The notes under the pieces: generated by a model
Database searches by the model: none
What the model was told of the DNA's origin: nothing
Seen by the model: the letters and a program-made list of their open reading frames with translations, nothing else
In this document: one piece after another, positions 1-64,000 of the stretch
Layout: every line of letters starts with the position of its first letter
Numbering within the stretch: position 1 is the first letter of the stretch
NCBI RefSeq assembly: GCF_006345805.1
Contig: NC_043008.1
Coordinates: 12,524,001-12,588,000 of the forward strand
From: Octopus sinensis
Taxonomy: Eukaryota
Direction of reading: 5' to 3'
Length of the DNA stretch: 64,000 nucleotides
Position numbers and translations under genes: made by a program

Positions 1-6
1 TATATA

Positions 7-40
<34 letters not shown>

Positions 41-251
41 TATATATATATGTATATATATATTATATGTATGTGTGTATATATATATGCATATGTATAT
101 ATATATATATATTATATGTATGTGTGTATATATATATGCATATATGTATATATATATTATATATATGTATATATATATATATATATATAATATATATATA
201 TATGTATATATATGTATATATATATGTATGCATATGTATATGTATGTATCT

Positions 252-282
<31 letters not shown>
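1..282. repeat. Degenerate (TA)n/(TATG)n microsatellite
   Basis: Visible directly; source of the YIYI ORFs. Confidence 0.95.
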
Positions 283-283
<1 letters not shown>

Positions 284-848
284 GGTTAGTTGCATTTCTC
301 ACTAAATCAACAAAACGCTACAAATGAATACACTTGGATAACTAAATTAACTTGATTAAATGCAATAAATTACTTGACAGTAGCAGAGTGTTAACCATGT
401 GGAATTGGTTTTGTGATGCGACAGAGTCATGTGTCAGCTACGTCTTTGATCCCTTTCATAGCAATTTTTATTTAACTCAATTAACGAACAGGAAAATGAG
501 GCTTAATCATTTTCTGTTAATCTCTGTTGTTCACATAAATTTTCTAAAGTTCATTTACGCCTCATATATGGAATGTCTTCTTAGCAGGTGGGAGTAGATT
601 CACGTCAATGAGTAATAAGTCACTGGAGTTATATCCAGGTAATATTGTCCATAGACAAAGGGATTTCACAAGGAACGTCATACATCTATGTCCAAGTTCA
701 TGACAGAAATTCATTCCCAGGCATCCCAGGAGACCCTGTTTGTATCCCCCTTCCCAGTTTCTTTCATGCCCCTTTGACACCGTCCAGTGAGGGACGCCCA
801 TAAAACATGTAGCGATTCTCAGAATATCACAATCTATTACTATTTGCT

Positions 849-1227
849 TACTCTTTACTCTTTACTCTTTTACTTGTTTCAGTCATTTGACAGCGGCCAT
901 GCTGGTGCACTGCCTTTAGTCGAGCAAATCGACCCCAGGACTTATTCTTTGTAAGCCTAGTACTTATTCTATCGGTTGTCTTTTGCCGAACCACTAAGTT
1001 ACTGGGATGTAAACACACCAGCATCGGTTGTAAAGCGATGTTGGGGGGACAGACACAGACACACAAACATATACACACATACACATATATATACATATAT
1101 ACAATGGGCTTCTTCCAGTTTCCGTCTACCAAAAGGCTTTGGTTGGCCTGAGGCTATAGTAGAAGACACTTGCCCAAGGTGCCACACAGTGCGACTGAAC
1201 TCGGGACCATGTGGTTGGTAAGCTTGC
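849..1227 (-). mobile_element. tRNA-derived CORE-type SINE (family A)
   Basis: Reverse complement shows a CORE-like GCACCTTGGGCAAGTGTCTT, an internal (TA/CA)n and a tail ...TGACTGAAACAAGTAAAAAGAGTAAAAGAG; about 20 related copies in the window. Confidence 0.85.
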
Positions 1228-1649
1228 GTAGATCTTGCTTAGATTCTTTTGGTCTTTTCTTTCTTCTTCCATCTACAATAGTTTCAGTTTTTCTTCTGAA
1301 GATAACTGGTTAACTAAATAGTAAGTCAAGTGATATTCTACACTGCTCTATAATTACACAAAAAACCCTCACCACTTAGACTCATCTATTGACCCCTCAG
1401 ACAAGTGCTGCATTTATTGATGAAATCAGTTTTGAAATGCAATGAAACCAAATTTTCTAAAACATGGAACAATCCTTGATTTTCTTGAAAAAGATCAGTT
1501 TTAGGAAAGGAGAACCTATTGACGTTTTCAGGAAAAGAATAGGTTGTAAGATTTACAAGTAGTTGGTTTTTTAAACCTGATAGTTTGAGAACTGTGCAAA
1601 TACGCATTTAAGAGTCATGTTTTCTCCAATAATTCTGTGCTGAAATCAC

Positions 1650-1996
1650 TGGTGATAGTTCCACGTAAAAAGCATGAAACACCAAGTACACTTTGTAAAG
1701 TGGTTAGTGTTATGAAGGGCACTCAGCTGTAGAAACCATAACAAAACAGATAATGAAACCTCCTGATTGTCCCAGCTCCTGTAAAGCTGTCCAACCCATG
1801 CCAGCATGGTAAATGGATGTTAAATGTTGATGATGATGAAGTAGACAAAATAATAGCTTTTGGAGAGGCTCCTGTGCAGGTGGCACATAAAAAGCACCTG
1901 GTGTAGCCATCTGGTTCGCCAGACCTCAGTCAAATCGTCCAACCCATGCTAGCTTTGAAAGCGGACGTTAAACGATGATGATGATGATGATGATGA
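1650..1996 (+). mobile_element. Two 3' fragments of family D (RTE-associated SINE/LINE tail with (GAT)n)
   Basis: TCCAACCCATGC(C/T)AGC...GGA(C/T)GTTAAA(C/T)G-(GAT)n occurs twice; the same tail is at 4585, 12680, 39830, 53200, 58760 and 62400. Confidence 0.75.
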
Positions 1997-2269
1997 AATT
2001 GTTTACATTTTATCTTTTCTGATAATGTTTGTGGCAGAATGGGGGTTGTGAAATTTGAATATTAAAGGGAGCAAAAATATTGGTTTATAGACTGGTGAAG
2101 ATTTTGCAGTTATTTCATTTTATATCATTGTCTTTTTTTTTTTGTTCATTTGTTTTGCAACACACAGAGATACATAAAACCTGAGTGGCATCTATTTTGG
2201 GTTAACACCTTTCCATAGCAACACACCTGACACTACCTCTGATTCTATAACATGAAATTCCTATTTCAA

Positions 2270-2792
2270 CCCTTTAGCATTTAAACTGGACATATCTGGC
2301 CCAAATATTTTACCTGTTTTATGTTCAAACTGGCCACATCTGGCCTCTCATACCTAATTGGTGGAGGCACACAGCCTAGTTGTTAGAGCAGTGGACTCGC
2401 GGTCGAGGGATTGCAGGTTCGAATCTCAGACTGGGAGTTTACTGTGTGTTTATGAGCAAAAACACCTAAGCTCCGCGCGGCTCCGGCACAAGGTAATGGC
2501 GAACTTCTGCTGACTCTTTCACCACAACTTTCTCTTACTCTTTCCTCCGGCATCTTGCAGCTCACCTGCGACGGACCGGTATCCCATCCTGGTGGGGAAC
2601 CTACATGCCAAGGAAACCAGGAAACCAGCCCTTATGAGCCAGGCATGGCTCGAGAAGGAACAAACAAACTCATACCTACTCTACAATATTATTCTAAAAA
2701 TAAGCAATAACATTGAGATAATCCATGATTAATGCAAAATAGTGTGAATGAATAAGCATTACATTTGACAGAATTATCTGAATGCTAAGAGG
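2270..2792. mobile_element. piggyBac-like MITE interrupted by a SINE
   Basis: Ends TCAA|CCCTTTAGCATT...AATGCTAAGAGG|TTAA; a related copy is at 37842-38047. Confidence 0.7.
2357..2668 (+). mobile_element. tRNA-derived SINE (family C), full length with TSD
   Basis: A-box-like CTAGTTGTTAGAG, B box GGTTCGAATC, tail GAAGGAACAAACAA; direct repeat CTCATACCTA at 2347-2356 and 2669-2678. Confidence 0.88.
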
Positions 2793-3057
2793 TTAAATTT
2801 ATATCTTAATCTTCCGTCAACATTTCTTATTAATTTATGGTCCAGTGACGAGCTTGATAATGATAAATTTGTTTCAATGAATTTTTTAGTATTTTCAAAA
2901 TTAAGTGAAACACAGTCAGTGTATTTCAGTGGAGATGTAGAAGAAAAGAATAGAATCAAGCAGACTGAAGAATGTTTTTGTATCATAACTATGTAAACAA
3001 GAAGTTCTGCATCTTATTTCTACTGTTTCTGTGCATCAACAGCGAAAACAGTTTTGA

Positions 3058-3780
3058 AAGCGGTGAGCTGGTAGAAACATTAGCACGGTGGGCAAAATGC
3101 TTAGCAGTATTTCGTCTGTCACCGTGTTATGAGTTCAAATCCTGCCAAGGTCGACTTTGCCTTTCATCCTTTCTGGGTCGATAAATTAACTACCAGTTGC
3201 ATACTGGAATCGATCTAATCGACTGGCCCCTTTCCAAAGATTTCGGGCCTTGTGCCTAGAGTAGAAAAGTATAAGGAGAACAATTTTGAGGGCAGCGAAC
3301 TGGCAGAAACGTTCGCACGCTGGGTGAGATGCTTAGCAGTATTTATTTCGTCTGCTGCTGTGTTCTGAGTTCAAATTCTGCCAAGGTCGACTTTGCCTTT
3401 CATCCTTTCAGGGTCGATTATTTAAGTACCAGTTACGCACTGGGTTTGATGTAATTGACTTAATCCCTCTGTCTGTCCTTGTTTATCCCCTCTATGTTTC
3501 GCCCCTTGTGGGCAATAAAGAAATAAGAAATGATAGCACGTTGGGTGAAATGCTTAGCGGTATTTCGTCTGTCTTTATGTTCCGAGTTCAAATTCTGCTG
3601 AGGTTGACTTTGCCTTTCATCCTTTGGGGTCAATAAATTAAGTACCAGTTGCATACTGGTACTAAAAGGATGAAAGGCAAAGTCAATCTCGGTGGAATTT
3701 GAACTCAGAACGTAAAGACAGACGAAATACTGCTAAGCATTTTGCCCGGTGCACTAACTATTCTGCCAGCTTGCTACCTT
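3058..3780. mobile_element. Cluster of four family-B SINE units (three +, one -)
   Basis: Repeated GAGCTGGCAGAA..GAGTTCAAATTC..GACTTTGCCTTTCATCCTTT(C)GGGGTCGAT..AAGTACCAG; central block resembles the Deu/Nin-type SINE domain (from memory). Confidence 0.82.
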
Positions 3781-4579
3781 ACCTTGCCACATATATATCT
3801 ATGTGTGTGTATGTCTGAGTATGCATTTGTCTCCCGGCACCGCTTCACAGCCAGTCTTGGTGTGTTTATATCACCATAACTTAGCAGTTTGACCGACAGA
3901 CTAAGTGCCAGGCTGAAAAAGAAATAATGGAATCGATTCATTCATTCATTCAACTTTCTACAAGGCAATGCCCCAGCATGGCCGTGGTTAAATGACTGAA
4001 ACAGGTAAAAGATAACAGACAAGTATAAATGAAACAGAGAGTCTTGTTTAAATACATGTGACTGTTTGAAGTCTGATCTGGTGGATGTTAATACAAACAT
4101 ATCCAGCATTCTGTAAAACAGTTAAAAGAGATAACTATGAGCGATAGGTTTTGTGATGTATATTACTTCAGAAAGATTAGTGGTTTTGTGATACTGATTG
4201 GAGAGCAGATTAGCATATTCTGTAAATTTTTTTGTTTGTTAGGTTTTTTTTAATCTTTGTTTGGTCTTTTTTTTATGTAATTTCTGTTTCTTTTACTTTT
4301 ATGCTTCCTGGCTTTTGGTTTCAGTCCTGAGAAATACTCGTTTTGTGGTTGATTTACTAGATTTTAACAGATAGTTTGTCTGTGAGTTGGGGGTGGAAAT
4401 CTGTAGCAAATTTCTTAAATGCAGGCAAAATAACCTTACAGAAGAAAGTAAAACAGTGTAAGTCTATTACTAAATTAGTGGTGAGTTTCTCTGTCTTTCT
4501 CTCAAAATGATTTTGTCTTTTGCATTGAAAAGAGGCCTTCAAAAATGTTAGAATAAGCAGGTAGATATATAATAATGAT

Positions 4580-4584
<5 letters not shown>

Positions 4585-4619
<35 letters not shown>

Positions 4620-4805
4620 GTTTAACGTCCGCTTTCCATGCTAGCATGGGTTGGACGGTTCAACTGGGGTCTGGGAAGCCAGAAGGCTTCACCAGGCCCA
4701 GTCAGATCTGGCAGTGTTTCTACAGCTGGATGCCCTTCCTAACGCCAACCACTCCGTGAGTGTAGTGGGTGCTTTTTATGTGCCACCGCTTTTTTATGTG
4801 CCACC
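4585..4805 (-). mobile_element. Family D 3' fragment with (CAT)n tail on the + strand
   Basis: CATCATCGTTTAACGTCCGCTTTCCATGCTAGCATGGGTTGGACGG. Confidence 0.8.
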
Positions 4806-4807
4806 AA

Positions 4808-4825
4808 ATAATGATAATAATGATA

Positions 4826-4871
<46 letters not shown>

Positions 4872-4872
4872 A

Positions 4873-4931
<59 letters not shown>

Positions 4932-4937
4932 TAATAA

Positions 4938-4970
<33 letters not shown>

Positions 4971-4998
4971 TGATGATAATAATGATAGTAATAATAAT
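4808..4998. repeat. (AAT)n microsatellite
   Basis: Visible directly. Confidence 0.95.
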
Positions 4999-5183
4999 CT
5001 CGAGAAGTACATGGAACAAACAGGGGCTGCAATAGGGGTGAAGCACTTGCAGAAAACAGCACTGCTTGGAACCGCTCGAATACTCCGGGAGGTGGTTGAA
5101 AAATAAGGGCTGTTACCTTAGTTCACTGGTAGCGAACAGCTGACACGGTAGTACATCTCCAGTATTAGAAGCTGTACAAAGGC
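4999..5183 (+). mobile_element. 5'-truncated R4/Dong-like (RLE) non-LTR retrotransposon 3' end
   Basis: Encodes LEKYMEQTGAAIGVKHLQKTALLGTARILREVVEK* (stop at 5106), matching the LQK.ALLGT.RILR C-terminus of RLE clades; short 3'UTR; (AAT)n on both sides. Confidence 0.8.
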
Positions 5184-5249
5184 AATGATAATAATAATAA
5201 TTATAATTATAATAATAATAATAATAATAATAATGATAATAAAAATAAT

Positions 5250-5710
5250 CCCTTCTTTATTGGCCACAAGGGCCAAGCATAAAAAAAACATATAGGGACA
5301 ATATGAAAACAAGGGACATGTGTAGTTTAAAACAAGGCATGTAAACGATAAAAAACAAAAACAGTTATCAAAAAATTCTAACAATAAAACTTTCCAATAG
5401 GAAGGAGTTCCACCCAGGGTCAACCAGGGTACCCTACACCTCCTGGTCATCCCAACTGCCAAGGGTAATAAAATGCTCTATCAGGGGCAATGAAGGTTTT
5501 GAGATTATAGTTTGGCCACAGGAGCAAGTAAGATTGAGAGCTCTGAGAAGTAAAATATAGTGGTAGCAATACTCCTGTGTTTTTCTCTCTCACAACATAT
5601 AAATGAGAAAGGAAGGGGTGATAGATGAATAAGGGAGGAAGGGGTGATGGCAAACTTGGTAGTGGGATGATGGAAGTTCTACGGTGAAGAGAAAACTCAA
5701 ACAGCATTTC
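5250..5710 (-). mobile_element. Probable LINE 3'UTR remnant
   Basis: Reverse complement ends GCCCTTGTGGCCAATAAAGAA, nearly identical to the family-B SINE tail; no ORF seen. Confidence 0.45.
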
Positions 5711-6849
5711 AACTCTGTGTGAGTGTATGTTAAAGGGAGGTATGGGAATGTTTGTGTGTGTGTATGTATGTGTGTGTGAGTGTGTGTGTGTTTGAGTGTG
5801 TAAGCATGTGGCTTAATGGTTAGGTGTTAATCTCATGTTCGTAAGATTGTGGTTTCAATTCCTAGACCGGGTGTGCGTGTGTATGTGTGTGTGTATGTGT
5901 GTGTATGTGTGTGTCTGTGCATGTGCATGTGTGTGTACATGTGTGTGTACATGTGCATATGTATCTGTGTGTATTTATGTATTATTTGGCTACATGTGCA
6001 CAAGTACGTATCATCATTTTCATCACTATATGTTTTACATCTGCTTTCCAAGCCAGTATGGGTTAGACAGGTAGTTACTGCACTCCGAGATGGGTTGGAC
6101 AGTCACATCTTACTCATAAGATTTATTTAGGGCTTGACCTCTTTGTCTGGATGTTCTTCCTAACACCAACCACTCTACAGAAAATACTAGGTGTACTTGT
6201 ATGAAGTACAAATCTCAGAGCCGCTGATAAATTTTAGAGATCATCAATTTTGTCCAGACATAAAAACAATGTTTGGATATATTTCTGAAATAATTTTGAA
6301 ATTATTGTTATAAAAATACATAAACTTAAGCGAGGAATTGGAAAACCTTTTTCCAAAAGCATGAATTTAATTTATCTAATGCAAATTTGCGTTTAGCAGA
6401 AAAATTCCAAAATAGATTCATAACAAACAATTTTTGATATTTATATTTATGGTTTAGAGTTTGTATGTTTGTTTTTGTTTTTCTTTGTTAATTTTTTTTC
6501 TCATTTTTGTACACACGTTTTGCATTTAATAAAGATACATATGGTCTTTGAACAATCCTAGCTTATTAATAAATTAATTGTTTTATCATTCATTTTTAAT
6601 TATTAAATGTTTATTCCGTGTGAATGTCACTATGACATCAAGTTTACTTTCATTGTTTCTTTTTACATATGCCCGGGGTGGGGGTGCGGGTGGTTAATCC
6701 ATCGAAATGTAACTCCCCATAAAAATTTAAATCTTCTGTTGTCATCGTCATCATCATCATCACTTCCCCTTGCTGATGTGGTTTCGATGGTCTCAAAAGA
6801 GGTAGCAAGCCTGAAAGCTGCACCAGACTCCATCTCTCTGTTTCATCAA

Positions 6850-7140
6850 GGTTTCTATGGCTGGATACCCTTCCTAACTTCAACCACTTTACAAAGCCTG
6901 CTGGGAGCATTTCACGTGGCACCAGCATAGGTGCTGTTTTACGTGGCACCAGCATGGGTACAGCTTTATGTGGTACCAGTGCAGTTACCTTTATTTTTTC
7001 ATGGCAAGAAGTGTGGATATTTTTTATGTGGTACCAAGAGAGAGCAATTTACATGGTACCAGCATGGGTGTTCTTTAAGTGGTACTAACACAGGGCTTTA
7101 TATGCGGCGCTAACATGGGTACTTTTCACATGACACCAAC
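6850..7140 (-). repeat. Family D fragment with a degenerate ~25-bp internal tandem array
   Basis: About 9 units of GGGTGCTTTTACGTGGCACCAGCAT-like sequence. Confidence 0.7.
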
Positions 7141-7534
7141 ACATAATAAATTCCACTTGTAGTTTGTTGATTGATAAATTGTGGCATTTGTTATCGAATG
7201 GGTCAATAAAGAGAAACCAACATATCTGGTTTTCTTACATGACAGGTGTACAATAAATAGGAAAGTTTCAAATCTTGGTATTGCTTTCAAATACTGCCAT
7301 AAGACACTATAATATACAGTTCTTTAATATATATATATCTTTGTGTGTGTGTGTGTATGTGTGTGTATGTATATATATATATGTATGTGTGTGTGTATAT
7401 ATATATAGAGAGAGAGAGAGAAGGAGAGAGAGAGAAATATTATTTCTAAATCTCTCTAAAAGACATATACATACCCACATGCCCATACAAAGTTTGTCCC
7501 AAATATAACGATTATAAAGCCAAAGTGGACTTAC

Positions 7535-7632
7535 CATTTTAATTAATTGACTAATTGACACAGGTCAGTCAAATTTCACATGCTGGTAGAGTAACTCTTC
7601 TTGTTTTTCTTCGTTACTAACAAATCACGAAC
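7535..7632 (-). other. Candidate exon: 5'UTR plus start codon (ATG at 7537-7535)
   Basis: Acceptor tgttggtttttgtttcag| and donor AAAATG|GTAAGTCC; in-frame TGA 10 codons upstream; unique non-repeat sequence. Confidence 0.55.
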
Positions 7633-8274
7633 CTGAAACAAAAACCAACATGCCATTATTAATTTCTTGACAGAGGCTGGCTTTACATGCCACTAAAGAA
7701 TTTCCCTACCTTGTTAAGTGTGTCTTTGTGTGGTGCATGCATGTCTGTATTTCATGTTCGTCTCTCATCATCATTAATATTTTACATTTGCTTTTCATGC
7801 AGGCATGAGTCGGAGGGATTATTACAGTCAGTACATATTCAGGATTATTGATTAATCCAATACATTTCAGTTTGGCTTGGTTTCTATGACTTGATGCTCT
7901 TCTTTCCCATCACCAACCACTTTACAGTCTACTGGTTGCATTTGGGAGGGAAATCAGCATATTTAGATAGGTGTCGTCTCCTTAACAAAACTAAAGGGTT
8001 CTCTTGCTTTCGCACTTTACAAAGTGTAATTTGTCATGACACTGGCACAAGACAGGGGATTATGTCTTTAATACATCGAGAAGGACTTCGCGATTCTTTA
8101 TCTCTGCTTGTTTGTCAGGCCTTTTAAAGGTGGGAAGCAAATGTGTGATAAGGGATGACTAATGGGGAGTGAGCCAGGGGCCACTTAGAGTTCTGAGATA
8201 CGTGCATAGAGATATTCAGGACAGCATGTGTGTACATGTGTGTGGGGGTCTACCTATCTATAGACACACACACA

Positions 8275-8645
<371 letters not shown>

Positions 8646-9614
8646 GAGTTGGCAAAAGGAGACGGAGAGAAAACCAGACTGAAGCTGAGTGCTAACTAGC
8701 ATCTATTGATTTTCAGAACTTTCCGTTTTTATGCAGCGCTAGGGTTAATTTTACAGATCATAAGTTTTATCCTGTATCTAGGTCAGATCCACAAATTTTC
8801 TCTGCAATGTAATATTCTCTGCAAATGCAGCTCTTACTCTGCCGTCTTTATCCACCTCTTACCTCTAAAATATAAAACATTCCAGTTGCTAAAATAGACA
8901 ACACAAAGCCCTCTGCATTTGTTTCTCCAAGAATTTCTAGATATTTCTTTAAATGACAGGGTCTACTTCTATGTTTGGTCTTTAACCTAAATTCAGTAAT
9001 CATCTGAGACTTATAACCACCTACTTTTCCTTACCTTATGTAATATATACTGTTACGTTTTGATTTTTTAGTATAAAACTTTGGCTGTGATTTATTTGAA
9101 AACTAATTAAAATTAATTTCAGAATTTTAGTGGTATGTTTAGAATTTTCAATTCAGCATCATTTTTTTTCTCACATTGTTTTCATCTGTGGCACTAAAAT
9201 TTACATCAAAAATGGTTGTCAAAGACTAAATTATAGACATAAATATCCCAGTGGGACTTATGTGTTAGTATTTCATGAATGTAATGAATTAAAATTATTA
9301 AAATTATATTTGTTATAATATCTTCTTAGCTTTGGTCTGAACAAACAAAGTTGTACTACATTTATATAATTTTTCGCTACCTTCTAATAAAATTTATTAA
9401 AATTTATAAAATGTATAAATGTGAAAGTAAAAAAAAATTACAAACGGATTAATATAATCGGTAGTCACCATAAAAGACACTATCGTTCCCTACGTCAATT
9501 TAGAAATGGTTTTAATAATGGTAAAATTGTAAATATTGTTTTGATTGAAAGTAAAAATACATCTGGATTTGAAAGCAATTGAAAATACAGTAAAACCACA
9601 TAATCACCTGTTTT

Positions 9615-9704
9615 GACAATAATGACAATGATGATGATTATGATGATGATGATGATAGCAACAACAACAACATCAATAATAATGATAATAGTAATAATGA
9701 TAAT

Positions 9705-9763
<59 letters not shown>

Positions 9764-9825
9764 TAATAATAATAATTACCAAGCTGCACTCGGTAGTGAA
9801 GTGAAATTACAATATAAAAAACCCA

Positions 9826-9882
<57 letters not shown>

Positions 9883-9897
9883 AATAATAATAATATC
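9615..9897. repeat. (AAT)n tract containing a ~50-bp Dong-like 3' terminus (9778-9830)
   Basis: AGCTGCACTCGGTAGTGAAGTGAAA...ACTGAATAAT matches the 3' end of the element at 34822-34990. Confidence 0.75.
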
Positions 9898-11099
9898 AAT
9901 GTCTCATGGAAATTAAATATTGCATCAACTGTGATGACTGATTGATACGGTGTCACATTAAAAAAATAATTAACTATGATAATGGTTTGGCATTTAATTT
10001 TGATTGAAAGACCTATGGAAATAGAATTTTCATTTTGGTGTTTTGAAAATTCATATGATAACTTCTAACTTAAATATTATTCCATTGCTTTTGTTCCCGA
10101 CATTATGAGAAATTGAAAACTTTGAGAGACTTGGAATAATTTGTATTTAATGGTGGAACTTAAAATAGATAGAGCTATGAAGAATAGAATACAAATATAT
10201 TGGGTCAAAAAAAATCCTTTGGAAATGTTAAAGTTGAAGGCTTTTTTTTTTACTTCGAGTTCCACTGTTAAAACAAATTACTTGTGTTCATATTTTCAAA
10301 GAATTCTGAAGAATAATGTTTATGGATAAGTGAAGTCAATCTAAAGTGAAAATATTGGATGTTTTATGTAGCATAAATTCTATTGTAATAACCACAATTC
10401 CTTCTTGGTTACCATATTTGAGAATAAATTATTTTCTGTGACAGTTTCCTCACGACGAAACTAAATAATTCATTTTGCTTAGTCTTACGCCTTACTTTGG
10501 TTAGCTATAATATTCTTCTCTATGTCTACCAAATACACACAACCGCGGACACACAGACACACACACATACAAGTACATACACACAAATATATATAAATAT
10601 ATCTTTGCATACTTTTTAAACAGATTCGTTACAACAGGTTGATTCACTTTATTAATTACTGAAAGTAATCCTGTTTTAATTTATTTTGTTTCTGATATAT
10701 ATTTGTGCCTGAATTTTATGCATTCCTTTCTTGATGAACTATCACTCTTAATTAAAAAGATATATCAAAATATTATTTAAATTATTTTTTTAAAATTTAT
10801 AACTAACTTCAATCTGAAATATATATCTACGTTATATTGATGTATTTGTGATTACATTAATGTGCACTCACATGTATATTTACAAACTCCATGTATTTAA
10901 GCAATCTTTTACATGTGTTTGTGAGAGAAACCAAACATTTTAATATCCTGAGTTCAAGCATTGTCTGTAATTTTATTCTGGATTAAAATATGAGTAGAAG
11001 CTATGGTACAATGTGACATACATTTCTGAATATATATATCTAAATGTGTGTTTATTCAGTACCATCTTTGTATGTATATATTTCTCATGAATATTTAAA

Positions 11100-11418
11100 T
11101 GGTTTGTTATATGTATGTATATCTGTATATTAGTACATATATACACACATATATATATGTTTGTATATATATGCATATATGTATGCATATTTGTGTGCAT
11201 GTATATGTATCCATATGTATGTATATGTATATATACATATGTATATGTGTGTGTGTGTATATATATTTATGTATGTATATGTATATATGCATGTATGTAT
11301 GCATATGTATATGTGTATATATGTATACATGCATACGTATATGTGTGTATATATATATTTATATGTATAGATGCATATATATATGTGTGTGTATATATGT
11401 GTGCATGTACATGTGTGC

Positions 11419-11467
<49 letters not shown>

Positions 11468-11695
11468 AATATAGGTATGTATGTACATATATATTTATAT
11501 ATGTACATATACATATATGTATATATGTATGTGTATGCATGTATATAACTATGTATATATATATATATATTTATGTATATATATATGTATATGTATATGT
11601 ATATATAGATAAACATACATATACACACACATACACACGCACACATATATATGTATGTAAACAAACGCTGGAGAGTATATACACACATATAGATA
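11100..11695. repeat. Degenerate (TA)/(TG) microsatellite
   Basis: Visible directly. Confidence 0.95.
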
Positions 11696-12144
11696 TAATT
11701 TCCATTATATACTTATGCAAGCATGGCTATGTGATTTGAGAAGAATTTTCTTTCATGACACAACCCCTTGGTTCCAGTTCGAATCCCCTATATTGCATGG
11801 AAGCTTGGGCAAATATACATTCTAGCATCACTTTGTATCAATCTAAATCTAAACGAGTGAAATTAGGCATATATTACGCGGAAACTCATCAGATTGTTTT
11901 CTTCTTGTGTGATAGATTGAAAATGTGGGTTGGTTTAACACCCCCACTTGCCCTCTGGGTGCCTTTAGTGAAGTCCACTCTTTTACAAGCGTTTAGACCA
12001 GACCTCAAGTTCGAAGGTAACTCACAGTTTGTACAGTATTTCTCCGTTTCGCTCACCTTTCTCATACGTCCATAGAACTTTACATAAAAGGTTATGGGCA
12101 CTTCCTATTCCTCTTTTGACTCAGCCATGTAAAAATGTAAAAAT

Positions 12145-12179
12145 ATGCATGTATACATACATGCATATATATATAGATA

Positions 12180-12274
<95 letters not shown>

Positions 12275-12583
12275 GTATATATACATATATATATACGCAT
12301 GTATATATATACGTATACATATATATACATATATACTTATATATATGCATATATATAAACATATATATATATACACATATATACATATATATACTTATAT
12401 ATATGTATATGCAGTGTCTATACATACATATATATATATTGAAAATGGGGAATGTTGGTTTATGGGATTACCTTAGGTTTCCCATCCATAAAGAGTTTAG
12501 CATTATGGTGTATAGTCAGATCCCAAAAACCTGTTGCCACATCTATATATATGTGTGTATGTGTGTACACACACATATATACC

Positions 12584-12621
<38 letters not shown>

Positions 12622-12670
12622 TATATGCATGTACACATACATACATACATACATATATATATATATATAT
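12145..12670. repeat. (TA)n-rich microsatellites
   Basis: Visible directly. Confidence 0.9.
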
Positions 12671-13856
12671 CTACAAAGGGCATCCAGCTGTAGAAACATT
12701 GCCACATGAGATTAGAGCCTGGTGTAGCTGCTGGCTCTTCAGACCCCAGTAAAACCGTCCAACCCATGCCAGCATGGAAAAACGGACGTTAAACGATGAT
12801 GATACATATTCATGTAGTAGGTTCAAGAATAGATGTTATGTCCATGCCACAAGCCCAATTCTTGAATTCACTGTATTATTCTCTGCGACTAATAAATTGT
12901 CCCTGCAGTTTTCAGTTTGTATAAATAGTTTCCTTTAAGGAACAGCATCCTTTTCTCTGCATTCAGTCAGCTGTTTTCCACAGAAGTGCAGGCCAATGAT
13001 ACAGCTCAGATGTCTCAATTTCCTTTTTTATTATATAAACTTATATATATACATATATATACAGTTGATACTTGTTCTAACAGATGTCTATATACACGCA
13101 TCCTATTTAATATACACTTGATCTTAATATATATTTGATCTTAAAATTCTATTGATAGATTAAAAGGATAGCTACTGAAATCAAATCTTAAGAGTACATG
13201 ATTAATTATAAATAATATCGAATTCCATGTTACGTCGGTTGATAAAATTATTTACTAAATCTACACTGAGTATATCTCATTTCAAGGAAGATCTTTCCTA
13301 GAAAGACAAAGAACAAAATAAGAAACCCACGCCCAAATCATAGCAGAAATAAAAATGGTACAAAATGAAATTTACTTTTGTAATTAAATTGTACCATAAT
13401 TTTTGTTCGTTTCAGATAACTGTTTTCCCTTCCCAGGAGATTGCGAAGATAAAAAGAAAGGTTTTGTTCATTGATTCTTCCACTAGTCAATGGAATATCT
13501 TCCGTGCAGAGATGGATTTCATACAGAGACAACAGAAAGCATTGATTACTTCGTTAATTTATGAAACAATTAAATAGTAATAAATAACACTTCGCTATTC
13601 GGTTACTTCATTAACATAGAAAACAATTAGTTTAATTACTTATAGATAACGCTTCTACGCTGTTTATTAGTTTCCACTGTTTGACATTATGGTACACTGT
13701 TTACAATTAAAGACGGAAAAGCATTTAGTATGAAAGAAAATAATTCTTATAGCTATAGAACAATTTGTTACAATGGATATTCTAATACACCTGACTTTCT
13801 GGTTCTGGTCTGAGCCTAATTAATCAGAGGACCATAGAGACAGTGTATGCTTTCTG

Positions 13857-13919
<63 letters not shown>

Positions 13920-14005
13920 TGAGGGAATATTATTCCAAACTTACAAGGAATAGTTCAATTTAGAAATACTAAATCAAATTTACAAAATATAATATATATA
14001 TATAT

Positions 14006-14093
14006 AAATTAGAAAATAACCACCTTTTATCAATTCAATAGATGGTATAATTTAATTTTTCATCATTGAATTGATAAAAGGTGTTTTTTACTA

Positions 14094-14097
<4 letters not shown>
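14006..14097. repeat. Short inverted-repeat element within (TA)n
   Basis: AAATTAG..CACCTTTTATCAATTCAAT / ATTGAATTGATAAAAGGTG..CTAATTT. Confidence 0.75.
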
Positions 14098-14138
<41 letters not shown>

Positions 14139-14309
14139 TGTATATTGTTGTATTTCGGAATGGTCATTTTGCCAGTTTAGCCAATAAAAACGCACGCACT
14201 ATATATTTCGTGTTACTTTGCTTCAGTGTTATTTCAACACACGACTTCACATAAAAAATCTTGCACAACAAATATATATATATATGTGTATATATATATA
14301 TATATATAT

Positions 14310-14366
<57 letters not shown>

Positions 14367-14784
14367 GCATACATACATACACACACATACCCATATATAT
14401 ACATATTGCATACATAGGAAAAGATATGATAAACACAACATGTAGTTTATGTTATTCGTTCCCTACACATGTTTCAGTGTTGTGGGTATTTGCCTGCTCT
14501 GCACTGAATGTTCACAGTGCATTTGGATGTAGAGCCACAACAGTTATTCAGGGGACTGCAATATTACATTACATTAAAACTCTACATATTTATACATGGA
14601 CATGCATTTTTATATTACACTACAAGTAAAAGTTTTATAAGTTTTAGTGAAATAAGGTCTTCATCTATTTATTTATAAAAGATTCTCTAAACTTTGAAAC
14701 CTAAAGAGTTGCACAGAACCATTTAAGAATGCATTGCTGTTGAGTTGAGCAGGTTTTAACATTTATCTATATAAATATCAACAC

Positions 14785-14807
14785 ATTATTATTACTATTA
14801 TTATTAA

Positions 14808-14839
<32 letters not shown>

Positions 14840-14878
14840 TATTATTATTATTATTATTATTACTACTATTATTATTAA

Positions 14879-14912
<34 letters not shown>

Positions 14913-14913
14913 A

Positions 14914-14944
<31 letters not shown>

Positions 14945-15110
14945 ATTATTATTATTATTATTATTACTATTATTATTAATATTATTATTATTATATTATT
15001 ATTATTTATTATTATTATTATTATTATATTATTATTATTATTATATTATTACTATTATTATATTATTATATTATATTATTATTATTATTATTATTACTAT
15101 TAATATTATT
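14785..15110. repeat. (ATT)n microsatellite
   Basis: Visible directly. Confidence 0.95.
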
Positions 15111-16165
15111 TGTAAGATAAAACTACTTGGCTTTCTATTATCTCTTGTATGAATTTCATTCGATTTAGGTTCCCCTCCACCCCCTTTTTTAGCCATAGAG
15201 GCACTCAGCACATTTCTGCTTGACCAAAAAGCAAAGGTCACTCACACAAAAAGAAGAGAGGAATACAAATAAATCAGGCACTAATGCAATTTAGCCGTAT
15301 TATGGATCCTTTGTCTTTTTTCCCCGCTCGCCAAACTGTTACACATATTTCTATTCACTATGCTTTTTACCTTTATTCCGTCTTACTTCGTTTTCTTACC
15401 TTTTTATGCTCATCTGTACCTTTTTCCTGGCCTTTTAATGTTTACCTCTGTCTAGTTAATGTTCTATTTTTCCTGTTCATTTTTTTCTTTTTGTTTCCTA
15501 TTCTCTAAATGTCTATATTTGAATCTCACCACCCCCCACTTGAATTTTTTTATTTCTTGATTTTCTTTTTTCTTTTCCGTTTCTTCTGACCTCTCTCTTT
15601 CCTGACATGTCCAAAAGTTTTCTGAACATACAGCTCATTTCTTTGAAGGTTGTTATTTAAATATGCTCGCTCACTTCCTTCACAGAGTATAATGCGCCTT
15701 AATATTTTTTTACATGCTATTTTGGATCAAGAGCAGGAAGGTAGGTTTAAACCCATCAATAGCTTCGTATTTTAACTGGTCTGTGTCCACTCGAACATCT
15801 GAACAAAATATACCGAGCAGTGAAGTTGGTCTTCTTCGGCTTATATCCTCTAACCCTTTCCCGCCAAATGATAACCATTATTCTTATGGTTTTTTTCTTA
15901 CCCTTCTTTTTCTTAAATCCTTTGCTGACTTAATTATTGTTTTTTTCTTATTTTGGCCCTCTTGAATTTTTCTCACCAAATGACTCATCAATTTTTTACA
16001 TAATTTTTTTCATGCTTCAACTAAAATACAAAACAAGAAATGAAAAATTTATTAAAAAAAAAATAATAATTAAATCTAGTATAAAACAAATTCAATCTGC
16101 AACAACATCTTTCTTCACAAACTCAGACTCTGTGATAAGAAACATCCTTATTTTAAGCTTCTTCA

Positions 16166-16380
16166 AGGCAGCAAGCTGGCAGAATCGTTAGCAAGCCAGG
16201 CAAAACACTTAGCAGCATTTCCTCCGTCTTCATGTTCTAAGTTCAAACTCCAATGAGGTCAACTTTGCTTTCATCCTTTCAGGGTCAATAAAATAAGTAC
16301 CAGTTATTCACTAGGGAAAATTGTAATCAACTTATCTCAGCCCTTGAAATTGCAGGGCCTATGCCAAAATTCGAAACTGT
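16166..16380 (+). mobile_element. Family-B SINE
   Basis: GGCAGCAAGCTGGCAGAATCGTTAGC..TTTCATCCTTTCAGGGTCAATAAAATAAGTACC. Confidence 0.8.
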
Positions 16381-16797
16381 TATTTTAAGCTTCTTCTTTT
16401 CTTAATTACGTGAATAAAACTAATTAATAATCTACTCAAATTTTGTGTCATTCCAATTAGGTTTGATTGCAACCTTGATATATATGATATACATACTAAT
16501 ATAGTGTCTAATTAAATATTTTTTTAATTGAAAAAATATTATGGAGGGATTTTTCTTTTTGTCTAGGTAAATGACAAATTAAAGAGGGATTAAAATTAAC
16601 TTTATTGGTTGTACAGTGTCTGTGTGTCAGATTGAAACCGTACACAGAAAATGTAAAATGGACCCAAACATTTCAATGTAAGATTATAATGAGGAATATT
16701 ATATTTGCAATTAGTTTTAACTTGTCTTCTTTTGATATCTTCATTCAAAATCTCTGGCAGCTACATTTCCATTCACTAAATACTAATACATATTAAT

Positions 16798-17097
16798 GTG
16801 GAGGCACATGGCCTAGTGGTTAGAGCAGCGGACTCGCGGTCGATGGATCGTGGGTTCGAATCTCAGACTGGGCGATGTGTGTGTTTATGAGCGAAACACC
16901 TAATTCCCATGCGGCTCCGGCAGAAGGTAATGACGAACTTCTGCTGACTCTTTTGCCACAACTTTCTCTCTCTCTTTCCTGTTGCAGCTCACCTGCGATA
17001 GACCGGTGTCCTGTTCAGGTGGGGAACCTATATGCCAAGGAAACTGGGAAACTGGCCCTAATGATCCAAGCGTGGCTCGAGAAGGAACAAACAACAA
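16798..17097 (+). mobile_element. Family-C SINE, full length
   Basis: GTGGAGGCACATGGCCTAGTGGTTAGAGCAGCGGACTCGCGG..GGTTCGAATC..GAAGGAACAAACAAC. Confidence 0.88.
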
Positions 17098-17436
17098 TAC
17101 ATGATAGGCATTCCTCTGCTGATATACAGCTGAGGATCTTTATTTACTGAGGAAATATTAAATAATACTATCGCATTGTAACGAATAAAAATGATGCTCT
17201 TGTAGGGATTTCGTCAAATCCTTATAAGAAGTAATACACAGTTATCTGCCATTTTAGTTTAGCAATCTGTGTACTGCAATCTGCCCCAGCCCAGGTCAAT
17301 CCCACCACACTTGCTTCATTGCCCTAATTCCAACCCTACAAATATTTTTAAAATAATCTTTCCTCCCAAGGGACTACAATCTTCTAGAATTTCTTTCATG
17401 TCCAATGTTTTAGAAATACAAACTGAATATTAGTTA

Positions 17437-17832
17437 TAGGCACAGATGCAGCAGTGTGGTAAGAAGCTTGCTTCCCAACCACATGGTACTTGGTTCAATC
17501 CCACACTGTGGTACTTAGGGTAAGTGCCTTCTGCTATAGTCTCAGGTTGACCAAAGCCCTGTGAGTGCAGTTGCTAGACAGAAACTGAAAGAATCCTATT
17601 GTATATGTGTGTATGTGTGTATATATATGGGATTGTGATTGTGTCTGTATTTGTCTGCTAGCACTGCTTGACAAACGGTGTTGGTGTGTTTGCATCCCTG
17701 TAACTTAGTAGTTCAGCTTAAGAGACTGATAGAATATGTACCAGTTGATTCATTCAACTAAAAATTCTTCAAGGCAGTACTCCAGTATGGTCGTAGACTA
17801 ATGACTGAAAACATGTAAAAGTTAAAAGATAA
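17437..17832 (+). mobile_element. Family-A SINE, diverged
   Basis: Head, CORE-like block and tail all recognisable. Confidence 0.8.
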
Positions 17833-19465
17833 ATGGTTAAAGCTATTGATAGCATTAGACTGGGAAATGTGTAAAGATTATAGCCGTTGCACTACTTCCT
17901 ACAAATTTTAACAAAATTTCCATTTTGATAACAAAACATGGTAGGGGTACAGTCAATTGCTTGAACAGCTATCAAACCTGAAGTGAAAAGGGCAAATAAA
18001 AGGGGACAAAATAATCTAATCCGAAAAAAAGGGAGTTAAAGAATATTTCAAGAGAGTTGAACGACAGAAGGTCTTCAGAGAAGAAACCCTCCTCAGGCAA
18101 GTATTTTAGCTCTTCTTACACTCTAAAGGGGCTAGGTTGCATGCTTGTTATGACCCCTGGATGCCCATCTGCTGACACTTTTTAGCTGCTTAGGTAAAAA
18201 AAGGTCAAGTTACATTCTTGAGTCATAGTGACTCAAAAGGGCCAGTTTCCTGCTTTCCATGACATATATATTTCCCACCCCCCTGGATGGGGTGCGAGTC
18301 CAGAGCAGGATTAACTCACTTTTGCCAGCTGAGTGGACTGGATCAAGACCTAAAACAATGCAAAGTGCATTGTGACTAGCGATGTATATCATCTGATAGT
18401 CTGGTCGATACCATAGTACCATGATATATTTTTGTACTACATCTCTCTTTGTTTATGATAGCTGCTTCAAGAAAACAAACAAAAAAAAAGAAAGAAAAAC
18501 GTGAAATGAATCTGAGACAAATGAATAACAGAACATATAAGAAGAATCGGTTTTATTCTGAGACCCTAAGTTACCTTAAACATTGTGGATGGTTACTAGG
18601 GAATATTTTTGTGGTTCAGGCAGAAACTTTGACAGGTTACTGAGCCATGTTGTCTCAGATCATTTTGTGATAAGTATTACATGGTTCACAATTGAGCAAT
18701 TGAACATCCCATTTTATTCTCAATAAATGATGGATGAATCAGTAATAAGTTAGGATAAATGTATTGCCTTCTCTGTAAACATTTCCCAAATGACTCTTAT
18801 TCATATCTGTCTTTCAGACTATAAACTCCATTTAAATCTATAAACTCTGGTCCTTGTATATTTGTGTATTTAATATAGATCAAATAGAGTGACAAATGGT
18901 ATGGCCTTCTGCAAAGTATTATACATTGCTTAATTATCTTTCTCTCAATTCTGAATCCAAATTCCTTTGTGATTGTCTTTGTCTTTCAGGATTGATATAA
19001 TATGTGCCTATATATGCACTGCAGTTGATTCAATTTGAACCTGTGTTCTAGCATTATTTATCATAGACAATATACTGAAAACAGATGACATTCTAAATGA
19101 TATTGCTTTCTCCACTCTCAATAATTTAGGTGGCTGAGTAGATAAGAATTAAAATGATCAATTTGAAATTTAAGGGAAATGATGTCTAACCCTTAGCATT
19201 CAGAAGCTAGCATGGCCAAATTTCATAACTCTTAAAAGGTCCACTCGACTAAGCTATAAAGAGGAACCACTTAACAAGCAGTAGCCATTCAGTAAATTTC
19301 GGTAAATGTTTTATTAGAATGCAAATCAATGCTTTCTATCCCGCTTTACATTCTGAGTTCAAATTCTACTGGAGTCAACATGCCACTTATCCTTTCGGGG
19401 TCGATAAAATAAGTACCAGTTTAACACTACGGTTGATGTAATCAACATGGCCCCTCCTCCACTAT

Positions 19466-19552
19466 GGCATACAGCATAGTGGTTAAGAGTGTGGGCTACT
19501 AACCTTAAGATTCCGAGTTCAATTCCAAGTGGTGACCTGAATAATAATCATG

Positions 19553-19589
<37 letters not shown>

Positions 19590-19937
19590 TATTAATAATA
19601 ATAATTATTATAATAATAATAATAATAATCATAATGATAATAATAATCATAATGATAATAATAATAATAATCATAATAATAATAATAATAATCATAATGA
19701 TAATAATAATCATAATGATAATAATAATAATAATCATAATAATAATAATAATAATAATAACATCGAAAAATACCTTAGGAATGAGAACCCGGTTCGAAAT
19801 TTCCCCAAGAACACCTGATGAAGGCTGGAGGGTATATCAGCTGAAACGTTGTGTTGACAACAAACAAGATGAGGATAAATATCTGTCAAATGTAAATAAA
19901 GTAAATAATGTAAATAATGTAAATAATGTAAATAATG
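19466..19937 (+). mobile_element. tRNA-headed, hammerhead-bearing non-autonomous element (family H), monomer
   Basis: TAGTGGTTAAGAG (A box) and GAGTTCAATTCC (B box) at 19466-19540; (AAT)n at 19541-19760; HHR at 19810-19855; (AATAATGTA)n tail. Confidence 0.75.
19810..19855 (+). ncRNA. Minimal type-I hammerhead ribozyme motif
   Basis: AACAC-CTGATGA-A-GGCTG(gagggtatat)CAGCT-GAAA-CG-TT-GTGTT: stem I, core, stem II, palindromic ACGT stem III, GUU site. Confidence 0.65.
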
Positions 19938-19984
19938 ACTTTCCCACTGTGTTATATATAAACTTATTGTCTATACTTTCTGAT

Positions 19985-20455
19985 TTTTATCGTGTTCTTT
20001 ACTGGTTTTAGTCATTAGGTTGTGGCCATGCAGGAGCACCACTCTGAAGATCTTTTAGTTAAATGATTCAGCCTCAGTACTTTACTTTTTTTTTATAAGT
20101 CTGGTGCTTATTTTGTCAGTGTCTTTTTGCCAAGCTACTAAGTTACAGAGATGTAGACACACCAACATCAGTTGTCAAGCAGTAAGGGGAACAAACACAG
20201 ACACACATACACACACACACACATACATACTTAGATAATACATACATATATACACTCATCCATACATGTGTGTCTGATAGGCTTCTTCCAGTTTCTGGCT
20301 ACCAGATCCATTCACAATGCTTTGCTTGGCCTGAGGTTATAATAGAAGATACCTGCCCAAGGTGTCATGCAGTGGGACTGAACCAAGAACCATGTGACTG
20401 AGAAACAAGCTTTTTACTACACAGCCACACCTGTACCTGTATCACCTGTGCCTAT
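19985..20455 (-). mobile_element. Family-A SINE
   Basis: Colinear with 849-1227. Confidence 0.8.
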
Positions 20456-21335
20456 GTAGCAATACCTACACTTAACCATTATTAATTTTTTACTTAATTA
20501 CTCTAACTTTATGTACGCATCTCAGTAAAAATCTCTGTATTCAAAGAAGCCCATCAGATGCAGCGTTTCATCCCTACATTGTTTCTACCCTTTTTATAAT
20601 TATTTTTCACCTTTGACCTGATACTCTTACCTGTGTCAGTAATGAAATTTTGTCATCACTTTCCTGTATATATTTTTATTAAGCAATTTCTTTTTCCTAA
20701 ATCTTGTCTTTTCTCTCTGTCATTTCGCCAGCTTTCATTTCTTAATTTTCCCTAATTTATTCATTACCTATTCATTAGTTTATTGTTTCATTAATTTGCA
20801 CAAATATAATTGGAATTTTTACATTTTTATTTTTCAATAATTTCCTATATTTTTGTCTACCAATAATCTTTTTTTTGTTGCCCAGACATCCTTCTAACTT
20901 CAATAATCTCTCTCTCTCTCTTCCTATACCTTTCTTCCATCTCCCACCCCTACCCTCAACTAAGCCATTATCAAACTATTAATTATTTCCTTTATTATCT
21001 ACTTAATTAATATACTTACAAATTTTAGCACAAAACCAGCAATTTTCGTGACAGCAGTGTGCGTGGGTGGGGCAGTCGATTCATGTCAACACTTCCCCTT
21101 CCCCAGCATTCAACTTAATCCTACTTTATTGACCCTGCCAAATGGATGCGTACATGAAAGGCAAAACCGAGCAAGGTGGAATTTGAACTCAGAACATGAA
21201 GTGTTAGAAGAAATACTGCTAAACATTTTGCGCAATATTCTATCCCAAAGCATTAATAATTCTGTCAGCTAGCTACCTTAAACTATTTATCACAATAATT
21301 CTTTCCCAGATTTGTTTTCTGTCATAATCAATTCT

Positions 21336-21377
<42 letters not shown>

Positions 21378-21612
21378 ATAAGAAATTAAAAAAGGAAAAT
21401 ACACACACTTACATGGTTATAATATAATTTTTAATATATCGACTGGTTTCACAATCGCTATTCATGATATAATGTTTAATTTATATGAATATATAGTTTT
21501 TCTTAAATTATATTATAACCATGTAAGTGTGCGTATTTTCCTTTTTTAATTTCTTATATACATTACAATCCACTACGTGGGGACAACCGAAATTCATCTT
21601 TTCTGTTACTAC

Positions 21613-21652
<40 letters not shown>

Positions 21653-21705
21653 TTTTATTCTTTTACTTGCTTCAGTCATTTGACTGCGGCCATGCTGGAG
21701 CACTG

Positions 21706-21862
21706 CAAAAGAGTCAGCAGAAGTTCGCCATTACCTTCTGCCGGAGCCACATGGAGCTTAGGTGTTTCGCTCATAAACACACACATTGCCCGGTCTGAGA
21801 TTCGAACCTGCGATCCCTCGACTGCGAGTCCGCTGCTCTAACCACTAGGCCATATGCCTCCA
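21706..21862 (-). mobile_element. Family-C SINE 5' half, fused to a family-A tail (21650-21705)
   Basis: GAGATTCGAACCTGCGATCCCTCGACTGCGAGTCCGCTGCTCTAACCACTAGGCC. Confidence 0.8.
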
Positions 21863-22061
21863 TATATCATATAAGTACCACTAAAAACAATGTTTTCTTG
21901 TAGTGTATGTTTGGGACAATACTGCCGGTCCTCTTTAACCCCAGCTGGTCTACTGTGGCTGCTTATAGCGATCAGATGTTTGTTCTCTATAGTACTGCCA
22001 TTTTTTCAAGTTTGAGGAACTGGGCCACAACAGGCAGGAACCATCGTCAAAGAAAATGAAC

Positions 22062-22435
22062 TAGGCACAGGCATGGGTGAGTGGTAAGACGTTTGCTTCC
22101 CAACCACATGGTTCCAGGCTCACTCCCACTGTGGGGCACCTTGGGTGAATGTCTTCTATTATAGCCTCATGGATTTTGTAGATGGAACCTGAAAAATGCC
22201 CATCATATATATATATGCATATGTGTGTGTCTTCATTTGTCCTCAACCACTGCTTCACAATCGGTGTTAGTGGGATTACATCCCCATGACATAGCAAGTC
22301 AGCAAAAGAGACTGATAGAATAAATAGCAAATTTAAAAACAAAAATAAGCACCGGGATTGGTTCATTCAACTAAAATTCTTCTAAGCAGTGCCCCAGCGT
22401 GGCCACAGTCTAGTGACTGAAAGGCATAAAAGATA
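22062..22435 (+). mobile_element. Family-A SINE, diverged
   Basis: GGGCACCTTGGGTGAATGTCTTCT core; CCCAGCGTGGCCACAGTC tail. Confidence 0.78.
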
Positions 22436-22729
22436 ATCAATAATTGACACTGACCATTCAACTTGACCTACAGCATTCTCTAACATTTTTTTGGAACATT
22501 AGTTATATTATAATTTCTTTAATTATTTTACAGTTAATGTCTGTTGTCGTAAATCATTAAAACAAAAAAAAACAAACAAAGATTAGCTTCTGGACAGTTA
22601 TCGCTTTAGGAATTAAAAATTAATAATCTAATGTCTAATATAAAGCAGTACCTCCATTATTTGTTGTTTATCTCATCAGTCAGGGAGATCTAAAATTTTT
22701 AAGCATTTCAACCACGTTTTCTTTTTCTA

Positions 22730-22949
22730 TACTCTTTTACTCTTTTACTTGTTTCAGTCATTTGACTGCGGCCATGCTGGAGCACCACCTTTAGTCGAGC
22801 AAATCAACCCCGGGACTTATTCTTTGTAAGCCCAGTACTTATTCTATCGGTCTCTTTTGCCGAACCGCTAAGTGACAGGGACGTAAACACACAGCATCGG
22901 TTGTCAAGCAATGCTAGGGGGACAAACACAGACACACAAACACACACAC

Positions 22950-22994
<45 letters not shown>

Positions 22995-23160
22995 TATATA
23001 CGACAGGCTTCTTTCAGTTTCCGTTTACCAAATCCACTCACAAGGCATTGGTTGGCCCGGGGCTATAGCAGAAGACACTTGCCCAAGATGCCACGCAGTG
23101 GGACTGAACCCGGAACCATGTGATTGGTTAGCAAGCTACTTACCACACAGCCACTCCTGC
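22730..23160 (-). mobile_element. Family-A SINE, young full-length copy
   Basis: Nearly identical to 28700-29115; CpGs retained. Confidence 0.9.
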
Positions 23161-23559
23161 TCTATGGTGGTGTAGTTTTTGCAACAACTTGAATTATTGT
23201 TTCCTAGCTTCTTAAAAAAACTTGGTGTGATTTTGTGGAATTTTGGTACTAACTTTTGCAAGTTGAGTCACCAGAGATCACAGTAACACTCTCACTGGCT
23301 GTTGTGTCCTCCATCTCCGATACTGTGGTACTGCCACGATATTATGACAAATTGTTTAGAAGTAGTGTACCAGTGTTGTAACAGTAAATAGGATAACAAT
23401 GCTGCCGTAATAACAACATAGCTATCCAACAATCTCTTCATGAACCAACACTCAATGTTCCAAACGAACTGACCAACTCACACCTTCTGACTTCATTGCA
23501 AACTCAGCTTGAACTAACACACAAACTTTACGAGTACAACAGGGGTCGCCAACCCCCCC

Positions 23560-23693
23560 CCCCTGCTAGAGCCTTGTGGAGCTTTAGGTGTTTTCGCTCA
23601 ATAAACACACACAACGCCCAGTCTGGGAATCGAAACCGCGATCCGCCGACCGTGAGTCTGCTGTCCTAACCATTGGGCCATTGGGCCTCCACA
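23560..23693 (-). mobile_element. Family-C-related SINE head
   Basis: GGAATCGAAACC (reverse-complement B box), CCTAACCATTGGGCCA. Confidence 0.75.
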
Positions 23694-24069
23694 TAAACTG
23701 TATATAGTGTTTATATCTTTTCATATATGTGTGTGTGTATGTGTGTGAGTGTGAGTGTACGGGCATAGTTTTGCCATGTGGTTAAGAATTTTGTTTCACA
23801 ACAAGAATTATATGAAGGGCAATGCATCCCTATGAATTGCTCTGTCACTGAGATGAGCTTGTAATTCAGTTGACTGAATAACTGAAGACTCATCCTTGAA
23901 ACTCACTGAGGTCCATGTATGTATACGTTTATTCATATGTGTCTGTTATGCTGTGTATGTGTTTACAATGTGCAGCTGATTATATTTCAAGAATGCTGTT
24001 TTGCAAATGCGAGGCTGTTTTGAAAACATATAGTGAGTGTACAAATTTTAGATTATCTCTTATCTATAG

Positions 24070-24300
24070 TCTGTAGTGTCTGGGGAGAGTCATTTCCATT
24101 TTGTGCCTTATGATTTAACACACTCACGGATAAAATTTCCACTTATTTCTTATTTTTATTTTCCTAAAATTTTCGTTGTGTCTTGCAACCTTTTCAATAA
24201 TCTTAGGAAAATAAAAATAAGAAATGAGGGGGCATTTTACTGGTGAGTGTGTGAAATTATAAGGCACAAAAGGAAAATGACTCTCCCCAGACACAACAGA
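24070..24300. mobile_element. Inverted-dimer element with ~97-bp arms, possibly Penelope-like
   Basis: 24070-24166 is the reverse complement of about 24204-24300; the spacer holds a degenerate HHR-like motif on the minus strand. Confidence 0.65.
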
Positions 24301-25489
24301 ATATGCTTCAACACACGAACTCATATAAAGAATCTTGCAAACCAAATCCAAAAACGAAATCTTATCTATAGGATTTTGTTTATAAAACAACAGGAAACCA
24401 TTTCACTAAAACAGGTCCGTTGTTGACATAAATATGTAAATATATCCAGATCAAATCTGCCAATAGACATGCATAGATTTGTAATAATTTCTGTTTTCTG
24501 TACAAATCATTTTTCAAAATATATATATATATATATCAAAAAAAAAAAATCGTGTGTGTAATTGAGAAACAGAGATGTGTGCACAACTTGGCACATTTTC
24601 ATTGGTGAATATTTGTTGTCACTGATGAGAAGGAAGGCAGGTTAATTTGGCTTTGATGAGATTTTGAAAGCAGAGTAGTCAGATTCTAAACGACATGCCA
24701 TAAAGATTTTAATCTTGCTTTCTGCTTCAGTTTCAGCCTGGCTGACTCTCAACCAGATATAATTCATCTCCTCCATATAATCTTGCAGAGGAACTGACAT
24801 ATAAGTCTCTTTCTAGCTCTGTTTCTGAGTGTGTGTATCTGTAATAAAATTTATATCTTTGTGCATAATACGCATGTGCACCCCCACACACACAAGTATA
24901 TATAATCGAGCGAGAAAGAGAAATCTACTGACATATCTAAACCTATATATTTGTCTAGTTTTCGAAGCTGGCATCTGTTGGGTCGTTTGTACGTAATCCA
25001 AGTCTGTTCCTTTTTTTTTTGTTTGTAGTTACTTTGTTTTCAGAAGGATAAGATGACCATGTCCTACATGTGACCTTAATGTTTTGCAAGGTCTGTGGCT
25101 GGGTGCCCTTCCTAACACCAACACCTTTACATAAGGCACAGGGTACATTTTATCCTGGTGCCATCACCAAAGAAATTATCATGCCCTAGATATATCATCA
25201 TCATGCTCATCATTTACATGTGGTGTACAAGTTCACCTTGTGATCACATGATTTTAGGTTCAGTCCTATTGCGTGGCACTCGGGGTATTATATCCCTGGG
25301 TCAACCAAAGATTGGTACATGAATATTTTAGACTGAATCTCTAAAAACACTTACATCCAGCACTTTTTTAAAAACGATACAGCAATATTTTTTTACATAA
25401 ATATTTTTCTTTATTAAATGGTAATTAAAAATTTTTCTTCATCAAACGGTAATTAAATTTTCCATCTTAAACTGCCAGGATCAAATCAA

Positions 25490-25709
25490 CCCTTTCGTTA
25501 CTGTATTTATTTTGAGATGCCCTTTGTTTCTTTCAATTACATTAAATATGACAAAGAATTTAGTAAAATAACTTAGTTATCATTCAGCTTGTATTAGGAA
25601 CATAAATTGTGACTAAGGTTTGGTGGAAGATTTTAATTCAAAACTTATGAAAACAAGACATTTGTACTCAGAGCCAGAGCCGGTTTCAGCCGGGTTGGTA
25701 ACGAAAGGG
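25490..25709. mobile_element. piggyBac-like MITE, copy 1
   Basis: TIR CCCTTTCGTTAC / GTAACGAAAGGG; flanks TCAA and TTAA. Confidence 0.85.
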
Positions 25710-25729
25710 TTAAATTAATCATCTGTTAA

Positions 25730-25955
25730 CCCTTTTGTTACCATTTTTCTCTTGAGCTGCCTGTGTTTCTTTCAATTAATTTTTAAAATAACAAAGAGTT
25801 TAGTAAAATAACTCAACTATCATTAAGCTAGTGTTAGGAACATAAATTGTGACTAAGGTTTGGTGGAAGATTTTAATTCAAAACTTATGAAAACAAGACA
25901 TTTGTACTCAGAGCCAGAGCCAGAGCCGGTTTCAGCCGGGTTGGTAATGAAAGGG
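25730..25955. mobile_element. piggyBac-like MITE, copy 2
   Basis: TTAA|CCCTTTTGTTACC...GGTAATGAAAGGG|TTAA; colinear with copy 1. Confidence 0.85.
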
Positions 25956-26421
25956 TTAAAGGAAGTTATGAAGTTCGTAATCTGAGGAAATATGCTTTAG
26001 CCAATGGTCATCATTTTTTGAACTGGAGATTAACTTTATGATACACAGGTATCCCTTCGTCTCTTAATTACATAAACACCCGAGAAAGCAAGATAAACTT
26101 CAGACAAGCGAACCTGTAGGCTTAAGACGTAATTTGTTTTAAATTTTTATTTTCGTGTACATACATATCTCTCTCTCTATATATATTTTTACCTAAATAT
26201 ATCGATAATCTTATGCACTTCTCATTCAGACCAATTCACTTGCTCAGTGTGTTGTGTTCAGATGTTGATCAAGTATTTTTGTTATCTATTTAATTCCTAA
26301 TAGAATTATCAATCTTATTGATAAGATATTTATGATTATCACAAAATTATTACTCATTATCTTGATTGTGATTGCTGTTTATAATTCTGTTAATTATTGT
26401 TGATATTGTTATTGTTGCTGA

Positions 26422-26472
<51 letters not shown>

Positions 26473-27201
26473 CATTATTATTATTATTATTATTCTGTGA
26501 CTATGAACAGCTTCAATAAATCCCTGGCCTGACAGTTCTGTGGTTGGTGGGTGCGGCTGGCTTGATACATAAACTCAACAGGCATGATTCCACTGTCAGC
26601 TAGGCTTTTGGTCCTAGACATGCGTAGATCTACAACGTACTTCAGTCAGAACATTTTAATATGTGGATGACTTGTAGACTTATGTTTTTGCTGCTAATGG
26701 TGCATGTAGAATGGATCCAGCTATCAGCCAAATCTTTCATGCGTATCGACCCTCTGCCCGCCTTTCATCGGGAAAAGTTAAACAATTTTCCTCTATCTTC
26801 TGGTGGTGATGGTGAAAATATTGTATGGGGGACACATTTCAAAGGATAGAAGGCATTTTTGCTTTCAACATATTTTTTTTTATACATAAGTCCTTTAGCT
26901 CTTGGAGATAAGGTCAAACAATTGTCATGCTAACGAGGACTAATGAGCCAGAAACATGTCCAAGACTGTTTTCTTATCTCCAGACAATAAGCCTCTCCTT
27001 TTCCTTCATGGTATTCTTTTCTTCTTTTCTTCTTTTACTTGTTTAAGTCATTTGACTGCAGCCATGCTGGAGCACTGCCTTGAAGGGTTATAGTCAAACA
27101 AATCTATCCCAGGGCTTATATTTTAAGCCTAGTACTTATTCTATCAGTCACTCTCACTGAACCGCTAAGTTACAGGAAATGTAAACACATCAACACCACT
27201 T

Positions 27202-27346
27202 ATTTACATTATTTACATTTGACAGATATTTATCCTCATCTTGTTTGTTGTTAACACAACGTTTCGGCTGATATACCCTCCAGCCTTCAATAGGTGTCAC
27301 GGGGGAATTTCGAACCTGGGTTCTCACTTCTAAGGTATTTTTCCGA

Positions 27347-27400
<54 letters not shown>

Positions 27401-27630
27401 TATTATTATGCCTGGAATCGAACTCAGAATCTTGGGGTTAGTAGCCTGTGCTCTTAACCACTAAGCCCATGGGCATTAGAACCCAGGTTTGAAAATTGCC
27501 CCAGGACACCTGATGAAGGCTTGAGAGTATATCAGCTGAAACGTTGTGTTAACAACAAACAAGATGAGGACAAATATCCGTCAAAAGTAAATAATGTACA
27601 TAATTCCTTATCTCTTAAATATAGAACTGT
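27202..27630. mobile_element. Family H head-to-head inverted dimer with 13-bp TSD
   Basis: Minus arm about 27202-27469; axis GCCCATGGGC at 27465-27474; internally deleted plus arm to 27630; TSD ATCAACACCACTT / ATCAACATCACTT. Confidence 0.8.
27505..27550 (+). ncRNA. Minimal hammerhead motif (right arm)
   Basis: GACAC-CTGATGA-A-GGCT..AGCT-GAAA-CG-TT-GTGTT; the left-arm copy at 27253-27298 (-) has a mutated core (CTATTGA). Confidence 0.55.
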
Positions 27631-28699
27631 ATCAACATCACTTGTTAATCAATGAAATGGGAACAAAGACATAAAGACACACACAGACATATACATGGTG
27701 GGCTTCTTTCAGTTTCCATCTACCAAATCCACTCTAAGGCTTTGGTCAGCCCAAGGCTATAGTAGAAAACACTTGCCCAAGGTGCCACACAGTGGGACTG
27801 AACCCAGAACTATGTGGCCGAGAAGCAAGCTTCTTACCACACAGCTGTTCTTAATTCCTGAGATCATCTCTCTTTCTCAACTGGAATTGGTCTTAATTGT
27901 CATTTGGTAATTATGATACATTCTCTAGAGGTGGAAATGATATTTAATAAATGAAGAATTTATGTTACACGGCATTTGACATATCCCTATATTTGTCTGT
28001 TCTTCAAATTCCTGCCAGTAGTCAACTTTGATTAATTTCTTTAGAGGATCATTTCCATTTAATTTTTGTTTCTCTAGACTAGTTGTCTTCAAATTCCATC
28101 CACTTGAAAATAAAAGTCAGGTGGAGAGAAAAACCGATGCCACCCTTTAAGAAATTTGCTCAAAAGTTGAGGAGGGTGGTAACAATGACCCACATGAAAT
28201 GGCATGCTCTCAGCATGAGCTAGTAGTCTGGAAACTGGAGAACCCAGCTGTGAGAGGGGCCTGGATTAGTGGAGTTTATTGTTTACCTGTAGCTGATTGC
28301 CAACTTCTTAAAACATCTCATTTCATTTCTTTTCAATTCTGATCTTTCTTTTTCTTTCCAATGCCTGTTATTTTCATAATCAATTCTCTGTAAAAACTCA
28401 TTACAAAAAAAAACTCATTAATTTATTTTAGTTTATTTTTTTTTATGATATCTCTTTATCTGTCTTACTTGTTCTTAATAAAAGAAACATAAAAAAAATA
28501 ACAAAAACGATCATTATCATTATTATTGTTGTTGTTGTTATTGTGACAAAATTTGGTGGAAATTTCTCTGCAAACTTAGTTTGTAATTCCGTGATATTCT
28601 TCTATTTGGTGCCATTTCGTTAACGATTTCATTAATGATTTTGGAAATCCATGAACGCTACTTCTTCCTAAATTCTTCATTTTGGTATTTGCAGCTACA

Positions 28700-29115
28700 T
28701 TCTCTTTTACTTGTTTCAGTCATTTGACTGCGGCCATGCTGCAGCAACCGCCTTTTTTTAGTCGAGCAAATCGACCCCGGGACTTATTCTTTGTAAGCCC
28801 AGTACTTATTCTATCGGTCTTTTTTTTTGCCGAACCGCTAAGTGACGGGGACGTAAACACACCAGCATCGGTTGTCAAGCAATGCTAGGGGGACAAACAC
28901 AGACACACAAACACATACACACACACATATATATATATATATACATATATACGACAGGCTTCTTTCAGTTTCCGTCTACCAAATCCACTCACAAGGCATT
29001 GGTCGGCCCAGGGCTATAGCGGAAGACACTTGCCCAAGATGCCACGCAGTGGGACCGAACCCGGAACCATGTGGTTGGTTAGCAAGCTACTTATCACACA
29101 GCCACTCCTGTGCCT
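28700..29115 (-). mobile_element. Family-A SINE, young full-length copy
   Basis: Nearly identical to 22730-23160. Confidence 0.9.
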
Positions 29116-29426
29116 GATTGTTTACGATTGCTACCTTAAATTAGTTACATGCCTTCATCCCCCCCCCCCACACACACACACACATGCAGTGAATTTGGTA
29201 TGATACATCAGAGGAAGTATGAAAGCAGAGAGCTCAATTGAAATTGAATAAGTTATAACAACATGGTGTTATTAGATTATTCTATTTATATTTGATCAGT
29301 AACGAGACTTGATTTGGAAGGAGACAGAGAAACGAAGGAAATTTATAAGTATGTGTGTGTATATTATTATTATTATTATTACTATTATTATTACCCACAT
29401 GCACATATATCGATATAAATAGGACC

Positions 29427-29427
<1 letters not shown>

Positions 29428-29472
<45 letters not shown>

Positions 29473-29520
29473 CATCTATCTGTTTATCTGTCTGTCTATC
29501 TATCTATCTATATCTATCTG

Positions 29521-29567
<47 letters not shown>

Positions 29568-29660
29568 GTCTTTCTATTTATCTATCTATATGTCTGTCTT
29601 TCTATCTATTCATCTATTTATATATCTATCTTTCTATCTGTTCATCCTTCTCTATCTATT
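29428..29660. repeat. (TCTA)n microsatellite
   Basis: Visible directly. Confidence 0.95.
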
Positions 29661-29887
29661 CATGCTTGCATTCATAATTAAATACAGGGCACCATACGTA
29701 ATACGTTTGGTTGAACATCATTTGCAAGAAATCAAAGTTATCCAAATAACAAGAAGTAAATTACTTTGGAAAGAAACAAAATGCCAGCTACTTTCACTAT
29801 TTAAAAACCCATGTGTTCATTAGTTGCTCTGTTTATAAGATATATATATATATATTCTTTGTAAACTAACTTTAGTCATAGTGACCT

Positions 29888-30060
29888 TAGTGGTTCTCAA
29901 CCAGGACTCAAATGGTCCCTGAAAGTCCATATAATATTTTTAGGGGTCCATGTAATAAAACAGTTAATTGGGGGGCCACAATAGTATATTATGGGCCCCT
30001 GAAAATATTTTGTTTTAGGTGCATGTATTGATATGTATTGCAAGAAACAGCTGGGTTTCT
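29888..30060 (+). mobile_element. hAT/Charlie-like MITE left end
   Basis: Begins TAGTGGTTCTCAACC and contains GGGGTCCA motifs. Confidence 0.55.
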
Positions 30061-30149
30061 TTCTCGACAGGCGAAATTACACTATGCATTTTTCCCAATA
30101 TGCTAACGATTCTGTCAGTGTGCTAACGCTTCTTCACAATAATGATAAT

Positions 30150-30476
30150 GTCCAAGAAGGAAGTAAAAAATATTCGACATATGTAATCCTCTAAAACATG
30201 AGGTCAACTGATGATGGAAAACATCAAAAGGTGAAAAGAGCGTGAATTATTTTTGAGTCCTTGGGGACAGCATCGGAAGATGACAAGAGGAATATAAAGG
30301 AAATTGAAATAGGGTGCCCAGGAGAGCTTGCTACAAATTGTTTATCTCCTGAGCATGGCCAGAATCACCCGGAAAGTATTAGTTGAAAAGAACAGATGGC
30401 ATGTTACTTTTGGCTACAAGTACCAAGCTTGCTAAACATGCAAGACTCCAGGAGTTCCAAAAAAATCTAAGTTAAA
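30150..30476 (+). mobile_element. Decayed R4/Dong-like 3' end
   Basis: Frameshifted ..SLGTASEDDKRNIKEIEIGCPGE..ARITRKVL; 3'UTR similar to 5107-5183; (AAT)n tail. Confidence 0.6.
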
Positions 30477-30514
30477 ATAATAATACTAAAAATAATAATA
30501 ACAATAATATTAAT

Positions 30515-30570
<56 letters not shown>

Positions 30571-30590
30571 TGATGATGATGATGATGATG

Positions 30591-30817
30591 ATCCTTTTAC
30601 AAGGCCTGAAATTTTGGGGGATAGGTAAAGTCGATCACATTGATCCTGGTACTTGACTAGTACTTTATTTATCGACCCTCAATGGACAACAGGCAAAGTT
30701 GACCTTGTCGGAATTTGAACTCAGAACTTAAGGACAGACAGAATGCTGCAAATCATTTTGCTCGGCATTCTAACGAATTTGTCAGCTCCTTATCTTATAA
30801 TAATGATAATAATAATA

Positions 30818-30883
<66 letters not shown>

Positions 30884-31118
30884 TGATGATGATGATGATG
30901 ATGATCCTTTTACAAGGCCTGAAATTTTGGGGGATAGGTAAAGTCGATCACATTGATCCTGGTACTTGACTAGTACTTTATTTATCGACCCTCAATGGAC
31001 AACAGGCAAAGTTGACCTTGTCGGAATTTGAACTCAGAACTTAAGGACAGACAGAATGCTGCAAATCATTTTGCTCGGCATTCTAACGAATTTGTCAGCT
31101 CCTTATCTTATAATAATG

Positions 31119-31120
<2 letters not shown>
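30591..31120 (-). repeat. Direct tandem duplication (period 313) of a family-B SINE plus microsatellite
   Basis: 30591-30810 appears identical to 30904-31123. Confidence 0.9.
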
Positions 31121-31169
<49 letters not shown>

Positions 31170-31490
31170 GAAAATTAAAGGTTTCTGTAGAGTTGTTTTC
31201 AATCTAAATCAATTTTGCATCCTCTACTTAGTGAAAATGGAGCAATTAGAACTGTCTTTGTTAACACCAAAAACTGTTAATGTCTTAATGATTAAAGACA
31301 ACTGCCATCTTTTGACTGCAGCTGATGGCCGTGTGGCAAATAACCTTGTGAAGACAAATTTACCATTTCCCCCACTAGAATAACTCTCTCATTTTAGTAA
31401 AACTAAGATTTGAGGGTTAAGCATTGCAAGATATTATACATATTCATAAACAAGATATTGTAACTAGTGTCAATGATATTGAAGAATGTT

Positions 31491-32020
31491 AAGGTGGCGA
31501 TCTGGCAGAAATTTTAGCATGCCGGGTGAAATGCTTAGCAGTATTTCGTCTGCCGCTACGTTCTAAGTTCAAATTCAGCCGAGGTCGACTTTGCCTTTCA
31601 TCCTTTCGGGGTCAATAAATTAAGCACCAGTTATGCACTGGGGTCGATATAATCGACTTAACCCGTTTGTCTGTCCTTGTTTGTCCTCTCTGTGTTTAGC
31701 CCCTTGTGGGTAGTAAAGAAACAAGTATTTCGTCTGCCGCTACATTCTGAGTTCAAATTCCACCAAGATCGACTTTGCCTTTCATCCTTTCGGGGTCGAT
31801 TAAATAAGTACCAATTACGCACTGGGGTCGATATAATCGACTTAACCCATTTGTCTGTCCTTGTTTGTCCTCTCTGTGTTTAGTCCCTTGTGGGTAGTAA
31901 AGAAATAGGTATTTCGTCTGCCGCTACGTTCTGAGTTCAAATTCTGCCGAGGTCGACTTTGCCTTTCATCCTTTCGGGGTCAATAAGTTAAGCACCAGTT
32001 ATGCACTGGGGTTCGATGTA
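31491..32020 (+). mobile_element. Family-B SINE tandem trimer
   Basis: GTATTTCGTCTGCCGCTAC..GCACTGGGG three times, period about 185. Confidence 0.88.
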
Positions 32021-33005
32021 AAAAAAACTTTATAAGAGGTGTTGAAAGTGTCATCCTTCACTTTCAATACATAAGTTGACTCGTCCTTCTACACATGTTT
32101 TGAAATACATTTTGGAGAGTCTGACGTGGTATGGACTGTGTGGAGGTTATGATTGAATCTTTTAGCTTGTTAATGGTTTTCATGCAATTCTTGTATCATT
32201 TCGCCCGGTGTGCTAACGTTTATTCCAGCTCACCATCTTCAATCTATCAATCTATCTATCTATCTATCAATGTATCTATCTATCTATACACACACACGCA
32301 CACACACTTGCACACAAATATACACACACACACACAATGGATTTCTTTCAGTTTCTGTACATGAAATCCACTGATGACACTTTGATCAACATGGGGCTAA
32401 GGTAGAGGTGCAATTTGCCAGACAGTGCAATTGAACCAAAGACTCCATAGTTTGGAGACAAGCTTCCTAACCTCTTAGCCATTCTTACACTTTGATGCAG
32501 TAGATCATAGTTTTACAAAGCGAAACAAAAATCAGAAAAAAAAAAATTTTTTTCATTTTATCAAAACTTTGGTGTTGTTACTAAAATTGATTATTACAAC
32601 TCCTTTCCAATAATCTTTTGACAAACGCTAGAAACTTTGAAAATTATAAAACAAAATCATACCCATAATGTTACTCGGATAATTTTCTTTAAATAAGGGA
32701 GAGTGCATGATACATATTAAGAAATGTGAATTAGTAAGCTTAAAAAAATAGGGACAAACTTTTAAAAATGAAATATCTTTATTTGCGAAAATTAATCTTG
32801 ATTGGCAATCTTCAATTCTCAGTCATAACCAGTCTCACTGTTTGCTGCTTTGTTCTGTGGAAAACTTGGGAAATTTTGCACACTAGAATATAGTTCCAAA
32901 ATATGGAATGCACCGTCAAATCTATAAAGAAAATTCTGAACGATTTACATTTTCGAAATGGAATTGAAATCTTTCTATCCATTAAGAGGTAATATTTATT
33001 CCTTT

Positions 33006-33255
33006 GTGGATGTGTGTGGCTTAGTGGTTAGGGTGTTGAACTCATGATCGTAAGGTTGTGGTTTCGATTCGTGGACCGGGCGATGCGTTGTGTTCTTGAG
33101 CAAAATACTTCATTTCACGTTGCTCCAGTCCACTCAGCTGGCAAAAATGAGTAATCCTGCGATGGACCAGCGTCCCATCCAGGTGGGGAATTTCTACACC
33201 ACTGAAACTGGGAAACCGGCCCTTATGAGCCTGGCATGGCTCAAGAAAAAACATT
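33006..33255 (+). mobile_element. tRNA-derived SINE related to family C
   Basis: TGGCTTAGTGGTTAGG..GTTTCGATTC..GATGGACCAGCGTCCCATCCAGG; relatives at 18220-18345 (-) and 49912-50125 (+). Confidence 0.8.
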
Positions 33256-34432
33256 TATTTTTTATCTATTCCTACAAAGGCGGCAAGCTAGCAGAATCAT
33301 TAGCATGCCAGGTGAAATGCATAGCAGTATTTTGTTTTTTGGAAAATTTATGGATCATCTGTGACATCTATAAGGAATGTCTTGCTTCATAAAATGTTTT
33401 GATTTATGTGTCTCTGGTCGTGTCATACTGATGATTTCTAATAAGAATGAAATGGTACCTTACAGGATTATCTATGATTAGAAATTTTAAGAACTTTGTA
33501 GTAAGAAAACAAAGGTTAAATATGTATATTCTATGTATTTTCTTCCTTGAACTCAAATTTAAAATTCCAACTTCTACTCCTGACAAAATTCGTTTGAAGA
33601 TGAATTTTTCCTTTACAATAACAACCCACCGGGAGCATACCACACAATTTCAACAACATCTCTTCATTTATGCACAATTCTTTTTTATGAGAACTGATGA
33701 ATTGTTTGAGCACACACACATACACACACACAGACACATCGTATGACTTTTGATCTTTTGGAGTCCAAGGTGAACAAGTACCTACGTTCACTAATGTTAA
33801 TGGTTTCCTTCATTTCGGTACTTTTATCAGTTCTTTTATTACCACCTCCAATTTATTTCATTTTATTAGCTCCTTTATTGTAGTCTCATTTACCATATTT
33901 TACTGTCATCACTTATTTTATTACCTTGGCATAGTATTTCATTTAAATCTTTTATCATTTATTATATTACCATCTTTTATTTATTATCTTAAAATATGCA
34001 TGCTTATATGTGGGCCCTCCTGGGGGAAAATTCAAATGAAGAAAAACTGTTGCTGCAATATCAATAGTAATTATGAAAAATATTCTAACTTTTGGTATTG
34101 TCTTCTTAATTTGGTCTTAATTAGAAATATTTTCTTTGTATCTAAGTTACATAAAAAAAAGACAAATTTTTGGTGGCATTGAGGTTAAATGAGAGGAATG
34201 GTTATATGAGGAGATAAAATACTTTTCACTATTTAGTTCCATTCCTCTTGGAGTCTCTGTTCAGCTAAGTTCACCTTTCTTATCATATTTTAAGAGACAA
34301 TGGTTACAATATACATGAATCACAAGGTAGTATCTCATCTCTTGTGTGAAGAAAAGATCCATTATATTTCGTTAACTTTCATTTTCTTACATCATCATCA
34401 TAATCATCATCCCAGTAATAAAACTAATTATC

Positions 34433-34462
<30 letters not shown>

Positions 34463-34463
<1 letters not shown>

Positions 34464-34685
34464 AGGTGGTGAGCTGGCAGAATCGTTAGCACGCTTGATG
34501 AAATAAATGCTCAGTAGCACATTTCGTCTGTTTTTACATTTTGAGTTCAAACTCCACTGCTGTCAGCTTTGCCTTTTATCCTTTCGGGGTCGAAAAATTA
34601 AGTACCAGTGAAACATTGGGGTCAATGTCACTGACTAGTCCCCTCACCCAAAATTTCAGGCCTTGTGCCTTTAGTAGAAAGGATC
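34463..34685 (+). mobile_element. Family-B SINE flanked by (ATT)n
   Basis: ATTATTAA|GGTGGTGAGCTGGCAGAATCG..AGAAAGGATCACTATTATT. Confidence 0.82.
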
Positions 34686-34687
34686 AC

Positions 34688-34719
<32 letters not shown>

Positions 34720-34821
34720 GAAAACTCACAGCTTATTTTGCTGGGTTTGATGAAAAGTGTCAGCTGTCTACAGCCAGCAGACTAATGGGACTCTATCATT
34801 ATTATTATTATTATTATTATC

Positions 34822-34985
34822 ATTCAGTAGTTTTATTTTTATAGCGTGCTTTCACTTCACTACCGAGCGCAGCTCTGTGTGCCTTGGGTATGTGCTGTGA
34901 TTTGTTGTGATGCTCTGATGGTTATTGTATGGAAAGTGTTCTGCGTAGGATGTGTGCAGTGCCTAGTAGTGCAATTTTCTGTATG

Positions 34986-34990
<5 letters not shown>
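34822..34990 (-). mobile_element. 5'-truncated R4/Dong-like 3' end, second family
   Basis: NIQKIALLGTAHILRRTLSIQ* plus 3'UTR; (AAT)n on both sides. Confidence 0.8.
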
Positions 34991-35034
<44 letters not shown>

Positions 35035-35355
35035 GTGAGAGAGTAGTGCATGCCATCAAAGTGAAACTGGAGTAAAATATACAAAGCCCAGTATACCCAC
35101 CAGGCACATGTATCAGAACCATTTCTGCATGACATGGTGATCTCATATCAAGATTAACAGTGCATGACCTTGCAGGTGGGGCCCAGTTAGAATTTTCTTC
35201 AGGTCGAGTAGCCCATCCCACTCAAAAGATCCCTGAATAAGGGTCGCTTAAGGATGTTTGAACAAGACACCTATGTTTCTAGATCTGAATTATCCAATCC
35301 CCAAAGATGTTCTCTCAACAGATGGCTATGATGCTACCCCACTACTTCTGCTTGT
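35035..35355 (-). mobile_element. (AAT)n-tailed retroelement 3'UTR
   Basis: Ends CACTTTGATGGCATGCACT.CTCTCTCACT.AATAAT; shorter copies at 38577-38650 (+) and 47626-47790 (+). Confidence 0.65.
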
Positions 35356-35899
35356 GTCAGACAAATAAGTATCTTGCATTAGAGAAAAACCAAAAAAATA
35401 CTGGGATCAATTCATTCCCTAAAATTCTTCAAAGCAGTGCCCCAGCATGGCCACAGTCTAATGACTGAAACAATTATAAGACAGATGGTAAAACGTGTCT
35501 GCACATTACGTTAAAGATCTTGATTTTGATCCCAGAAAGCGGCATACCATTATCATCCTTAATCTGCTTCATGCGATGTTATGCGAGAATGGAATGTTAT
35601 CAACCCCTTATTTTATGGGTGAACTGAAATCATATATATGGCTCCCAGAAGATTTTTCGCTGAAATTTATATCTATCACTTGAATTACTGCATCCTGTTT
35701 TTGTTAAGATTATTTTTTGGCATCAGGGTTTTTTTTTTTTGCCTGCATTTCATTTTTTTTTGTTTTTTCTTTATGAATGTCTCTTCCATACATAGGGAAT
35801 ATTCTTAACTATACAGAAAGTAACACAATATACTCGCACACCCCTTGATAAATTCTTGGTTTCGTGAGTATACATACAAACATGCTGTCACACATACAA

Positions 35900-36017
35900 A
35901 CACACACACACATTCTTACATAGACTTACTCATACACATGTAGGCCCACACACATATATACACTCACTTACATTCTCACAATGTTACACTCAATTGCACA
36001 CATATTAACAAACATCA

Positions 36018-36048
<31 letters not shown>

Positions 36049-36168
36049 TCATTCACTCACTTTTACATTGACTTATACTTACTCATACACATGTAGGCAC
36101 ACACACATATATACACTCACTAACATATGCACAATCTTACACTCACTCACATGCATATTCACAAACAT

Positions 36169-36200
<32 letters not shown>

Positions 36201-36480
36201 CATACACACACACACACATTCACTCACTTTTACATAGACTTACTCATACACATGTAGGCACACACACATATACACACTCACTAACATACTCGCAATCTTG
36301 CACTCACTTGCACACATAATCACAAATATCACACACACACATACACACACTCATTCACTCACTTTTACATAGATTTATTCATACACATGTAGGTACACAC
36401 AAATATATACTCACTAACATACGCCCATTCTTACACCCACTTTCACACATATTCACAAACGTCACATACAAACGTCAAAC
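35900..36480. repeat. CA-rich higher-order minisatellite, about 4 units of 135-165 bp
   Basis: ACTTACTCATACACATGTAGG.ACACAC..ATATACACTCACT recurs four times. Confidence 0.8.
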
Positions 36481-37239
36481 ACACATATCCTTACTTACAC
36501 ACGTGCCCACACACTCATGCACACAAACACCCATTAAATGGCAGATGTATAGAACTGGAACACTTAAAAGAAGAAAAAAAAACCATGTAATCGAAGCACA
36601 AACAAGTTAAAACAAACAGAGAAAGTAAAACCATTTCGAGCTATGAAATCATTGAGGATGCAAACCCTTTGAAAACAGACCTGAAACATGCAAAACTAAA
36701 ACAAACAAACAAACAAACAGACAACAACAACAACAGCAGTAGTAAAATCAAGCATGATCAACAAAAGCCAAACCAGAAACTACATCAAGGGAAAACCAAA
36801 ACTAGAACAACAGCGCCAAAGAAATTATGAAAACCAGAGCAACCTCAAGCAGAATGAAATTATATCTATGTGCTCTGATTAGAAGGGAATGATACTTATA
36901 TATATCGTATATGTGTGTGCATAGATAGAAATTTATAATGTTTCCCATATTGCAGTATCAAATTGATAGGTGTATCTATAAATGATTATAAAAACGGAAA
37001 AAAGTTGGAAATATGCATAAAAAATAGCTTCCAAATTGCACGTTTTTATTTCCTTTCACCCTGAAATTTATTCTGAATGTTCTAATTAGAAATAAAATTA
37101 TCAATTTGGTGGAAAAATTTTAACGTTATTTTTCTTTTATGCGAACATTATTTGATATACCGATACAAGCATGAGTAGTACGATGCATAAAACCGTTCCG
37201 AAGGTTAGTCTGTAAATGAAAATTCTTCATTCAAGTCTA

Positions 37240-37615
37240 GTTTGATTCCCTGCCACATGGTTCCAGGTTCAGTCTCACAGCATGTTACCTTGGGCAAGTT
37301 TCTTCTAGTACAACCTCAGGCTAACCAGAGCCTTGTGAGTGATTTCGTCAAGGGAAACTAAAAGAAGCCTGTTGCATAGATGTAATTGTGTGTGTGTGTG
37401 TGTGCACATGTGCGTTTGTCATCCACCATTGCTTGACTACCAGTGTGAGTATGTTTGCGTCCCCCGTAACTAAATAGTTTAGCAAAAAGAGACCAATAGT
37501 AAATGTACCCGGCTTAAAAAGAAAACAGTTAGTACTGAGGTTGATTCATTCATATCTTCAAGGTGTTGGCCCTGCATGGCCGCAGTCTAATGATTGAAAC
37601 AAGCCAATGAAATAG
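37240..37615 (+). mobile_element. Family-A SINE, diverged
   Basis: ACCTTGGGCAAGTTTCTTCT core; GCATGGCCGCAGTC tail. Confidence 0.78.
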
Positions 37616-37841
37616 CTAAAAGAAAATCTCCATGAATTCAACACCTGATGAAGAGCAGAGATCAAATTGATCGAAACAATGTGGAGAATTTAAATATATC
37701 GCAAAAGAGGAAGTTAACAGTCTGATTCAATGGCACCAATTGGGTGGAACCAAAATGACTATACCAAAAACATCACATACCCTACTTCATCCCATCCTTT
37801 CTGGTCTCTTTCAGTATATTCTTACAATGAATATCTTTGAA

Positions 37842-38047
37842 CCCTTTACCGTTAAGATTATGCTAATTTATTCATGTTGTTTTGAATTAATCATGCATTA
37901 TCTTCTGGCTTATAGATTGTCATAGTGTGATCGCTTATATTTAGAATGGCATTGTAGGATAGGTGTGAGAAGCCAGATCTGGTCAGTTTGAACATGAAAC
38001 AGGTAGAATATTTAGGGTGGATATGACCAGTTTGAATGCTAGAGGGT
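37842..38047. mobile_element. piggyBac-like MITE (family of 2270-2792, opposite orientation)
   Basis: CCCTTTAC..AATGCTAGAGGG ends; internal match to the reverse complement of 2270-2355. Confidence 0.65.
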
Positions 38048-38475
38048 TGAAGTCAATTGTGATTGTAGGCCTGCTTGCTCAGGGCTGACCTGGAGCTAAA
38101 TAGCAACAACTAATATGAGTCTTATAATATGATATCTGTGTATAAGCAGGCTGACAACATTTCCTAATAACCATATACAAGTATATATAGATAAATAAAT
38201 ATATACATATATACACACATATACATATATCTGTATATATATATACATATATATACAGATATATACACACATATATACATATATATATACAGATATATAT
38301 AACATATTTTTCTCATATATATATATATATATTTATATATACGTATATATGTATACACTCACACATGCACAAACACTCACATACATGGTGGAATTTGAAC
38401 TCAGAACATTAAGGCAAATGAAATGCCTCTAAGGATTTTGCCTCGTATGCTAACAATTCTGCCAGCCTGCTGCCC

Positions 38476-38527
<52 letters not shown>

Positions 38528-38698
38528 ATACAGATAATGATAATGATGATGATGATGATGATGATGATGATAATTCTCATGATGGTATATCGGGCTTCGT
38601 ATATTTTACCCCACTGTCACTTTGATGGCATGTCCCACTCTCTCACTCAATAATAATAATAGTAATAATAAGACTACTACTACTACTACTACTACTAC

Positions 38699-38733
<35 letters not shown>

Positions 38734-41109
38734 TTAATAATGATGATGATGATGATGATGATGATGATAACTGGTTCACACTAGGTTCTAGCTTGTAATA
38801 GGTAGAAGCAAAAGCAAAAGCAACACAATAACAACAACAACGACAACAACATCTTTTATTATTATTATTATTTTTTTTTTTATGGAACTTTCTGCTTCCA
38901 GTTAATAAGTATCAAATGGTTTCTTTTGGATTTGCTGACAATACCATCATCATGCGAAGTGTTACTGTTAGATTCTATACCACTTTTGAACATTGTTCTC
39001 TAAGTCATAACATTAAGTGTAGAATGTCATTTTCTATACAATACTTGGCATTTAAAATCCTCTTACATTATTTTTGTTTTTTTCTAAGTAATTGTAGAAT
39101 GTTTGAATGTGAGTCTCGCGTGTAGTTAATCCGAAATATTTGGAAGTAACTTTACTAGTGAGTTTCAATGTGTCTTACAAATAACAAACAAACTGTTTGT
39201 TTATTGTGTTTATATTTTTCTATAAGTTGCATTTTAACTGGAAAAGAAAAAGAAAAGAAAAAGAAATAAAAACTGAGGTGTAAATTTATACACAGAACAA
39301 TGGTAAAACTATGAAGTGAAAATGTTTTGAACCAAGATTTGACTTTAAATTAGAGGTGTGAATTATACACAAATGAATATGGTGTGTGTGTGTGTATGTG
39401 TGTGTGTGTGTGTGTAGTGCTACAGTTATGGAGAATAATATACTGTGCTTCAAGTCTCTGTGTCAATGATAAAAGAATTGCTACACTTCTTCAGCTGTCA
39501 TAATTTTTTCAAACATTATATCATTCAAATAGAAACTTGAGTCTCTATAGCTGTATCATTCGCTGAATATTGTCCTTTATTTAAAAAAATATTGAGGTCC
39601 GGCTCTTTTGCTGTCATTTGTGGTTTGTAAATATGTTTACAGCATATATACACATAATACACATACACACAAATGTATATATGCACCCCCCCCCCACACA
39701 CACACAAACCACATATAGTCATGTAAAAATTCATTAATCTGAAAAAATAGGCACTCATATTTTTGTCAATAGAGTGGGTTATACACACAGAACTATGTAT
39801 TTCTATGCTGTTTTCAATTCAAAACCCTGCTTCCGTTGAACCCATGCTAGCATGGAAAACGGACGTTAAATGATGATGATGATGATGATGATGAATATAG
39901 AAAATGTTAATTCTCTGATTCAATTCAACATCACTAGAAGTATCATCTACCACCTGCTTTCTCAACCTTATTAGTGTTTCACAACTAATTTTCCATTTTG
40001 ACTTCAGTGGGACAGGTGGCTTTCTTCTTTGTACATATCATTGCGATATTTTATATTTGTAGCTGGATTCCCTTTCTTAATGTTATCCATCCCTAAAATG
40101 TAAAACGAAAATAGAATTGAATGAGTACTCTTCTATATGACTGCTAGATGCTTCTGGAAAATAACTTGGCTGCAGAGTTCACGAACGAACAAAACATCAC
40201 AGCTCAGCTCTATTTCATTTCGCACATGTATTTCAATCCTAAAGGGAGATCAATTTTTTTATTGTATCAATAACAAAAATATATTCCTTTAATTTATTGC
40301 ACAGTGAAATATAAAAGAAAAAAAAACAAAAAATACAAAAATAAGGACCATACATTTAAAAAAAAATTATATATAAAATTCTCAAATATTTGCATTCTGT
40401 TCTTCCTGGTTAATGGCTTACAATTCATGAACTAGATTTTACAGCATGAAGTAAAAAAAAAAAAAATTGACTTTAAATAAATGTATAGGTATATTTGTGT
40501 ATAAGAGTCACGTATATTGAGACTTTAGTTATTTATCAGGAACTCTGCCTCTCCATGTTTTCACTCCAGCAACTTTAACATTTCATGCTTTGCATTTTCT
40601 ATCCTTCACTTACTGCCATATACAATACCACAGTACCACAGTACCACAGTACCACAGTTTTGTAACTTCTTATATCATAGAATAAACAGCAAATAGATCT
40701 ACATGTGTATATGTAAGCGTGTGTAGTGTGTCTTGTATGGTGATGTGCATGTATAATGTATGGGGATGTGTGATGCATACAATGTATGTGTACGTGTGCA
40801 TTTGTGTGTGATGTATACAGTGTGTATGTGTAATGTGTGGTGGTGTGTTTAATATAATGTGTTTGTTTTTACTATCCTTTTGTTTCCATCTAACGTATTT
40901 CTTTCAGCATTTTATGCCTCTCCTATAAACCTATATATTAGAAATTGGTGATTTCAAATTCTATGTTAAGTGTCAATATACTCAAACGTGAAAATATATA
41001 AAATTAGTGACTGTGTTTTTTGTGTGCAAAAGGAAGGGAAAAAAACAAAGAATTTAAAAACTGTGTACTTATATTGCTATGGAAAAGAGAGCATAATACT
41101 ATTTGGAGA

Positions 41110-41670
41110 AAAATGCTTATTTGAAGATTTAAAAAATAGGAGTGGCTGTGTGGTAAGTAGCTTGCTTACCAACCACATGGCTCTGGGTTCAGTCCCACTG
41201 CATGGCAACTTGGGCAAGTGTCTTCTACTTAAAATGTTTATTTGAAGATTTTGAAAAATAGGAGTGGTTGTGTGGTAAGTAGCTTGCTTACCAACCACAT
41301 GGCTCTGGGTTCAGTCCCACTGCATGGCAACTTGGGCAAGTGTCTTCTACTTAAAATGTTTATTTGAAGATTTTGAAAAATAGGAGTGGTTGTGTGGTAA
41401 GTAGCTTGCTTACCAACCACATGGCTCTGGGTTCAGTCCCACTGCATGGCAACTTGGGCAAGAGTCTTCTACTATAGCCTCGGGCTGACCAAAGCCTTAT
41501 GGGTGGATTTGGTAGATGGAAACAGAAAGAAGCCTGTCGAATATGTGTGTGCATGTGTGTGTGTGTGTGTGTGTGTTTGTTCCTCCACCATTGCTTGACA
41601 ACCGATGTTGGTGTGTTTGTGTGCTTGTAACTTAGCGGTTCAGCATAAGAGACTGATAGAATAAGTGGCA
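41110..41670 (+). mobile_element. Family-A SINE with its head and flank triplicated
   Basis: 121-122-bp units starting at 41110, 41231 and 41353. Confidence 0.9.
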
Positions 41671-41989
41671 AGTGTTTTTTTATGACTTTAGGAAATTTAC
41701 TGTTCCAGACAAATTGGCAGGAACTTGCATGAAAATGTAAGAAACATTCTGATAAATCTAAAACACAGTTGAGTTTTGAATACCACACACACACACAGGC
41801 ACACACACACTCACACACATGCACGCAATCATATATACATTTATACATGTATATGTGAATGTATATATGTGTGTGTGTGTATGTGCATTAGTATTTGTGT
41901 GTACATGTATTTATATGTATGTGTGTGCATATGTATATGTATGTATGTATATAGCGATGCATATGTATATGTATATGTATATAGCGATT

Positions 41990-42170
41990 TTTGTCCCCTG
42001 TCTTCCCTTCTCGGGATCTTTCCTTCTCCTATGTTTCTGACGAAGAGCTCCACTCGAAACGTCAAACCCTCCTTCTTCCCTTCTTTCCTGAGCGTCCAAT
42101 AATACTTTCTTTGTTCCACGTCCTTGCGTCGTTTTTTTTTGTTTTTGTTTTCTTGTTTGGATTAACTTTA
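41990..42170 (+). mobile_element. Penelope-like terminal-repeat remnant within (TA)n
   Basis: Carries an HHR motif; pyrimidine-rich; flanked by TA microsatellites. Confidence 0.6.
42033..42067 (+). ncRNA. Minimal type-I hammerhead ribozyme motif
   Basis: GTTT-CTGACGA-A-GAG(ctcca)CTC-GAAA-CG-TC-AAAC; GUC site. Confidence 0.65.
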
Positions 42171-42188
42171 TATATATGGATATATATA

Positions 42189-42241
<53 letters not shown>

Positions 42242-42309
42242 GTGTATATATATATATATACGTGTGTGTGTGTGTGTGTGAGTGCATGCATGTAAGTTTA
42301 TATGTATGT

Positions 42310-42683
42310 TTGTAGTATCAGGTGATTCAGTCCCAACTCAGCTTTATGGCTCTGAGACATGAATATCAACAGCGATATCAAATACGTTGATTTCAGAGAT
42401 TTAATCACATGACACTACAAACATTCTTGAACATCAAGATGTACTGGCAAGAAAGAAATCGATGAGACTCAGAACCATCAATGACCAAAAAAACAAAAAA
42501 AATCAAGTCTAACAACTAGGACATGTAGCACACACTAAACACAAGAATGCCTAAATGTCCTGTTCTTTGAATTTATAGAAAGTCTGCTGCCAAAGGCTGC
42601 ACCTAATAAAGTGCTTTTGTGACACAGTCAACATCATGCTGTTATCCAACAACAACCAATGACAGAGAAATATGGACTGTGGT
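42310..42683 (+). mobile_element. Highly decayed RTE-like LINE ORF 3' fragment
   Basis: PTQLYGSET* (cf. LLYGSETW); many stops and frameshifts. Confidence 0.5.
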
Positions 42684-42816
42684 CTTCTTCTTCTTCTTCT
42701 TCTTCTTCTTCTTCTTCTCCTTCTCCTCCTCCTCCTCCTCCTCCTCCTCCTCCTCCTCCTCCTCCACCTTCTTCTTCTTCTTCTTCTTCTTCTTCTTCTT
42801 CTTCTTCTTCTTCTTC
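42684..42816. repeat. (CTT)n(CCT)n(CTT)n microsatellite
   Basis: Visible directly. Confidence 0.95.
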
Positions 42817-43099
42817 CAACCGGGACTCACGCCATTAACCACAAAGAATAATCTCTAATTCGAGCCTACTCTAAGCTACTAAGAATGCGTGTGGCAAATG
42901 AAGATCCACCCACCACACGCGATAAACTGGCAGTTGCACGGGTGCGAAAGCTACATTGTTATCCTCATTCCGTAAACGGTGGCTTTTAACGGGTGGAGAG
43001 CTGAACCATCCTGGGGTACAGAGGATTTGCAATCTAGACTAGGGTCTGAAAGTTTACCACACCATAGTGGGTTACACCATGGTTCCTTTGCTTTGTGGC

Positions 43100-43650
43100 A
43101 GAAGTAGGAAGAAAGAGTGAGAGAAAGTTGTGGTGAAAGAGTACAGCGGGGTTCACCACCCCTCCCTGCCGGAGCCTCATAGAGCTTAGGTGTTTTTGCT
43201 CAATAAACACTCACAATGCCTGGTCTGGGAATCGAAACTGCATTGTTACGACTGCGAGTTTGCTGCCCTAACCACTGGGCCATTGTGCTTCCACTGGGCT
43301 GTGGTTGCTGAAGACATGTGAGGACTTGAAAGAAATGAAGCCAGCATGCTCTGCTGGATCTGCAATGTCAGTATGCATGTGTGACTGAATGAAAGTGTTT
43401 TAAGAAAATAATATTGGGCGTAAGAGTCATTAGAGGTAGTGTGGAAGAGAGAAGACCATGCTGGTATGGTCATATTATGCATATGGATGAAGACAGCTGT
43501 GTAAAGACGTTGCTTGTTCCTTCTCAAGCCACGCCTGGCTCATAAGGGCCGGTTTCTCAGTTTCCTTGGTGTATAGGTTCCCCACCTGGATGGGACGCCG
43601 GTCCATCGCAGGTGAGCAGCAAGATGCAGGAAGAAAGATTGAGAGAAAGT
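43100..43650. mobile_element. Two family-C-related SINE halves (-) around an RTE ORF fragment (+, 43295-43507)
   Basis: WAVVAEDM*GLERNEASMLCWICNVS...EERRPCWYGHIMHMDEDSCVK is typical of the RTE C-terminal region. Confidence 0.72.
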
Positions 43651-44157
43651 CTTTCTCTATCTTCTGGAATTGCTAACTGAATTATACATATGTGTGTAAA
43701 TGGGTGTGTCTTAGTGACTGTGTGTGTGTGTATGAGTAATCTTTTAATCTAATTGAAATCTGACTTTGCTCAATCAAAGTGCAATACTATCATTTAGACA
43801 ATGGCAAAGCCAGTTACCATAATATTAGTTGTGATTGTAAAGAGATCCATTTCCATGGCTAATTTGAAATAATATACATTCTATCCTTGTCTTCTCAGAA
43901 AATCTTATTCAAGTGTTCAGCTGTTTGTTGATGTGCTGTTAAATTTAGAACCAAACTGATGGCATATTTGTGTTGCTAATTGTTGAATGCTCAAGAATTT
44001 AACAAGAATATTATCATAAAATGTTTATCTGCTAAGCTTGTCAATTTGTTCTTATTTATATATCTACTTCTATGCTTTTACGTTATTCATACCAGATCTT
44101 TCTCGATTCTTATTTGTACATGGTGCACATATCTAAGTAGCAATTCAGTTTTTCATT

Positions 44158-44612
44158 AGGTGCTGCCATGGCTGGGTGGTTAGAAAGCTTGCTTTGTATC
44201 CACATAATTTTGGGTTCAGTCTCAATGTGCAGCACCCCAGAGAGTATATTCTACTATAAACCACAGGTTGACCAATGCCTTGTGAGGGAATTTGGTAGAT
44301 GGGAAAACTGTGTGGAATCCCACCTTATATATTTGTGTTTTTGTGTGCGTGTTGGTGTTTGTTGGTTTGTTTGCATCCCTGTAACTTAGTGGTCTGGTAA
44401 AAGAGATTGATAGAATATTACCAGACTTAGAAAGGAAAATAAAGAATTGCAGTTGACTTGTTCAACGAAACCCTTCAAGAAGGTACTCCAGCATAGCCTT
44501 AGCCAATGACTTAAGATAAAAAGATGAAAGACAAGTTCTTTTGAAATATTACAATTTTGTAAAATAAATATCAATGCAATATTTCTTTTCTGTTTTTTAT
44601 TTATTTATTTAT

Positions 44613-44655
<43 letters not shown>

Positions 44656-45090
44656 TAAGGTGGCAAGCTGGCAGATTCGTTAGTATGCCGGACGAAGTGC
44701 GAAGTGGTATTTTTACCATGGCTAAATTCAAAGTTCAAATTCAGCCAAAGTCAACTTTGCCTTTCATCTTTTCAGAGTTGATAAATCAAGCACCAGTTTT
44801 GTACTGGGGCTGATCAAATCAATTGCTCCCCTCCCCCAAAATTTCGGGCCATGTGCCTAGAATAGAAAAGAATATTGCAATAACCAAAGGCAGAGAGCTG
44901 GCAGAATTGTTAGCATGTTGGGGGAAGTGTTTAGCAGTATTTCACCCATCACTACATTCAGAGTTAATATTCTACCAAGGTCGACTTTGTCTTTTATCCT
45001 TTCAGGGTCAATAAATTCAGTACCAGTTGATCAAATCAACTGGCCTCTTGCCCCAAAATTTCAGGCCTTGTGACTACAGCAGAAAGGATT
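44158..45090 (+). mobile_element. Diverged family-A SINE (44158-44530) and two family-B SINEs (44657-45090)
   Basis: Family motifs as above. Confidence 0.75.
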
Positions 45091-45262
45091 ATTATTTAAT
45101 TTACAAGTGCGGTGCCCCAGCATGGCCACAGCTCGTGAGCTGAAATTAGATAAAATAAATAAAAAAAAAATGTGCACAATGTCACCAGGATTATCCTGAC
45201 CAAGGAGGGTCATGCAGTTGGTATTTGACACAAACTTTTACAAGTATAAATAATACCCAGAT

Positions 45263-45518
45263 CAGAGTTTCTCAACCCTTTTTAGCCTATGGACCCCTCT
45301 GATTACTATTTTATTTGGGTTGATCCTCAAAACCATTCGATGTTTAAAAAAATTGCATCATTTATTTATAATCAAATATTAATAAGAATTGCATTAAAAA
45401 ATTGTTAAAATATTTTGCATTTTGTAGAAGTTTAACCAAATTGTTGCACATAAACTTTAAGAACAAAATCTTAAATGGATCCCCAAGGGCCTTACGGACC
45501 CCAATTGAGAACCACCAG
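45263..45518. mobile_element. hAT/Charlie-like MITE
   Basis: CAGAGTTTCTCAAC...TTGAGAACCACCA ends with GGACCCC subterminal motifs; no clean TSD. Confidence 0.65.
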
Positions 45519-46117
45519 TCAAAGCAGAAAGTATATTGACCGTGCTGTAGCCTAGGAGAGAAAGAAAGGGGTTATATGGCAAAATAGAAACAGGGTGATA
45601 AGTTTTAAAGGAACGGATACATATGGTAGGGTTGTATCTATGGGAAGAGACACAATGAAATAGTTTACCACTGCAATGCTGGGCTGAAATACAAATAGAT
45701 AAGTCAGTTTCTGCGTGAATATTGTAGCTGTTTCTGTAGTGTGAAATCTCGTTAATTGAATTTGATTAATACTTAATATCTGTAAAGATAATTAGTGTTT
45801 TTGCTTAAGCTGAAGGTTATGTTCGAAAAGATGTTGTTAATCTAGAAAGGTGAAATATGTTCCCTTTGCGCTGATCCACTTAAGAACAAACTAACAGTCC
45901 CTAGTCAGATGTTCTAGGATTCAATCGCTAATATAGATTTCATATTTTGGCTCAAGGTTAACAGTTTTGCGGGAGGGGGGTATGTCAATTATGTCAATCT
46001 CAGTGCTCAACAGAGATTTATTTTGTCAATGGTCAATGCCAGTGCTGGCTGATTGGTCCCATGCCGGTGGCACGTAAAAAGCACCATTCAAGCATGGTCG
46101 TTGCCAGTACTGCCTGA

Positions 46118-46630
<513 letters not shown>

Positions 46631-47625
46631 TTATTATTATTATTATTATGAGCATTGATTATATTCATTGTAGTTAAGGCAGCCACTTCTTCAATGAAGA
46701 AATATCAACATACAAAAGTGCAGTATGCATAAACCTTTGTTTCCCCTTACATATCTTTTTTTTTTATCTAATAGTATTAAAAATAGCGTATTTGGAATGT
46801 CATCTCTTTGAAGTCTTTGATGTATTTCTTTGAGAAAAAATTTTCTCTTTATCTAATACGTTGGTTTGAAACTTAAAGCAGTCTTAAAACTAGCAAATGA
46901 AATTGAAAAAAGGAAAAAAAAAAGCAAAAGAAAATTATTTGTTCTTTGAAATCTTTTATTGCATTAATCACATGAAATTCAGAAAACTGTATTAATATTA
47001 TTATCAATTAGATAAATCTTTCTAATTTAATAGAAGCAATAGATATATCACACGAGTAGGAAACAGAAGACTCAAGCCACAATGTTTTGAATTTACGTAC
47101 AATACTTACTCTTAAAAAAACAAAAATTGTAAACTTTAATTAGAAAAGAAAAATATCTAAATTAGGAAAATAGTATTGAAAATGCATTCATAATTACAGA
47201 GTTTTCTCAATAAACACTCATATTATACTCTTTGTTATTTTTCACTCTGTAGAAAACATTATTACTAGCGGCATCAACACATTCATAAATGCGCTTTTGT
47301 TTAAGTGAAGACAATTTTTTTCAGCTCCATTAAGTAAACATTATTACTTATGATGTATATGCTATATATATATTGACAGAAATATGTATAACATATTGCT
47401 GTAGACTTTAAGAATCACAGAAATGAAATTTGGAAATTTGGAACCAAGTTTTGAAAAATTTTGTTGTTGATTTGTTGTTGGGTCACCAGATAGCAAGACA
47501 TTATACCCAATGTTTGTATGTCTTTATACTGGATGTTATTAGCTGAAAACATTGAGAAACATAAAGATAAGAATGGGGTAATATTGTCAAAGATATAATA
47601 AAATAATAATAATAATAATAATAAG

Positions 47626-47789
47626 GTCATGCGCTGTTTATCTCGATATGATATCACCATGTCGCGTACATATGATTGTGATGCATGTGTCTGGTGTACC
47701 CTTATCAGACGGGTAGTCATGATGGGTATACTGGGCTTCATACATTTTACCCCAGTGTCACTTTGATGGCATGCACTGCTTTCTCACTC

Positions 47790-47832
<43 letters not shown>

Positions 47833-47990
47833 CAATTTTCTTATGGTTTGTTAAACATTCTGTAGAGCAACACTATGTACAAAACCAAATATATGGTACC
47901 CTAGGCATAACACTAACATGAACTTGAGGCCTCTGGGTGAGACATGGAGCCAACTTGTAGAGATGTGAAGCAAAAGTCAAACATAAAATA
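47626..47990 (+). mobile_element. Two (AAT)n-embedded retroelement 3' stubs
   Basis: 47626-47790 matches the reverse complement of 35035-35170; 47830-47988 ends GAAGCAAAAGTCAAACATAAAATAAT, similar to 38772-38830. Confidence 0.6.
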
Positions 47991-48379
47991 ATAATAATAT
48001 AATAATAATAATAATAATAACAACAACAACAATAATGGGAAAATTTGTAACTTGAAATTGAACTAAATGCTTTATTATATCGATTGCATGTTAACCCGGA
48101 AACATTCTAGCAAAACTTGATAACGAGAATGACAAGAACCATATTTTGTGGAAACTATATACATATATATATATATGTTTATTTTATACATATATGTGTG
48201 TGTGCATGTATGTATGTGTGTATGTATGTATATACACACACATATACAAATAAATACACATCATATACGATATCGATACTGTTTTATCAGAAATATATAG
48301 GATCATTTCATAAATCTTTGTAGTATGGGAGTGGCAACAGATAATACCAGCATATAATATATACTAGAAATATGAATTA

Positions 48380-48540
48380 TGGCTGTGTGGCAAGTAGCTT
48401 GCTTACCAACCACATGGTTCCGGGTTCAGTCCCACTGCGTGACACTTTGGGCAAAGTGTCTTCTACTATAGCCTCGGGAATGAACCCAGAACCATGTGGT
48501 TGGTAAGCAAGCTACTTACCACACAGCCACTCCTACACCT
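48380..48540. repeat. Fold-back pair of family-A SINE heads
   Basis: 48380-48428 is the reverse complement of 48481-48529 with 2 mismatches. Confidence 0.9.
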
Positions 48541-48954
48541 ATCATTTATTATATTAATCCCAGGACTTCAAAATCAACAACATTGAAAACTGGCATCAAT
48601 TTAACTAAATGTTACTTTGTGTCTCAGAAATAATTATTTTCATCAAAGCACCAAACCTGTAATCTTTAATAAATTCTATTTCTGTCTTGGACACATGGCA
48701 TCAGTTATGAAGTGAAATAATATTCATTATCCCACACTAAGGTGAACATTTCTTCATTATGGAATACACAATGTAGCCAACAATATTGAAAAGTGTATAG
48801 GTCATCCTACTATCACCAGCATAAAGGCTACAATAAGTAAATCAATGTAAATAAGAAGCTGTGGTGTTCATGCCTTTACTTACGTTGAATTACAGATTAT
48901 AATTGCCTGAAGGTTATTATCTATGTCATGACATGAAACTAGCTATATGTATTT

Positions 48955-49168
48955 TATTCTTTTACTCTTTTTCCTGTTTCTGTCATTTGTCTGTGGTCAT
49001 ACTGGAGCACTGTCTTTCGTTGAGCAAGTCGACTCCAGGACTTATTCTTTGTAAGCCTAGTACTTATTCTATTGCTCTCTTTTGCTGAACTGCTAAGTTA
49101 TGGGGGACATAAACACACCAACATCGGTTGTCATCAAGCAATGGTGGGGGGGGGACAAACACAAGCAA

Positions 49169-49201
<33 letters not shown>

Positions 49202-49545
49202 CATATACACGATAGGATTCTTTCAGTTTTTGTCTACTAAGTCCACACACAAGGATTTGATCAGCCCAAGGCTAAAACAGAAGACATTTGCCCAAGGTTC
49301 AATGCAGTGAGACTGAACATGGAACAAGCTTCTGTCCACAACGTCATGCCTGCACCTATGTGTTCACATATTTTGTGGCTGGGTGGTTTAGAATTTTGCT
49401 TTCCAACCACATGGTTTCTGGTTCAGTCCTTCTGCATGGCACCTTTGGCAAGTGTTTACTATGATAACCCCAGACTGATCAAGGTGTTGTGAGGGGATTT
49501 GGTTGAGAGAAACTGAAAGAATCCCATCATGTATACGTATATAAA
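48955..49545. mobile_element. Family-A SINE (-, 48955-49358) and head fragment (+, 49375-49545)
   Basis: Family motifs. Confidence 0.78.
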
Positions 49546-50474
49546 TGTGCATGCTAGCGTTTGCTTTTATTAGTATTGTGTGATAGTCATAAACAAGCTT
49601 CACCATGATGCAAGCACTTGCATAACTAGAATGTGTGCCATCCAGAGTGGCCCTTCCATTTGCCACCCCAGGACCCCATGAAAAATCACATACTGCTTAC
49701 AGCAGACCAAAAATTGCTACTTGGGGCAGACTCCACACCCCAGTTATGCTAGTGCATTCAAACAATGTCTTTCATTTCCAATCTTCCATAAAAACATGTC
49801 TGGTCATGGAGTAATATTACCTTACTTAGAAACAAGTGAAGTTTGAGAAAAAGAAAGGCATCCAGCTGCAGACATTGGCATCAATGGATTCTGTCTGGCT
49901 AATGCATCCATGGTAGAGGTGTGTGGCTTAGCGGTTAGGTTGTTGGACTCATGACTGTAAAATTGTGGTTTCAATTCCTGGTCCAGGTGAAGTGTTTCCA
50001 AACAAAAACACTCCATTTCATGTTACTCCAGTCCACTCAGCTGGCAAAAATGAGTAAGCCTGAGACTGACCAGTGTCCTGTCCAGGTGGAGAATATATAC
50101 ACCATGAATACGAGGAAATCTGGCAAATCTAAATTTGCAATAACATTTATACTAAAACAAAGAAAGCTGCTAATTAATTACTTAGGAGTATGTAACTATT
50201 ACTGAAAGAAAGTAATTATTAAAATCAAATCAACACAGCCTAAATAATTTTTTAAAATTCTAATTTTTATGTATTCTTTTCAAAATGTGGTTTACAAACT
50301 TCTTTTATTATTGAAGACTTCAACTACAGAAAACTAATTTCAATTTACTGTGAGATAGCTTATTTTCAACAGTGTGAAATAGCTATGGTTCCCTCTTTGT
50401 GTTTTCTCTTTCTCTTGTATATTTAATTACATTGCTTTCCACAACCATATCAGTAATACATTTCTCCGACTTAC

Positions 50475-50555
50475 AAGTCTAATCCAGCAACAACCAAATT
50501 CCGTTGATTTCGGCATCCTTTCAAATACTCTGGGTACTTTTGAAGAAACGGAAAG
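50475..50555 (-). other. Candidate 81-nt exon
   Basis: Acceptor ccagttttcttttcag| and donor |GTAAGTCG; unique sequence containing CpGs. Confidence 0.5.
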
Positions 50556-50860
50556 CTGAAAAGAAAACTGGTTTTAATTTACTCACATCAATTGCATAAA
50601 TATAAACTTACTTTCAACAAAGATTTAGTAAATTTATAAAGTTGGTATATAGTTTACTAACAGAACTTAGTATATTTTCATGAACTAACCTGAGCCAGTA
50701 TTATTAAACTAGTCTCTGACTAAGATAAAGATACCAAATAATATTCTAAAAGACTACAGTTCTGTCATGTAGTAATGAAAACTTTCCAATAGAGTTCTAA
50801 GTTATTCTTCATTTGATTGAAATAGTGCCTTATTTCTGTCCATCAACCGAATATACTCAC

Positions 50861-51070
50861 CATCTTTGACTAGTCTTTGATTTATTGTCATTTGATAAGC
50901 AAAATCTGTTATCGAATGGGACAGAAAATTTTTATCTTTCAGACAGATAAGTGATGCTAAAAGAAGTTTAACACAAAATGACAATGTCACGGCTTTCCTT
51001 GCAAGACTTATTTCATATATTAAATACGACGGAGACGAGAACTGCGTGAACTGGGCATTACATACGCACT
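50861..51070 (-). other. Candidate first or upstream exon
   Basis: Donor AAGATG|GTGAGTAT; 5' edge TTTTG-TCAGT (initiator-like, or an acceptor) after (TG)n; locally CpG-rich; 305-nt intron to the next candidate exon. Confidence 0.45.
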
Positions 51071-51073
51071 GAC

Positions 51074-51124
<51 letters not shown>

Positions 51125-51324
51125 ACATACTCATCCAGGTGCTTCTAAATGCACACACATAGATGCTTCTAGTGTTCAAAAGCTTTGCAATATAGAAAGA
51201 AATGACAAAAGATGTAAGAAAAATGACATATATAATGCTTATAAAGGTAAAAACAGAAAGCAACAACACAAAAACGAATTTAAAAGAAATTAAAATCTAT
51301 AGCAGAACATATTTGTACATTACT

Positions 51325-51335
51325 AATATTATTAC

Positions 51336-51408
<73 letters not shown>

Positions 51409-51525
51409 TTATTATTTATTATTACCATTATTATTATTTTTATATTATTATTATTATTATATTATTATATTATTATTATTATTATTATTTTTATTTTTAT
51501 TATTACCACTATTATTATTATATTA

Positions 51526-51561
<36 letters not shown>

Positions 51562-51695
51562 TATTATTATTATTATTACCATTATATTATTATGATTATT
51601 ACTTTTATTATTATTATTACCATTATTATTATTACCATTATTATTATTATTATTACCATTATTATCATTATTATTATTATATTATATTATTATTA

Positions 51696-51731
<36 letters not shown>

Positions 51732-51765
51732 CATTATTATCATTATTACTATTATTATTATTATT
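51325..51765. repeat. (ATT)n microsatellite
   Basis: Visible directly. Confidence 0.95.
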
Positions 51766-52760
51766 TAAACTTTCCTGCCTGTTAAGTGGATCACTTTACA
51801 GATCACTTCTAAGACCGGAGACATATCATAGCTCTGAGTGACAGCTGAACTGTCATTCTGCTTTTAAGGATCCTAAATACTTTCAAGAGATGTAATTCTC
51901 CAAAACAATAGCAAAATCTATCGAGAAAAAAAAAATAGTGTTTCTTGATATTTTTTTTGGTTTTCTTTCATTTTATTTTTTTTTCGTTTTGTTTCGTTTC
52001 TTTGTTTTATTTTCCTCTACTGTCAAAGAATTTGGACAGTGAAGAACAAATATATTATTCCAACACAGATTCTCTCCATATATCTTTCTTATTTCTCATT
52101 TTAGTTTTTGTGGCTCCAAAACTATTCCATTCTTTCTCCTTCCCTATTTCTTACTCCCCTCTCTTTTCTTCTCTCCCCTTCTCTATCTCTCTCTTTCTCT
52201 CATTCGCTCTTTTCTTCTCTCCCCTTCTCTATCTCTCTCTTTCTCTCATTCCCTCTTTCCTTCTCTCCCCTTCTTTATCTCTGCTTCTCTCATTCTCTCT
52301 TTCACTTTTCATTTAGTTTTTCAATTTCTACGATTTTCCTTCATTTTTATTCCCTATTTTGTCTACTTCTTCCTCTGCATTCTTCCTTGGAAAGATTCCT
52401 TTATTTCACTTTACCATTTCCTTGAATTTAGTTTTCATTTTCTCGTTACCAATTTAAAAAATTCTTCCCTTTTCCCTATCGTTTATTATTATTTTACTTT
52501 TAATTATCCTACCAATGCTACACATCCAAGTGCATTTCCCCCTCTCCCTACCCACCCCCTTTCTCTCTCCCTTCCAATGCAATTTACCATTCCTCATTGT
52601 CAACAGAACCAACCCCCCACCACCTTCTCATCCGATCTTTATCTGACCTTGATCGATCTCCTGTCACCACAGGCTTTTCCTATGCGTTTCCTCTTACTTT
52701 CCCTCATTACCCACCATTATCCATCATTTGTTACCTACTTCTGTGATCCAATGTACATCC

Positions 52761-52815
52761 GCCCCACCCCCACACGTCCCACCCCCACACGTCCCACCCC
52801 CACACGCCCCACCCC
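52761..52815. repeat. 15-bp C-rich tandem repeat (CCCACCCCCACACGT), about 3.5 units
   Basis: Visible directly. Confidence 0.85.
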
Positions 52816-52983
52816 TTTACCATTATGATTGACATACAGTTTGATAACATTTCATGGTACCACTGTCTTCCCATTTTACCTTTTCAGCCTTTTTGTTATA
52901 TTTCATTTCAATTTCTCCCTTCTCTCTCTCTCTATCTTTCTCTCTTTCAATGTATATATATACACACATATATATATATATAT

Positions 52984-53177
52984 CATTTGCCATGATAGAT
53001 CGCTAGGCACTACACATTCTATATTTTCTCTCCTTGTTTCTTTCTGTGTTCCGTTCTGTGGAAGAGCGTAGGCTCGAAATGTTAAAGACTTTTTCGCTTC
53101 CCAAGCATTATACTAATACATCTGTTTGATATCTACACCACCTGTCTTCATCTTTTGTTTTTTGTGAATTCTCCCTA
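52984..53177 (+). mobile_element. Penelope-like remnant within (TA)n carrying a variant HHR motif (53052-53087)
   Basis: CTGTGGA-A-GAGC(gtag)GCTC-GAAA-TG-TT-AAAG; same family as 59849-60255. Confidence 0.55.
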
Positions 53178-53204
53178 TATACATATATATATATATATAT
53201 ATCC

Positions 53205-53521
53205 TGTGCAGGTAACATGTAAAAAGCACCGTCTGAACGTGGCAGATGCCAGTGCCGCCTGACTGGCACCCGTGTCGGTGACACGTAAAAGCACCAACCA
53301 ATCGTGGCCATTTGCCACCCTCCCCTGGCCCCTGTGCTGGTCGCACAAAAAAACACCCACTACACTCACGGGTTGGTTGGCATTAGGAAGGGCATCAAGC
53401 TGTAGAAACACCGCCAGATCAGACTGGAGCCTGGTGCAGCCTCCTGGCTTCCCAGAGCCCGGTCAAACCATCCAACCCATGCTGGCATGGAAAACAGATG
53501 TTAAACGATGATGATGATGAT
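53205..53521 (+). mobile_element. Family D element with (GAT)n tail
   Basis: ACGTAAAAGCACC modules, GCTGTAGAAAC, CCAACCCATGC. Confidence 0.82.
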
Positions 53522-54190
53522 ATATATATATATATATATATTTACCTTTCCATTCTCTTACTTTCATCCTTTCCTTCTCACTATCTTTACCAATCTTTAT
53601 ATTTTCACTCAGTCTTACTTCTTGCACCTTCCTCAATAGTCTTGATTCTCATACTGCTACTACTACTTCTTCTGTGGCAGCTAATAGTAGTTGTAGTAAT
53701 AGTAGTTGAGTTGAAGGGAGCATTGATACAGGTATTAACAATAATATGGGCATCCAACTACAAAAGCAATTAATTCATCAATTTTCCTTTAGATATTTGT
53801 TATATACAGTTTGAAGATAGTTTTTGTCTGGCAAGTGATTTGATCTGAGAATCATCATCATCACCACCATCATCATCATCATCATCATCCTTTAACATAT
53901 GTTTTCCATGCTGGCATGGGTTGGACAGTTTTGACAGGAGTTTTGGCCAGCAGAAGACCTACCTTGGCACCATATCTGTTTCGGCATTTCTGTTTCTATG
54001 GCCGGGTGCCCTTCCTAGTGCCAACTACTTTACAGGGTTTACTGGGTGCTTTTACACAGCGGCAGCATGGATGCATTTACATTGCACCGGAACAGGTGCT
54101 TTTAGCATGGCACCAGCACCCAGGAACCCTCAAGATTAGGTATGCCAGGCTGGGGGAGGGATGCAGGGGACAACTGTGCTTTTACTTAAC

Positions 54191-54345
54191 TTAGCATATT
54201 TTCTCAAGCAAAGCAAACCACCGGACGTCTTGGTCCCTTATCATCTCCTCCACGAGTTCCAATGTCTGTAGATCCTTTTTCACCTTTTCATCCCATGTCT
54301 TCTTGGGTCTACCCCTTCCACATGCTCCCTCTGCAATTAAAGATC
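54191..54345 (-). mobile_element. RTE LINE ORF C-terminal fragment (3' sequence continues to about 53850)
   Basis: EGACGRGRPKKTWDEKVKKDLQTLELVEEMIRDQDVRW. Confidence 0.8.
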
Positions 54346-54444
54346 TTGGTGTGTTAAAGCTAAAACAGTTACAGCATAGAAGACACGTGTATTTGCCATT
54401 CAAAACGATTATTAACTTCACTTAAACATTTATTATTTGCTGTG

Positions 54445-54837
54445 GATGTGTGGTAAGTAGCTAGCCTACCAACCACATGGTTCCAGGTCCATTCCCTCTG
54501 CGTGGCATCTTGGACAAGTGTCTTCTACTATAGCCTCGGGCCGAACAAAGCCTTGTGTATGGATTTGGTAGACGGAAACTGAAAGAAGCTCATCGTATAT
54601 GTGTATATATGTATGTATGTGTGTATATGTTTGTGTGTCTGTGCTCGTCCCTGCGACATCGCTTGACAACAGATGCTGGTGTGTTTACGTTTACGTAACT
54701 TAGCAGTTTGGCAAAATAGACCAATAGAATAAGTACTAGGCTTACAAAGAATAAGTCCTGGGGTTGATTTGCTCGACTAAAAAGGCGGTGGTGCTCCAGC
54801 ATGGTCGCAGTCAAATGACTGAAACAAATAAAAGAGT
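54445..54837 (+). mobile_element. Family-A SINE, full length
   Basis: Colinear with the young copies. Confidence 0.88.
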
Positions 54838-54894
54838 ATCAAAAGTTAGTTCTGAATCTGTTTTATAATTATCTTTATATGTGTATATAAATTA

Positions 54895-54929
<35 letters not shown>

Positions 54930-55116
54930 AGCTGAATGCATCTAATACACCTGAGTTAATCCTGAGTTCTTTTATCTTTGGCCTTTTTATAACTACTTTC
55001 CTGTTGCATCTTCATGTTTTTCTATCTCTTCTTCCTGTCCTTGTCCTTCCTTTATTTCTCTTACATCAATTTGAACACCTCTTTCCCCCTGATATTCACA
55101 CCCACATATTTGAGTT

Positions 55117-55149
<33 letters not shown>

Positions 55150-55329
55150 CATGTGATCACATGACTGACTAGGCTATCAGATGTTGCTACACATCACTGG
55201 TCACAATGTGCTTCGCATTGTTTTAGCCTTCATATGATGCCACCCCACTGGCTAACGAGCAGGCCATATATATATATATATTATATATATATATATGTAT
55301 GTATGTGTATATATATATATATATGTATG

Positions 55330-55383
<54 letters not shown>

Positions 55384-55439
55384 TTGATATACATGTGTGC
55401 ACATGTGTGTATTTGTGTATGTGTATGTGTGATGTCATT

Positions 55440-56322
55440 TTGAGTGCATTTGGATCCCACTGACCAACTTCTTTCAGGCATCCCTGTCCTCCATCAGTGT
55501 TTTTTCAACATTACTCCGGAAGCCGTACATAATTTCTACAAACTCTCTCTTTTCTTTCACCATACATCTTTCCTTTACCAACATCATTTTTTTTTTCACC
55601 ACTCAAACAGAAGTCTGTGTTGTTTGATGCTTTCTCTTAATAGTTGTATATTTTCATGCAACGCATTGTTCAGTAAATGTTCTTCACAAGAAATATTCTT
55701 CGCCTTCCTTAACATCTTCATATACATTCCATTTAGCTTGTTTTCTATTGCTTTCATAAATTTCCAGCATTCATATCAATATATCTTCTACAGCAATTCT
55801 AAAAAGCTGTGTATTTTGAGGTCGTTAGACAGATTTATTTCTTGTATTACAGACATCTTGTTCATTGCTGACCATTCCAATACAATTCTTACTTCACTGT
55901 TTCTTTCTTTGAACTTTCCATCCACAATCCCAAATATCTAAAGTCATTTACACATTTCAAGTTGGCATCTTTTGATGGTTTAATATCATCTTTTGGTTGA
56001 TTAAAAACCATAAACTCAGACTTATTATCGACTCTGTTTTGCAGCTTCTTCAATTTGTTGAAGTAATAGTGAAGCTTTCTTGATAGCATCAAAAGCAAAA
56101 ACTTGTATCATCTACATATTCTGTGTCTAGTAATAACAGTTGCAGAATAGCATTTGCTTTTCCAAGGAGCTATATTGGAAACCTGTTTCTTCTAAATTTG
56201 GTGTAGCAATTAGAAATGAGTAGTTCAACGCTACAATGACTAGGAGGAGCACAAGTGTGTCCTCTTGTAGTACTCTTACCAGGAGCTCAGCAAAATCTGT
56301 GTTGGAAATTACAGTTGTTTGC
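55440..56322 (-). pseudogene. Decayed non-LTR reverse transcriptase fragment (RTE-like)
   Basis: VRVLQEDTLVLLLVIVALNY (cf. GVLQGDTLAPFLF), YVDD-like motif near 56110-56120, VNDFRYLG; frameshifted. Confidence 0.65.
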
Positions 56323-56359
56323 CTTGTGAATGAATTTGAGAGAAACCCATTGTTATATG

Positions 56360-56390
<31 letters not shown>

Positions 56391-56605
56391 TGTGTGTGTC
56401 CATGTTTGCCCATTGCTGCATGACAACCAGTGTTTGTTTGTTTATGTCACTGTAACTTAGAAGTTTGGCAAAGAGACCGATAGAATGAAGTACCAGACTT
56501 TAAAAATGAGTCCTGAAGTTAATTTGATTAACTAAATTCCTTCAAAGCAGTACACCAACAAAAAACACAGAAAATTGACTGAAACAAGTAAAAGATAAGA
56601 TATAG

Positions 56606-56656
<51 letters not shown>

Positions 56657-57204
56657 GAATTATTCTCACCACCCACATCTCCTTACTCCTATTTCTCTTC
56701 ATTACTGTAACTACGATTTCGTCTGACCCTCTCAACTTTCAACCTCTGCTTATACAACCATATGCAAACATTCACACAAAACCATACTGATTAAGAGTCA
56801 TATGCACAAAATATTAATTTTTACCTCACTTCATGGGACAAAATTCAACTTCTCAATTAGGTTTGTATTTTCACTTAATGAACAAACTGCTTGACCTAAT
56901 GTTCCAAGTTCAAATGCTTTTCTTAGATAGCTGATTTTTTTCGTTCCTTAAAGTTAGATTGCATCAAATAAACATAAATAAGGTGTGAATGCTAGACCAA
57001 GTTCTCCTTGTATTTGGTAGTGATATTGTTGCTATTGAGCGACATCAATTAATCAATCCTGTTGGGCAGATATCAGGCATGTAGATTACTAATTAACCAT
57101 TCCGTAGTACGTTAACATAAGTCATACACTTTATCATTCTCTGATTTGGATCATGTATGACAATCAGGGTATCAAGTATAGTGATATTGCAAGTTGATCT
57201 CCTT

Positions 57205-57249
57205 ATTCACCACTATCATCACCATCATCATCATCATTATCATCAACAC

Positions 57250-57282
<33 letters not shown>

Positions 57283-57470
57283 TCAACCACAACCATCCTC
57301 TTCTTTCTCCTCCTCCTCCTCTCCTTTTCCTCTTCCTCTCCTCCTCCTCCTCCTTATCATCATTACCGCTACTACCCACCACTACCATCATCATCATCAT
57401 CATTATCACTGCCACCACCACCAACACCATCGTCGTTGTCATCATCATCATCATCATCATCATTACTGTA
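57205..57470. repeat. (CAT)/(CCT)/(CAC) compound microsatellite
   Basis: Visible directly. Confidence 0.92.
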
Positions 57471-57997
57471 ATCAATTTTTTTTTTTTTTCCCCTTTTTGG
57501 CTTTCTCCTCCTTCTTCTCCCAACTTCATTCTTTTCTTCCATTTCCCTCGGGCATTACCTTAATTTCACCCAGAATTAGATTTTATTAATCGTAAATATT
57601 CTAAAATTTAAGAATTACTTAATTCTCTTCGCACACAATCTTCCACCACTGTAACTTTACTTACTGACGTAACCAATAGATCCCCTTCCACCACCACCAC
57701 CACCACCGCCGCCACCACCTCTCTGCCCTTTCCCCTTCATGTCTACCACAATGGCTCAGTAGAATATTTATTGTTGGTGTTCTATATGGATACAGACATA
57801 ACAAGTTTGCTTTGTAACTGTATGGCTTTAGGTTCAATCCCAGTACGATATTCATTGCTCTTGTACCATAGCTTTGGGTCAACCAAAGACATATGTGTGT
57901 GGAATTTGGTAAATGGGAACTCTGAGTAAACTCACAGAGGAATTGTTCTTATTTAGGGTGGCAGGTTTAATGCATCACCCAATTTAATACGGCCACG

Positions 57998-58215
57998 AAG
58001 GTGACGAGCTGGCGGAATCCTTAGCATGCTGGACAAATCGTTTAACAGTGATGGACCCTTCTTTCCATTCTGAGTTCAGTTTCTGCCAAGGTCAACTTTG
58101 CCTTTCATCCTTTCAGGGTCGATAAAATAAATACGAGTTGTTCACTGAGGTTGATGTAACCAGCATAAACCCTAGTCTGAAACTGCGGGATTTTGTCCCA
58201 AAATTTGAAACCAGT
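57998..58215 (+). mobile_element. Family-B SINE
   Basis: GACGAGCTGGCGGAATCC..GCCTTTCATCCTTTCAGGGTCGATAAAAT. Confidence 0.8.
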
Positions 58216-58411
58216 TTAAAATATCCACCATGGGTCCTTTAACAGAGTTCATTCTGTTACTTGTTGCTGGTATCTGAGTCAGGTCTCTGATCTGAGGATA
58301 ATCACTTTCCACACCCCCAAGAGTTTTAGGGGTCTTGGAGAAGGTCAAGAATATTACCTTTCTTCCTCTGACTTAACTTTAATGAAAAAATAAATGAAGA
58401 ACCTGTTATAG

Positions 58412-58450
<39 letters not shown>

Positions 58451-58453
<3 letters not shown>

Positions 58454-58729
58454 TAGAAGAAATAAGGTACTCAGAAATCTGGATGGTTTTATATTTACAG
58501 ATTTTTATTAAAATGTTAGATGTTTTTATAACTCATATATTAGCGCTTGCATCTACTCTAGTAGACTCTCCAGATTTGACCTTAAATCTGGAAATTCTAC
58601 CAAATACCTCAAATCTGAAGAGTCTACTAGAGTAGATGCAAGTGCTAATATAGGATTTATAAAAACATGTGACACAGTAATAAAATTTTGTAAATATAAA
58701 ACCATCCAGATTTCTGAGTACCTTATTTC

Positions 58730-58737
<8 letters not shown>
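58451..58737. mobile_element. 287-bp palindromic element within (TA)n with an HHR-like motif in each arm
   Basis: Arms about 128 bp; the outer ~49 bp are perfectly complementary. Confidence 0.8.
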
Positions 58738-58766
<29 letters not shown>

Positions 58767-58965
58767 CATGGGTTCCAGGTGTCATATAGTTGGCACCCAT
58801 GCTGGTGGCATTCATTACACTCTCAGAGTGATTGGCATTAGGGGGGACATCCAGCTGTAGAAACCAGGCCAAATCAGATCGGAATCGGCTGTGGCCTCTC
58901 AGCTTACCAGAACCTGGTCAAATCGTCCAACCCATGCCAGCATGGACAACAGACATTAAACGATG

Positions 58966-59000
<35 letters not shown>

Positions 59001-59449
59001 GACGTAGCTACCCATGTTGATCTGGTGTAACGGGCCTGCAAATGTTTTTGTCTCATATATCTTGCTGTGAGTGTCTGTGTGTTTGTATGTGCACGCATGC
59101 GTGTGTGTATGTATCCGTATGCGTGTATGCTTTAGCTAACTTAGATGGCTTGTCTTTTGTTCCTCTCTATAGTTTCAGACACACCGTCGGTTCACACCAC
59201 TGTCTCTTTATCCTATCATTCGTTGCTGTTACGTTCAGCACTCCTGCCAGTTTTACTGACCACACCTTGCTTACACTGAGTAATTCTGGCTGCTGACCAC
59301 ATGTATAATCCAGGGGTGAGTTTTACCTTTCATTTACCTGGTGTCACCAATTTTTTCTATGATTCTGTAATGTTCTGATAGCCATTATTCATTTCATTAT
59401 GTAAATATGTTGCATGGCAAAGTATTTATTTATTTGTGTGCGTGTGTAT

Positions 59450-59486
<37 letters not shown>

Positions 59487-59848
59487 TGTTTGTATGTGTC
59501 AGTATATATGTATGTGTACATACATATATATGTATGTATATATATATATATGTGTGTGTGTATATATATATATACACATATACATATATATATATGTGTA
59601 TATATGTATACATATATATATGTGTGTATATATATATGTATATATGTATGTATATATATATAAATTACAGAGAGACTGAAAAGGTGAAGAGTTTCATGTA
59701 TTGATACCTGTCACATTGACAGGTATGGTGAGGTATGAACTCTGACCCTTTGAGTCACTCTGTAACAGCTACTAATAAATCAAAAAATATATATACACGT
59801 TTTTACTTCACAGAAGCTATATATATATATATGTTATATATGTATATA

Positions 59849-60014
59849 TAGTTGTAATTTGTAGAAAAACAAAAGACAAAGACAGGTATATGACCAACAA
59901 GCAAGTTGATTAGTTTGTTACTCAGGAAAAATGAAACAATATTTTATGTTTTGAGCCTATGCTCTTCTACAGAATGGAATAAGAGGAAATAAACAGAGAG
60001 AGAATGAGAAAACT

Positions 60015-60065
<51 letters not shown>

Positions 60066-60255
60066 GGAATTTGCAAAAAAACAAAAGACAAAGACAGGTG
60101 GGTAAATGACAAACAAGTGTATAGCTTTAAAGCTTGGAAAGGTGAGAAAATATTTTACGTTTCGAGCCTATGCTCTTCAACAGAAAGGAACACAAGAAAA
60201 AACAGAGAGTGAATAAAAAAAGGTTTAATGGCTAGCAATAGATTGTTCGGTTGAT
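59849..60255 (-). mobile_element. Two tandem Penelope-like remnants separated by (TA)n
   Basis: 59849-60015 resembles 60062-60255; CTTT-CTGTTGA-A-GAGC(atag)GCTC-GAAA-CG-TA-AAA at 60152-60187. Confidence 0.6.
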
Positions 60256-60271
60256 AGATAGATAGATAGAT

Positions 60272-60336
<65 letters not shown>

Positions 60337-60462
60337 GTAGGTAGGTAGGTAGGTAGATAGATAGATAGATAGATAGATGGATGGATGGATGGATGGATGG
60401 ATGGATAGATAGATAGATAGGGAGGTAGGTAGGTAAGTAGATAGAAAGATAGACAGACAGAC
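60252..60462. repeat. (GATA)n/(GGAT)n/(GGTA)n microsatellite
   Basis: Visible directly. Confidence 0.95.
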
Positions 60463-61452
60463 ATATATAAACATATAAAAATTTTACAAGACTTTCCAAA
60501 ATTGTTATTATATTTCCTTTAAACCATTGAGTTGTCTTCGTTGTAATCTCAATAAAAGTATATTAAATTCATTCTTGTGTACAAACACACTCGCATACAA
60601 ACACACATGGCCTTTTCCTTTTCGCTTAATCTTTCTGTCAGCAGAGAGGTGACTGTAACCATTGCCAGCACAGAAACCCAGTTGGACAGTTGCAAGTTGT
60701 TGGCTGCAGGAAAAAAAATATATGTCAGGGGGAGATAACTCTAAAGGGTTGATGTGCTGTAGGAATATGTGTTGAGGAATGACAAGACATTTGTGGTATG
60801 GAATGAGACAATTCACTGCAGTTCATTGAGTGGTGCCAATTTGGCACAGGTTGAGTATTCAGACTGATATGGCAACAGTACTTTATAGTATTGGAGACAA
60901 ACACGTACATACATACACACATATGCACACATAAGCACAAACACACAAATGTACACACACACATAGACACATACTCACACACATAGACACATACTCACAC
61001 ACATAGACACATACTCACACACAGCACATGTCATACACATACACATGTGCATGCAAGGAGATATATACACATGCAGATAGTGAGAGAAAGAGAGAGAAAG
61101 AGAAAAAAGAGAGAGATATAACATATTTATAAACATAACTAGATACTTACACAGAGAGAGAGACTAACAAAGAGAGAGATGGAGGCAGAGAGGTGGAGAG
61201 AGAGAGAAAAGGAATCAGAGAGAGAGAGAAGGAGGCAAAGAGAGAAGGAGGCAGAGAGGAGGGGGCAGAGTGTGACATTACACATAGAAACATAAGTAGA
61301 TGCTCACACACATTAGCAAAGTGAGACAGAGGAAGAAAGAGAGAGACAGACTGACAGAGTGTTGGATGGGGAGAGAGACTTTACAGATACAAATATAACT
61401 AGATGCTGGCACACATTAGCAAAGTAAGACAGAGGTAGGGAAAGATAGAGGG

Positions 61453-61492
<40 letters not shown>

Positions 61493-62165
61493 AATGTGGG
61501 AAAGAAAGCAAGAGACTGAGAGAGAGAGAGAGGGAGAGAGCAGGAGAAGAAGGTGAGAGAGGAGAAAATAGAAATATTACAACATCCAATGTCAAGTAAG
61601 TCATCATTGAATCAGTGATACCAAATAGACAGCATCGAAACAGCTGTCGTCCGCATGGTGGTAACTAGAGATTGAAACATAATTGAGTGATGAGAGGAGA
61701 GATGAGTGAATCAGTAATAAATGAGTGAGACCATCCAGTCTCAGTGGGGGTGGGCAAAGGTGATTGTAGTGAAAGAAAATAAAATGGTACTCTTTTATAC
61801 ACTCACACACACACACACTAATACAGACATGCATGCATGCACTTACACATATACACATGTATATACACATACAATGGGCTTCTGGAGGGTTTCCATCTAC
61901 CAGCTTCATGCACAAAGTATTGGTCAGCCAGGGGCTATAGTGTGAAGGCAGTTGCCCCTAAGGTGCCACAGAGTGGGATTAAACCCAAAATCACATGGTT
62001 GCAAAGTGAGCTTCTTAACCACACAACCCTTATATCAGTTTTGACAATATATCTGATGTTGGTGACAAATGCTACATTCATCATAGACTGTTATAACAAT
62101 GATCATAAAACTCATATCTTTTTTATCACTGCTTTAGACGCAGTTACAGACTACAATACAACTTA

Positions 62166-62690
62166 TAGGTGTAGGAGTGGTTGTGTGGTAAGTAGCTTGC
62201 TTACCAACCACATGGTTCCGGGTTCAGTCCTACTGCGTGGTACCTTGGTCAAGTGTCTTCTACTATAGCCTCGGGCCAACCAATGCCTTGCGAATGGATT
62301 TAATTGATGGAAACTGAAAGAATCACGTAGCATATATGTATATGTATGTATGTATATATATATATATATATATATACATATATATAAGTATGTATGTATT
62401 CCAACCCATGCTAGCATGGAAAACGGACGCTAAACGATGATGATGATGATGATGATGATGATGTATGTGTGTATATGTTTGTGTGTCTGCGTTTGTACCC
62501 CCAACATTGCTTGACAAACGATGCTGGTGTGTTTACGTCCCCATACATTAGCAGTTCAGCCAAAGAGACCGATCGAATAAGTACTAGGCTTACAAAGAAT
62601 AAGTCCTGGGGTCGATTTGCTCGACTAAAGGCGGTGCTCCAGCATGGCCACAGTCGAATGACTGAAACGAGTAAAAGAGTAAAAAAAAGT
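62166..62690 (+). mobile_element. Family-A SINE with a nested family-D tail (62400-62463)
   Basis: TCCAACCCATGCTAGCATGGAAAACGGACGCTAAACG(ATG)n lies inside the SINE's internal microsatellite. Confidence 0.85.
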
Positions 62691-63476
62691 GAGAGTTATA
62701 AAGTCTGGTACATCCCCTGTTCTCCATTTCTTTTTGCTTTTCCCCTATCCTTTGTCTTTCTATGCGTACAATTTCTGTTTCCAGATGATATAAATATGAA
62801 GAAAAATGAACGTTTTTTACATTACCTTTTTGTATTGTAATCATATCTTCAGGTGTAACTTAGAAACACACACAGACACACACATACAGACGACAATATT
62901 CGATTAGCTCCTTCCTCGGGGGATCAAGTTACAGATCTGTTTTGTCTTAAAGCTATGATCTAATCACTGTTAGTCTACGCCTCTGTTCAGCATGTTTATT
63001 TCAAATGGCCAAAATATTTCCGCCAAGAGATGCAAATCATCATTATCCTTGTCACATTATTGAAGAATTCAGACTTCTGCTTCACGTTTTTTTGCAATAT
63101 CCCTAGCAATAACATCTGTTAATTCTTCACAGGCCACCCATACGCTGTAATTAATCTAACAACATTAATCTTTTTTTTTTCCTGTCAAAACACGAAGAAC
63201 ACATTATGTCTCACACCACCAATAATGCATCAATTTTCTTATATAATTTCCATGAAATTCAATAAGAGAATTACAAGGAAGAAGTTGTATTCTAACTGTT
63301 AGAGTTGTCATTGTATATAACAAGTCTGCAACAGTACATACACACTTCAGCATCTGACCTGAGTGCTCGTGGAAGCTACAATGTTTTCTGATATAGAGAA
63401 TGTATATATATTTACGATGTATACATGAATGTTTGTAATATTATATCATGATTAGTTCAAAACACATCTTAGCAAT

Positions 63477-63678
63477 ACAGTTCTATATTTAAAAGATGAG
63501 GAATTATTTAGATTATTTACATTATTTACATTTGACGGATATTTGTCCTCATCTTCTTTGTTGTTAACACAACGTTTCGACTGATATACCCTACAGCCTT
63601 CATCAGGTGTCCTGGGGAAATTTCGAACCTGGGTTCTCATTCCTAAGGTATTTTTCAATGTTGTTGTCTTTATTATTA

Positions 63679-63725
<47 letters not shown>

Positions 63726-63869
63726 TATTATTATTATTCAGGTCACTGCCTGGTATTGAACTTGGAATCTTGGGATTAGTAGCCCACACTCTTAACCACT
63801 ACGGCATATGCCCATGCACATATAGCTACTAACCCCAAGATTTTGAGTACGATTCCAGGCAGTGGAATC

Positions 63870-63914
<45 letters not shown>

Positions 63915-64000
63915 GTAATAATAATAACATCGAAAAATACTTTAGGAATGAGAACCCAGGTTTAAAATTTCCCCAAGACACCTGATGAAGCTGAAACCTT
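63477..64000. mobile_element. Family H head-to-head inverted dimer, running to the window end
   Basis: Minus arm 63477-63814; axis ATATGCCCATGCACATAT at 63806-63823; partly deleted plus arm. Confidence 0.8.
63566..63611 (-). ncRNA. Minimal type-I hammerhead ribozyme motif
   Basis: Reverse complement: GACAC-CTGATGA-A-GGCTG(tagggtatat)CAGTC-GAAA-CG-TT-GTGTT. Confidence 0.65.

What the first reader, a model, noticed from the sequence alone, without database searches (positions are those of the whole stretch)
19466..19937. Family H: tRNA-promoter SINE-like element with a built-in hammerhead ribozyme
Seen: A/B boxes around a tRNA-like anticodon loop (CT-ACT-AA), a length-variable (AAT)n spacer, a conserved block containing stem I/CUGAUGA/stem II/GAAA/palindromic ACGU/GUU, and an (AATAATGTA)n tail; five arms at three loci. 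Established: minimal HHRs with palindromic stem III characterise Penelope-like element (PLE) terminal repeats and are thought to cleave as dimers; tRNA heads characterise SINEs. Inference: a Pol III-driven, self-cleaving, PLE-mobilised non-autonomous retroelement (SINE/retrozyme hybrid). I do not know of a description of this combination, but I cannot search.
Basis: partly seen in the sequence, partly recalled or inferred. Interest (0 to 1): 0.8.

Follow-up and report, generated by a model that had tools for sequence, protein, structure and literature searches.

The report
Retrotransposon with a tRNA-type promoter
The short repeat is the end-repeat of a protein-coding Penelope-like jumping gene that carries a tRNA-derived promoter and a hammerhead ribozyme motif, and its copies suggest the gene was likely transcribed by the polymerase that normally makes tRNAs.

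Summary
It is the pseudo-LTR (pLTR) of an autonomous Penelope/Poseidon-type element (RT + GIY-YIG) in this genome. The tRNA-like head follows the ORF stop in 29 of 30 endonuclease-selected loci. The unit runs straight into the ORF's 5' part in 8 of 30 N-terminal-selected loci. The ORF starts at ATG 19781 and reads through the hammerhead; the 9-bp 'tail' is in-frame NNV codons. Copies carry PLE signatures: 53 of 85 insertions are inverted pairs, with a ~35-bp tail on one arm in 48 and on both in none. Two findings point to Pol III. First, 27 of 40 arms that reach the head's 5' end stop at the tRNA +1 position (p~1e-24). Second, the 2.5-kb sense strand has no TTTT run, where 3.4-4.7 are expected. 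Short and ORF-linked copies form no separate subfamilies. There are about 27,000 arms, about 6% decayed; RNA reads show only read-through. Pol III/HHR SINEs (schistosome Sm-alpha) and PLE hammerheads are known; my searches found no tRNA-promoter PLE.

The parts
19464..19540 (+). tRNA-derived head of the pLTR, starting at the tRNA +1 region; A box 19472-19482 (T8>C in this copy), B box 19517-19525
   Evidence: both boxes intact in 67 of 129 heads spanning them, column majority fits both
19540..19760 (+). (AAT)n spacer, locally expanded; 14-1171 bp between head and body in 43 arms, some with nested insertions
19781..19945 (+). 5' start of the PLE ORF (ATG 19781) read through the hammerhead; same frame as the 391-aa natural ORF piece in L249
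   Evidence: the N-terminus of P0001 (54% identical relative) keeps TPDxG...PKRCV at the hammerhead core
19810..19855 (+). minimal type I hammerhead (stem I 5 bp, CUGAUGA, bulged A, stem II 5 bp, GAAAC-GUU, palindromic ACGU); predicted cut after 19850; this copy has C11.1>U
   Evidence: matches min-HHR features in PMC4209133; stem II varies with pairing kept in 7 of 8 distinct metagenome homologues
19889..19937 (+). 9-bp repeat = in-frame Asn-Asn-Val codons; contains the first (tail-less) 3' end site
   Evidence: 29 of 30 measurable arms have lengths differing by multiples of 3
27200..27467 (-). tail-less arm (head from position 11) of an inverted pair; 11-bp TSD with one mismatch at 27189-27199 / 27631-27641
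27472..27632 (+). 5'-truncated arm carrying the ~35-bp tail
63475..63815 (-). complete pLTR arm with tail; 8-bp TSD at 63468-63475, repeated beyond the window end
63825..64000 (+). inverted tail-less partner arm, hammerhead stem II deleted, continues past the window
   Evidence: L121

Best explanation
The repeat is a solo pseudo-LTR of an autonomous Penelope/Poseidon-type retrotransposon, and its tRNA-derived A/B boxes likely served as an RNA polymerase III promoter for the element. Shown: the unit [tRNA-like head-(AAT)n-ATG-hammerhead-NNV repeat-tail] lies on both sides of a ~2.5-kb RT+GIY-YIG ORF in full-length copies; copies insert as PLE-type inverted pairs with a one-sided tail and 7-14-bp TSDs; 5' ends pile up at the tRNA +1 position; and the sense strand has no TTTT. 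Inferred: Pol III starts 0-10 nt upstream of the tRNA +1 position in the upstream pLTR and reads head, hammerhead and ORF to the next pLTR. As in the Anolis Poseidon, the element's protein nicks both target strands and starts reverse transcription internally at two sites about 125-135 and 165 nt into the ORF. Priming in the first pLTR runs to the RNA's 5' end and leaves a 330-400-bp SINE-like copy such as this one. Priming in the second pLTR gives copies that extend into the ORF. The hammerhead is predicted to be inactive as a monomer and dispensable for insertion; if it cuts (as a dimer or protein-assisted) it removes the start codon. The copies examined are decayed fossils.
For: pLTR identity: head right after the stop in 29 of 30 EN-selected loci; tail-to-ORF junction in 8 of 30 N-terminal-selected loci; full layouts in L243 and L242; RVT_1 over cut-off; 42% identity to an 836-aa Anolis protein and 54% to P0001, against 27-28% to the genome's Neptune RTs. 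PLE insertion pattern: 53 of 85 unique insertions inverted, tail on exactly one arm in 48, on both in 0; 3' ends bimodal at body 137-166 and 177-186; TSD >=7 nt in 37 of 65 against 5.5% in shuffled pairs. This matches PMC8557442 and PMC11167929. Pol III: 27 of 40 arms reaching head positions 1-8 stop there, against a background of 0.2-0.4% per nt (p 7e-25); ends at -11 to +3 of tRNA +1; boxes kept while the cloverleaf is lost; 0 runs of T>=4 in 2,486 majority columns, against 10 in 3,845 for three Neptune families and 9 in 2,166 nt of three metagenome PLE stretches; codon-aware expectation 3.4-4.7, P(0) 0.03-0.004.
Against: No direct transcript evidence. Raw RNA reads (X24, another coded organism, strandedness unknown) cover both strands equally, 88% run on into unlike flanks, and no start or end pile-ups appear at the head or the cut site. 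The T4 test rests on one family with P only 0.004-0.03; one Neptune control is also partly depleted (1.15 observed vs 2.2-3.1 expected per kb), and L383 has 0 runs in 471 nt. A short palindrome overlaps the head start and fold-back joints occur, so part of the hotspot could be an RT artefact, although about 12 of the 28 head-start arms show no inverted partner at the junction. Pol III RNA is uncapped (established knowledge), so how the ORF was translated is unexplained. There is no compensatory covariation among copies. No intact ORF was found among loci L181-L261; the longest stop-free piece is 432 aa.
Confidence: 0.68

Rival explanations
1. Pol III starts at the head but makes only short RNAs from solo or downstream pLTRs, which the PLE protein mobilises in trans like a SINE; the ORF mRNA comes from Pol II read-through.
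For: The 5'-end hotspot and intact boxes fit equally well. Short copies far outnumber long ones: pLTR depth is 100-1000 times ORF depth in X15, and 2,372 vs 371 first-look candidates. It avoids translating an uncapped RNA.
Against: It does not explain the absence of TTTT across the ORF. No subfamily of short copies has diverged from ORF-linked copies. Full-length copies L243 and L245 also begin at the head.
Confidence: 0.2
2. The tRNA piece is a passenger (an old SINE head captured in the 3' UTR). Transcription is by Pol II from the pLTR, as in Drosophila Penelope, and the hotspot marks a Pol II start or an RT stop/fold-back at the palindrome.
For: D. virilis Penelope has a TATA-less internal promoter like those of LINEs (abstract of PMC2377424). 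The palindrome at the head start makes symmetric joints in some pairs. One EN-selected copy (L183) lacks the head.
Against: The start falls where a type-2 Pol III promoter would put it. Most head-start arms join unrelated flank or an inverted arm that starts elsewhere. Boxes are kept while stems are lost. T4 is absent.
Confidence: 0.1
3. It is an independent non-autonomous SINE/retrozyme that self-cleaves and borrows a PLE's enzymes.
For: Many copies have exactly this size and layout; schistosome Sm-alpha is a precedent.
Against: The entire unit is part of the autonomous element. There is no separate lineage. Copies span the cut site. Tandem multimers, which retrozymes need, are rare: 2 of 85 insertions have a second same-strand body.
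Confidence: 0.02

Closest known systems
Poseidon of Anolis carolinensis (PAc), Penelope/Poseidon clade (PMC11167929)
   Same: RT + C-terminal GIY-YIG; the ORF start overlaps the pLTR hammerhead; two internal 3'-end sites define a 30-40-bp tail; 42% RT identity to an 836-aa Anolis protein (P0006), which I infer to be PAc from its length and N-terminus.
   Different: No tRNA-type promoter is mentioned in the parts read. Here ATG lies 70 nt before the cut (26 nt after the start codon in PAc), the ends lie further into the ORF, and there is an (AAT)n leader and NNV repeat.
Minimal PLE hammerheads (Cervera and De la Pena 2014, PMC4209133)
   Same: Short helix I, bulged base before stem II, G10.1-C11.1, palindromic 15.2-16.2, mostly single dispersed copies and opposite-strand pairs.
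   Different: Paired here with A/B boxes; cleavage triplet GUU; activity untested.
Schistosome Sm-alpha / Sj-alpha hammerhead SINEs (seen only through PMC6765202 and PMC2770079; the originals were not held)
   Same: tRNA-related Pol III promoter followed by a hammerhead in a high-copy short retroposon.
   Different: Those carry canonical, active hammerheads, often occur in tandem, and are described as non-coding with no named partner; here the unit is the pLTR of a coding element.
Non-LTR retrozymes (PMC7229834; bioRxiv 10.64898/2026.07.22.740005)
   Same: Hammerhead-bearing short repeats related to PLE pLTRs.
   Different: Defined by tandem units giving circular RNA. The preprint has 0 occurrences of tRNA or Pol III. 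Here copies are solo or inverted.
Cassandra, Helenus and Ajax (PMC10886601; abstract start and passages)
   Same: Small-RNA-gene-derived sequence inside a terminal repeat.
   Different: Those are non-autonomous LTR elements; this is an autonomous PLE.

Membership tests
EN+ Penelope-like element (Penelope/Poseidon) | single ORF with RT and C-terminal GIY-YIG | tested here: met
   RVT_1 40.5 bits over cut-off 29.6; natural pieces align along P0001/P0006 from N-terminus to EN; the EN piece had no Pfam hit at E 0.1 and is recognised by motifs and homology; all copies seen are broken
EN+ Penelope-like element (Penelope/Poseidon) | pseudo-LTRs / partial tandems | tested here: met
   L243, L242, L191; 8 of 30 tail-ORF junctions
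EN+ Penelope-like element (Penelope/Poseidon) | inverted 5'-truncated partner and 30-40-bp tail at one end only | tested here: met
   53 of 85 inverted; tail on one arm 48, both 0, neither 5
EN+ Penelope-like element (Penelope/Poseidon) | hammerhead in the pLTR | tested here: met
   (motif only)
EN+ Penelope-like element (Penelope/Poseidon) | clade placement; no CxxC linker of Neptune/Nematis | tested here: met
   By similarity, no tree built: RT 42% (293 bits) to the Anolis protein vs 27-28% (82-110 bits) to Neptune RTs; linker lacks the Cys motif seen in the Neptune loci
Minimal type I hammerhead | core C3-A9, G12-A14, stems I and II, palindromic 15/16, NUH triplet | tested here: met
   column majority of 257 body alignments; 84 of 205 keep the core, 30 of 205 keep core + G10.1-C11.1 + CG palindrome
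Minimal type I hammerhead | covariation of stems | tested here: inconclusive
   None among copies. In 10 metagenome hits (8 distinct stem II sequences) 7 have 2-4 further Watson-Crick pairs beyond those fixed by the pattern; the pattern fixed part of the stems
Minimal type I hammerhead | self-cleavage (dimer or protein-assisted) | not testable with these tools
   no ends at the cut site in RNA reads; monomer MFE is not the hammerhead fold in 2 of 3 window copies
tRNA-derived SINE | tRNA-related head with A and B boxes | tested here: met
tRNA-derived SINE | non-autonomous lineage distinct from its partner, sharing only the 3' end | tested here: not met
   the whole unit is in the autonomous element; no diagnostic variants
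tRNA-derived SINE | 3' end is an A-rich or simple-repeat tail | tested here: not met
   3' ends are two sites inside the ORF start
tRNA-derived SINE | transcribed by Pol III | tested here: inconclusive
   indirect only: 5'-end hotspot, T4 absence; RNA reads uninformative
Non-LTR retrozyme | head-to-tail tandem units with hammerheads | tested here: not met
   second same-strand body in 2 of 85 insertions
Non-LTR retrozyme | abundant circular RNA | not testable with these tools
   a circle junction would look colinear with the pLTR

The most novel reading that the evidence does not exclude
An autonomous, protein-coding retrotransposon transcribed end to end by RNA polymerase III: a Penelope-like element that captured a tRNA promoter in its pLTR, purged every TTTT from a 2.5-kb ORF, translated an uncapped RNA, and left tens of thousands of SINE-like solo pLTRs. 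This would be a direct route from PLE to hammerhead SINE.
Probability: 0.45. Interest if true: 0.82.

Novelty: new variant of a known kind. Interest (0 to 1): 0.62.

Why it matters
PLE promoters have been examined in very few elements (the one I found is Drosophila Penelope, with a LINE-like internal promoter), and Pol III is regarded as a maker of non-coding RNA (established knowledge). A coding retroelement driven by a tRNA promoter would be unexpected and gives a natural test of translation from uncapped Pol III RNA. The copies also act as a fossil 5' RACE and confirm, on genomic copies, the internal-priming model shown in vitro for the Anolis Poseidon. The family suggests how hammerhead SINEs such as schistosome Sm-alpha could arise as solo pLTRs, and warns that some repeats annotated as tRNA-SINEs may be PLE ends.

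Tried and rejected
Rfam and ARAGORN found nothing relevant. A Pfam GIY-YIG search of G000 plus 20 further loci returned mostly Neptune-type PLEs; none of 50 shares the family's sequence. The partner was found instead upstream of head-selected copies. tRNA parent: 15 distinct tRNAs from the 30 fetched of 46 listed; best Ala(TGC) and Arg(TCT), no assignment. Within-family covariation: none; G10.1>A does not pair with C11.1>U (p 0.32). Separate SINE subfamily: not found. RNA: no holder on record as RNA among indexed runs (no evidence either way); X21 and X23 laid nothing, which is no proof of absence. DNA around the closest relative P0001 could not be obtained (none; only itself), so whether relatives carry a tRNA head is open. 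Ten metagenome contigs with a similar hammerhead, 4 with PLE protein matches, show no B box in up to 500 nt upstream. A relaxed ARAGORN run gave only noise. A TSD at the finding's own locus is at best a degraded 8-mer (19459-66 / 19944-51) and is not claimed. Earlier scan notes: nothing returned. Ferbeyre 1998 and Lunse 2017 were not held. Dfam and Repbase could not be consulted.

Full report
Observation. Rfam and ARAGORN do not recognise it. The window lies in a 2.72-Gb genome that I take to be octopus-like from its repeat content; no call names it. An exact 28-mer of the body occurs 4,666 times against 0 for the control. It is exact in 16 of 94 arms not chosen on it, giving about 27,000 arms. 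Forty evenly placed 10-kb stretches held 3 loci with a body and 1 head alone, which is compatible.

The partner. A GIY-YIG search returned several Neptune-type PLE families with their own minimal hammerheads, none related to this family. The link came from head-selected copies, several of which have the end of a GIY-YIG domain about 30 nt upstream of the head. Of 30 loci selected on that endonuclease, 29 carry the head directly after the stop, and upstream they read into an RT. Of 30 loci selected on the ORF's N-terminal part, 8 have the body and tail joined directly to it. L243 (G000:C2:104074000-104079300) reads head-(ATA)24-body-ORF-stop-head; L242 adds an inverted truncated arm in front. 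The RT passes the RVT_1 cut-off. It is 54% identical to an unnamed 847-aa protein, 42% to an 836-aa Anolis protein and 27-28% to the genome's Neptune RTs. The repeat is therefore the pLTR of a Penelope/Poseidon-type element.

The ORF begins inside the pLTR. A natural 391-codon piece in L249 runs from the ATG (19781 in the window) through the hammerhead, the 9-mer repeat (NNV codons) and the tail into the RT. The relative P0001 keeps TPDxG and PKRCV where the core is encoded while the loop between differs. Frangieh et al. (PMC11167929; parts 1-2 of 4 read) report the same overlap in the Anolis Poseidon. They also report internal RT initiation at two sites that bound the tail, extension of both target strands, and uncleaved RNA as the substrate.

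Insertion anatomy. I took the first 90 of the 4,666 pattern hits (all on contig C1, biased to less decayed copies). After removing 5 rows that repeat an insertion, 53 of 85 are inverted pairs, with the tail on exactly one arm in 48, neither in 5, both in 0. The 3' ends are bimodal. Of 65 units whose outer edges could be set, 37 have a >=7-nt flanking repeat against 5.5% in shuffled pairs (42 of 65 with a wider window), so each pair is one event. Craig et al. describe these PLE features (PMC8557442, passages).

Evidence for Pol III. The 5' ends of the 90 arms fall as 13 in the body, 20 in the spacer, 13 at head 9-77, 28 at head 1-8, and 16 in the ORF. With one duplicate dropped and 3 head-deleted arms set aside, 27 of 40 arms reaching head 1-8 stop there, against 0.2-0.4% per nt elsewhere (p 7e-25). 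Refined ends lie at -11 to +3 of the tRNA +1 position, where type-2 Pol III promoters initiate (established knowledge). The column majority fits both boxes, and 67 of 129 heads keep both, while the cloverleaf is lost. The ORF sense strand has no run of four T in 2,486 majority columns at 23% T. Three Neptune families have 6/1,790, 3/1,037 and 1/1,018, and three metagenome PLE stretches 6/1,218, 3/477 and 0/471. Codon-aware nulls expect 3.4-4.7 runs (P(0) 0.03-0.004). Head, body and tail majorities also lack TTTT.

Evidence against, and limits. One Neptune control is partly depleted too. A short palindrome overlaps the head start and some joints are fold-backs. RNA reads from another coded organism (8,590 laid, about 6% of the runs read) cover both strands equally, 88% run on into unlike sequence, and show no pile-up of ends. 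That is read-through of old copies and says nothing on the source element. Copies are about 6% from the majority with CpG decay, with no compensatory pairs, and the core is no better kept than the flanks. Only 30 of 205 keep a complete hammerhead; the finding's copy has C11.1>U and A-box T8>C. Translation of an uncapped RNA is unexplained.

SINE or pLTR. Head-start copies (28) and ORF-linked copies (41) show no diagnostic column among 263 and the same divergence, so there is no sign of a separate non-autonomous lineage. Internal priming in the first pLTR of a head-started RNA accounts for the short copies without one; trans-mobilisation of short Pol III RNAs remains possible.

The hammerhead. 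Its features match the minimal PLE type of PMC4209133 (parts 1-2 of 4 read), where monomers were inactive. Ten metagenome contigs carry the same core with different stem II sequences that stay paired in 7 of 8 distinct cases; 4 of the 10 have PLE protein matches and none has a B box upstream.

What is known. Pol III promoter plus hammerhead is described for Sm-alpha/Sj-alpha (PMC6765202 and PMC2770079, passages). A PLE origin of animal retrozymes is proposed in bioRxiv 10.64898/2026.07.22.740005 (parts 1-2 of 5 and term search; its supplements are closed). D. virilis Penelope uses a LINE-like internal promoter (PMC2377424, abstract). Nine searches (listings, then passages of PMC6962438, PMC10886601, PMC8967140, PMC7761336, PMC7229834, and part 1 of 3 plus a supplement search of PMC13282606) found no PLE with a tRNA-derived promoter. 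The library lacks most subscription papers and Repbase/Dfam, so the family may already be catalogued without this reading.

Verdict. A real feature and a member of the Penelope/Poseidon PLEs (confidence about 0.95), with a tRNA-type promoter in its pLTR that probably drove Pol III initiation (about 0.85 for any Pol III start, 0.45-0.65 for transcription of the whole ORF). New variant of a known kind; interest 0.62.

Noticed in passing
window 42000-42170 (+): A second minimal-hammerhead repeat (CUGACGA core at 42037, GAAAC-GUC) ending in TA repeats; also in L039, L042 and L191. Probably the 3' end of another PLE family.
   Followed up: partly
window 37645-37690 (+): Degenerate hammerhead-like motif with stem I ACAC/GUG; no relative found in the PLE loci.
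   Followed up: partly
L038, L047, L051-L053 (e.g. G000:C6:82398301-82401564): An abundant Neptune-type PLE family with 780-aa open frames in several copies and the U3-A8 hammerhead variant reported from Schistosoma in PMC4209133; looks young.
   Followed up: partly
L054-L060: Copies of the same Neptune family with a different 3' region made of tandem repeats containing TGACGTC and ATTGG motifs, which look like Pol II promoter elements (recalled motifs).
   Followed up: no
window 19344-19450 and about 14 other places (e.g. 31540-32021 in tandem): 3' part of another very abundant SINE-like family; the finding's copy sits right after one.
   Followed up: no
L244 (G000:C1:74999500-75004600) beyond about 3000: An RTE-like LINE reverse transcriptase fragment (my reading of the translation) next to a near full-length copy of the element.
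   Followed up: no
P0001: The closest relative has the lowest Phe content (2.2%) of 120 homologues (mean 4.3%), close to this element's 2.5%; it may share T-run avoidance.
   Followed up: partly
L122, L125, L242: Inverted pairs in which one arm starts at the head and the other extends into the ORF, as if both pLTRs of one RNA, or two RNAs in a dimer, were primed in one event.
   Followed up: no
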